Both the position numbers and the translations under genes were made by a program. This document shows positions 1 through 32,000 of a DNA stretch of 32,000 nt, in pieces. This stretch comes from Nostoc punctiforme PCC 73102 (lineage in GTDB: Bacteria > Cyanobacteriota > Cyanobacteriia > Cyanobacteriales > Nostocaceae), in contig NC_010628.1 of the NCBI RefSeq assembly GCF_000020025.1, forward strand, positions 6,840,001 to 6,872,000. The letters are read 5' to 3'. The notes beneath the pieces were generated by a model. That model was given only the letters and a program-made list of their open reading frames with translations. It had not been told where the DNA came from and ran no database searches. Numbering within the stretch: position 1 is the stretch's first letter; each line of letters begins with the position of its first letter.

Positions 1-456
1 AGTACTAATTTTAATCTATACATTTATTAATACAAGTGCATCGTCTCCAAACAAACCTACTCAATTAAATAATTTTATAGAAAAATTCGTTGAGCAACGA
101 TTTACTAATGCCAATGTGAATAGCCTAACAGCCAAATCAGTAGCTAAAAAAGGAGTCTGCAAAAACAATTGCAGCATTGCAAAGACTACTAAAAAGCAAA
201 TCAAATCTCATGATAGCAGTCCACTTTGATTTCTGTTCGCGCAGCGTGCTGTAGCGTAAGTGCGGTAGGTCTAGCTTCGCTAAAATCAAAGATGAGTCCA
301 TACATTAGAAAAAGTTAATCATCTAGCAGCAATCATAAAAATACCTATTAACTAGCTATTACGTATTTAATTTAAATCTAAATATTCTAAAAATTATTCT
401 ACGATGAATACTTATAAATTCCTGTAAGATCAATACAATAAACAACACTTAAAAAT

Positions 457-1533
457 ATGGACAATACAAATCAAAAAAAAGCTTTAATTAACAGCGAAAT
501 CTCCCTCTTTCTTAGAGGTTTGATTATTGGTAAAGTGCTGACACTTATGGTTATTGGTGGGCTGCTTTGGTGGTTACTAAAGCCGAATTTATTGTCCCGT
601 AACAGCGTTAACTCTTCTTCTAATCAAAGTTACAAGACCGTCTCTAATACTGCATCTAGTTTTCAGACAGTTGCAGATGTCCCCACTGCCTCATTTAACT
701 ACGGAGGAAGTACAGCTTGGGCATCTATTCGGCAATTGGTAGATTCTCAGATTCAGAGCGATCGCCCGGAACTACAATTACGTTATGTAGACCCTGTTAA
801 TGCTAGCCCTGGTTCTAGCTCAGGTATTAGGATGTTACTTGATGGGAAACTAGATTTTGCTCAGTCTTCTCGTCCCCTCACAGATGAAGAACAAGCTATA
901 GCAAAAGCGCAAGGCTTCACCCTTGAGCAACGTCAGGTAGGTATAGATGGAATAGCAGTGGTAGTCAACCCATCACTCAATGTCCCAGGTTTAACTGTAG
1001 ACCAATTGCAGCAGATTTATTTGGGGAAAATTACTAACTGGAATCAAGTAGGTGGGCCCAACCTACCCATCACACCTTTATCTCAACGACCAAAGGACGC
1101 AGATACAGTAATATTCCCTAGCAACAGCGACTTGAAGGGGCAAGCACTTGGCTCGAATGTGCAATATGTCTACTCTACTACAGAGGCAGTGCGCCAACTC
1201 AGTAAAATCCCTGGTGGTGTGTATTATGGTTCTGCCCGTTCGGTAGTGCCTCAATGTAGTGTGAAGGCTTTGCCATTGGGTCAGACTGCTGGTCAATTAA
1301 TTCCCCCCTATCGGGAACCTATGGTGTCGTCTGAGCAATGTCCGCGTCAGCGCAATCAGCTAAATACTGAAGCTATCAAAAATGGCAGCTATCCGATGAT
1401 TGCTAATTTGTTTGTGATTATTAAGCAGAATAAAGGTCGGGAACAGCAGATTGGGGATGCATACACCAAACTTTTATTAACTGACCAGGGACAAAGAGCA
1501 ATTGAGCAAGCTGGTTTCGTCAGTGTTGACTAG
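457..1533 (+). CDS. PstS-family (PBP_like_2) phosphate-binding protein with N-terminal membrane anchor
   Basis: 358-aa ORF. It has an N-terminal hydrophobic helix (VLTLMVIGGLLWWLL). The motif run FNYGGSTAW, IRMLLDGKLDFAQSSRPLT, GIDGIAVVVNP and LTVDQLQQIYLGKITNW is typical of PstS-like substrate-binding proteins. Confidence 0.6.
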   Translation: MDNTNQKKALINSEISLFLRGLIIGKVLTLMVIGGLLWWLLKPNLLSRNSVNSSSNQSYKTVSNTASSFQTVADVPTASFNYGGSTAWASIRQLVDSQIQSDRPELQLRYVDPVNASPGSSSGIRMLLDGKLDFAQSSRPLTDEEQAIAKAQGFTLEQRQVGIDGIAVVVNPSLNVPGLTVDQLQQIYLGKITNWNQVGGPNLPITPLSQRPKDADTVIFPSNSDLKGQALGSNVQYVYSTTEAVRQLSKIPGGVYYGSARSVVPQCSVKALPLGQTAGQLIPPYREPMVSSEQCPRQRNQLNTEAIKNGSYPMIANLFVIIKQNKGREQQIGDAYTKLLLTDQGQRAIEQAGFVSVD

Positions 1534-1565
1534 TAGATTTGGATGACAATTAAGCCTCCTTCCCC

Positions 1566-1600
1566 AAGAACCCCGACTTCTTAAAGAAGTCGGGGTTCTT
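1566..1600. terminator. Perfect 15-bp-stem hairpin (aagaaccccgacttc/ttaaa/gaagtcggggttctt) between convergent genes; probable bidirectional terminator and dispersed repeat
   Basis: The inverted repeat was read directly. It lies 33 nt after the PstS-like stop and 31 nt after the xisI stop. Confidence 0.6.
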
Positions 1601-1630
1601 ATAGAAGCTCTGAGTTGGAAATATTTACAT

Positions 1631-1966
1631 TTACTCGACAGCATAAGAAGTAAATTGGCGTTTAAAAGGAGAATGAAACCCAATCACAATATCAGAATGG
1701 GGTACACCTAACTCAACCAATCGTTCAGCAACAGACTCTTCTGTACCATTATACTGAATCCATATTTTCTCATTTTGAATATCAAAATGCATGACCGGGC
1801 CAAACACCCGCTTATCTCCTTGCCAGCCAACATAAGCTAGTTGATAATGGTCATTTTCATTGTCTAAAATTAATTGTGAATTTACTGTATCGGTATTAGA
1901 TGCTATTTGTTGATGTTCGCTCAATACTTGTTTGATAAGTTGTCGATAGCGTTCTATTTTATCCAT
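1631..1966 (-). CDS. xisI: XisI-family protein
   Basis: 111 aa. MDKIERYRQLIKQVL...HFDIQNEKIWIQYNGTEE...LVELGVPHSDIVIGFH matches the XisI family. Its ATG overlaps the end of the xisH reading frame (ATGGATAAAATAG), the usual xisH-xisI junction. Confidence 0.8.
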   Translation of the reverse strand: MDKIERYRQLIKQVLSEHQQIASNTDTVNSQLILDNENDHYQLAYVGWQGDKRVFGPVMHFDIQNEKIWIQYNGTEESVAERLVELGVPHSDIVIGFHSPFKRQFTSYAVE

Positions 1967-2368
1967 AGTCGAATTTCCTCACATCTTGGGTCGTAAACTA
2001 TCAACTTAACTTGGTAACGATGAAGAGCGCGTTGGACAAAAGAAAGTTGAAAAAAGTCTTGATATGTTTCAATAGGAACTGCTAGGTAAAGCGCTCTGTC
2101 TGCTTCTTGTTCTTCAATGGCTTGGCTAATTTAGATATTGTCCTAGTGCAGTATGAAATTCACTGATATCTGAATCTGCAATAAAACTCTTAATTTCAAC
2201 AGCTATTTTCTCTGTATTACGTTCTGCGGCAATGGCATTTTCAGCCGCTAAGTCTATTTGTAGTTTAATTGCTTCACTAATACGAATTGTAAAAGGATCG
2301 TGAGTAATTATCCACCCATCCTTAATTAATGCTTTTTTAACCTGTTGATGAAAAACATCTTTAGCCAT
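1954..2368 (-). pseudogene. xisH: XisH-family gene interrupted by a frameshift (or sequencing error) near 2126-2133
   Basis: The N-terminal 80 aa (MAKDVFHQQVKKALIKDGWIITHDPF...FHTALGQYLN) stop at TAG 2128-2126. The rest of the family-typical sequence (SQAIEEQEADRALYLAVPIETYQDFFQLSFVQRALHRYQVKLIVYDPRCEEIRLWIK) continues from 2127 in another frame to TAG 1956-1954. The 415-nt span fits a 2-nt loss from a 417-nt gene. Confidence 0.7.
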
Positions 2369-2417
2369 GTTGCTATCTCTAGATTAGGCCAGATTAACCT
2401 AAAATGATATTGTTGCT

Positions 2418-4244
2418 CTATGCAATGCGTTCCCCAAAGGGGTTGTCGTTCGTGCAGCGTGTCGTAGACAAGACATCGCACTCTCCATTATTCTGCATTG
2501 CTGTGGCAAGTTTTTCTAGATTTTGACTAATAGAGACACTACGGTGATGATTTACACCCCAGACTTGCTCACAAATATCTAAAGCTTGCAAATAAAGCGG
2601 TTCTGCTTCACCGTAACGTCCAGTTGCACGATAAATTTCTGCCAAATTATTGAGACTTTCGGCAACATTGGGATGATTTTCTCCCAATAGGTGCTTATCA
2701 AGTTCTAAGGCTTTTATACATAAAGATTCGGCTTCATTGTAGCGTCCTTGCTCCCTGTACATATAACCAAGAGCATAGATAGTATCTGCTAAAAGTGGAT
2801 GCGCCTTTTGCAATACACGCTGCTTCAGTTCCAAGGATTCTAAAAACAAAGATTCTGCTCGATCGTAGCGTCCTTGAGCGCGGTATATCAATCCTAAATT
2901 GTGCAAATCTGTTGCAACATCAGGATTCTCTTCTCCCAAAAATCGCTTATCTAATTCTATTGCTTGTTGCGACAATGGTTCAGCTTCAGTATAACGTCCT
3001 TGATGATAATAAAGTAGCGCTAAATTATTCAGTATAAGAGCGAAAGAAAGATGATTTTCACCAACCAAACGTTTTTCAAGTTCTAATGATTGCAGATACA
3101 GAGGTTCTGCTTCGTCATAACGTCCTTGCTCATCATATAGTAATGCCAAATTGTTCAGACTGACGGCGACATCCGCATGGTTTTCTCCCCACAAGCGTTT
3201 CCTCAGTTCCAAAGCTTGTTGATATAGGAGTTCCGCTTTAGCATATTGTCCAGTAGATTTGTAAAGTCCCGCCAAATTATTCAGGCTAGTAGCAAAAGAA
3301 GGATGATTGTCTCCTAGCAGGCGTTTCCTTAGTTCTAAAGCTTGTTTATATAAGGGTTCGGCTTCGCTGTACTGTCCTGTTGCACGATATATTCCAGCTA
3401 AATTGTTGAGACTATTAGCTAAATCTATCTGCAAACCTAATTCATTTTGTAGCTCACTCGCCTGTCGCCAATATTTAATTGCTAATTCCTGTTCTTCTTG
3501 ATAATTTTGAGATTCACCCCGATCTAATCTGCTGTGGTAAATATCGCCCAATCTTGAGTATAAAGTAGCCAATGTAGGGTCTTTAGTTCCCCGTTCTTGT
3601 TCTATTTTCTCGATTAGTTTTTGCAAATCTTGAATAGGCAAGAAAAAGGGGTTATTTTCATTAGTATCTGTGCTAGCTAATTCTGTGTCTCGAAAAACAA
3701 AGCGGATATTTTCTAATTCTTTACCAGGAATAGCATTTGTCTTTTGAGATTCAAACCGAAATACACCATTACGCCAACTCCAAAAATCAGGAGCTTTTTT
3801 AATTAGGTTGACTAAAATTTGATTAGTTACCCAAAGCACGATCGCAAATGGAAATTCGCGCAATCCTTCCCTTGTCCACTGTAAGTAACCAAAAAACTTT
3901 TCCTGTTCCGATTGCTCATTTCCCAACCTGAGAAAATAAAGTTGTTCAGCACCCGTCACAGTGATTACCGCCGGATTCTGCTGACGGAGATATTCTTCTT
4001 GTTGTACCAGTTGGTTAAGAGCAGCTTTTAGGCTCGGTTCCTGACGTGCTAAAGTCGCTCGATATGGATGGAAAGCAGGTTGTAGTTCAGCTTCATATTG
4101 AGCAATAATTTCATCGCGAAAGCTAGCATCATCGCAAACTGCAATCAGTAAGTTTAAGCCTCGTTTTTGAGCTTCAATAGAAACAATTAAATCATCATAC
4201 GCATCCTGATTTTCTCCTTCATCAAATAATTCTTCATTTAACAT
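2418..4244 (-). CDS. TPR-repeat protein: unassigned N-terminal domain of about 260 aa plus 7-8 kinesin-light-chain-type 42-aa TPR units
   Basis: 608 aa. The repeating unit is LNNLAxLYxxxGxYxEAEPLYxQALELxKRLLGxxHP, with 126-nt periodicity across about 2474-3452. The start overlaps the upstream ATPase stop by 11 nt (ATGTTAAATGA). Confidence 0.8.
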   Translation of the reverse strand: MLNEELFDEGENQDAYDDLIVSIEAQKRGLNLLIAVCDDASFRDEIIAQYEAELQPAFHPYRATLARQEPSLKAALNQLVQQEEYLRQQNPAVITVTGAEQLYFLRLGNEQSEQEKFFGYLQWTREGLREFPFAIVLWVTNQILVNLIKKAPDFWSWRNGVFRFESQKTNAIPGKELENIRFVFRDTELASTDTNENNPFFLPIQDLQKLIEKIEQERGTKDPTLATLYSRLGDIYHSRLDRGESQNYQEEQELAIKYWRQASELQNELGLQIDLANSLNNLAGIYRATGQYSEAEPLYKQALELRKRLLGDNHPSFATSLNNLAGLYKSTGQYAKAELLYQQALELRKRLWGENHADVAVSLNNLALLYDEQGRYDEAEPLYLQSLELEKRLVGENHLSFALILNNLALLYYHQGRYTEAEPLSQQAIELDKRFLGEENPDVATDLHNLGLIYRAQGRYDRAESLFLESLELKQRVLQKAHPLLADTIYALGYMYREQGRYNEAESLCIKALELDKHLLGENHPNVAESLNNLAEIYRATGRYGEAEPLYLQALDICEQVWGVNHHRSVSISQNLEKLATAMQNNGECDVLSTTRCTNDNPFGERIA

Positions 4245-5526
4245 TAATGGCTCCCTGTCTTTTCAAGCTTTCGATAATAATTGGATGAACATCATACCAA
4301 GTTTCATCAGTGCGATATTCTAGAACATACAGCCCATGTAACAAATCTAAAAACTCCGCTTGTTTCGGGTCATTGGGCATAAATTGTTCATAAACACTCT
4401 GCAAAATATCGATATCAGTTTTTCCTAAGCGTATCGAAAAATCATTGCGTATTTTATTGATTGCTTGCAGAAGAATTTTATCATCAATAATAACTTCGGC
4501 TGAGGGGTTTCGCCGGATAGTCCGCAAACAAATGCGGCAACATTCTTTAGAAATCCGAATTAACTCTCGCAATACGCCACCACTGTAAATCACAATTTTT
4601 TCAGCAGTTTCTGCTGCGATTAATTCATTGGGAATCCGCTTTTGTAAAACTTCACCAAGAATCTTTGTTGCTTCCCGGCGAGGTTGGGCATTAGGGAAGC
4701 GATTTTTACCTTTATCAAATATTTTTAAGACAGGCATTGCTACAACTTGATCGTTGGTTTCAGTAGCAATTATTGTGCTGATAAATGTTTCCCGAAGGAC
4801 TGCGATCGGAATAGTGTAAATAATTTGAAAGTTTGGTTGACAAAGAGCTTTAATGTTATCTCGATAAATTTCGTTAACTCTTCCTAAGTCAAGTTTGTCT
4901 AAATCATCAATAATTACTAAAACGTTTTGTTTAGTTGCAGCTTGAATTAGAGCAGCTATTTCGTTAATCCTTGCAACTAAATCTGATAACTTGCGTTCAA
5001 ACTCTTGCTTAATTTCATCTCGAACGCTAGCATCAGCTTTTAATTTAGAGCTAATCAACTTTAAGAGGTCAAAACCTATACTAACTTCTGCTTGTAAATT
5101 AGATTCTTCAGTGCGAGTGCGGGTAGCAAACCACTTATAAAGAGCTTCTTTAGTAGATTGCGGGATATCAACTTTGCGTGCTTCTGCCTCTGTCATTAAA
5201 TTAACTGCGATCGCAAACAGTATATTAATATGATTAACAGCCGACATTTCAATTTTATCGGCAATAGAAAACAGAACTACAAAATATTTATCTTGAATTT
5301 GTCGGCTAAATTCAGCTAATAAAGTAGACTTACCACATCCGCGATGTCCTGTAAAGACAATTTTGCCATCTCCATTAGGACTATCTTCCACTAATTGGTT
5401 CAGGTCTGCAATCAAATCATCACCATATTCGACTCGAAATCTTTCCATTTCATTCCGTTCCATCAACGGAAATAGTTCGAGATTACTGTATGCTTCTTGA
5501 AAGGAGTTTAATAAGTCTTCAGACAT
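4234..5526 (-). CDS. P-loop NTPase (AAA/STAND-like ATPase)
   Basis: 430 aa. Walker A is GHRGCGKST and Walker B is VLVIIDDLDKL, followed by a helical C-terminal region. It is translationally coupled to the TPR gene. Confidence 0.75.
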   Translation of the reverse strand: MSEDLLNSFQEAYSNLELFPLMERNEMERFRVEYGDDLIADLNQLVEDSPNGDGKIVFTGHRGCGKSTLLAEFSRQIQDKYFVVLFSIADKIEMSAVNHINILFAIAVNLMTEAEARKVDIPQSTKEALYKWFATRTRTEESNLQAEVSIGFDLLKLISSKLKADASVRDEIKQEFERKLSDLVARINEIAALIQAATKQNVLVIIDDLDKLDLGRVNEIYRDNIKALCQPNFQIIYTIPIAVLRETFISTIIATETNDQVVAMPVLKIFDKGKNRFPNAQPRREATKILGEVLQKRIPNELIAAETAEKIVIYSGGVLRELIRISKECCRICLRTIRRNPSAEVIIDDKILLQAINKIRNDFSIRLGKTDIDILQSVYEQFMPNDPKQAEFLDLLHGLYVLEYRTDETWYDVHPIIIESLKRQGAINVK

Positions 5527-5742
5527 TGGATAGTGCCGTAAACGTGCTAACTATTCATATAATGGCTCATGATTTTTGAAGCACAAGTTCAGGCAATGTC
5601 TAGGATAGAGTATGCCTACATAACTTCTCAAATTCCGTTAATCAATAACTACTAGGTGAGTGGTATGTTATGTCTTAAAAAGAGATGCCATAATTCTCAA
5701 ATTTCAACCTATAAATGAGTAACAGAGGTCAATAATCAATCA

Positions 5743-5796
5743 GACTGAATGATAGATTATACATTCGATAATTCCGACTGAATGATAGATTATACA
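5743..5796 (-). promoter_or_regulatory. Two identical 21-bp direct repeats (gactgaatgatagattataca) 33 bp apart, each carrying TATAAT on the minus strand; candidate duplicated promoter or operator upstream of the ATPase-TPR genes
   Basis: The copies lie at 5743-5763 and 5776-5796. The minus strand reads TGTATAATCTATCATTCAGTC. They sit about 220-270 nt upstream of the ATPase ATG (5526). Confidence 0.3.
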
Positions 5797-5961
5797 GACA
5801 AAATAGTAAAAGCTACTTAACAGATAAATAAAATAAAATTTTCAGTTATAAAAATAAATTTTTAGTGTGCTTCGTCTCATCCCTCTCTAGCCGATGCGAT
5901 GGTAGCTGTTGTTACTATTAGTTAGTAGTCTGTTAAAGAATAATTGACGAGTACATTCTTT

Positions 5962-6030
5962 GTAGAGACGGCGATTTATCGCGTCTCTCTAACGTGTCAA
6001 TTTTTTAGACGCGATAAATCGCGTCTCTAC
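5962..6030. repeat. Two GTAGAGACG...CGTCTCTAC-type hairpin repeats
   Basis: gtagagacggcgatttatcgcgtctctc lies at 5962-5989 and tagacgcgataaatcgcgtctctac at 6006-6030. The same arm sequence recurs at 10192-10219 and 26401-26438. Confidence 0.7.
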
Positions 6031-6045
6031 ATGAGATAAAGCTCC

Positions 6046-6255
6046 GCGACTTCAAAATTAGCTTTTGCGACTTCAAAATTAGCTTTTGCGACTTCAAAAT
6101 TAGCTTTTGCGACTTCAAAATTAGCTTTTGCAACTTCAAAACTAGCTTTTGCAACTTCAAAACTAGCTTTTGCGACTTCAAAACTAGCTTTTGCGACTTC
6201 AAAACTAGCTTTTGCGACTTCAAAACCTGCTTTTGTGACTTCCAAACCTGTTTTT
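6046..6255. repeat. Tandem array of 10 x 21 bp (gcgacttcaaaattagctttt and variants)
   Basis: The units were counted directly. Copies 1-4 are identical. Copies 5-6 carry gca/aaaacta variants. Copies 7-8 carry gcg/aaaacta. Copies 9-10 are degenerate. Each unit has caaaa/ttttg inverted arms. Confidence 0.95.
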
Positions 6256-6437
6256 CTCAAAGAATTTCAGCAAATATACCCGCATCTATCTAGTTGGCTA
6301 ATGCCATCCAATGCTTTTATAATTCTGTAACTTCACTGTGGCTGGTGCATCTGCTTGTTGCGTATTTTAATGATATATAAATAACTCAGTGTATAACATC
6401 GGGGTTATTTATAAATTAATTCAAATAGGAAAACTAT

Positions 6438-6806
6438 ATGACGCAACGGAAACGAAACTCCATGCCGCTGACCAAAGCTGAACGACGGATTGAAGGAATG
6501 CAGACAATTAACCCTCAGTTAGACTTTAGTAATGGGTTTTCAATTGCTACTTACAACACTAAAGTAATTGAGTTACGAGAGAAGCTAGCCGCTTATAATC
6601 AAGCACAAACAATAGTAGATAAGACACACAATGCATTAATGGAAGCAGAACGTGAGTTGAATACTTATTCTGAGCAAATGCTGTTGAATGTTGCATCTCG
6701 CTATGGCAAAAATAGTGATGAATATGAGATGGCTGGTGGAACGCGCAGGTCAGACCGCAAGAAACCACGCCCAGTAGTAAACCAAACAGTGGCATCTGTG
6801 AAGTGA
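6438..6806 (+). CDS. Hypothetical basic/coiled-coil protein (122 aa)
   Basis: ATG start with AGGA upstream. The composition is hydrophilic and protein-like, unlike the overlapping antisense ORF 6559-6858. No family was recognised. Confidence 0.4.
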   Translation: MTQRKRNSMPLTKAERRIEGMQTINPQLDFSNGFSIATYNTKVIELREKLAAYNQAQTIVDKTHNALMEAERELNTYSEQMLLNVASRYGKNSDEYEMAGGTRRSDRKKPRPVVNQTVASVK

Positions 6807-6836
6807 TTGTTTGGACTCGTTCCTTCTTTAGATAAG

Positions 6837-6864
6837 GGTGCGTTGACCTTTGTGACAACGCACC
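6837..6864. repeat. Hairpin repeat ggtgcgttg-N10-caacgcacc; partner in inverted orientation at 10023-10051
   Basis: 9-bp stems were read directly. The loop is the approximate reverse complement of the loop of the second copy. It lies 31 nt after the stop of ORF 6438-6806, so it may act as a terminator. Confidence 0.6.
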
Positions 6865-6990
6865 ACGATCCTATATTTTACCGCTTAACTTTTGAAGCGT
6901 CTCCAGAAACTTTTGACATCCCAAAATCGAATGCTGAGTGCGATCGCAAATAGACTAAGGATATCGTCAAACTCTAAATCAGACATAATC

Positions 6991-7812
6991 GTAGGTTGGG
7001 TTGAGGAACGAAACCCAACATCTACTTTAGGTTATTAGATTGCCCTTCACTCATTTCTTCTTAACTCACATCTCAAAAGCAATAATTTGACGGTATCATT
7101 TATAACCAGTAGTTTGGTATAAAGCCTGAAATATAACCATCATAAAATTAACTTAATGCAATATCGCCGAGCCACAATAGAAGGTGGCACTTATTTTTTT
7201 ACACTCGTAACACATAAAAGACAAAGACTATTATCCTTACCGACTAACGTATCTTTATTGAGAAATATTTTTCGAGATGTAATGCAACAACACCCATTTA
7301 TAATTGATGCCTTTGTTTTATTACCAGATCATCTGCACTGTCTTTGGACATTACCACAGGGCGATCGCAATTTTTCTACTCGTTGGCGTTTGATCAAAAG
7401 CTATTTTAGTCGCCAGTGCATTACTCTATCACAGGAAAACCTATCTACCTCTAGGCAAAATAAAAAAGAGCGGGCTATTTGGCAGCGTAGTTTTTGGGAA
7501 CACTTGATTAGAGACGAAGTAGATTTTAAAAATCACCTTGAATATATTCACTACAATCCTGTCAAACATGGTTTAGTGAAAGCTCCAAAAGATTGGGAAT
7601 ATTCCAGCTTTCATCGTTCTGTTCGTCAGGGTACGTATGATATTACGTGGGGTGCTGGGCAAGGAATTGTATTTGACTCTAATATCGGTAAAGAGTAAAT
7701 ATCGCCTAAATTGTAACTGAAATTGTAGGTTGGGTTAAACGAAGTGAAACCCAACATCAGCGTTGGGTATTGTGATGGGTAATGTTGGGTTTCGTTCCTC
7801 AACCCAACCTAC
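6991..7812 (+). mobile_element. RAYT unit: REP-associated tyrosine transposase gene flanked by REP (6991-7022) and REPIN (7725-7812) hairpins
   Basis: gtaggttgggttgaggaacgaaacccaacatc lies upstream. Downstream, gtaggttgggttaaacgaagtgaaacccaacatc is paired with the inverted copy gatgggtaatgttgggtttcgttcctcaacccaacctac. Confidence 0.75.
7156..7698 (+). CDS. REP-associated tyrosine transposase (RAYT, IS200/IS605 Y1 HUH family)
   Basis: 180 aa. The HUH motif is LPDHLHCLW. The catalytic-Tyr region is HLEYIHYNPVKHGLV. WQRSFWEHLIRDE is typical of RAYTs. Confidence 0.85.
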   Translation: MQYRRATIEGGTYFFTLVTHKRQRLLSLPTNVSLLRNIFRDVMQQHPFIIDAFVLLPDHLHCLWTLPQGDRNFSTRWRLIKSYFSRQCITLSQENLSTSRQNKKERAIWQRSFWEHLIRDEVDFKNHLEYIHYNPVKHGLVKAPKDWEYSSFHRSVRQGTYDITWGAGQGIVFDSNIGKE

Positions 7813-7963
7813 GAATTACTACTAAATCTAAGCGTGGCGTCTGTGTTTAGCTGGTTATAGAGTAATTTTGTAATTTTCTCGATAAATGATAAACAAACAC
7901 AATAAATAATTGTCCTGAAGTGGGAACACTAGACTTAGACATTGCTGGAAGTCAACCCACACT

Positions 7964-9298
7964 ATGAGCATGACAATTATCAGTCTTCGAGCGGCACTGC
8001 AAAGCCTGCCCGAAAATGCACCAGAACCTGTTATAAAAGACCTTTTCGCCCCTTACTTGTTGAGGTCATTAGGGTTTCAATCTGAAGAAATTCATCCTGA
8101 ATATAACACTGGTGACGGAGCTGTTGATAAAGCAGCCAGGAAAACTATTGGAGATGATGTCTTTTTACATACAAAATCTAATCCATACCTGCTACTGGAA
8201 TTGAAAGGGAGGGATATTAATTTATCTGAAGATGCTGCACAGTATCAAAGAACAGTTAATCAACTTAAACGTTACCTACTTGCACCTAATTGCAAAACAG
8301 TACAGTGGGGAATTATTACTAATTCTTGCCATATTCAACTGTTTCGCAAGCATGGAAAAGTGATTTATCCTGCTACACAGTGTCTTCCAATTGATGCAAA
8401 TAATATTGATAATGTAGTCGCTTCAATTAGGAAAAAAATTGAAAATCCTACAAAAGCCTTAACCATCGCGGTTTATAACAATAAAGGTGGAGTAGGTAAA
8501 ACAACAACTACCGTCAACTTGGCAGCTATCTTAACTTTTTTAGGGAAAAAGGTTTTAGCGATCGATTTCGATCCAAACCAACAAGATTTAACGAGTTCTT
8601 TAGGCCTTCCACTAAGCAAAGGTAGTGTATTTGAGGCTCTTAAGGAACGGGGTATAGAACTTCAAAGTACTCTACATCCTTATAAATTCCCCTTAAAGAA
8701 GCTTAATTCAGAACTTAGATTTGATATTATCCCTGCCGATCAAGAACTGATAGATGCACCTGAACAGCTCTTGCGTAATCATTTGCAACCTCACACTCTT
8801 TATCAAAAGCTAGAATTCTCAAGACAAGAATACGACTATATTTTGATAGATGCACCACCCAACTGGCGAGTGTTTAGCCAGCTAGGTGTATATGCGGCTG
8901 ATGTCGTTCTCATTCCCACTAAGCATAACAATCTTTTCTCTTTAGAAAATGCAGCAATAGCAATCAAGAAATTCATTCCTGAAGTCCAATCTACAAAAGC
9001 TGATGGTAGCCCCATTCCATTGCCAATTTTTTTCAATGGAGAAAAGATTACACTACCTCAGTTAGCAGTTGCTCAACAAGAAATTAATAATATTCTTAAA
9101 ACTGCTAAAAAAGAGGGATTTGATTTATTGCCTTACTTCTATCCCAGGTATACCAATGCCAAAAAAGACCTTCATATTCATGAGGTTCCAAGCTACGCTA
9201 ACATAGCTAGTTCAGCTTTCTCACGCACTCCTGCGGTTTATCGAGATCGATCTGCTCATGAATATTACAAAAATCTAGCAAAGGAGTATTTTTTATAA
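7964..9298 (+). CDS. Fusion protein: N-terminal PD-(D/E)xK / HsdR_N-like domain plus C-terminal ParA/MinD-type ATPase
   Basis: 444 aa. Residues 1-160 carry GAVD55, LLLE79LK81 and WGIITNSCHIQLF, the pattern of the type I restriction R-subunit N-terminal domain. The deviant Walker A KGGVGKTT sits at aa 174-181 (nt 8483-8506), followed by AIDFDPNQ and ILIDAPPN (Walker B). Confidence 0.7.
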   Translation: MSMTIISLRAALQSLPENAPEPVIKDLFAPYLLRSLGFQSEEIHPEYNTGDGAVDKAARKTIGDDVFLHTKSNPYLLLELKGRDINLSEDAAQYQRTVNQLKRYLLAPNCKTVQWGIITNSCHIQLFRKHGKVIYPATQCLPIDANNIDNVVASIRKKIENPTKALTIAVYNNKGGVGKTTTTVNLAAILTFLGKKVLAIDFDPNQQDLTSSLGLPLSKGSVFEALKERGIELQSTLHPYKFPLKKLNSELRFDIIPADQELIDAPEQLLRNHLQPHTLYQKLEFSRQEYDYILIDAPPNWRVFSQLGVYAADVVLIPTKHNNLFSLENAAIAIKKFIPEVQSTKADGSPIPLPIFFNGEKITLPQLAVAQQEINNILKTAKKEGFDLLPYFYPRYTNAKKDLHIHEVPSYANIASSAFSRTPAVYRDRSAHEYYKNLAKEYFL

Positions 9299-9984
9299 TG
9301 AGTAGCCTCAGCAATATTGGAAATTTGATGCATTTATATTTAGATGAAATTGACCCCGGCGAAGGAACTAATGCACCTGAATTTTTGATTAAAGCTTCAG
9401 CTCATTTGCTCAACCAGAAGGAGGGAAGAAATTGGATTCCAGTGATTGTGAAAGAAACTGGCAAAGATAAGTATCAAGTAATTGCTAACTCTTTCATTTA
9501 TGCAATCGCAGAGGCCGCTCGCTTAGATCGCGTTTGGTGCATTATTACTGATGGTAGTGATGAGACAGTTGAAGTCACAAAAGTACTAGCAAAAGAAGAA
9601 ATTCCAAAAATCAATCTCTCTAAGGCATCTAGAGATGAAATCATGGCAGCATTAGAATACTTAGTTGAACAACCAGGTAGTGTTCTTAAAGCAGTTAAAC
9701 CTGCTATAGCTACAAACCGGATTGATGAAGCTCCTCGTGAATATTGGAAGACATTAGATCCAATTCTTAATCTGAAATGTGGCATTACCAAAGGGAAAAA
9801 ACTTGATGCTTTAAATAAAGTTTTTTATCTAACTCCTCAACCAATGCCAGATACAATTACTGACACTGCTATTCTCCAAACAATGACAATAGCTGATTTA
9901 AAAGCGATCGCGAAGAAACGAGGAATTACTGGCATCACTAAGATGAAAAAAGACAATCTTGTTAAAGCATTGAGTAAACCTTAA
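9298..9984 (+). CDS. Degenerate ParB-like N-terminal domain protein with C-terminal Rho_N/SAP-like motif
   Basis: 228 aa. The start overlaps the upstream stop (TAATG). LYLDEIDP, WIPVIVKE and KYQVIANSFIYAIAEAARLDRVWCII follow ParB N-domain topology but lack the GxxRxxA arginine motif. The C-terminal ADLKAIAKKRGITGITKMKKDNLVKAL is Rho_N-like. Confidence 0.55.
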   Translation: MSSLSNIGNLMHLYLDEIDPGEGTNAPEFLIKASAHLLNQKEGRNWIPVIVKETGKDKYQVIANSFIYAIAEAARLDRVWCIITDGSDETVEVTKVLAKEEIPKINLSKASRDEIMAALEYLVEQPGSVLKAVKPAIATNRIDEAPREYWKTLDPILNLKCGITKGKKLDALNKVFYLTPQPMPDTITDTAILQTMTIADLKAIAKKRGITGITKMKKDNLVKALSKP

Positions 9985-10022
9985 AAGTAGCGAAGAGACA
10001 ACAGAGTAATCGCATCTTTTGT

Positions 10023-10051
10023 GGTGCGTTGTCGCAAAGGTGCAACGCACC
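10023..10051. repeat. Hairpin repeat ggtgcgttg-N11-caacgcacc, the inverted partner of 6837-6864
   Basis: It has the same 9-bp stems and a loop that is roughly the reverse complement of the first copy. It lies 39 nt after the stop of ORF 9298-9984. Confidence 0.6.
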
Positions 10052-10191
10052 GTTATCTCAAACATCCTAAATTGGAAATACAGTCAATAAATTACTGCAA
10101 ATTTTGTCAACTTTTAGATAAAACACCAAAAACATAACCCCTCTCCGCCACCGGAAAGGGGTTAATCACTGCCGAAACTCAGCACTATATT

Positions 10192-10219
10192 GTACAGACG
10201 CGATTCATCGCGTCTCTAT
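10192..10219 (-). terminator. Hairpin repeat (gtacagacgcgattcatcgcgtctctat) just downstream of ndhJ; probable terminator
   Basis: It has a 9-10 bp stem (agacgcgat/atcgcgtct) and starts 11 nt after the ndhJ stop. There is no clear U-tract. Confidence 0.4.
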
Positions 10220-10229
10220 TCAGCGCTAT

Positions 10230-10760
10230 CTAATAAGCGTCTTGCAACTCGTAGAAATCAGGCGAGATGTAATCCTTCCGCAAAGGCCAACCTACCCAAT
10301 CTTCCGGCATCAAAAGCCGCTTGAGATTTGGATGTCCTTCGTAGATAATGCCAAACATATCGTAAGACTCGCGCTCTTGCCAATCTGCGGTTTTCCAAAT
10401 CCAGTACACAGAAGGGACTACAGGATTTTCCCGTGGTAAGAACACCTTAACTCGAACTTCCTCGGGGCGATCGCTATTATCACCGACTTTAATCAAGTGA
10501 TACATACTCACCAATTCTTGTCCTGGGCCAAGGTCTATACCACCTTGACATTGGAGATAATTAAACCCGTAGGCATAAAGGGCTGTAGCGGTGGGAAGCA
10601 AGAAATCTGCCGACACCTTAATTATCTCTACACCATTCTTATCTGGTGCTAAAAACTCATGGTCAAAGCCATTTTCCGTCAACCACTGGGAAACTTTACC
10701 CGCTTGTACCAATGACTCTTCTTTCTCTGCTGGTACTGGTTTAGATTCTTCTTCAGCCAC
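10230..10760 (-). CDS. ndhJ: NAD(P)H-quinone oxidoreductase subunit J
   Basis: 176 aa. [36 protein letters not shown] is the NuoC/NdhJ signature. It overlaps ndhK by 8 nt. Confidence 0.95.
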
Positions 10761-11490
10761 GGGTTTGTTCCTCCTTTTGCGCCTTTTCTGTCAGCAGTGC
10801 AGGTGGTATTGGCATACCTATTGCTTCCGCCAATTCCTTCGGTGGTGCAGAGCGAGTATCTGACTGCAAATACTTACCAGTTAAGATTTCCTCTACTGGC
10901 TTCAGGTTATGAGTCGTGCTGTAGTAGCGGTGGGTTTGCTTAATTTTATCCCGCTCTTGAATCGACTCATTGGAGATTTTCTTCCGCAGCTTAATGATTG
11001 CGTCGATAATTGCTTCTGGACGGGGAGGACAACCAGGCAAATACACATCTACAGGGATCAGTTTATCGACTCCGCGCACTGCCGTGGGGGAATCAACGCT
11101 GAACATCCCGCCAGTAATTGTGCAAGCACCCATCGCAATTACATACTTCGGCTCTGGCATTTGTTCATAAAGACGCACCAGTTGGGGAGCCATCTTCATC
11201 GTAATAGTCCCTGCCGTAATAATTAAATCGGCTTGGCGGGGGCTAGAACGGGGAATCAGCCCAAAACGGTCAAAGTCAAATCGGGAACCAATTAAAGCTG
11301 CAAACTCAATAAAGCAGCAAGCAGTACCAAACAGTAACGGCCACAGACTAGAAAGCCGCGCCCAGTCGTAGAGGTCATCAACCGTCGTCAAAATGACGTT
11401 TTCTGAAAGGTCTTGAGTGACATTGGTTCGCTCAATAGGGTTGATGATTCGCTGTTTGTCCTGAGTTGTTAAATTAGAATTCAAGACCAT
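10753..11490 (-). CDS. ndhK: NAD(P)H-quinone oxidoreductase subunit K
   Basis: 245 aa. It carries the Fe-S ligand motifs [21 protein letters not shown] and LPGCPPRPE (NuoB/NdhK). Confidence 0.95.
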
Positions 11491-11843
11491 TCCAAAGCTC
11501 CTTTACGCCATGCGTAAACTAAAGCGACTACAAGAATTGCAATAAAGACTAGCGCTTCAATAAAAGCCAATAGCCCCAAACGGTGGAAAGCTACCGCCCA
11601 AGGATACAAGAATACAGTCTCCACATCAAAGACGACGAAGACTAGAGCAAACATGTAGTAACGGATGTTGAACTGAATCCAGGCTCCCCCGATGGGTTCC
11701 ATACCAGATTCATAAGTAGTGCGACGTTCTGGGGCATAACCACTAGGTCGTAGGAGCTTGGAAGCTGAGAGCGCTAAGGCAGGTACTAGGCTACAGATTA
11801 TGAAGAAGCCTAGAAGGTACTCGTAACCGCTGAGGACAAACAC
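11481..11843 (-). CDS. ndhC: NAD(P)H-quinone oxidoreductase subunit 3
   Basis: 120 aa with three hydrophobic segments. [40 protein letters not shown] is the NuoA/NdhC signature. Confidence 0.95.
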
Positions 11844-12014
11844 AATGAGTATCTACCGCTTAAGGTGTAATTGAAGTGGGGAGTGATGACTATGTACTAG
11901 GTACTAGAGACTGGGGACACTTCGACAAGCTCAGTGCATCGTTGGGTACTGGGTATAGGGAAATCCTTACTGAATCTCCAATCCCTCATCCCTAATACGA
12001 AATTCTTGATTTTT

Positions 12015-12041
12015 AATCCCCAATCCCCAATCCCCAATTCC
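12015..12041. repeat. STRR-type heptamer tandem repeat (AATCCCC x3 plus a variant; contains CCCCAAT)
   Basis: Read directly in the ndhC-rubA divergent intergenic region. CCCCAAT is the classical STRR1 unit of heterocystous cyanobacteria. Confidence 0.85.
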
Positions 12042-12223
12042 TAGTCTCCAATCCTTTAACTGCGTAACTTTCTTTTACATTATATCTGTTTGGTTTTTCT
12101 GAAATCTGGGAAATAGATACACTTCAAGTATTTAATTAGCTTTTGATAGTGATAGAAAAGCCTGACAATTATGTCATAATTTTTAACGTATATTTAAGAA
12201 TTCTCCTCTGCGAGGCCCTAGCC

Positions 12224-12559
12224 ATGAGCGAACCAGCTGTTGAGACTCCGGTGTTAGACCGCTACGAGTGTCGCGCCTGCGGTTATGTTTACGAACCTGA
12301 AAAGGGAGACGACAAGCATGATATTCCTTCAGGGATACTCTTTGCAGAACTGCCCACAAATTGGCGCTGTCCAGTTTGTAGTGCCAAGAAAACCGCTTTT
12401 GCCAACATCGGTCCTGCGGGTACTGCATCCGGCTTCAAAGAAAATCTCGGTTACGGTTTGGGTGTCAATAACCTAACGCCAAGCCAAAAGAATATCTTAA
12501 TTTTTGGCGCTTTGGCCCTTGGCTTCTTGTTTTTCATCAGTCTCTACGGCTTACAATGA
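12224..12559 (+). CDS. rubA: Membrane-anchored rubredoxin RubA
   Basis: 111 aa from ATG 12224 (MSEPAVETPVLDRYECRACGYVYEPEKGDD...WRCPVCSAKK). It has two CxxC pairs and a C-terminal TM helix (ILIFGALALGFLFFISLYGL). The track ORF begins at an upstream TTG that is unlikely to be used. Confidence 0.9.
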   Translation: MSEPAVETPVLDRYECRACGYVYEPEKGDDKHDIPSGILFAELPTNWRCPVCSAKKTAFANIGPAGTASGFKENLGYGLGVNNLTPSQKNILIFGALALGFLFFISLYGLQ

Positions 12560-12815
12560 CAGCCTTTATTTGGGAAATAGGGAGTTATTGTGTAATTAAA
12601 ATCACATAATTGTGCCGTTTTACCAGTTCCGTAGAGCGGCGATGACCCTCAATACCATATTGGGCTAAGATTTTTTGGGATTTTTGGAAAGCTTTTTAAT
12701 TCCAAATCTAAAATCGTTCGACTGAGCGAAGCCGAAGTCCAAAATCCGAAACTGGTATAAGGTAAACCTTTTAGAGAACACCTACAGAAATTTAGAAACA
12801 ACTTAAGAAATACTA

Positions 12816-13835
12816 ATGCATTCAATTGTGAAAGGTTGGCAAAGAATAGCTGCCTTGTTAATAGTAGTCATCATGTGCATCGGTTGTAGCAAAGTTCCTT
12901 CTGTTAGCTACAACCCTTGGAAAGTCATTTCTGTGCCAACAGACTCGAATCTACTGGATATTGCTTTTACTAATAACCCTGAGCATGGCTACTTAGTAGG
13001 TAGCAATGCCACCCTATTGGAAACCAATGACGGTGGTAATAGCTGGAAACCAATAACATTACAACTGGATGAGCAAAAGTATCGTTTTGACTCAGTAAGT
13101 TTTGCAGGCAAAGAAGGCTGGATTGCCGGAGAGCCTGGATTGTTGCTTCATACTACTGATGAAGGTGCTTCTTGGTCGCGTATTCCCCTGAGCGAAAAGC
13201 TACCAGGTAGTCCGATCGCAGTTAAGGCACTAGCAGACAATACAGCTGAAATGGCTACTAATGTTGGAGCCATATATAAGACCACAGACGGCGGCAAAAA
13301 CTGGAAAGCCCAGGTGGAATCAGCAGTGGGTGTGGTGCGTAACTTAGAGCGTTCTGCTGATGGTAAGTATGTTGCTGTTTCCGCTAAGGGTAGTTTCTAC
13401 TCGACTTGGGAACCAGGCCAAGATGCTTGGGTTCCCCATAACCGCAATAGTTCTCGGCGAGTAGAAAACATGGGCTTTGGTGACAATGGGCAATTGTGGT
13501 TGCTAGCTAGAGGAGGTCAAGTTCAGTTTAGTGACCCAACTAAACCTGAAGAATGGCAAGAGGCAAAATATCCAGAGTTATCTACCAGTTGGGGTTTACT
13601 GGATTTGGCATATCGCACACCCGAAGAAATTTGGGTAGGTGGCGGTAGCGGTAATTTGCTACGGAGTGCCGACGGTGGCAAAACCTGGGAAAAAGACCGT
13701 GACATAGAAGAAGTTGCAGCTAATTTGTACAAGATTGTGTTTTTGGAGCCAGAGCGGGGATTTATAATTGGCGATCGCGGCGTTTTGCTCAAATATCTAC
13801 CAAATCCTGAAATAACTTCCCCAGAGGCGGCTTAG
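12816..13835 (+). CDS. ycf48: Photosystem II assembly factor Ycf48/HCF136 (lipoprotein, beta-propeller)
   Basis: 339 aa. It has a lipobox-like signal (VIMCIGCSK). NPWKVISVPTDSNLLDIAFT...LLETNDGGNSW and repeated TxDGGxxW blades are typical. It occupies the conserved position between rubA and psbE. Confidence 0.9.
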   Translation: MHSIVKGWQRIAALLIVVIMCIGCSKVPSVSYNPWKVISVPTDSNLLDIAFTNNPEHGYLVGSNATLLETNDGGNSWKPITLQLDEQKYRFDSVSFAGKEGWIAGEPGLLLHTTDEGASWSRIPLSEKLPGSPIAVKALADNTAEMATNVGAIYKTTDGGKNWKAQVESAVGVVRNLERSADGKYVAVSAKGSFYSTWEPGQDAWVPHNRNSSRRVENMGFGDNGQLWLLARGGQVQFSDPTKPEEWQEAKYPELSTSWGLLDLAYRTPEEIWVGGGSGNLLRSADGGKTWEKDRDIEEVAANLYKIVFLEPERGFIIGDRGVLLKYLPNPEITSPEAA

Positions 13836-13837
13836 TA

Positions 13838-13977
13838 AGAGGGAGTGGGAGGCAGGGGAGCAGAGGGACAAGGTGACAAAAGTTTAGAACTTACAACAAG
13901 TCTTTCCCCTTGTCCCCAATTCTCCTTGTCCCCAAGTCCTCTTTCCCATGCCCAATGCCCAATGCCCCATTCCCAAC
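13838..13977. repeat. Dispersed intergenic element (GGGGAGCAGAGGGACAAGG...CCTTGTCCCC...ATGCCCAATGCCCAATGCCCC)
   Basis: The same family and orientation occur at 15387-15503, and a related copy lies at 21361-21440. It generates the spurious ORFs 13832-14050 and 13845-14030. Confidence 0.7.
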
Positions 13978-14074
13978 GTACAATTTCTGAGAAGAACGTT
14001 GCAACTTGTAACTCTTTCTTATCTTTGTAGGATAATAAACTCAATAACACTCTATGTATAAGGTAGGGATCTAA

Positions 14075-14323
14075 ATGTCAGGTACCACTGGAGAACGTCC
14101 GTTTTCGGACATCATTACTAGCGTTCGTTACTGGGTAATTCACAGCATCACCATCCCGGCATTATTTATTGCTGGTTGGCTATTTGTCAGCACCGGACTG
14201 GCTTATGATGCTTTTGGTACACCCCGTCCCAATGAGTATTTCACACCAGCACGGCAAGAAGTGCCTATTGTGAAGAACCGTTTTGAAGCTAAAAAACAAG
14301 TTGAACAATTTATTGGAAAGTAG
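14075..14323 (+). CDS. psbE: Cytochrome b559 alpha subunit
   Basis: 82 aa. The sequence [55 protein letters not shown] is canonical PsbE. Confidence 0.97.
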
Positions 14324-14332
14324 TTTGAGATC

Positions 14333-14470
14333 ATGACTAGCGGCAATAACATCAATCAACCAGTTACCTATCCAATTTTTACCGTTAGATGGCTGGCAGT
14401 ACACACTTTAGGTGTACCAACTGTATTCTTTTTAGGCGCGATCGCCGCAATGCAATTTATTCACCGTTAG
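14333..14470 (+). CDS. psbF: Cytochrome b559 beta subunit
   Basis: Translated by hand: [45 protein letters not shown] (45 aa). It is below the ORF-track length cut-off. Confidence 0.95.
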
Positions 14471-14478
14471 GAGCAATT

Positions 14479-14601
14479 ATGGTAGAAAGATCGCCCAATC
14501 CCAATAATCAGCCGGTTGAACTAAACCGGACTTCGCTATACCTGGGACTACTACTAGTTTTCGTTCTGGGGATTCTGTTTTCCAGTTACTTCTTTAACTA
14601 A
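14479..14601 (+). CDS. psbL: Photosystem II protein L
   Basis: [40 protein letters not shown] (40 aa) from ATG 14479. The track ORF 14389-14601 is an upstream extension in the same frame that overlaps psbF. Confidence 0.95.
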
Positions 14602-14671
14602 CTGGAACTACTCTTGTTAATCTTTGTTTGTTAAGCGTGTGTTGATTTGTTGTTAAGGGAGGAGAGAAGCT

Positions 14672-14791
14672 GTGTCTGGAAGTGGGAGAATTCCCCTGTG
14701 GGTCGTCGCTACGATCGCAGGGTTAGGTATAATTACAGTCTTGGGCATTTTCTTTTATGGTGCCTACGCCGGACTCGGTTCTTCGATTTAA
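14672..14791 (+). CDS. psbJ: Photosystem II protein J
   Basis: GTG start preceded by AAGGGAGGAG. The hand translation is (M)[38 protein letters not shown] (39 aa). Confidence 0.9.
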
Positions 14792-14863
14792 CATTAGTTA
14801 GTTTGAACCGAACACTATAAGTTAGAATTTTCCAGCATTTGTTGAGAAATCAACGTTAAAAAA

Positions 14864-14899
14864 ACCGCCTGTCTCTATGAGATAGGCGGTATTAATTTT
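14864..14899 (+). terminator. Rho-independent terminator of psbEFLJ
   Basis: The hairpin is accgcctgtctc/tat/gagataggcggt with one mismatch. It is followed by attaatttt and preceded by an A-run, so it may work in both directions. Confidence 0.65.
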
Positions 14900-14949
14900 G
14901 GTCAATAGTCTAGAAACGTATCCGACAGAATTCATAGCAATACGGTTCG

Positions 14950-15085
14950 GATAAGATCCCTCCACTTGTGGCGACCCCCTTTAAAAGGGATAAGGGAAGA
15001 AAATAGCCCCCCCTTTTGAAAGGGAGCCACTGCAATCTTGGGGTCTCCCAAAGTGGAGCAAGTGGCGTGGGTTGGGGGGATCTTC
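14950..15085. repeat. MITE-like imperfect palindromic dispersed element
   Basis: gatccctccacttgtggcgacccc (14955-14978) pairs imperfectly with ggggtctcccaaagtggag...gggatc (15041-15082). Internal small hairpins are ccctttaaaaggg and cccttttgaaaggg. It accounts for the spurious ORF 14910-15098. Confidence 0.6.
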
Positions 15086-15175
15086 GCTTGATAAACAAGC
15101 TAACTGAACTGTATTGGAATTGATAGCACTTGCTTGTCCGAAAACTTGACTAATGACTCATGACTCATGACTAGA

Positions 15176-15286
15176 TTAGCCAATATCGTCCCTTTCAATG
15201 TATAAAAATAGAAACGCGAAGGTCACAGCTGGCAAAACCCAACCAATTATGGGAACGAAGATAGAAGGCAAAAAGGAAGCTGCCAT
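15176..15286 (-). CDS. psaI: Photosystem I reaction centre subunit VIII
   Basis: Hand-translated 36 aa: [36 protein letters not shown]. This matches the conserved PsaI pattern (FLPxIxVPxxGWxxPxxxxxxLFLYIExxD). AGGA lies 13 nt upstream. It is not in the ORF track. Confidence 0.7.
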
Positions 15287-15386
15287 AGTAAAGGTTCCTG
15301 TTAAATAACACTACAATTCAAAATGAGCTTACTGCAAATTCTGCCAAGATTTTTGAAATTCTAAAGATTTTTAACACAGCCCATCT

Positions 15387-15503
15387 TGGGAGAAAAGGGG
15401 AGCAGAGGGAGTCAAGGGGACAAGGAGGAATTATGGAACCTCCCTTGTCTTCCCCCTCTTCCTTGTCTCTTTTTCATGCTCAATGCCCAATGCCCCCATC
15501 CCT
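15387..15503. repeat. Second copy of the dispersed GGGGAGCAGAGGGA...ATGCCCAATGCCCCC element
   Basis: Aligned by eye with 13838-13977. It abuts the stop codon (15507-15509) of the 1010-aa ORF and generates the spurious ORF 15386-15577. Confidence 0.7.
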
Positions 15504-15506
15504 TGG

Positions 15507-18500
15507 TTACATACCCAGGAGTTCATCTAGCTGCAAGTTTGGCAAGTCTGGAGGAATCACGGTTCGCACTATTGTGACTTTGTGGCTTTCTTGTTGAGTT
15601 GTCAAATCAAGTGCGATCGCTTCTATGCGAATTTCTAAACAGCCAAAGGGAATCTTTAATTGTGTCATTACTTCCAGACCTCCCAATACATTAGGTAGTA
15701 AATTTGTCAATAAATGGGGTCCATCTAGTAACCAGCGAGTTTGATAATCTTCAACCCATAACTTCACAACCACTTGGGGAGGAACTTCAGGCAGTACTAC
15801 GCGCACTATGATCAACTTGTCGGCGATTAGTTCGCCTTCTGGTACATACAGTTGCGGAATTGGCAAAGGCTCAATGGCACCCGCAGTTATGGATAGAGAA
15901 GGGGATAAAGCTAACAAAGGTTCCTTCTCTTCTTCTAAGAAGTAATTATTAGTTGCATCGGCTTCTAGTTCACTCTCTGTATCATCTACAACGATTTCTT
16001 GCGCCAACCAAGCTGACGCTATATTTACTTTTATGGGAGGAGGGGGAGGCGGTAGTTGTCTTACTAAAGCCATTGAAAGTGTTGATTCAGATACTTTTTC
16101 TATCGCCGTATCTTCCACTGTCTCTAGATCGGTTTCCTTTACTGTGTCTGTATCTTCCCCAAAGTTCTCAAGATCAAAAACTGACTCTTGGCTTTCTTCC
16201 CACGTCTCTGTGGCATCATCCAGACTTAATGGCAAGTTGACATCAACATCGGGAGTTCCAGCACTAAGAAAAAGCTGGGTCTGCTGGGCTGAAACATTGC
16301 TATCGTAGTTTTGAGATTCCAGTTCATTGATGGATTCAGGCAAAGAGTATCCTTGGCTCTGCATCCACTTCCTTAGTAAAGGAGATGAGTAGAGGTTGCC
16401 TGTTGTAATGAATTGTGCGTTTGGCTGGGTTTCTACCTCAGCAACAAATTCTTCCTGAAATTGTTCATTTGGCTGGGTTTCTACCTCAGCAACAGATTCT
16501 TCCTGAAATTGTGCATCATCTAGTACTAATTCCGGTACATTTTCATCCTCAGCTACAATTGCGTCTAACTGCGGGAAGTCTTCAGTCGCTTCAACTGCCA
16601 ATCTATCTGGGGGGACATTATTTTTGACTTCTTCTGCATGACCTGGCAAAGCTTGTACCCGTCTCAAGTATGGAAAAGTCGTATTGAGTATTGACATTCG
16701 ATGTTGCTTGATAACTAACTGCTCCAAGTTGATAGCAGCTATAGTAGTATCCTTTTCTACAAGCTCCTCTTGTGTAGGGGATTCTGCAATAACATCTGTG
16801 CGAGGGTTGGCATCGATTTGAAGAGGTGGCAATTTCGGCAATTGAGGCGAATTGCCTGAATTCTTTAAGTTAGATGTCCGCAGAGTGGTTTCTCGCAGAA
16901 CTTGCAGGTTAATTTGCGGCGGTAAAGCTGTATTTGGAGATGGATTGAGTATTTGAGATTGGTCTGTTTTTGAAATCTTGACCAGATTGAATAGTTTTAA
17001 ATCGATTCTCACTGCGGTCTCTGGCTCTGTGGAAGCATCAGGCGAGTCCGATGGGGCTATAGGGTCATTTAAGGATGTACTAGGTTTTGCTGCGGCTGTT
17101 ATTGCCAGTAATTCTGTTACATCTGCTGTAATGGTGAAGGACTGGCTAGCTAACCGGATGATTTCATCAACATCGGTGAATCGACCATACAAACTGATAT
17201 CTGCCAAAATTAACTTCGACTCAAAGTCAGCAGGAATATCAATTGAGGTATTGATGGTGAAGGGCAACTCCTGGTCTGGTAAGTGCCGTATCTGGGTCAA
17301 GATTTCCGACTCTAGGGGCGATCGCAGTTCAATTCCTAGTTCAAGCGCCTGCAAGCTTTTTGGAGATAATGTTTCACCCTGCTCTAAATTTGTCTTGTCT
17401 TTAAGTTCTATGCGCCCATTTATTGTAAGAGCTTGTCCCCAACGAGCAATATAACTATCTCGATCTAAAGTTAACAATAATGGTGGTTCTGTTGCTGGCG
17501 AATCTGTAACCTCTTCATCATTCAGAAGCAGTTCAGAATCGGGTAAAGCTAAATCTATTAAATTTTGTAAAATTTGCTCTGCCGTCTCACCTTTGAGCCA
17601 TACAGGACTTACAGGATCATCGATAACTATATCTTTTTCCGTTTCATCGGGAACAACTGTGGTGACAAGGTTGCTATCTGTAGCAATTTCCAATTTTGCC
17701 GAAACTGCGATCGCTTCATCTAGAGTAATTGCAGGCTCTTCCGGGGCAGTATCCAAGTTGCCTTCATCGGGAACAACTGTGGTGGCAGAGTTGCTATGTG
17801 TAGCAATTTCCAATTCTGCCGAAACTGCGATCGCTTCATCTAAAGTAATTGCAGCTTCTTCCGGGTCAGTATCCAAATTCTCTTCATCTGGAACAACTGT
17901 GGTGACAAGGTTGCTATCTGTAGCAATTTCCAATTTTGCCGAAACTGCGATCGCTTCATCTAGAGTAATTGCAGGCTCTTCCGGGGCAGTATCCAAGTTG
18001 CCTTCATCGGGAACAACTGTGGTGGCAGAGTTGCTATGTGTAGCAATTTCCAATTCTGCCGAAACTGCGATCGCTTTATCTAAGGTAATTACGAGTTCTT
18101 CTGGGGCGGTGCATTCCAAGTTTCCAGAAACAGTATCAGCCCGATCGGGTGAATTTAATTCTACATTTTTCCTTTGCTCTGCCTCTTCTTCCTCGGACAA
18201 TACTTTAATTTGGACACTGTATTGCCAAGATTTACCGAGTAAATCCGACATCAAATCGCCAGTACAGCGCAACTCCCAAACTCCCGTATCGAAGTAAGTA
18301 AAGGGAATTACCGCCATTAAGCCTTCTGAATTAGTGCGACGCGATCGCTTGAAAATTCGCCGCGTTGGTTGAACTTCCTGAGTTGAAGAGTGAGTTACCC
18401 GCACTTCCACGTCTGTATTAGAAAGGCTAGAACGAGCCAAAACTCTATACTGCCCTTCCAAAATTTCCAAATTTGGCGATTCTAGAATATGCCACGAGCG

Positions 18501-18539
18501 AGCGCCTTGTTTCTGTATCAGAAATTGCCAGTGTTCCAT
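15507..18539 (-). CDS. Large acidic repeat-containing hypothetical protein (1010 aa)
   Basis: This is the longest ORF in the window. It has ordered-looking N-terminal (about 120 aa) and C-terminal (about 130 aa) regions. The E/D/T/P-rich centre contains 4 x 40-aa repeats, a 2 x 16-aa repeat and a PPPPP run. No family was recognised. Confidence 0.75.
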   Translation of the reverse strand: MEHWQFLIQKQGARSWHILESPNLEILEGQYRVLARSSLSNTDVEVRVTHSSTQEVQPTRRIFKRSRRTNSEGLMAVIPFTYFDTGVWELRCTGDLMSDLLGKSWQYSVQIKVLSEEEEAEQRKNVELNSPDRADTVSGNLECTAPEELVITLDKAIAVSAELEIATHSNSATTVVPDEGNLDTAPEEPAITLDEAIAVSAKLEIATDSNLVTTVVPDEENLDTDPEEAAITLDEAIAVSAELEIATHSNSATTVVPDEGNLDTAPEEPAITLDEAIAVSAKLEIATDSNLVTTVVPDETEKDIVIDDPVSPVWLKGETAEQILQNLIDLALPDSELLLNDEEVTDSPATEPPLLLTLDRDSYIARWGQALTINGRIELKDKTNLEQGETLSPKSLQALELGIELRSPLESEILTQIRHLPDQELPFTINTSIDIPADFESKLILADISLYGRFTDVDEIIRLASQSFTITADVTELLAITAAAKPSTSLNDPIAPSDSPDASTEPETAVRIDLKLFNLVKISKTDQSQILNPSPNTALPPQINLQVLRETTLRTSNLKNSGNSPQLPKLPPLQIDANPRTDVIAESPTQEELVEKDTTIAAINLEQLVIKQHRMSILNTTFPYLRRVQALPGHAEEVKNNVPPDRLAVEATEDFPQLDAIVAEDENVPELVLDDAQFQEESVAEVETQPNEQFQEEFVAEVETQPNAQFITTGNLYSSPLLRKWMQSQGYSLPESINELESQNYDSNVSAQQTQLFLSAGTPDVDVNLPLSLDDATETWEESQESVFDLENFGEDTDTVKETDLETVEDTAIEKVSESTLSMALVRQLPPPPPPIKVNIASAWLAQEIVVDDTESELEADATNNYFLEEEKEPLLALSPSLSITAGAIEPLPIPQLYVPEGELIADKLIIVRVVLPEVPPQVVVKLWVEDYQTRWLLDGPHLLTNLLPNVLGGLEVMTQLKIPFGCLEIRIEAIALDLTTQQESHKVTIVRTVIPPDLPNLQLDELLGM
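16420..16515. repeat. Intragenic 48-bp tandem duplication
   Basis: tttggctgggtttctacctcagcaacaaattcttcctgaaattgttca is repeated with 2 substitutions. It encodes (E/A)QFQEE(F/S)VAEVETQPN twice. Confidence 0.9.
17641..18120. repeat. Intragenic 120-bp repeat x4 organised as a near-identical 240-bp A-B-A-B duplication
   Basis: The rows 17641/17761/17881/18001 align directly. A versus A' differs at 3 positions near the start. B versus B' is identical until about 18076. Each unit contains a HIP1 site. Confidence 0.95.
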
Positions 18540-19101
18540 TGTGAGTGATGCCCAGACCGACGAGCCTCTGAGTAATATTGTGTATTAACTTGCTTGCAAG
18601 TTTACCCCAGTATTTTGTAAATGTACCCCTTAAATAGTTATCTAGTTAACTCCGTTTTACCGGAAAATTCAATGGATCGCCGTGTTGCTTGTGTGTAAAG
18701 CTTTTTTTGTTTCCTGAATATTAACTTTGGCACTCTCCACGGCTAAATTAACAGGAATACAATGGACACTGTTGGCTGTCTACGATCAAATTAATAGGAA
18801 TATTTTTGTATCATTTTTTACTAAAGCTGTCAAATTTACAATAGACACAACATACAATAAAAATTAAGATTCACTTGACAATTGTTCTTGAATTGTGGTT
18901 ATCCACATTTTTGCTACAAAAAGGAAAGTAGGATGTGGCTTTTAAGTGGCTGATTTGCGATCGCCTCCGGCAGATGCAAAGCATCATCGCAAATCCACAG
19001 TTAACCGCGTAGCACGCCCCCAACTTACCTGAAGCGGTTCAAAAAAGTATCCTCACCTGAGTGAAATGTAGGTGACAATAAGGATTTACAGGAGGGATTC
19101 G

Positions 19102-19299
19102 ATGCTAGTCATTTTAATGGACGAGCAAATCCTTGCCCCTGAGCAAGTTTGCCAGTCTTGTTTACTCGCTGACAGGAGCGGTCAACCCCGTTGGCGTGGA
19201 GGTGAACTACGCTGTGGTCAAGCCATTCGCAAACTTACTCAACAGCAGCCAGACCAGTATGAGTGCATGATGGGCTTTCGCATTGCCCATATAGAATAG
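19102..19299 (+). CDS. Small Cys-containing hypothetical protein (65 aa from ATG 19102)
   Basis: ATG 19102 is preceded by CAGGAGGGA. The track ORF starts earlier at GTG 19072. No family was recognised. Confidence 0.4.
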   Translation: MLVILMDEQILAPEQVCQSCLLADRSGQPRWRGGELRCGQAIRKLTQQQPDQYECMMGFRIAHIE

Positions 19300-19380
19300 T
19301 TTAATTTACCAGCAAGACCAAGTAACTGCGTTATCCTAAGCTCAAGTAACTATATAAATTTAACCACAGGAGAACGCATA

Positions 19381-19857
19381 ATGTCTTGGCGCGGGTCTAC
19401 AACAGTTTCAGATAGAATTTTTGCTTGTTTGCCTTATTTGCTTCCTCTGATTGAGGTTTTTGTATTTGGTAGATATTTGCTATCAGATTTTCCACCGCTA
19501 CAACTACTGTTTCTGCCTCTTCTGCCATTGTTGAGAATTTACTACGGCGTGCGTTATGCAGGAATGATCATTTTCTTTGCTTTATTCTTGCTGGTAGTCA
19601 GAAACGAAAAAATTAGTCACTTTATTCGTTTCAACACCATGCAAGCAATTCTTTTGGACATCATTATCTTTTTGTTTAACATCCTCACTGATGTTGTGGG
19701 ACTAGTTCCCGTTGGTGGTTTCGCAATCCAAACTCTATCCACAACCATTTTTATCGGCATAGTGGGAGCAGTTGCATATTCAGTAATCCAGTCTGTAAGC
19801 GGGCGTTATGCAGAAATCCCAGCGATTTCCGATGCAGTGTACATGCAAGTACGCTAG
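19381..19857 (+). CDS. Tic20-family membrane protein
   Basis: 158 aa with four hydrophobic segments. DRIFACLPYLLPLIEV...HFIRFNTMQAILLDI resembles the cyanobacterial Tic20-like family. Confidence 0.7.
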   Translation: MSWRGSTTVSDRIFACLPYLLPLIEVFVFGRYLLSDFPPLQLLFLPLLPLLRIYYGVRYAGMIIFFALFLLVVRNEKISHFIRFNTMQAILLDIIIFLFNILTDVVGLVPVGGFAIQTLSTTIFIGIVGAVAYSVIQSVSGRYAEIPAISDAVYMQVR

Positions 19858-19859
19858 TC

Positions 19860-20633
19860 TTAACGAGCCACTATGGTATTTTCCAGGCGACCAATACCTT
19901 CAATTTCGACGCGGACGCGATCGCCTGGATGTAATTGACTTACACCCTCTGGTGTACCTGTAAGTATCAAATCACCTGGTAGTAGCGTCATTACCTGGCT
20001 AATGTAGGAAACTAAAACATCAGGGGAAAACACCATCTGATCGATACAGGCAGATTGAACTGGGTTAACATCGTCATTCACAAAAGTCTGCAATCTCGCT
20101 CCTGGATTTAACTCCCGTACAATCCAAGGGCCTAAAGGACAGAAAGTATCAAAACCTTTGGCTCGCGTCCATTGAGCATCCAGTTTTTGTAAATCCCGCG
20201 CTGTTACGTCATTGGCGATGGTATAGCCCCAAATTTTTGTTTGGGCTACCTCTGGTGTACATTCAAAAGCGTAATCGCCAATCACTAATGCTAATTCTCC
20301 TTCGTAGTCAACTCTTTGTGACTGGGGAGGATACTTAATTTCCTTCTCAGATGGAATGATAGTCGTGGGTGGCTTGAGAAAGATTAGTGGTTCAGAAGGT
20401 ACTGGAGTTCCCATTTCGGCAGCATGTTCTGCATAATTCTTACCCACCGCCACAATTTTTGAGGGAGCGCAAGGAGCCAGAATTTGATAATTTTCTGGTG
20501 TCAAAGTTAAATCAGTTGGTTGTCCTTGTAACCAGGGCGGAGCATCTAGCACCTGCACATTGAGGGATAGTTGTAGTATCCCATAGTAAATCTGTCCTTC
20601 TTGATTTTGAATTCGCACGTAGCGCTGTGCCAT
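19860..20633 (-). CDS. Fumarylacetoacetate hydrolase (FAH) family protein
   Basis: VGKNYAEHAAEMG, DYEGELALVIG, GYTIANDVTARDLQ, KGFDTFCPLGPW and LLPGDLILTGTPEGV are present. ATG 20633 (MAQRYVRIQ...) is preferred over the TTG at 20675. Confidence 0.85.
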   Translation of the reverse strand: MAQRYVRIQNQEGQIYYGILQLSLNVQVLDAPPWLQGQPTDLTLTPENYQILAPCAPSKIVAVGKNYAEHAAEMGTPVPSEPLIFLKPPTTIIPSEKEIKYPPQSQRVDYEGELALVIGDYAFECTPEVAQTKIWGYTIANDVTARDLQKLDAQWTRAKGFDTFCPLGPWIVRELNPGARLQTFVNDDVNPVQSACIDQMVFSPDVLVSYISQVMTLLPGDLILTGTPEGVSQLHPGDRVRVEIEGIGRLENTIVAR

Positions 20634-21009
20634 AACCTTGATAAATATCCTTTTATCTGCGATTAGAAACTTCAAGCGGGTAGCAATTCTCAGTTAGCTT
20701 TTTAGCAAATCGATTTAGCGTTGAGGCTGAAAGCCGCTATAGAAGAAGATGTCCAGAAAGATACGTTGGTCTCCTCACTCCCCTTGCGGGTCAATGAGAG
20801 GCTCTGGAGATAGCCTTACGACCTAGTTTTCATTAGGGACATCCAACAAAAAATACGAACTTCGGCGATTTGGCTAATGATTCAAATTGAAAACTGGTAA
20901 GATTATAGTTCCTTGTTGCTTCCGATGTTGATTAATACTAGTATTTTAAATTTAAATTTAGTATAAATTAATGTCAGCAACCGTTTTGTCCATAAGGAAA
21001 CTGGAAAAT

Positions 21010-21360
21010 ATGACTACAAATTACGAAACAATGTACATCCTCCGTCCCGACCTAGGAGACGAACAGGCAGAGCAAGCAATTACTAAATATCAGAATTTGC
21101 TTCGTGACCAAGGCGCTGAGGATATCCAAATTCAAAATCGTGGTAAGCGTCGTCTAGCTTATGAAATTAAAAAACACCGCGATGGGATCTATATCCAGTT
21201 AAACTACACTGCGCCTGCAACTGCGATCGCTCCTTTTGAACGCGCTATGCGCTTGAGTGAAGAAGTGATTCGCTATTTGACAATTAAGCAGGATATCGCA
21301 GAGGAAAAACCCCCTAAAGAGGAAAAGGAAAAGCCTACTAAAGTAGCTGCAACAGTCTAA
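21010..21360 (+). CDS. rpsF: 30S ribosomal protein S6
   Basis: [19 protein letters not shown]...[23 protein letters not shown] 21010 with AAGGA upstream is preferred over ATG 20971. Confidence 0.92.
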
Positions 21361-21440
21361 GGAGCAGGGAACAGACAGAGGGGAGCAGAGAAGCAGTTTT
21401 AGTAAATCTTTCCCCAATTCCCCCAATTCCCAATTTCCAT
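21361..21440. repeat. Related dispersed element (GGGGAGCAGAG...CCCCAATTCCCCCAATTCCCAAT) immediately after the rpsF stop
   Basis: It shares the GGGGAGCAGAG core and a CCCCAAT-type tail with 13838-13977 and 15387-15503. Confidence 0.55.
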
Positions 21441-21574
21441 TCAGTAAAATTTTGTCTTCTTCTTTTTTCGTAACTTATTTGGGAATGCTAAATTAACAAA
21501 TACTTGCCAAAGGTAGTACTCCCGCAGTTATACCTAAGAGTGGACAAGATTCTGAATGGGAGCTGTAAGCTACT

Positions 21575-22135
21575 GTGAGCCAATCTGATACACCCAATAT
21601 TCAAATTCTATATACGGAAGTTTCGCAGCTACGCCAAGAGTTGCAACTCCGCGATCAATTAGTGCAACAACTATCTCAAGAACTCTTCCGGCTGGTAAAG
21701 GGTAATACTAGTTTTATGCCCCAGCAGCAGGAGCTTGAGCGCGATCTGAGCCAGTTACAGGCATTGCAAGAACAACTCCAAGCCGTTGAGCAGCAGGTGG
21801 CGTTCTACCAAGAGCAAATTACAACTCGTGACTCCGAAATTTATCAATTGCGACAGTCAGTCCAAGAACTTACAGATCGCACTCGGATGTTAGAGCAAGT
21901 AGTACAAGAGTTACCTCAAATTTACCGTCGAAAGTTTGAGGAGCGGATGACACCAGTGAGAGAAAAGGTAGCAATGCTACAACGGGAAAATCGCCAACTG
22001 CAAGCAGAACTGCAAAGTGTGAGTTACCGTTTAGCACTCAAAACTCGCAATGCTAGTCACAGTGGAATTGATTTGCCAAATTTTCCCCGCCCAGCGTCGG
22101 AACAAACTAATCTTTCAACTCCCCAGAATGCCTAA
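21575..22135 (+). CDS. Coiled-coil hypothetical protein (186 aa, GTG start)
   Basis: It has a Q/E/L-rich heptad-like sequence throughout (LRQELQLRDQLVQQLSQELFRL...). No enzymatic motif was seen. Confidence 0.5.
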   Translation: MSQSDTPNIQILYTEVSQLRQELQLRDQLVQQLSQELFRLVKGNTSFMPQQQELERDLSQLQALQEQLQAVEQQVAFYQEQITTRDSEIYQLRQSVQELTDRTRMLEQVVQELPQIYRRKFEERMTPVREKVAMLQRENRQLQAELQSVSYRLALKTRNASHSGIDLPNFPRPASEQTNLSTPQNA

Positions 22136-22602
22136 AGTTACTATTATGGTGGAATCGAAGAGGTAAGAAATTATCGATAGCAAAGCATCTTGGAGACATC
22201 CAGGTAATACGTTAAGTAAAAATCACTATAGAGTTAGAAATAACGCAAAGGCTAATATTCTAACCTTTCTTACCTCTTGCTTCTTTGTGCTAGTTGCGTC
22301 GGATGTAGAGCAATTAGCTTAGAGTAATTTAATGGCCCTAGGGAAGAATGCAAAGAATTGCATTTTCTTTGACTGATTTTGGTAATTTTCCGCTTTTATC
22401 TGTCTTGAGGCCACCTAGTTCAAAGCCATAAGTTTTCCTTAACATTTCATTATCTAGATAATATAAAAAATCAGCCTGCTAGCACCAGACTGTTATCTTT
22501 GACGATGTGAGAATATTTGGGGAATGTGAAAAAATGCAAATGTTTATTGACTCTAACATCCATCTGAAGGTAGATTTATTATCTGAGCCTGCTAGCACCA
22601 GA

Positions 22603-22935
22603 CTAAATATCTTCACCAGTAAAAATGTCTTCGTAAGTGGGAAAAATTTCAAAAACTGAATCTAGCTGGGTAAGTTCCAAAATTAGCCGTACAGGAGCTT
22701 GCACGTTGCATAGAACTAAACGGCAACCGCTCTGGCGTGCAGCCTTCAACCCTTTGACTAAAGGGACTAACCCAGAACTGTCCATGAAATTAACTTCTGC
22801 TAAATCAATAACCCAGAGTTGATGAGCTTGAGGCACTACTCCAGCCATCTGTTCGCTCAAAGCCTTGCCGCCTTCTAAGTCTATGCTTCCTTGGGGTTTA
22901 AACAAAATAACTTGAAGTTCTTGTGTGAGAATCAT
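22603..22935 (-). CDS. STAS-domain anti-sigma factor antagonist (SpoIIAA-like)
   Basis: 110 aa. The FMDSSGL phospho-serine motif and LVLCNVQAPVRLILELTQLDSVFEIF are typical. Confidence 0.85.
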   Translation of the reverse strand: MILTQELQVILFKPQGSIDLEGGKALSEQMAGVVPQAHQLWVIDLAEVNFMDSSGLVPLVKGLKAARQSGCRLVLCNVQAPVRLILELTQLDSVFEIFPTYEDIFTGEDI

Positions 22936-23423
22936 AAATTGAACAGGGTAATTGGAATACTTGACTAAAAATCGAAAAATGACATAAATACCTCTTCTCT
23001 TTCAACGGCAAAATGACTGTTTTCCCTAGATATTTAGGAAATTGCAGCCGTGCAATTGAAAGTAATTATTTCAGTATTCATGTCGTATAATTTGTGATAA
23101 CTTTCATAAGTATAGGCATAAGGACATCATAATTTCGGTATCAAGCGTATCTTTTACGAAATTTTTATAATTTAACTAGAAATATATAAAGTTTTTGTAA
23201 TTTCTTTTTATTTATTTTCAAATAAAATTAACTTGTGATAGTAAATGCTAATATCTATAAAGTTAATAATCAAAAATTAATAGTTTCCATAGAGTATGAA
23301 CTATGGATTACTTAGAATTAAACTGATGATCGAATAAGTCAATGTAGCGGTTTGATTGACACCCCACCCAAAAACAAGCAAAGATATAGTAAAAGTAAAA
23401 ATTTGTAAAGACGGCGGTGCGGA

Positions 23424-24056
23424 ATGTCTTTAGAGCTGATTTCACTAGAAAATATCCAGGAATTGGCCCATAATTACGGGTATTGGGCAATTTTTTTGGG
23501 AATTTTGCTAGAAAATTTAGGCATTCCCCTTCCTGGTGAAACCGTGACCCTTGTGGGCGGGTTTTTAGCTGGCAGCGATGAACTAAATTACTGGCTGGTT
23601 CTCGGTGACGCAATTATGGGTGCAGTAATTGGCGGCACTTGTGGTTATTGGATTGGTAAAGTTAGCGGTTGGTCTTTTCTGGTAAAAGTTGGTAGCATAT
23701 TTCGGATTTCTGAAGTGCGGTTGCTGACTATTAAAGACCAATTTAGTCAAAATTCTGCTAAAGCTGTATTTTTCGGACGTTTTTTAGCATTATTGCGAGT
23801 TTTTGCGGCACCACTAGCTGGTATAGCCGAAATGCCTTTTGGAAAATTCTTTTTATACAATTTTTTAGGAGCAGTTGCTTGGGCTAGTTTGATGGTGACA
23901 TTAGCTTTTTTTGCTGGCAAAATTGTCTCTTTAGAACAATTGGTTGCTTGGGTAGGTCAATTTGCGATCGCAGCTTTACTAATCATCACTGCCTTAATTG
24001 TTGTACCCCTATGGCTAGAGTCTCGCCAAGTTAAAGAAGCGAGTAGTGAAGAGTAA
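23424..24056 (+). CDS. DedA/VTT-family membrane protein
   Basis: 210 aa. YGYWAIFLGILLENLGIPLPGETVTL and FFGRFLALLRVFAAPLAG are DedA signatures. Confidence 0.85.
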   Translation: MSLELISLENIQELAHNYGYWAIFLGILLENLGIPLPGETVTLVGGFLAGSDELNYWLVLGDAIMGAVIGGTCGYWIGKVSGWSFLVKVGSIFRISEVRLLTIKDQFSQNSAKAVFFGRFLALLRVFAAPLAGIAEMPFGKFFLYNFLGAVAWASLMVTLAFFAGKIVSLEQLVAWVGQFAIAALLIITALIVVPLWLESRQVKEASSEE

Positions 24057-24063
24057 AACTGAG

Positions 24064-24134
24064 GAGTTAGGAGTAAAGTAAAAAGTTATTTTTTGAATTT
24101 TTACTTTTGTATTTTGCATTTTAACTCCTAACTC
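24064..24134. terminator. Composite long hairpin between convergent dedA-like and argG genes
   Basis: gagttaggagt (24064-24074) pairs with actcctaactc (24124-24134). The inner pair is aaagtaaaaa/tttttacttt. A second AT-rich hairpin, attttagatt/aatctaaaat, lies at about 24141-24168. Confidence 0.5.
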
Positions 24135-24178
24135 TGCCGATTTTAGATTTCTCCTTCAATCTAAAATTGAATTGACTC

Positions 24179-25381
24179 TTAACTTTTTATTTGCCGCGAC
24201 CAAATGCGAGTTGGTAGTCCCCAAACATAGATAAAACCTTCAGCAGCTTTATGGTCAAATTGGTCATCGGCTCCGTAGGTTGCCAAATCAGGAGTATAGA
24301 GGGAACTATCGCTCGAACGCCCAACTATCGTGGAGTTACCCTTGAATAGCTTCACTCGCACAGTTCCAGAGACTCGCTCTTGTGTCTTTTGAATAAAGGC
24401 ATCTAGTGCAACTTTGAGTGGACTGTACCACAAACCGTTGTAAACGATTTGGCTATAAGTTTCTTCAATGCCACGTTTGTAATGGGTGACATCTGCCGTC
24501 AAAGTCAAGCTTTCTAAATCCCGATGTGCCTGAATTAGCACTAACATCGCGGGTGATTCGTAGATTTCCCGCGATTTGATGCCAACCAGACGGTTTTCAA
24601 TCATATCTATCCGTCCAACACCGTGATTTCCTACAAGCTGATTGAGTTCTTCAATTAGTTCAACTGGCTGTTTAGCTATACCGTTGAGGGTTGTGGGAAT
24701 ACCACCGTGGAAACCAATTTTGATGTACTCTGGCTCGTTGGGAGTGTCAGCGATCGCTTTAGTCATCTCATAAATTTCTTCTGGTGGCTCAAATGATGGA
24801 TCTTCGAGTAAACCAGCTTCAATGCTACGACCGAGCAAATTTTTGTCAATGCTGTAGGGAGAAGATTTTTTGACTGGTGAGGGGATACCAAACTTCTCAC
24901 CATAAGCGATGGTTTCCTCACGGCTCATACCCCATTCTCTGGCTGGTGCGAGGATTTTTAGGTTGGGGTTGAGGGCAGTCACAGAGACATCAAAGCGAAC
25001 CTGATCGTTACCTTTGCCAGTGCAACCGTGAGCGATCGCATCAGCACCATATTTTTCAGCCGTTTCTACTAATATCTTAGCGATCAGTGGACGGGCAAGA
25101 GCAGTTCCTAGAGGATAACGATTTTCATAAAGTGCGTTGGCTTGAATCGCTCCAAAAGCGTAATCTTTAACGAAGCTGTCTTTGACATCCGCCACGAGTG
25201 ATTCACTTGCACCCGATTTCAGAGCTTTTTCTCGAATTGGCTCTAATTCATCTCCCTGACCTAAATCTGCTGCTAGGGTAATCACCTCTTCCACACCCCA
25301 CTCCTGTTTGAGGTAAGGGATGCAAACGGAAGTATCCACTCCACCAGAATATGCCAGGACAACCTTTTTGGCGCGACCCAT
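24179..25381 (-). CDS. argG: Argininosuccinate synthase
   Basis: [12 protein letters not shown] (ATP PPi-loop), [13 protein letters not shown] and [14 protein letters not shown] are present. ATG 25381 is preferred to the upstream GTG 25393. Confidence 0.95.
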
Positions 25382-25824
25382 TAATTTCTCCACTTAGGAC
25401 AACAAAGAATGAGTCATTATTATATCTGAACTAACCCAGGTATATTTTATTCATGCAACAACCTATAGAAGGATTTAGAAGTTAGGAGTCAGAATTACGG
25501 TTCACTCTCGTGGAAGTTTACTTATAAAGCGATCGCTTGAATATAAATATTTTTAAGCCAGTTTTGAACGTCTCAATATTTTTAATGAGATTAATGGAAA
25601 ATATTTTTTGTTTTCAAGAAGTGTTGATAATCAGCTTCAAATATCAACATAGCCTACTGTAAATATGGAATAAGTTTACACAACTTTTACATATAACTGA
25701 CAAACTTGAAGATTTAACCACGATCATCTTTTGTTTATTATTTCTTAACCTACATACATAGGTTGAAAGTTTATTTAAGTGAAATTACAGAATTAATCAT
25801 TTTTTAGCTTCGGAGCTTTGTCTG

Positions 25825-26382
25825 ATGAAATTAGCTAAAGATATTAGCATTGCTGCTTTTGCTGTTGCTATCTCGGTTGCTACTATTGTTAAACCGACGC
25901 AAGCTGCCTTGGTTAATTATGGTTTCACCGTGAATGCGACATCGGGCGATAATCCCGGTCAATATTTCGGCTCTTTTCAATATAATGACTCGATCTTAAC
26001 CAGCATAGGTGAGGAAACTCTAGGCGTTAGCAATGGATTATCTATTGCCTTTGACTACTTGGGTAGTCAGTATACAGAGGCAAGTGATTTTGATTACCCA
26101 GTATCTCCTGTAGTCAGCTTTACAGATGGCAACCTGTCAGGACTGAGCTATTTAGTTGAAGATCAGTTTTTTATTGGTAACGATCCAGGTAATCCAAATA
26201 CAGGTGGAACAAAATTTTATAGCATTCTGAGTGCTGACTTATTGTCTACAACAGAGTTGGGTACAGTAAGCTACTCTAAGAGTACACCCGTACCAGAACC
26301 GATGACTCTTGGTGGTATAGCGATGGCAGGTGCTATGGCGTTGGGAATGAAACGCAAGAAAAAACTATCTGGAGTGAATTAG
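25825..26382 (+). CDS. PEP-CTERM sorting-domain secreted protein
   Basis: It has an N-terminal signal peptide. The C-terminal VPEPMTLGGIAMAGAMALGMKRKKK gives the PEP motif, a TM helix and a basic tail. Confidence 0.8.
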   Translation: MKLAKDISIAAFAVAISVATIVKPTQAALVNYGFTVNATSGDNPGQYFGSFQYNDSILTSIGEETLGVSNGLSIAFDYLGSQYTEASDFDYPVSPVVSFTDGNLSGLSYLVEDQFFIGNDPGNPNTGGTKFYSILSADLLSTTELGTVSYSKSTPVPEPMTLGGIAMAGAMALGMKRKKKLSGVN

Positions 26383-26400
26383 TTAGCGCTACTTTGCAAA

Positions 26401-26438
26401 TGAATGTAGAGACGTTATTTATAACGTCTCTACATTCA
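26401..26438. terminator. Perfect 18-bp-arm palindrome (tgaatgtagagacgttat/tt/ataacgtctctacattca) between convergent genes
   Basis: Read directly. It is a member of the GTAGAGACG hairpin family. It lies 19 nt after the PEP-CTERM stop and 6 nt after the PhoX-like stop. Confidence 0.65.
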
Positions 26439-26443
26439 TAAGT

Positions 26444-28807
26444 CTAAGTAAAATCACCAGTAGGATTCTTACGTTTGATGCCAATTACAGATGGTTTAGG
26501 AAAGCTTCTAGGTTGACCTTTACCACCGTCAGCAGTTGGGATATTACTTGGCCAACTACTACCACGAGGCACTGTGCGAGCCTGATTGAATGTAACACCA
26601 CTCAAATCCAGTAATTCAATATCACGACTCAAAATCGTACCATCGTTAATTGGGCTATCTTCACCAGGATGCTGGACGGAAATAATCAGCGTATCTCCCA
26701 CAAAAGTTGGCCCGGTCATCTCACAACGCACTGGCCCATGAGCAAACGGTATTACCTCTCCCGCGTTAGCACCAGTAGTAGGAATGTAGAATAGCCAGTT
26801 ATTACCAAAAACTCCTGTGAAGTTAGAAACATTACCATTGGCTGTGTGGTCGATGGTAGTTACAGTACCGGCAGCACCAACATTAAAACCATTGTGAGTG
26901 GTGGTAGACATATCTGTTACCCCCCAAATATTTGCCTTATTGTCGAACACTAGGTTATCTACATTGGCAAAACCAGCACCAGAAATTGATCCGGCTTCTC
27001 CACCCTGAGCAAATCTCTGCCAACGGAAGGTTAGACCTGCGCCATCAACACTATCTTCAATAATTTTGTACAATCCCCCTGATTGCTGCGTTGCGTTGAC
27101 ATCTTTACTCAACTTGGCAACCTGGAAAATGCGTGAATCTGGATAACCGTCACTTCCCGGCGCACCATCAGTATATGCAATGAACACTTCTTTAGTGGTC
27201 GGATGCACTTCTATATCTTCTGGACGTGCGGTGGGAGTTCCGCCGGCTAAATTCGCTGCTAAGAAGGCATCAGCGAGAATAGCACCTTGGGAAGTGTAGA
27301 AGTCAGATAGCTTCTTACCTTGATAACCAGGTAGTCTATCAGCTTCATTGGTGCGATCGACTGCGAGGGAACCACCATCTGTAGTTTGACCTGCAATACC
27401 ATTGCGTTTTGGTAGAGGTAAAAGACCATTTCTTTGAGCCGAACCCAAAGCAGCAAACTCCACAGAAGAAATCACCGATGGTGAAATAGGATTGGTGGGA
27501 CTAGTTAAACGTAACGGTATCCATTGACCCGTACCATTTGGATTGTAGCGGGCGACATACAATGTACCACTTTCCCACAAACTGCTGTTAGCTTTACTGG
27601 TTGGTGAAGAAATCACACCTGCACTGATAAATTTCCAGGTGTGTCCCCCACGTCTATCATCACCCATGTAGGCGATTAATGGTTTCTTAGCTTCAGCACG
27701 GATGGCAACGTTTTCATGGCGGAAACGACCCAACGAAGTATGTTTACGAGGGCGGAAATTCGGATTAACAGGATCAATTTCGACAATCCAACCGTATTTT
27801 TCACCAACTAAACCGAAGGTCTTACCAGTGGTGCCATCGATGTAACCTGTTTGAGTACCATTAGGGGTAACTGGTTCTGTGACACCAACAAAAGATCCTA
27901 CACTTCCTTGAAAGTTTTCTTCAGCACTTAAAATAGTTCCCCAAGGAGTTGTACCGCCAGAGCAGTTATAGCCAGTGCCGATAATTTTGTTACCCAATCC
28001 ATCGGAGGAGAGGTTAAATACTTGGGTTGCAGCTGGACCAGTTGCGATGAGATAGTTTTGATCGCCTTTTTGGTAGCTACGACTTCCCCAAGAAGTGACA
28101 TTTTTATACTCATCACTCCTTTGGCTATTAATTCCCAACCCAGAAAGACCATGAAGGCGGCGATTCCTCACATCACCTTTAACCACAGCATAACGGTTAC
28201 TGGAATTACGTCGGGAGATGCGGATGATTGATCCGCCTAAGTTATATAGTGCTTCGCCGTCAAATTCAATATTTCTAGTAGAAGGTAAAGCCCAACCAAT
28301 CACCGATTCAAAGGTGGTAGGCAATCCTTTAACATCTGCTGGAGCTTCTGGTGCTAGATCGGAAAAAGGAAAACTCACATATTCGTGATTGACCCACAAA
28401 TAGCCGACATCGTTGGTTCTGCCCAGAGGAATAAAACCCGTATAATCGTTGTTGTAGCCGAAATAATCATCAGGGTTAGGAAAGACGCGATCGCCCCAGC
28501 TGATAATTACATAACGTTCATACTCTGGTGGCACTACAACATCATCAACTACGTTGTAGCTGTTTAACTTCGCATTTGCAGATGGATTGATTACCTGCCC
28601 TTGACAAATTGCAGTTGGCAAAAAACTTTTTTGCTGTCTATAAATCGGTAAGGGATGGGGTAAGCGCACTGGTGTAAAGCTTAGTCGTCTGTTATTTGCT
28701 CCTGCAATTTTAGAAATACCATCTAGAATTGTGTCTCCCAATACAGTAGCACCAGCACTGCCAGCAAAAAATACTAAAATTTGTCTGCGACTTAATTTAG
28801 ACATCAA
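26444..28807 (-). CDS. PhoX/DUF839-family secreted phosphatase-like beta-propeller protein with Tat signal
   Basis: 787 aa. The twin-arginine signal is SRRQILVFFAGSAGA. VDNLVFDNKANIWGVTD and CEMTGPTFVGDTLIISVQHPGE resemble PhoX-family C-terminal motifs. Confidence 0.7.
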   Translation of the reverse strand: MMSKLSRRQILVFFAGSAGATVLGDTILDGISKIAGANNRRLSFTPVRLPHPLPIYRQQKSFLPTAICQGQVINPSANAKLNSYNVVDDVVVPPEYERYVIISWGDRVFPNPDDYFGYNNDYTGFIPLGRTNDVGYLWVNHEYVSFPFSDLAPEAPADVKGLPTTFESVIGWALPSTRNIEFDGEALYNLGGSIIRISRRNSSNRYAVVKGDVRNRRLHGLSGLGINSQRSDEYKNVTSWGSRSYQKGDQNYLIATGPAATQVFNLSSDGLGNKIIGTGYNCSGGTTPWGTILSAEENFQGSVGSFVGVTEPVTPNGTQTGYIDGTTGKTFGLVGEKYGWIVEIDPVNPNFRPRKHTSLGRFRHENVAIRAEAKKPLIAYMGDDRRGGHTWKFISAGVISSPTSKANSSLWESGTLYVARYNPNGTGQWIPLRLTSPTNPISPSVISSVEFAALGSAQRNGLLPLPKRNGIAGQTTDGGSLAVDRTNEADRLPGYQGKKLSDFYTSQGAILADAFLAANLAGGTPTARPEDIEVHPTTKEVFIAYTDGAPGSDGYPDSRIFQVAKLSKDVNATQQSGGLYKIIEDSVDGAGLTFRWQRFAQGGEAGSISGAGFANVDNLVFDNKANIWGVTDMSTTTHNGFNVGAAGTVTTIDHTANGNVSNFTGVFGNNWLFYIPTTGANAGEVIPFAHGPVRCEMTGPTFVGDTLIISVQHPGEDSPINDGTILSRDIELLDLSGVTFNQARTVPRGSSWPSNIPTADGGKGQPRSFPKPSVIGIKRKNPTGDFT

Positions 28808-29254
28808 ACTCTCCTCTGTTGTGACATAAAAAATTTAGTAGAGGCAAATCTTGATTACTGACAGAAAAAGCCATCAATTATTTACGTGAAATGCCACAGA
28901 TTTTGAACAGTAAGTAACCTGTTATTAACAAAAGGTTGTTTGCTATTTAGGTTACATAGCTAGACAAAAAGTTTTAAGTTTGTCATATAATCTAATGACC
29001 AAAAATTAACATTAGGTTATATGTTGATTAATGGAGATTTATCAAACAAAATTCAGGAGTCAGAAGTCATAATTCAGAATGAATTCTGCCCTGTTAAATA
29101 AACTTACTTTGAGAATTTTCGGACGGATACCAATTAGAGATGGTCGGGTAATACCTATAAAAATTATTTCCTTTGACATTTTCTTAACCAGAATCAGCTA
29201 AGGAACAGTGTCAGCGCCTCATCTGTCCTATTCTGGAGATGGATAAATAATGTT

Positions 29255-30208
29255 GTGGGTGAGACTGTGTTTTTCAGCGTTGTGATACCGACTTATAATC
29301 GCCAACCGATCTTAGAAAAGTGCCTCCGCGCCTTGGAGGTGCAAGAGTTAAGCCAGCCAAGTTCGGTTACTAATTACGAGATTGTCTTGGTGGATGATGG
29401 TTCTACTGATGGCACATTGGAGTGGTTGGCAGAACATAAAGAAGAGTTTCGCCATGTGCGATGGTTTCAGCAAGATCATGCTGGCCCAGCTGCGGCTCGG
29501 AATTTGGGAGTAAAAAAGGCGCTGGGAGACACAATTATCTTTATTGATAGTGATTTAGTAGTGCTGAATAATTTCTTGCAAGCTCATGCTAATGCATTAT
29601 TGCAGGGACAAGAGAAATTAGGGAGCGATCGCTTTTTCACTTACGGCGCAGTTATTAATACTTGTAATTTCGACAATCCAACGGCTGAACCCTACAAAGT
29701 CACAGATTTTTCAGCAGCTTTTTTTGCTACCGGAAATGTAGCAATTCCTAAACATTGGCTAGAGAAAGCCGGACTTTTTGATACCAGTTTCCAACTCTAT
29801 GGCTGGGAAGATTTAGAATTGGGTGTGCGACTGAAAAAACTAGATTTGACACTAATTAAATGTCCAGAAGCCGTTGGATATCACTGGCATCCAGCATTTA
29901 AATTAGAGCAAATTCCCCGATTGATTGACCAAGAAATTCAACGCGGACGTATGGGAGTTTTGTTTTATCAAAAACATCCCACATGGGAAGTGCGAATGAT
30001 GATTCAAATGACTTGGCTGCATCGTTTACTTTGGGGACTTTTGTCCCTCAATGGCGCACTTAATGAACGGACAATGGCTCCATTATTGCAATGGCTAATT
30101 AACTTAGGTAAACCTCAATTAGCTTTAGAAATTGCTCGGATTTTCCTCAATTGGTATAACGTGAAGGGTGTCTATGAAGCCTATGCCGAAATGCAACAAG
30201 CATTGTGA
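29255..30208 (+). CDS. Family 2 glycosyltransferase
   Basis: FSVVIPTYNRQPILEKCLRAL, VLVDDGSTDGT and IFIDSDL (DxD) are present, with GWEDLELG. Confidence 0.85.
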   Translation: MGETVFFSVVIPTYNRQPILEKCLRALEVQELSQPSSVTNYEIVLVDDGSTDGTLEWLAEHKEEFRHVRWFQQDHAGPAAARNLGVKKALGDTIIFIDSDLVVLNNFLQAHANALLQGQEKLGSDRFFTYGAVINTCNFDNPTAEPYKVTDFSAAFFATGNVAIPKHWLEKAGLFDTSFQLYGWEDLELGVRLKKLDLTLIKCPEAVGYHWHPAFKLEQIPRLIDQEIQRGRMGVLFYQKHPTWEVRMMIQMTWLHRLLWGLLSLNGALNERTMAPLLQWLINLGKPQLALEIARIFLNWYNVKGVYEAYAEMQQAL

Positions 30209-30244
30209 TTACATACCATGAGACTGGTATTTTATCCGGTCACA

Positions 30245-32000
30245 TTACGTCAAAATCGCTCCACCCATCAACCGCTCATATCGATATTTCAATTCTTCTT
30301 TTATTAAATACCAGCGCTCTAGAGTAACATCCATCTCTATTATTTTTTCTGCTGCTTGCCGCGCTAAAAGTAAAACTTCTTCATCTTCAACCAAACTTGC
30401 TAAGGTAAAATCTGGCACTCCCGATTGACGAGTTCCCAGTACTTGTCCTGGCCCACGAAAACGCATATCCATCTCGGAGATGAAAAAGCCATCCTGAGAT
30501 TGCTCCAACACCTTCAATCGTTGTTGAGCATCAGGGCTTCTGGAACTGCTCATCAACAAACAATAAGACTGAGCCGCGTCACGACCGACACGCCCGCGCA
30601 GTTGGTGCAGTTGCGATAAGCCAAATCGCTCTGCATTTTCAATGAGCATAACTGTAGCATTAGGTACGTCTACACCTACCTCAACAACAGTAGTCGAAAC
30701 CAAAACCTGCGTTTGGTTATCACGGAATTTGGTAATAGATTCGTCCTTTTCGGCTGAACTCATGCGACCGTGTAGCAACCCAACTTGAAAGTCAGGAAAA
30801 ACGCTTTCTTGTAACTTTTGATGCTCATCAACAGCCGATCGCAAATCTAATTTTTCTGATTCTTCCACTAATGGCAAAACCACATAAACTTGTCTACCTT
30901 GGACAATTTCTCGGCGGATCAGGTCGTAAGCATGGTTGCGTTGCTGACCAGACAATACTGTTGTCTGAATCTTTTGCCGTCCTGGTGGTAACTCATCAAT
31001 CTGACTCACATCCAAATCGCCATGTATCGTCAACGCTAAGGTTCGGGGAATCGGGGTAGCTGTCATAGTTAACACATGGGGTTGCTCGCCTTTTTGCTGC
31101 AAACGCGCTCGTTGTTCTACCCCAAAGCGATGCTGTTCATCTATCACCACTAACCCCAATTGCTGGAAGTTTACAGAGTCTTGAATTAAGGCATGAGTTC
31201 CCACTAACAGAGGTAATTCACCAGTTCCTAACTGAGAATGTATTTGTCTTCGTTTCGCAGTTTTGGTGGAACCTGTCAGTAATTCCACTGGTAAATGCAA
31301 GAGATTAAACCAACTAACCAACTTACGATAATGTTGTTCTGCCAAAACTTCTGTGGGAGCCATTAACGCCGCTTGGTAGCCAGATTGAATTGCTGCAAGG
31401 ATAGCTAGCACGGCAACGACTGTTTTACCAGAACCGACATCACCTTGCACCAAACGATTCATTGGCACAGGTTTTTGTAAATCGTTGAGAATATCGTTAA
31501 GGACTCGTTGCTGCGCGCCAGTGAGTTTAAAAGGCAGTATTTCGTGGAATTTTTCTACAAGTTGGCCTCGCGGGACGAGGATGGCGCTAGTTTGAATTGC
31601 CCTTGCTTGCTGCTGACGTTGCAATAACCCAAGTTGCAGGTAGAAAAATTCATCAAAAACTAGGCGACGACGGGCAACTTGTAGGGCGGCGCTATCGCTA
31701 GGAAAATGGATATTAGCGATCGCATCTTTCAATTCCATCAAACCATATTTCTGCCGCAAACCACTTGGTAAAGGGTCTTTCAGGTTAGCGGCAGCAGGTA
31801 AAGCAGCAATTACCGCCTGTCGGACTGTATTTGCCACCACGCCTTCAGTCAATCCATAAATTGGCACTACTCGCCCAATATTCAGCGACTCAATCGAATC
31901 TCCTGGATTTGCCAAAACTTCTAGTTCTGGATTATCAAGCGTCAAGCCGTATTTACTTTCTTTCACCAACCCACACGCGGCTAAAATACTACCCACTGGA
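30245..32000 (-). CDS. recG: ATP-dependent DNA helicase RecG (N-terminus beyond the window edge)
   Basis: GDVGSGKTVVA, VIDEQHRFGV, TATPIPRTL, QLRGRVGR and the C-terminal TRG-like region FRGPGQVLGTRQSG are present. The frame stays open to the window end. Confidence 0.93.
   Translation of the reverse strand, partial: PVGSILAACGLVKESKYGLTLDNPELEVLANPGDSIESLNIGRVVPIYGLTEGVVANTVRQAVIAALPAAANLKDPLPSGLRQKYGLMELKDAIANIHFPSDSAALQVARRRLVFDEFFYLQLGLLQRQQQARAIQTSAILVPRGQLVEKFHEILPFKLTGAQQRVLNDILNDLQKPVPMNRLVQGDVGSGKTVVAVLAILAAIQSGYQAALMAPTEVLAEQHYRKLVSWFNLLHLPVELLTGSTKTAKRRQIHSQLGTGELPLLVGTHALIQDSVNFQQLGLVVIDEQHRFGVEQRARLQQKGEQPHVLTMTATPIPRTLALTIHGDLDVSQIDELPPGRQKIQTTVLSGQQRNHAYDLIRREIVQGRQVYVVLPLVEESEKLDLRSAVDEHQKLQESVFPDFQVGLLHGRMSSAEKDESITKFRDNQTQVLVSTTVVEVGVDVPNATVMLIENAERFGLSQLHQLRGRVGRDAAQSYCLLMSSSRSPDAQQRLKVLEQSQDGFFISEMDMRFRGPGQVLGTRQSGVPDFTLASLVEDEEVLLLARQAAEKIIEMDVTLERWYLIKEELKYRYERLMGGAILT

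Follow-up and report, generated by a model that had tools for sequence, protein, structure and literature searches.

The window analysed here is a stretch of 32,000 nucleotides from Nostoc punctiforme PCC 73102, in which ORF calling places four minus-strand ORFs head to tail within positions 1631-5526. An ATPase gene (4234-5526, 430 aa) is followed by the gene of a TPR protein (2418-4244, 608 aa), hereafter the partner, which comprises a predicted pseudo-ATPase domain, a linker and TPRs. These two genes overlap by 11 nt at 4234-4244 (ATGTTAAATGA), in agreement with the translations ...AINVK (stop) and MLNEE.... The ATG of xisH lies 49 nt beyond the partner stop codon; this gene, of the PD-(D/E)XK family, is a pseudogene spanning 1957-2368 (ORF 2126-2368), and it is followed by an intact xisI (1631-1966, 111 aa). 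Beyond xisI are a perfect palindrome of 25 nt, a REP-like hairpin with no strand (1571-1595), and a convergent phosphate-binding-protein-like gene (457-1533). On the other side, Pfam identifies the minus-strand genes ndhC (11481-11843), ndhK (10753-11490) and ndhJ (10230-10760). The rest of the window is housekeeping in character (argG, recG, phoX, ycf48), with no defence island. The coordinates, the ATPase motifs, the 11-nt overlap and the 49-nt spacing reproduce those of a first-pass annotation, as do the position, order and strand of all four genes. However, xisH is not an intact gene but a frameshifted pseudogene, and the overlap that the first-pass annotation reported between xisH and xisI (1957-1966, 10 nt) exists only in the shifted xisH frame, not in an intact ORF.

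The ATPase carries a Walker A motif, GHRGCGKST (residues 60-68, at 5323-5349), a Walker B motif, VLVIIDDLDK (residues 202-211, at 4894-4923), a candidate sensor 1 at T238, and a sensor-2-like motif, SGGVLRELIR (residues 315-324, at 4555-4584). In the homologue set A1, GHxGCGKST, DDLDK, T238 and SGGVLRE with R320 are all invariant, and Walker A is present in 118 of 120 homologues. By our reading of these patterns, the protein would have the Walker motifs, sensor 1 and the sensor-2 arginine in a helical lid that are expected of AAA+ proteins. Pfam matches are to AAA_16 (E 7.5e-10), AAA_22 and KAP_NTPase. An AlphaFold2 (AF2) model of moderate quality (pLDDT 66, with the C-terminal ~60 residues unmodelled) shows a beta-alpha core with a helical lid, and Foldseek gives Cdc6 (1fnn, E 1e-7) as its top match, followed by ORC subunits and RdrA; TnsC, RuvB and p97 are also among the 50 matches listed, which include no NLR, Apaf-1 or MalT chain. 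The first-pass annotation had left the clade to be settled; by predicted fold, the ATPase is an Orc1/Cdc6-like AAA+ protein. Its C-terminal region is conserved at residues ~390-416, with an invariant LHGLYVLEYR...WYDVHP resembling a helix and beta-hairpin wing, and is probably a winged helix, a guess from sequence pattern in a part of the model (residues 363-430) where pLDDT is below 50. More than 1564 homologues were found, and every one with an organism name is cyanobacterial. The orthologue in Anabaena PCC 7120 is all3839, and by numbering its partner gene is all3838; no publications on either were found in the literature library searched.

The partner begins with a domain of ~165 residues (residues ~10-165, at 3750-4217) that matches no Pfam family. 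It is modelled with pLDDT above 90 over residues 10-165, and Foldseek aligns it to ORC3, archaeal ORC2, ORC4, clamp-loader delta, Rif2 and TnsC in the PDB and to AAA ATPases and RFC in BFVD, at E-values of 1e-4 to 1e-2 and from one AF2 model. The window copy has neither Walker A nor Walker B, and Walker A is absent from all 221 relatives; the invariant features are instead FGYLQWTRE (118-126), T140 and DFWSWR (153-158). This N-terminal domain is predicted to be a pseudo-ATPase, with an AAA+-like fold lacking nucleotide-binding motifs; its profile shows no sequence relationship to that of the ATPase. The domain family comprises at least 194 clusters (50% identity) at E<=1e-30 and is almost always N-terminal. 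It is followed by a disordered linker (residues ~166-200) and about seven TPR_10/TPR_12 repeats (residues ~251-590, at 2475-3494; Pfam counts seven TPR_10 repeats, E 1e-81). TPRs are the sole common C-terminal feature in all 71 long relatives. Their number and type vary (7 to 16 repeats). Pfam, NCBIfam and PADLOC detect no effector domain in the ATPase or the TPR protein, bearing out an earlier remark, and 67 of the 71 long relatives likewise have TPRs only; in rare relatives, NB-ARC, CHAT protease or GTPase modules stand behind the dead domain.

That the ATPase and partner form a functional unit, as had been proposed, is supported by their adjacency. The partner gene directly follows the ATPase gene in 47 of 51 loci (29/32 genome loci and 18/19 further loci), the four exceptions being contig ends or broken or truncated ATPase genes, and pairing holds down to 40% identity for the ATPase and 29% for the N-terminal domain. 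Of the 28 junctions evaluable in relatives, 18 show overlapping genes and 6 a spacing of 0-30 nt (24/28 in all), with overlaps of at least 11 nt in close relatives and in loci L035-L037. The identities of the two proteins to those of the window co-vary (r = 0.92), and pairing survives a change of the partner C-terminus to NB-ARC and TPR in L034 or to TPR and CHAT in L033. We regard the pair as a vertically inherited module, judging by synteny: ndhCKJ, ATPase and partner share this order in Nostocaceae, including the window except for ~4.7 kb of inserted DNA that parts ndhCKJ from the ATPase. In Anabaenopsis, Cylindrospermum, Nostoc 106C and Nostoc LEGE 06077, ndhCKJ lies directly upstream (L014, L029, L036 and L037).

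This neighbourhood raises the question of a housekeeping role, in which the pair would help to assemble thylakoid complexes (NDH-1 or photosystem I) or control their quality, as an AAA+ chaperone with a TPR adaptor. TPR assembly factors such as Ycf3 have a role comparable to that of the proposed adaptor. In several Nostocaceae the pair comes directly after ndhC-ndhK-ndhJ in the same orientation, and in Pseudanabaena (L022) it directly follows two large genes that we take, by eye, to be psaA/psaB. Vertical inheritance with high ATPase identity between genera (65-75%) and the housekeeping surroundings of the window also fit such a role. However, most other loci have unrelated neighbours, for example kinases, recR and scpB, and the link between ndhJ and the ATPase is broken by the insertion in this very genome. 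There are also several paralogues per genome (copies in Nostoc sp. WHI have 93% and 67% identity), the TPR array differs in repeat number and type, and the rare NB-ARC, CHAT or GTPase modules would better suit signalling or conflict. We consider an assembly factor unlikely.

The ATPase and TPR protein had earlier been likened to a split STAND-like sensor. The pair does share a P-loop NTPase and a C-terminal TPR array with STAND/NLR sensors (Avs, NB-ARC-TPR, MalT), and a true NB-ARC module occurs in rare partner relatives. Unlike these sensors, it is divided over two polypeptides, carries no N-terminal effector and falls below the NACHT and NB-ARC thresholds, with Pfam scores of 20.3 bits (cut-off 26.7) and 15.6 bits (cut-off 23.5) that cover the P-loop region only. 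The single-polypeptide layout of effector, NTPase and repeats was not found with Pfam, NCBIfam or PADLOC, and PADLOC reports no Avs, only weak P-loop-level matches (VakA 3e-8 over 80 residues, PifA and mad8 ~1e-4) and a generic TPR model. We provisionally set the split STAND aside: the ATPase model, of moderate quality, matches Cdc6/Orc1, ORC and RdrA and, since the TPR protein has a predicted degenerate AAA+-like domain of its own, we read the pair as an active and an inactive ATPase rather than as one STAND protein cut in two.

Other known assemblies also offer parallels. Orc1/Cdc6 and ORC proteins are the best structural matches both for the ATPase (1fnn, 2qby, 7jgr) and for the dead domain (ORC3, ORC4, archaeal ORC2); they share with the pair an AAA+ core, a lid and a probable winged helix, and mix active and inactive AAA+ subunits. 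In contrast, identities are 9-14% with TM-scores of ~0.4, the partner has TPRs, and nothing in the analysis links the pair to DNA or origin binding or to replication. The nSTAND2 operons (Kaur, Iyer, Burroughs and Aravind 2021, eLife; PMC8195603) also consist of adjacent genes, one for an active NTPase and one with eroded NTP-binding motifs, where the inactive NTPase is fused to TPRs and a hetero-multimer has been proposed. The window family likewise sets active and inactive NTPase modules side by side, as seen from the Walker A counts (118/120 vs 0/221), the adjacency in 47/51 loci and the predicted N-terminal fold. However, the inactive module of nSTAND2 proteins is followed by HEPN or GT4 effectors and a wHTH, and these proteins are mobile in proteobacteria, whereas the pair is vertically inherited in cyanobacteria, its dead domain has only ~165 residues, and neither the window nor the 67 long relatives with TPRs only show a HEPN/GT4-type effector fused to the inactive module. 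An hhalign comparison with 11 sequences of the published nSTAND2 alignment gave probabilities of 2.0% for the N-terminal domain and 0.2% for the ATPase, and profile comparison thus provides no sequence link between the N-terminal domain and nSTAND2.

Multicellular bacteria carry NLR-like immune or programmed-death modules (Kaur et al. 2020, 2021; PMC7159879, PMC8195603), and the pair may be one of them. Its TPRs would then recognise an invader protein, and the effector would be either the complex once assembled or a partner from another locus. The arrangement parallels the two-gene nSTAND2 operons, where an active NTPase accompanies an inactive one with TPRs and an effector (PMC8195603), and in systems of this type the 'effector positions' are often taken up by repeats only (PMC7159879). 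Consistent with this, the N-terminal domain of rare relatives precedes NB-ARC and TPR or TPR and CHAT, L034 adjoins EAD10+NB-ARC+TPR and CHAT genes, and the family shows paralogue expansion and variable repeat arrays. Against it, effectors are lacking in 67/71 long relatives, PADLOC matches nothing above noise, sequence homology to nSTAND2 is absent (hhalign probability 2%), and syntenic vertical inheritance with strong conservation is atypical for defence genes. This makes an immune role doubtful.

The two remaining genes are assigned by Pfam: XisH matches PF08814 (E 6.5e-35, 120.7 bits) and XisI matches PF08869 (E 1.6e-46, 157.7 bits, profile positions 1-110 of 110), each with a cut-off of 25 bits. 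The xisH ORF spans profile positions 3-80 of 134, and its C-terminal half (1957-2121) lies in a different frame. Alignment to L001, L004 and L007 reveals a 2-bp deletion, AATTA--GCC vs AATTACTGCC, between window bases 2127/2126, which causes a frameshift and a stop after codon 80. Other xisH copies carry a 137-bp insertion (L001) or large deletions (L006 and L018), and these lesions point to at least three independent inactivations of xisH.

Since XisH has a PD-(D/E)XK nuclease fold (PMC3424549), it had been suggested that xisHI could supply the missing effector. In such a four-gene conflict system, invaders would be sensed by the ATPase and TPR protein, and the XisH nuclease would be the effector under the control of XisI. 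The four genes do lie on a single strand, with 49 nt between the TPR gene and xisH; no terminator-like site is predicted there, but this is uninformative because the same scan gave 1 site in 5 kb vs 3.9 expected. The arrangement also recurs in L001, L004 and L007; these loci are near-identical and syntenic Nostoc loci, so they represent one evolutionary event. When genomes are compared, as had been recommended, the pair recurs and the xisHI adjacency does not, an outcome that the first-pass annotation had named as refuting its idea: only the Nostoc relatives closest to the window carry xisHI behind the pair, and no intact xisHI follows it in more than 30 independent loci. The single exception outside the near-identical group is the distant L030, where a C-terminal xisI remnant lies 235 nt past the TPR gene, and for which we estimate ~0.05 expected by chance. 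No such system is present in PADLOC, the pair stays intact where xisH is inactivated, and loci with 94-98% identical ATPases have no xisHI and hold other cargo instead. A four-gene system is highly improbable on this evidence, and the alternative named in the first-pass annotation, a selfish pair with no connection to its neighbours, is favoured by the cargo exchange and the decay of xisH.

The exchange takes place in a variable slot at the 3' end of the partner gene. Homology among all loci stops directly after ...GCAATGCAGAATAAT in the 3' junction alignment, such that the final ~20 codons of the partner come from strain-variable DNA, and the hairpin at 1571-1595, between xisI and the convergent gene, marks the far end. 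The slot holds a Uma2 endonuclease gene in L002, a RAYT transposase gene in L010, a crystallin-like ORF with IS debris in L003, PIN-PhdYeFM in L036 and DUF2887 in L035. In L010, the RAYT gene is bordered by hairpins related to the window palindrome. The literature describes orphan xisHI pairs in multiple copies (PMC4853749), and the window xisHI is one of these copies, which are abundant in filamentous cyanobacteria and Beggiatoaceae. It agrees with XisH/XisI of the Anabaena fdxN element (Ramaswamy 1997 and Hwang 2014, as cited in PMC4853749 and PMC4874684) in Pfam families and in order, with xisH upstream and overlapping. It differs in its frameshifted xisH, and an fdxN-type excision element was rejected: no XisF-type recombinase domain was found among the subset of window ORFs scanned with Pfam, and no interrupted target gene is evident; the flanking genes are ordinary chromosomal ones and keep their synteny in relatives without xisHI.

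Overall, we read the region as two independent units, a conserved ATPase-partner pair and a passenger xisHI, with a probability of roughly 0.6. The first unit (2418-5526) would be a translationally coupled two-gene module found across cyanobacteria, combining an active Orc1/Cdc6-like AAA+ subunit, with a probable C-terminal winged helix, and a partner in which a putative dead AAA+-like domain precedes a TPR array of variable length and type. The second (1631-2368) would be a decaying copy of a multi-copy, xisF-less xisH/xisI pair, sitting in the strain-variable slot and probably playing no part in the first. Our best guess is that the pair works as a heteromeric switch, driven by ATP and with the TPRs as its sensor. 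We infer that heteromer formation occurs by docking of the dead domain onto the live ATPase, as with inactive subunits in ORC, clamp loaders and nSTAND2 pairs, and the dead domain may lend conserved residues, for example R125 or R158, to the ATPase site. The TPR array would bind a ligand or partner protein, and ATP binding or hydrolysis would switch the assembly state. The window version appears to have no enzymatic effector, and the output could be the ATPase winged helix or the assembled TPR scaffold. More tentatively still, the dead domain may define an undescribed adaptor family through which TPR, NB-ARC-TPR or TPR-CHAT scaffolds obtain a dedicated Orc1/Cdc6-like ATPase in trans. Such an arrangement would be a cyanobacteria-wide class of NLR-like switch whose motor is a separate, obligatory subunit, with a role in cell-fate or immune signalling or in thylakoid-complex biogenesis (given the ndhCKJ and psaAB neighbourhoods); we hold this possible rather than probable.

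In short, the four-gene proposal can be dropped, and no effort need be wasted on repairing and expressing a cluster that includes a passenger nuclease half. A small hot spot is documented in which xisHI, Uma2, RAYT and toxin-antitoxin genes replace each other, and this exchange informs how orphan xisHI pairs spread and decay. The remaining subject is a very widespread gene pair, with more than 1500 ATPase homologues and an orthologue in the genetic model Anabaena PCC 7120, and it is an accessible example of an active AAA+ subunit combined with a degenerate subunit and a repeat sensor. Occasional NB-ARC and caspase-like fusions tie the pair to the NLR-like machinery of multicellular bacteria and, if the heteromer idea is true, it would represent another way to build NLR-like switches.

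The ATPase gene (4234-5526, minus strand, 430 aa) and the TPR-protein gene (2418-4244, minus strand, 608 aa) open a run of four minus-strand ORFs that lie where the first-pass annotation had placed them. The ATPase contains both Walker motifs, A and B, as quoted there, and the window sequence confirms that the end of the ATPase gene overlaps the beginning of the TPR gene by 11 nt and that 49 nt separate the TPR stop from xisH. Pfam finds seven TPR_10/TPR_12 repeats in the TPR protein. Linkage of the two genes was assessed across 51 loci (32 from reference genomes, 13 from metagenomes and 6 by exact look-up), and a partner gene was counted when its product begins with the ~250-residue N-terminal region shared with the window TPR protein. 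Such a gene lies immediately 3′ of the ATPase gene in 47 of the 51, as expected for the linked unit first proposed; the other four are contig ends or have truncated or frameshifted ATPase genes. The pairing persists down to 40% identity in the ATPase and 29% in the N-terminal region, in Pseudanabaena, Acaryochloridaceae, Oscillatoria, Synechococcales and others. Among 28 evaluable junctions the genes overlap in 18 and are separated by at most 30 nt in 6, and the ATPase and partner identities, each measured against the window copy, are correlated (r = 0.92). Taken together, the adjacency, the close junctions and this co-variation indicate that the ATPase-TPR link is real and old.

The window ATPase shows 99% identity to Nostoc proteins, and paralogues occur in at least some genomes (for instance at 93% and 67% identity in Nostoc sp. 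WHI). A literature search on the PCC 7120 orthologue, all3839, and on all3838 returned unrelated papers only, and PCC 7120 and PCC 7107 protein accessions were absent from the searched supplements of two Aravind-lab papers. A promoter/terminator scan gave site counts at or below shuffled expectation and was uninformative.

In Pfam, the ATPase matches the general P-loop families AAA_16 (7.5e-10), AAA_22 and KAP_NTPase; NACHT and NB-ARC scored under the cut-offs, and NCBIfam and PADLOC searches of the genes added nothing specific. Walker A and Walker B are invariant in an alignment of its relatives, and the sensor-1 candidate is a threonine. We read the motif SGGVLRELIR as a putative sensor-2 arginine of an AAA+ lid, and a strongly conserved C-terminal stretch looks, from its sequence, like a winged helix. 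A profile search against PDB sequences gave nothing useful (best E 0.016), and the PHROGs comparison gave only a weak clamp-loader match. The AlphaFold2 (AF2) model is of moderate quality (pLDDT 66); its top Foldseek matches in the PDB are Cdc6/Orc1, ORC subunits, the RADAR ATPase RdrA, TnsC and RuvB, with no NLR-type chain among the 50 matches listed for this model.

The first ~165 residues of the partner match no Pfam family. The AF2 model of this N-terminal domain is confident (pLDDT >90) and describes a five-stranded α/β domain, for which the best PDB matches are ORC3, archaeal ORC2, ORC4, the clamp-loader δ subunit, Rif2 and TnsC, and the best viral structure matches are AAA ATPases and RFC. 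A profile search of the domain against PDB sequences found nothing, and its hhalign comparison with the pair's own ATPase was negative. The AAA+-like fold is a prediction from the model. Walker A is present in 0 of 221 relatives of the domain, versus 118 of 120 ATPase homologues, and we refer to it as the dead domain. Invariant in this domain are FGYLQWTRE, DFWSWR and T140, which occupies the sensor-1 position. We conclude from the modelled fold that the pair probably combines an active AAA+ subunit with a degenerate, AAA+-like one that carries the TPRs, and is not a single split STAND protein of the kind suggested earlier. One relative, P0319, was considered as a Rosetta-stone fusion of an ATPase-like N-terminus, the dead domain and TPRs. 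This was dropped because ATPase residues 1-245 join the domain from residue ~59, and judging by this junction the protein looks like an internal deletion chimera.

Searched with a profile of the dead domain, 1.84 billion representatives gave 194 clusters at E ≤ 1e-30, almost all with the domain at the N-terminus, and TPR_12 is present in 71 of 71 long representatives. Four long representatives carry extra modules: NB-ARC+TPR in two proteins, TPR+CHAT protease in one and TPR+GTPase in one. In two of these four variants an ATPase homologue lies directly upstream (54% and 44% identity), and one of the two adjoins EAD10+NB-ARC+TPR and CHAT genes. Thus, the dead domain acts like a fixed docking partner for the ATPase, irrespective of the module that comes after it. 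In the distantly related locus L030, two tandem ATPase paralogues (8001-10621; 46% and 37% identical to the window ATPase) are followed by one dead-domain-TPR gene, whose product has a hydrophobic tail that is probably membrane-spanning.

Among described architectures, the nSTAND2 two-gene operon comes closest; in it, a gene for an active NTPase with a wHTH precedes one for an inactive NTPase with wHTH, TPRs and HEPN (Kaur et al. 2021, PMC8195603). The two pairs work in parallel ways on paper, but the window's pair is not a member: hhalign against those authors' alignment showed no homology, with probabilities of 2% for the dead domain and 0.2% for the ATPase. Nor is the pair a MoxR-vWA iSTAND system, as no MoxR or vWA gene lies nearby. 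The formal parallel with nSTAND2, together with the NB-ARC and CHAT variants of the partner, would fit an NLR-like module for immunity or cell death, such as those reported from multicellular bacteria, although the vertical synteny and strong conservation of the pair and its lack of effectors make this reading doubtful.

The first-pass annotation had offered xisH/xisI (xisHI) as a possible missing effector, or else as an unrelated selfish pair. Both genes are present: xisI (1631-1966, minus strand) is a full-length Pfam XisI, and xisH (start 2368, minus strand) matches Pfam XisH, a PD-(D/E)XK protein (PMC3424549). The xisH gene is not intact, however, as its ORF ends after codon 80 of ~138 and the remainder lies in a different frame; alignment with three relatives shows that 2 bp have been deleted between positions 2127 and 2126. 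Inactivation has occurred in at least three ways, by this deletion, by a 137-bp insertion in L001 and by large deletions in L006 and L018. The L001 insertion (~11531-11658) contains a CCCCAACCCCTCTCC...GGAGAGGGGAG inverted repeat and looks like a miniature mobile element. Across the window and the 51 loci, xisHI lies 3′ of the pair only in the window, L001, L004 and L007, with remnants in L006 and L018, and all six are near-identical syntenic Nostoc loci. The slot holds a Uma2 endonuclease gene in L002, a crystallin-like ORF with IS debris in L003 and a RAYT transposase between REP-like hairpins in L010, in loci whose ATPases are 94-98% identical to that of the window, and loci of the same synteny with other cargo still keep the flanking phosphate-binding-protein-like gene. 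More distant genomes have PIN-PhdYeFM (L036), DUF2887 (L035) or nothing notable. Homology between loci stops exactly at the final codons of the TPR gene, so the last ~20 TPR codons of the window are variable DNA. The adjacency is therefore not conserved, an outcome that the first-pass annotation had itself named as refuting its proposal, and xisHI is cargo of a variable slot and not an effector; its independence of the ATPase-TPR pair is close to certain, and the four-gene system as first drawn is very improbable.

Multiple xisHI copies without xisF are described in filamentous bacteria (PMC4853749). Around the window copy lie ordinary chromosomal genes, and the window ORFs scanned with Pfam showed no recombinase domain. 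Downstream of xisI is a perfect 25-nt palindrome (1571-1595, CCCCGACTTCTTAAAGAAGTCGGGG); similar hairpins flank the RAYT gene in the L010 slot. In L030, whose ATPase is 46% identical to the window's, there is a 32-codon C-terminal xisI remnant (LVKEELVEAVIPKDRIVLAFHPPYVREHTGYAIN*; 12966-13061) 235 nt past the TPR gene, with short tandem repeats ahead of it. The density of xis matches over the 460 kb examined gives a chance expectation of ~0.05 for such a remnant; it could be a coincidence, or could point to a preference of xisHI cassettes for such sites.

In four Nostocaceae loci (L014, L029, L036 and L037) the pair lies directly 3′ of ndhC-ndhK-ndhJ. In the window these genes (10230-11843) are separated from the ATPase by ~4.7 kb of inserted DNA, absent from this place in those four loci, which carries a RAYT (REP-associated tyrosine transposase) gene upstream of the ATPase (7156-7698, plus strand; NF047646, E 9e-63) and an HSDR_N_2-ParA/AAA_31 fusion with the next ORF (7964-9984, plus strand). 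The 444-aa fusion joins a restriction-enzyme N-terminal, PD-(D/E)XK-like domain to a ParA/AAA_31 ATPase, and a 228-aa ORF with a Rho_N-like C-terminus overlaps and then follows its gene. About 520 bp before the ATPase gene begins there is a 21-bp tandem repeat (6046-6247; 9.6 copies, 96% identity, unit GCGACTTCAAAACTAGCTTTT), which yields long repetitive spurious minus-strand ORFs. At E ≤ 1e-5, no Pfam family matches a 1010-aa ORF further away (15507-18539, minus strand). The genes immediately 5′ of the pair in a Pseudanabaena contig are, read by eye, presumably psaA/psaB; beyond these and the ndhCKJ-linked Nostocaceae, neighbours are unrelated. A housekeeping role in assembly of NDH-1 or PSI would draw all its support from this neighbourhood and the conservation of the pair, and we consider it unlikely.

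Several candidates for a conserved third gene were rejected as inconsistent across loci: a Ser/Thr kinase (upstream, 3 loci), a histidine kinase (nearby, 4 loci), a retropepsin-like protease (downstream, 2 loci) and Uma2 (4 loci). All are abundant families in cyanobacteria. The proteases (Asp_protease_2/gag-asp_proteas) lie just 3′ of the TPR gene and on its strand, in Microcoleus (L016, 12931-13404) and Oscillatoria (L025, 11429-11911). The Uma2 genes, encoding putative restriction endonucleases, adjoin the pair on one side or the other in the independent loci L002, L017, L021 and L038, and given their abundance this proximity is probably background.

Our preferred reading, to which as a whole we give a probability of about 0.6, is that ATPase and partner are co-produced and assemble into a heteromer. 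The dead domain would dock on its ATPase much as inactive subunits do in ORC and clamp loaders, and the TPR array would bind a ligand. As part of this reading we infer a switch whereby nucleotide state would control assembly of the complex, with the putative winged helix of the ATPase, or the scaffold itself, as the output. In short, the original four-gene hypothesis fails, and what it leaves is a widespread and unstudied pair that is testable in a model organism.

Follow-up and report, generated by a model that had tools for sequence, protein, structure and literature searches.

A gene pair of cyanobacteria encoding a predicted restriction-endonuclease-fold/ParA fusion and a ParB-like partner

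The ATPases of the ParA/MinD group are known as positioning machines, the output of which is movement and not chemistry. The type Ia ParAs carry an N-terminal DNA-binding HTH extension. For cyanobacteria, which are polyploid, the absence of a classical ParABS system has been reported (PMC7766704), while ParA-type systems serve carboxysomes in these bacteria (PMC6328274, PMC7182216). On the partner side, LG(R/K)GL has been defined as the N-terminal ParA-binding motif of ParB, and the same 2025 survey of the ParB-CTPase fold used the Pfam ParB_N cut-off (PMC12704722). Here we describe a pair of genes, ORF1 and ORF2, found in a window of 32,000 nucleotides of the Nostoc punctiforme PCC 73102 chromosome, which is the whole stretch of DNA analysed and the one to which all positions refer.

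ORF1 (7964..9298; 444 aa; ACC83849.1) lies on the plus strand, as do all the features located below, and is annotated in GenBank as "cobyrinic acid a,c-diamide synthase". An initial annotation made from the sequence had proposed that it joins a nuclease-fold domain to a ParA ATPase, and both halves of this fusion, a PD-(D/E)xK-fold domain and a ParA/Soj-type ATPase, were recovered by Pfam matches over the cut-offs: HSDR_N_2 scored 30.5 bits over aa 21-130 (gathering cut-off, 25) and AAA_31 118 bits over aa 167-343 (cut-off, 27). The N-terminal restriction-endonuclease-fold domain (HSDR_N_2) spans 7964..8455 (aa 1-164). When isolated, it scored 33.1 bits against HSDR_N_2 (cut-off, 25), with weaker matches to HSDR_N, MmeI_N, and PDDEXK_9, and HSDR_N_2 was matched by 11 of 14 diverse N-domains. 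The putative active-site residues are E21, D55 (GAT, 8126-8128), E79 (GAA, 8198-8200), K81 (AAA, 8204-8206), and Q125 (8336-8338). The D/E/K residues singled out at the outset did prove to be conserved among homologues, as E79 and K81, together with Q100, N120, and Q125, were invariant in all 71 ORF1 orthologues and D55 in 70 of them. A 14-sequence alignment that included plasmid versions of only 21-27 % identity showed no change at E21, D55, E79, K81, N120, or Q125. Judged by these residues, the N-domain has an intact E...D...ExK...Q site and is apparently catalytically competent. In its AlphaFold model the order of secondary-structure elements is compatible with an alpha-beta-beta-beta-alpha-beta core at a pLDDT of only ~50-60, and a PDB sequence-profile search gave no significant match for this domain.

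The remainder of ORF1 (8456..9298; aa 165-444) is a deviant Walker-A ATPase domain of the ParA/Soj type, which also matched CbiA and MipZ (47 and 39 bits; cut-offs, 25.4 and 20.7). Its Walker A, KGGVGKTT, occupies aa 174-181 (nt 8483-8506) with the signature residues K174 and K179; A' is represented by D201/D203 and Walker B by D296, and the AIDFDPNQ and ILIDAPPN motifs are both there. Since K174, K179, D201, D203, and D296 were unchanged across the 71 orthologues, a competent ATPase is supported, as far as residues can tell. The best PDB sequence matches of the domain were the Soj proteins of H. pylori and Thermus (E 1e-20). The AlphaFold2 model of ORF1, built from a shallow family alignment (>=68 % identity), is of low confidence (pLDDT, 66.5); its top Foldseek matches were Soj, ParA, and McdA, including the McdA of Cyanothece, in a list filled by ParA matches. 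In the test for a canonical partition ParA, the NCBIfam ParA_partition equivalog, ORF1 reached 67.5 bits, below the 180-bit cut-off.

ORF2 (9298..9984; 228 aa; ACC83850.1) is a candidate ParB/Srx-like adaptor. Its N-module (9298..9597; aa 1-100) has a predicted topology of the ParB/Srx type and scored 18 bits against ParB_N, under the Pfam cut-off of 26.3, while distant ORF2 relatives matched ParB_N at or over the cut-off, with up to 48 bits. A Foldseek search with the low-confidence AlphaFold2 model of ORF2 (pLDDT, 52.8; shallow family alignment, >=68 % identity) returned solely ParB, Noc, KorB, PadC, sulfiredoxin, and SbnI, and the PDB sequence-profile search gave no significant ORF2 match. 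Aligned by eye, PVIVKE..KYQVIANSFIYAIAEAARLDRVWCII of the N-module corresponds to PLIVRK..GYDIVAGERRFRAAKLAGLDTVPAIV of ParB. The box-II equivalent, A-N-S-F-I-Y-A (aa 63-69; 9484-9504), stands at the position of GxxRxxA and reads [G/A]-N-[S/T]-F-[I/V]-Y-A across 84 orthologues, with N64 and F66 invariant. None of the CTP-binding arginines of box II is found in ORF2, and not a single Arg or Lys occurs at positions 64-68 of the 84 orthologues. By this alignment, the CTP-binding arginines of the N-module are replaced by an invariant N-S-F-I-Y-A, in line with the initial annotation, which had described a ParB-like module devoid of them followed by a Rho_N-type tail. At the very N terminus there is a conserved hydrophobic-G8-x-L10-hydrophobic peptide, the ninth position of which is taken by N, S, H, K, or T; with no conserved basic residue there in the orthologue alignment, it does not correspond to the ParA-binding and -activating LG(R/K)GL motif.

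The middle module of ORF2 (9604..9846; aa about 103-183) is helical and tandemly duplicated in some homologues. Compared with the central HTH of the ParB family, it had no Pfam match and is covered by a structural model of low confidence. The C-terminal tail (9874..9972; aa 193-225) is of the Rho_N/SAP/HeH type, with a Rho_N match of 35.1 bits (Pfam cut-off, 24.9) and sub-threshold ones to SAP and HeH; it is missing from the distant plasmid-type ORF2 partners. ORF2 also fails to show ParB boxes I-III, which, along with the score of ORF1 in the equivalog test, agrees with the earlier view that the pair is not a housekeeping ParAB.

The two genes overlap in a TAATG sequence (9296..9300), a sign of translational coupling: the last base of the ORF1 TAA stop codon (9296-9298) is the first base of the ORF2 ATG (9298-9300), so that the gene boundaries and the stop-start overlap at 9298 given initially were confirmed. 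A 4-nt overlap (ATGA) was found in 61 of the 79 related loci with both genes readable. The other loci mostly had a 1- to 17-nt overlap or a 7- to 16-nt gap, and the larger gaps in 2 of the 79 were caused by a frameshifted ORF1. The fused ParA was located directly upstream of the ORF2 homologue in 79 of 84 distinct related loci, the remaining five being at a contig edge or carrying an IS insertion. The pairwise distances of ORF1 and ORF2 were correlated (r = 0.87), as were those of the N-domain and the ATPase (r = 0.84), and no third gene recurred with the pair in the 84 loci. ORF1 and ORF2 are obligately adjacent and co-diverging, and together they form a self-contained module of the ParA/ParB type with translational coupling between its two genes. 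Full-length homologues of either protein number in the hundreds, and the pair is thus not a chance finding. No description of the family was found in the literature, which was searched also by accession numbers, and the family appears to be undescribed.

The region upstream of ORF1 contains a motif (TTGTCC...GGGAACACTAGACTTAGACATTGCTGGAAG; 7910..7953) that is conserved in the N. punctiforme/Leptolyngbya-type clade and is probably a clade-limited promoter or leader. No shared parS-like motif was found within 350 nt on either side of 68-69 operons; apart from the HIP1 palindrome, which occurs throughout the genome, the search returned just one upstream motif, limited to a clade. An iteron array does adjoin the copy of the pair on pREB8, where a second ParA, a short one, likewise borders the array.

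The pair is restricted to cyanobacteria, in which it occurs in at least 185 species, and most of its copies are chromosomal. In six Nostoc genomes it is syntenic beside ndhJKC. Within the Nostoc clade the amino-acid identity of the pair is 88-91 %, compared with 84-97 % for flanking genes, and its dN/dS, 0.14-0.28, is similar to that of the flanking ndh genes; there the pair is under purifying selection. The N. punctiforme clade of the pair is nested within the Leptolyngbya-type clade. Because the distribution of the module is patchy, with transfer between orders and decayed copies in some genomes, the module must be dispensable. The chromosomal flanks vary from housekeeping genes to toxin-antitoxin, HNH, Uma2, and IS genes, and an origin of the chromosomal loci from integrated plasmids is unsupported, as no plasmid backbone genes are present in them. 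The upstream neighbour of the pair is a RAYT-type Y1 transposase gene (Y1_Tnp, 28.7 bits; Pfam cut-off, 23). The initial annotation had placed the pair in an accessory stretch beside this RAYT; the context turned out to be incidental, and a functional link was rejected, since the RAYT has inverted repeats of its own and does not accompany the pair at other loci.

Full or distant versions of the pair were found on eight cyanobacterial plasmid records, seven of them distinct. Their neighbours are resolvase-type integrases, KorA, toxin-antitoxin-like genes, and other par genes, which places the plasmid pairs in stability (maintenance) regions; Rad52/Rad22-family genes are near some of the copies. 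The putative active-site set is kept even in ORF1 versions of 25 % identity. On four of the seven, a classical short ParA/ParB or ParM system is found alongside the module. Three sibling plasmids of Nostoc sp. UHCC 0870 have backbone genes that are 94-97 % identical, while their modules are merely 53/58 % or 25-33 % identical, a divergence that partition specificity would produce among co-resident replicons. The possibility had been raised at the outset that the homologues behave as ordinary type I partition loci. Plasmid homologues do exist and agree with it in part, but the majority of copies are on chromosomes and a classical par system is present as well on several of the plasmids, so that an identity as ordinary type I par is likewise not established.

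We propose, with a probability of about 0.45, that the pair is a partition-like system for the maintenance or positioning of replicons in which ParA bears a nuclease-fold DNA-engaging domain. The replicon served would be the encoding one, whether a plasmid or a polyploid chromosome with its several copies. ORF2, most likely the cognate adaptor of ORF1 and presumably a DNA-binding partition protein, would bind the DNA of that replicon, while ParA dimers in the ATP-bound form would cover the nucleoid; on meeting the adaptor, ParA would hydrolyse its ATP and be released, and the nuclease-fold domain would provide ParA with an additional DNA-engaging, possibly DNA-cutting, activity. In favor of this proposal are the domain architecture, the parABS-like operon in which the genes for ParA and the adaptor are joined (79 loci), the co-divergence of the two genes and the absence of a recurrent third one, the invariant ATPase residues, the location of the pairs in plasmid stability regions with divergent modules on sibling plasmids and stable chromosomal copies, and also the reported lack of a classical ParABS system in cyanobacteria. 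Against it stand the failure to find parS-like repeats adjoining the chromosomal operons, the dispensability of the module, the want of a conserved basic residue at the LG(R/K)GL position of ORF2, and the low confidence of both AlphaFold models. Moreover, a complete and strictly conserved nuclease site is not explained by a purely DNA-anchoring role, and the classical par or ParM systems on four of the seven plasmids mean that the module may do something other than partition.

The initial annotation had preferred to see in the pair a conflict or element-maintenance module, and it is the maintenance half of this reading that is favored by the homologous pairs in plasmid maintenance regions. The conflict half assumes a ParA-gated nuclease acting in defence, exclusion, or incompatibility between replicons: ATP-dependent dimerisation of ParA on DNA would pair two PD-(D/E)xK domains for cutting, and the ParB-like partner on the cognate replicon would trigger ATP hydrolysis and so spare it. 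Several observations are consistent with such a device, namely, the complete E/D/ExK/Q site retained down to 21-27 % identity, the presence of classical par systems on plasmids that carry the module, the divergent versions on sibling plasmids, the patchy distribution with horizontal transfer and decay, and the HNH, Uma2, toxin-antitoxin, or IS genes beside some chromosomal copies; in addition, the nearest outside relative of the N-domain is the nuclease module of a fused nuclease-methylase restriction-modification enzyme with an adjacent S subunit. However, no PADLOC family was matched beyond the P-loop (in PADLOC-DB 2.0, a Walker-A match of 45 residues, to PDC-M28B, was all that ORF1 gave, and ORF2 had none), no phage-borne copies were found in phage genomes, and the single IMG/VR match, on a contig resembling a mobile element, lends no support to a phage or defence link. 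Nor do defence genes recur as neighbours in the 84 loci, and the family is confined to one phylum, shows high identity across orders, evolves slowly under purifying selection with a dN/dS like that of the neighbouring photosynthesis genes, and keeps a stable synteny beside ndhJKC. We therefore consider replicon conflict unlikely, if still a serious contender. A self/non-self version, in which scanning ParA-ATP dimers would pair their nuclease domains while only replicons loaded with the cognate adaptor would escape through hydrolysis and dimer dissociation, is a speculation that we rate a little lower. If it were true, chromosomes and plasmids would use divergent versions to exclude competitors, which would account for the intact active site, for the sharing of plasmids with classical par systems, and for the divergent sibling-plasmid modules. 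We regard as similarly doubtful the idea that the pair provides many filamentous, polyploid cyanobacteria with the long-missing system for partitioning their chromosome copies.

The intact nuclease site would also suit a role in DNA processing on multicopy replicons, where ParA and the adaptor would target a structure-specific nuclease for multimer resolution/recombination or break repair, and plasmid copies do adjoin genes of the site-specific integrase/resolvase type and of the Rad52/Rad22 family. Such neighbours are generic plasmid or mobile-element genes, though, and are absent from the chromosomal loci, and HSDR_N_2 is no known junction-resolvase family, which makes this role distinctly unlikely. 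Even less weight can be given to a McdAB-like role, in which a cargo other than DNA would be positioned on the nucleoid with ORF2 as the cargo adaptor. The precedent of the carboxysome systems, the appearance of Cyanothece McdA as a structural neighbour of the ATPase domain, and the lack of classical ParB DNA-clamp motifs in ORF2 would fit; yet the pair occurs on plasmids and a mobile-element contig and is linked to no cargo operon, ORF2 lacks the coiled coil and disordered extensions that are the hallmarks of McdB-type partners (PMC7182216), and the nuclease-fold domain and the SAP/Rho_N tail point to nucleic acid. That the N. punctiforme locus is an inert, functionless remnant of an integrated plasmid is very improbable. 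Relatives on plasmids, decayed copies in some genomes, and the nesting of the N. punctiforme clade in the Leptolyngbya-type clade could be taken that way, but both ORFs are intact, the dN/dS is 0.14-0.28, synteny is kept in six Nostoc genomes, and there are no plasmid backbone genes nearby.

The interest of the family lies in two features, either of which would extend the capabilities of ParA/ParB-type systems. The family hard-wires ParA to a restriction-endonuclease domain that is apparently catalytically competent, and the ParB-like partner has its CTP-switch motif exchanged for another invariant motif. As polyploid cyanobacteria have been reported to be without classical ParABS (PMC7766704), the pair is a testable candidate for the positioning or competition of replicons. 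Since ORF2 scores below the ParB_N cut-off, the family was missed by the 2025 survey of the ParB-CTPase fold (PMC12704722).

Among the known systems, type Ia partition loci (P1 ParA and F SopA with ParB/SopB) share with the pair a deviant Walker-A ParA with a DNA-engaging N-terminal extension of ~100-160 aa and a ParA gene upstream of the adaptor gene in a two-gene operon; systems of this kind reside on low-copy replicons. The extension of type Ia ParAs is a winged HTH, whereas that of ORF1 is predicted to adopt the PD-(D/E)xK (HSDR_N_2) fold and keeps its catalytic motif intact; the ATPase core of ORF1 is closer to chromosomal Soj, ORF2 has no ParB boxes I-III and apparently no dimerisation domain, and no centromere was identified in the flank search. 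The chromosomal ParABS system, Soj/ParA-Spo0J/ParB, includes the ATPase most similar to that of ORF1, and the ParB relatives KorB, Noc, and PadC are Foldseek matches of the low-confidence model of the ORF2 N-module. In contrast to Spo0J/ParB, ORF2 has no NPxQPR or ENLQR boxes and ends in a Rho_N/SAP tail. McdA/McdB is also a two-gene unit of a cyanobacterial ParA-type ATPase and a small non-ParB-like partner, but McdA has no nuclease-fold domain, the disordered/coiled-coil McdB is unrelated to ORF2, and carboxysome genes, to which many Mcd loci are linked, show no linkage to the ORF1-ORF2 pair. An McdAB identity was rejected on the grounds that ORF2 is a folded, ParB-like multi-module protein and that the carboxysome linkage is missing. 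Finally, the N-terminal endonuclease domains of type I HsdR and type IIG (MmeI-like) enzymes belong to the same Pfam clan and families as the N-domain of ORF1 and have the same E...D...ExK...Q motif set, and a Skermanella plasmid encodes a nuclease-methylase enzyme that begins with a domain 28 % identical to that of ORF1. ORF1 itself has no linked methylase or specificity subunit, and while the HsdR/type IIG domains are joined to a helicase-type motor or a methyltransferase, that of ORF1 is joined to a ParA ATPase.

Both reading frames of the pair lie on the forward strand exactly where the initial annotation placed them, at 7964-9298 (ORF1; 444 aa; ACC83849.1, annotated as cobyrinic acid a,c-diamide synthase) and at 9298-9984 (ORF2; 228 aa; ACC83850.1, annotated as conserved hypothetical), with the last base of the ORF1 TAA stop codon shared with the ORF2 ATG. 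In Pfam searches, ORF1 matched HSDR_N_2, a PD-(D/E)xK restriction-endonuclease family, at aa 21-130 (30.5 bits for the full protein and 33.1 bits for the isolated domain; gathering cutoff, 25 bits) and a ParA-type AAA_31/CbiA/MipZ ATPase at aa 167-343 (118 bits). The ATPase turned out to be nearest to chromosomal Soj/ParA proteins (H. pylori Soj, E 1e-20, PDB sequence profile), and the Foldseek neighbors of the ORF1 structure model, which like that of ORF2 is of low confidence, were Thermus and H. pylori Soj, ParA, and Cyanothece McdA. Against the NCBIfam equivalog for canonical partition ParA, ORF1 scored 67.5 bits, below the cutoff of 180 bits.

We then compared ORF1 with 71 orthologs from other genomes (47-96% identity). 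All of them retained K174, K179, D201, D203, and D296 of the Walker motifs and E79, K81, Q100, N120, and Q125 of the N-terminal domain, and D55 was present in 70 of the 71; with a mean column conservation of 0.68, the N-terminal domain is conserved equally to the ATPase (0.70). Its fold was weakly modeled (pLDDT about 50-60). Distant plasmid-borne versions of ORF1, with ~25% full-length identity (E 1e-25 to 1e-31), still carry the PD, ExK, and Q elements in register, and E21, D55, E79, K81, N120, and Q125 were among the invariant columns of a 14-sequence alignment spanning 21-71% identity. Since the motif residues persist over such distances, the proposal that ORF1 bears a nuclease-fold domain with conserved D/E/K residues is supported as far as sequence reaches. 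Outside the family, the closest relative of this domain forms the N-terminal module of a nuclease-methylase enzyme (672 aa) encoded by a Skermanella plasmid, where the following gene specifies a restriction S subunit. In one Microcoleaceae/Lyngbya subclade, the Walker A codons contain a poly-G run of differing length (G8, in frame, in locus L060; G9 in L049, 7176-7218; G7 in L083, about 6090-6130), reflecting either phase variation or homopolymer sequencing error.

For ORF2, Pfam detected the Rho_N tail above its cutoff (35.1 versus 24.9 bits) and ParB_N below it (18 versus 26.3 bits). Three lines of evidence place the N-terminal module in the ParB/Srx superfamily: the Foldseek list for the low-confidence model consisted solely of ParB, Noc, KorB, PadC, sulfiredoxin, and SbnI/serine kinase; in the distant relatives P0374, P0382, and P0376 the matched segment overlaps a sub-threshold ParB_N, other distant relatives having an above-cutoff ParB_N elsewhere in the protein; and PVIVKE..KYQVIANSFIYAIAEAARLDRVWCII could be aligned by eye with the ParB box I/II region. 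At the box II position, all 84 orthologs carry [G/A]-N-[S/T]-F-[I/V]-Y-A, with N64 and F66 invariant and Arg/Lys absent; this motif is replaced and strictly conserved rather than decaying. A hydrophobic-G-x-L-hydrophobic peptide is conserved at the N terminus, at the position of the ParB LG(R/K)GL motif as defined in PMC12704722, but contains no basic residue that is conserved. The middle module, spanning aa ~103-183, received no family assignment and is tandemly duplicated in homologs from Trichodesmium, Dapis, and Acaryochloris pREB8 (P0169, P0220, and P0160; L089, the pREB8 locus, 7001-7921). Because the Rho_N tail is missing from distant partners of the plasmid type, the conserved core of ORF2 consists of the N-terminal and middle modules. 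The ORF2-type N-terminal module also occurs inside larger proteins with Mu-type portal, ADP-ribosyltransferase, or GNAT domains (P0401, P0408, and P0365), which look like phage or mobile-element contexts.

The two genes behave as a linked unit. The fused ParA lies immediately upstream of the ORF2 relative in 79 of 84 distinct loci; the genes overlap by 4 nt (ATGA) in 61 loci, most of the remainder having a 1- to 17-nt overlap or a 7- to 16-nt gap, and two loci with larger gaps have a frameshifted ORF1. Pairwise distances of ORF1 and ORF2 are correlated (r = 0.87). Among 1.84 billion representatives, an exhaustive profile search identified 357 ORF2 relatives. When one genome of each GTDB species was scanned, 185 loci with an ORF2 relative were obtained, a lower bound since this census rests on two exact peptide patterns. 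For the 80 of these loci that were listed, titles were cyanobacterial or an uninformative "uncultured bacterium," and these span Nostocales, Leptolyngbyales, Elainellales, Oscillatoriales/Microcoleaceae, Pleurocapsales, and Spirulinaceae. Many copies reside on multi-megabase chromosomes; among the short metagenomic contigs that we counted as chromosomal, some may be plasmids. Flanking genes vary from topoisomerase, gyrase, and serA to toxin-antitoxin (TA), HNH, Uma2, and IS genes, and clustering of all flanking ORFs revealed no recurrent third gene past close-relative synteny.

In six Nostoc genomes, the pair occupies the same site, adjoining ndhJ-ndhK-ndhC, rubA, and ycf48. Its amino acid identity to the window is 88-91% (84-97% for these neighbors) and its dN/dS is 0.14-0.28 (0.06-0.29 for the neighbors); the pair is thus stable, vertically inherited, and purified in Nostoc, unlike fast-turnover defense genes. 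In the same genome pairs (L008-L011), dS was lower for ORF1 and ORF2 (7964-9984; 0.22-0.36) than for ndhJ, ndhK, and ycf48 (10230-13835; 0.41-0.56). On a larger scale, a neighbor-joining tree follows taxonomy only in part: N. punctiforme and its closest relatives are nested within a Leptolyngbya/Elainellales-type clade, and Scytonema, Fischerella, and Nodularia form a separate one, which implies transfer or paralog sorting inside the phylum. Some copies have decayed through an IS insertion (L042) or frameshifts or deletions (L017, L050, L072, and L078), which makes the module an accessory one that some lineages can dispense with.

The gene for a RAYT-type Y1 transposase upstream of the pair (7156-7698) lies between perfect 33-nt inverted repeats (6989-7021 and 7782-7814), resembling a REP/RAYT unit. 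The transposase gene shows no conserved association with the pair, none being found beside the pair in other genomes. Two kinds of palindromic dispersed elements flank the block made up of the RAYT gene and the pair (6827-6866/10021-10061 and 5971-6031/10191-10217); they probably belong to the short dispersed repeats spread through the Nostoc genome and do not mark element ends. Just upstream, the same variable patch holds a XisI-family gene (1631-1966, minus strand) and an overlapping STAND-like arrangement of a large TPR protein (2418-4244, minus) and an AAA_16/KAP-like P-loop NTPase (4234-5526, minus). An intergenic tandem array (6004-6276; 21-nt period, about 13 units) creates spurious minus-strand heptad-repeat ORFs. 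Seven Nostoc/Aulosira loci, and none outside that clade, conserve a protein of 122 aa (6438-6806, plus) encoded ~2 kb upstream of the pair; it matched no family significantly. Elsewhere the window consists of ordinary chromosomal genes (Tic20-like, RpsF, ArgG, PhoX, and RecG). A 1,010-aa ORF at 15507-18539 (minus) has no Pfam match at an E value of ≤1e-4.

Among 72,556 plasmids searched by tblastn, the superfamily was present on eight records representing seven distinct plasmids, all cyanobacterial; phage genomes gave no match. The full pair is carried by Nostoc sp. UHCC 0870 unnamed4 (p4) and unnamed9 (p9) and by Acaryochloris marina pREB8, and a distant version (a 461- to 480-aa ATPase with a ~180-aa partner on UHCC 0870 unnamed10 [p10]) by p10, L. 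boryana pLBA (two strains), and Pseudanabaena pPg_01 and ABRG53g. Resolvase-type integrases, KorA, toxin-antitoxin-like genes, and other par genes surround the plasmid pairs; chromosomal loci contained no plasmid backbone genes. The sole IMG/VR match is on a contig that resembles a mobile element and includes Rad52-family, HD-domain, and ImmA/IrrE-type genes.

We infer every function discussed here, including a role in partition, the binding of DNA by ORF2, and stimulation of the ATPase. Our preferred reading, to which we assign a probability of roughly 0.45, is that the module serves cyanobacteria-specific, partition-like replicon maintenance or positioning: a ParA would have gained a restriction-endonuclease-fold domain at the position that an HTH occupies in type Ia ParAs, and its adaptor would be a ParB/Srx-fold protein that lacks the CTP switch. 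On the co-resident plasmids p4, p9, and p10 (L087, L088, and L091), backbone genes are 94-97% identical, while the modules of p4 and p9 are 53/58% identical to each other and 25-33% identical to that of p10, the pattern expected if the module sets replicon-specific identity. On pREB8, an iteron array of ~750 nt (L089, 8078-8822; GTAAGTCT-like 8-nt units) is a candidate centromere, of ambiguous assignment because it separates the long-ParA pair from a second, short ParA pair. Chromosomal operons shared no parS-like repeats; all that turned up was the HIP1 palindrome, which occurs genome-wide, and an upstream motif (7910-7953) confined to one clade.

On four of the seven plasmids, the module is accompanied by a classical system of the short ParA/ParB or ParM kind, so it may not simply be "the" partition system; this co-residence and the intact nuclease site are left unexplained by partition-like maintenance. 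Both would be accounted for by the ParA-gated nuclease acting in conflict that the initial annotation favored, a model we consider unlikely since it is contradicted by the stable, vertical, purified evolution of the pair and by the absence of any defense signal, PADLOC having returned nothing past a P-loop match. Less likely still are a DNA-processing role, the positioning of non-DNA cargo, and an inert remnant.

The full-text literature searched, accessions included, held no description of this family. According to a 2020 review, cyanobacteria have no classical ParABS mechanism (PMC7766704), and a 2025 survey of the ParB-CTPase fold, which applied the Pfam gathering cutoff below which ORF2 falls, does not mention the family (PMC12704722). 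Within that literature, we rate ORF1/ORF2 as an undescribed variant of ParA-plus-adaptor systems, of interest because a ParA here bears a nuclease domain that is conserved and apparently catalytic.
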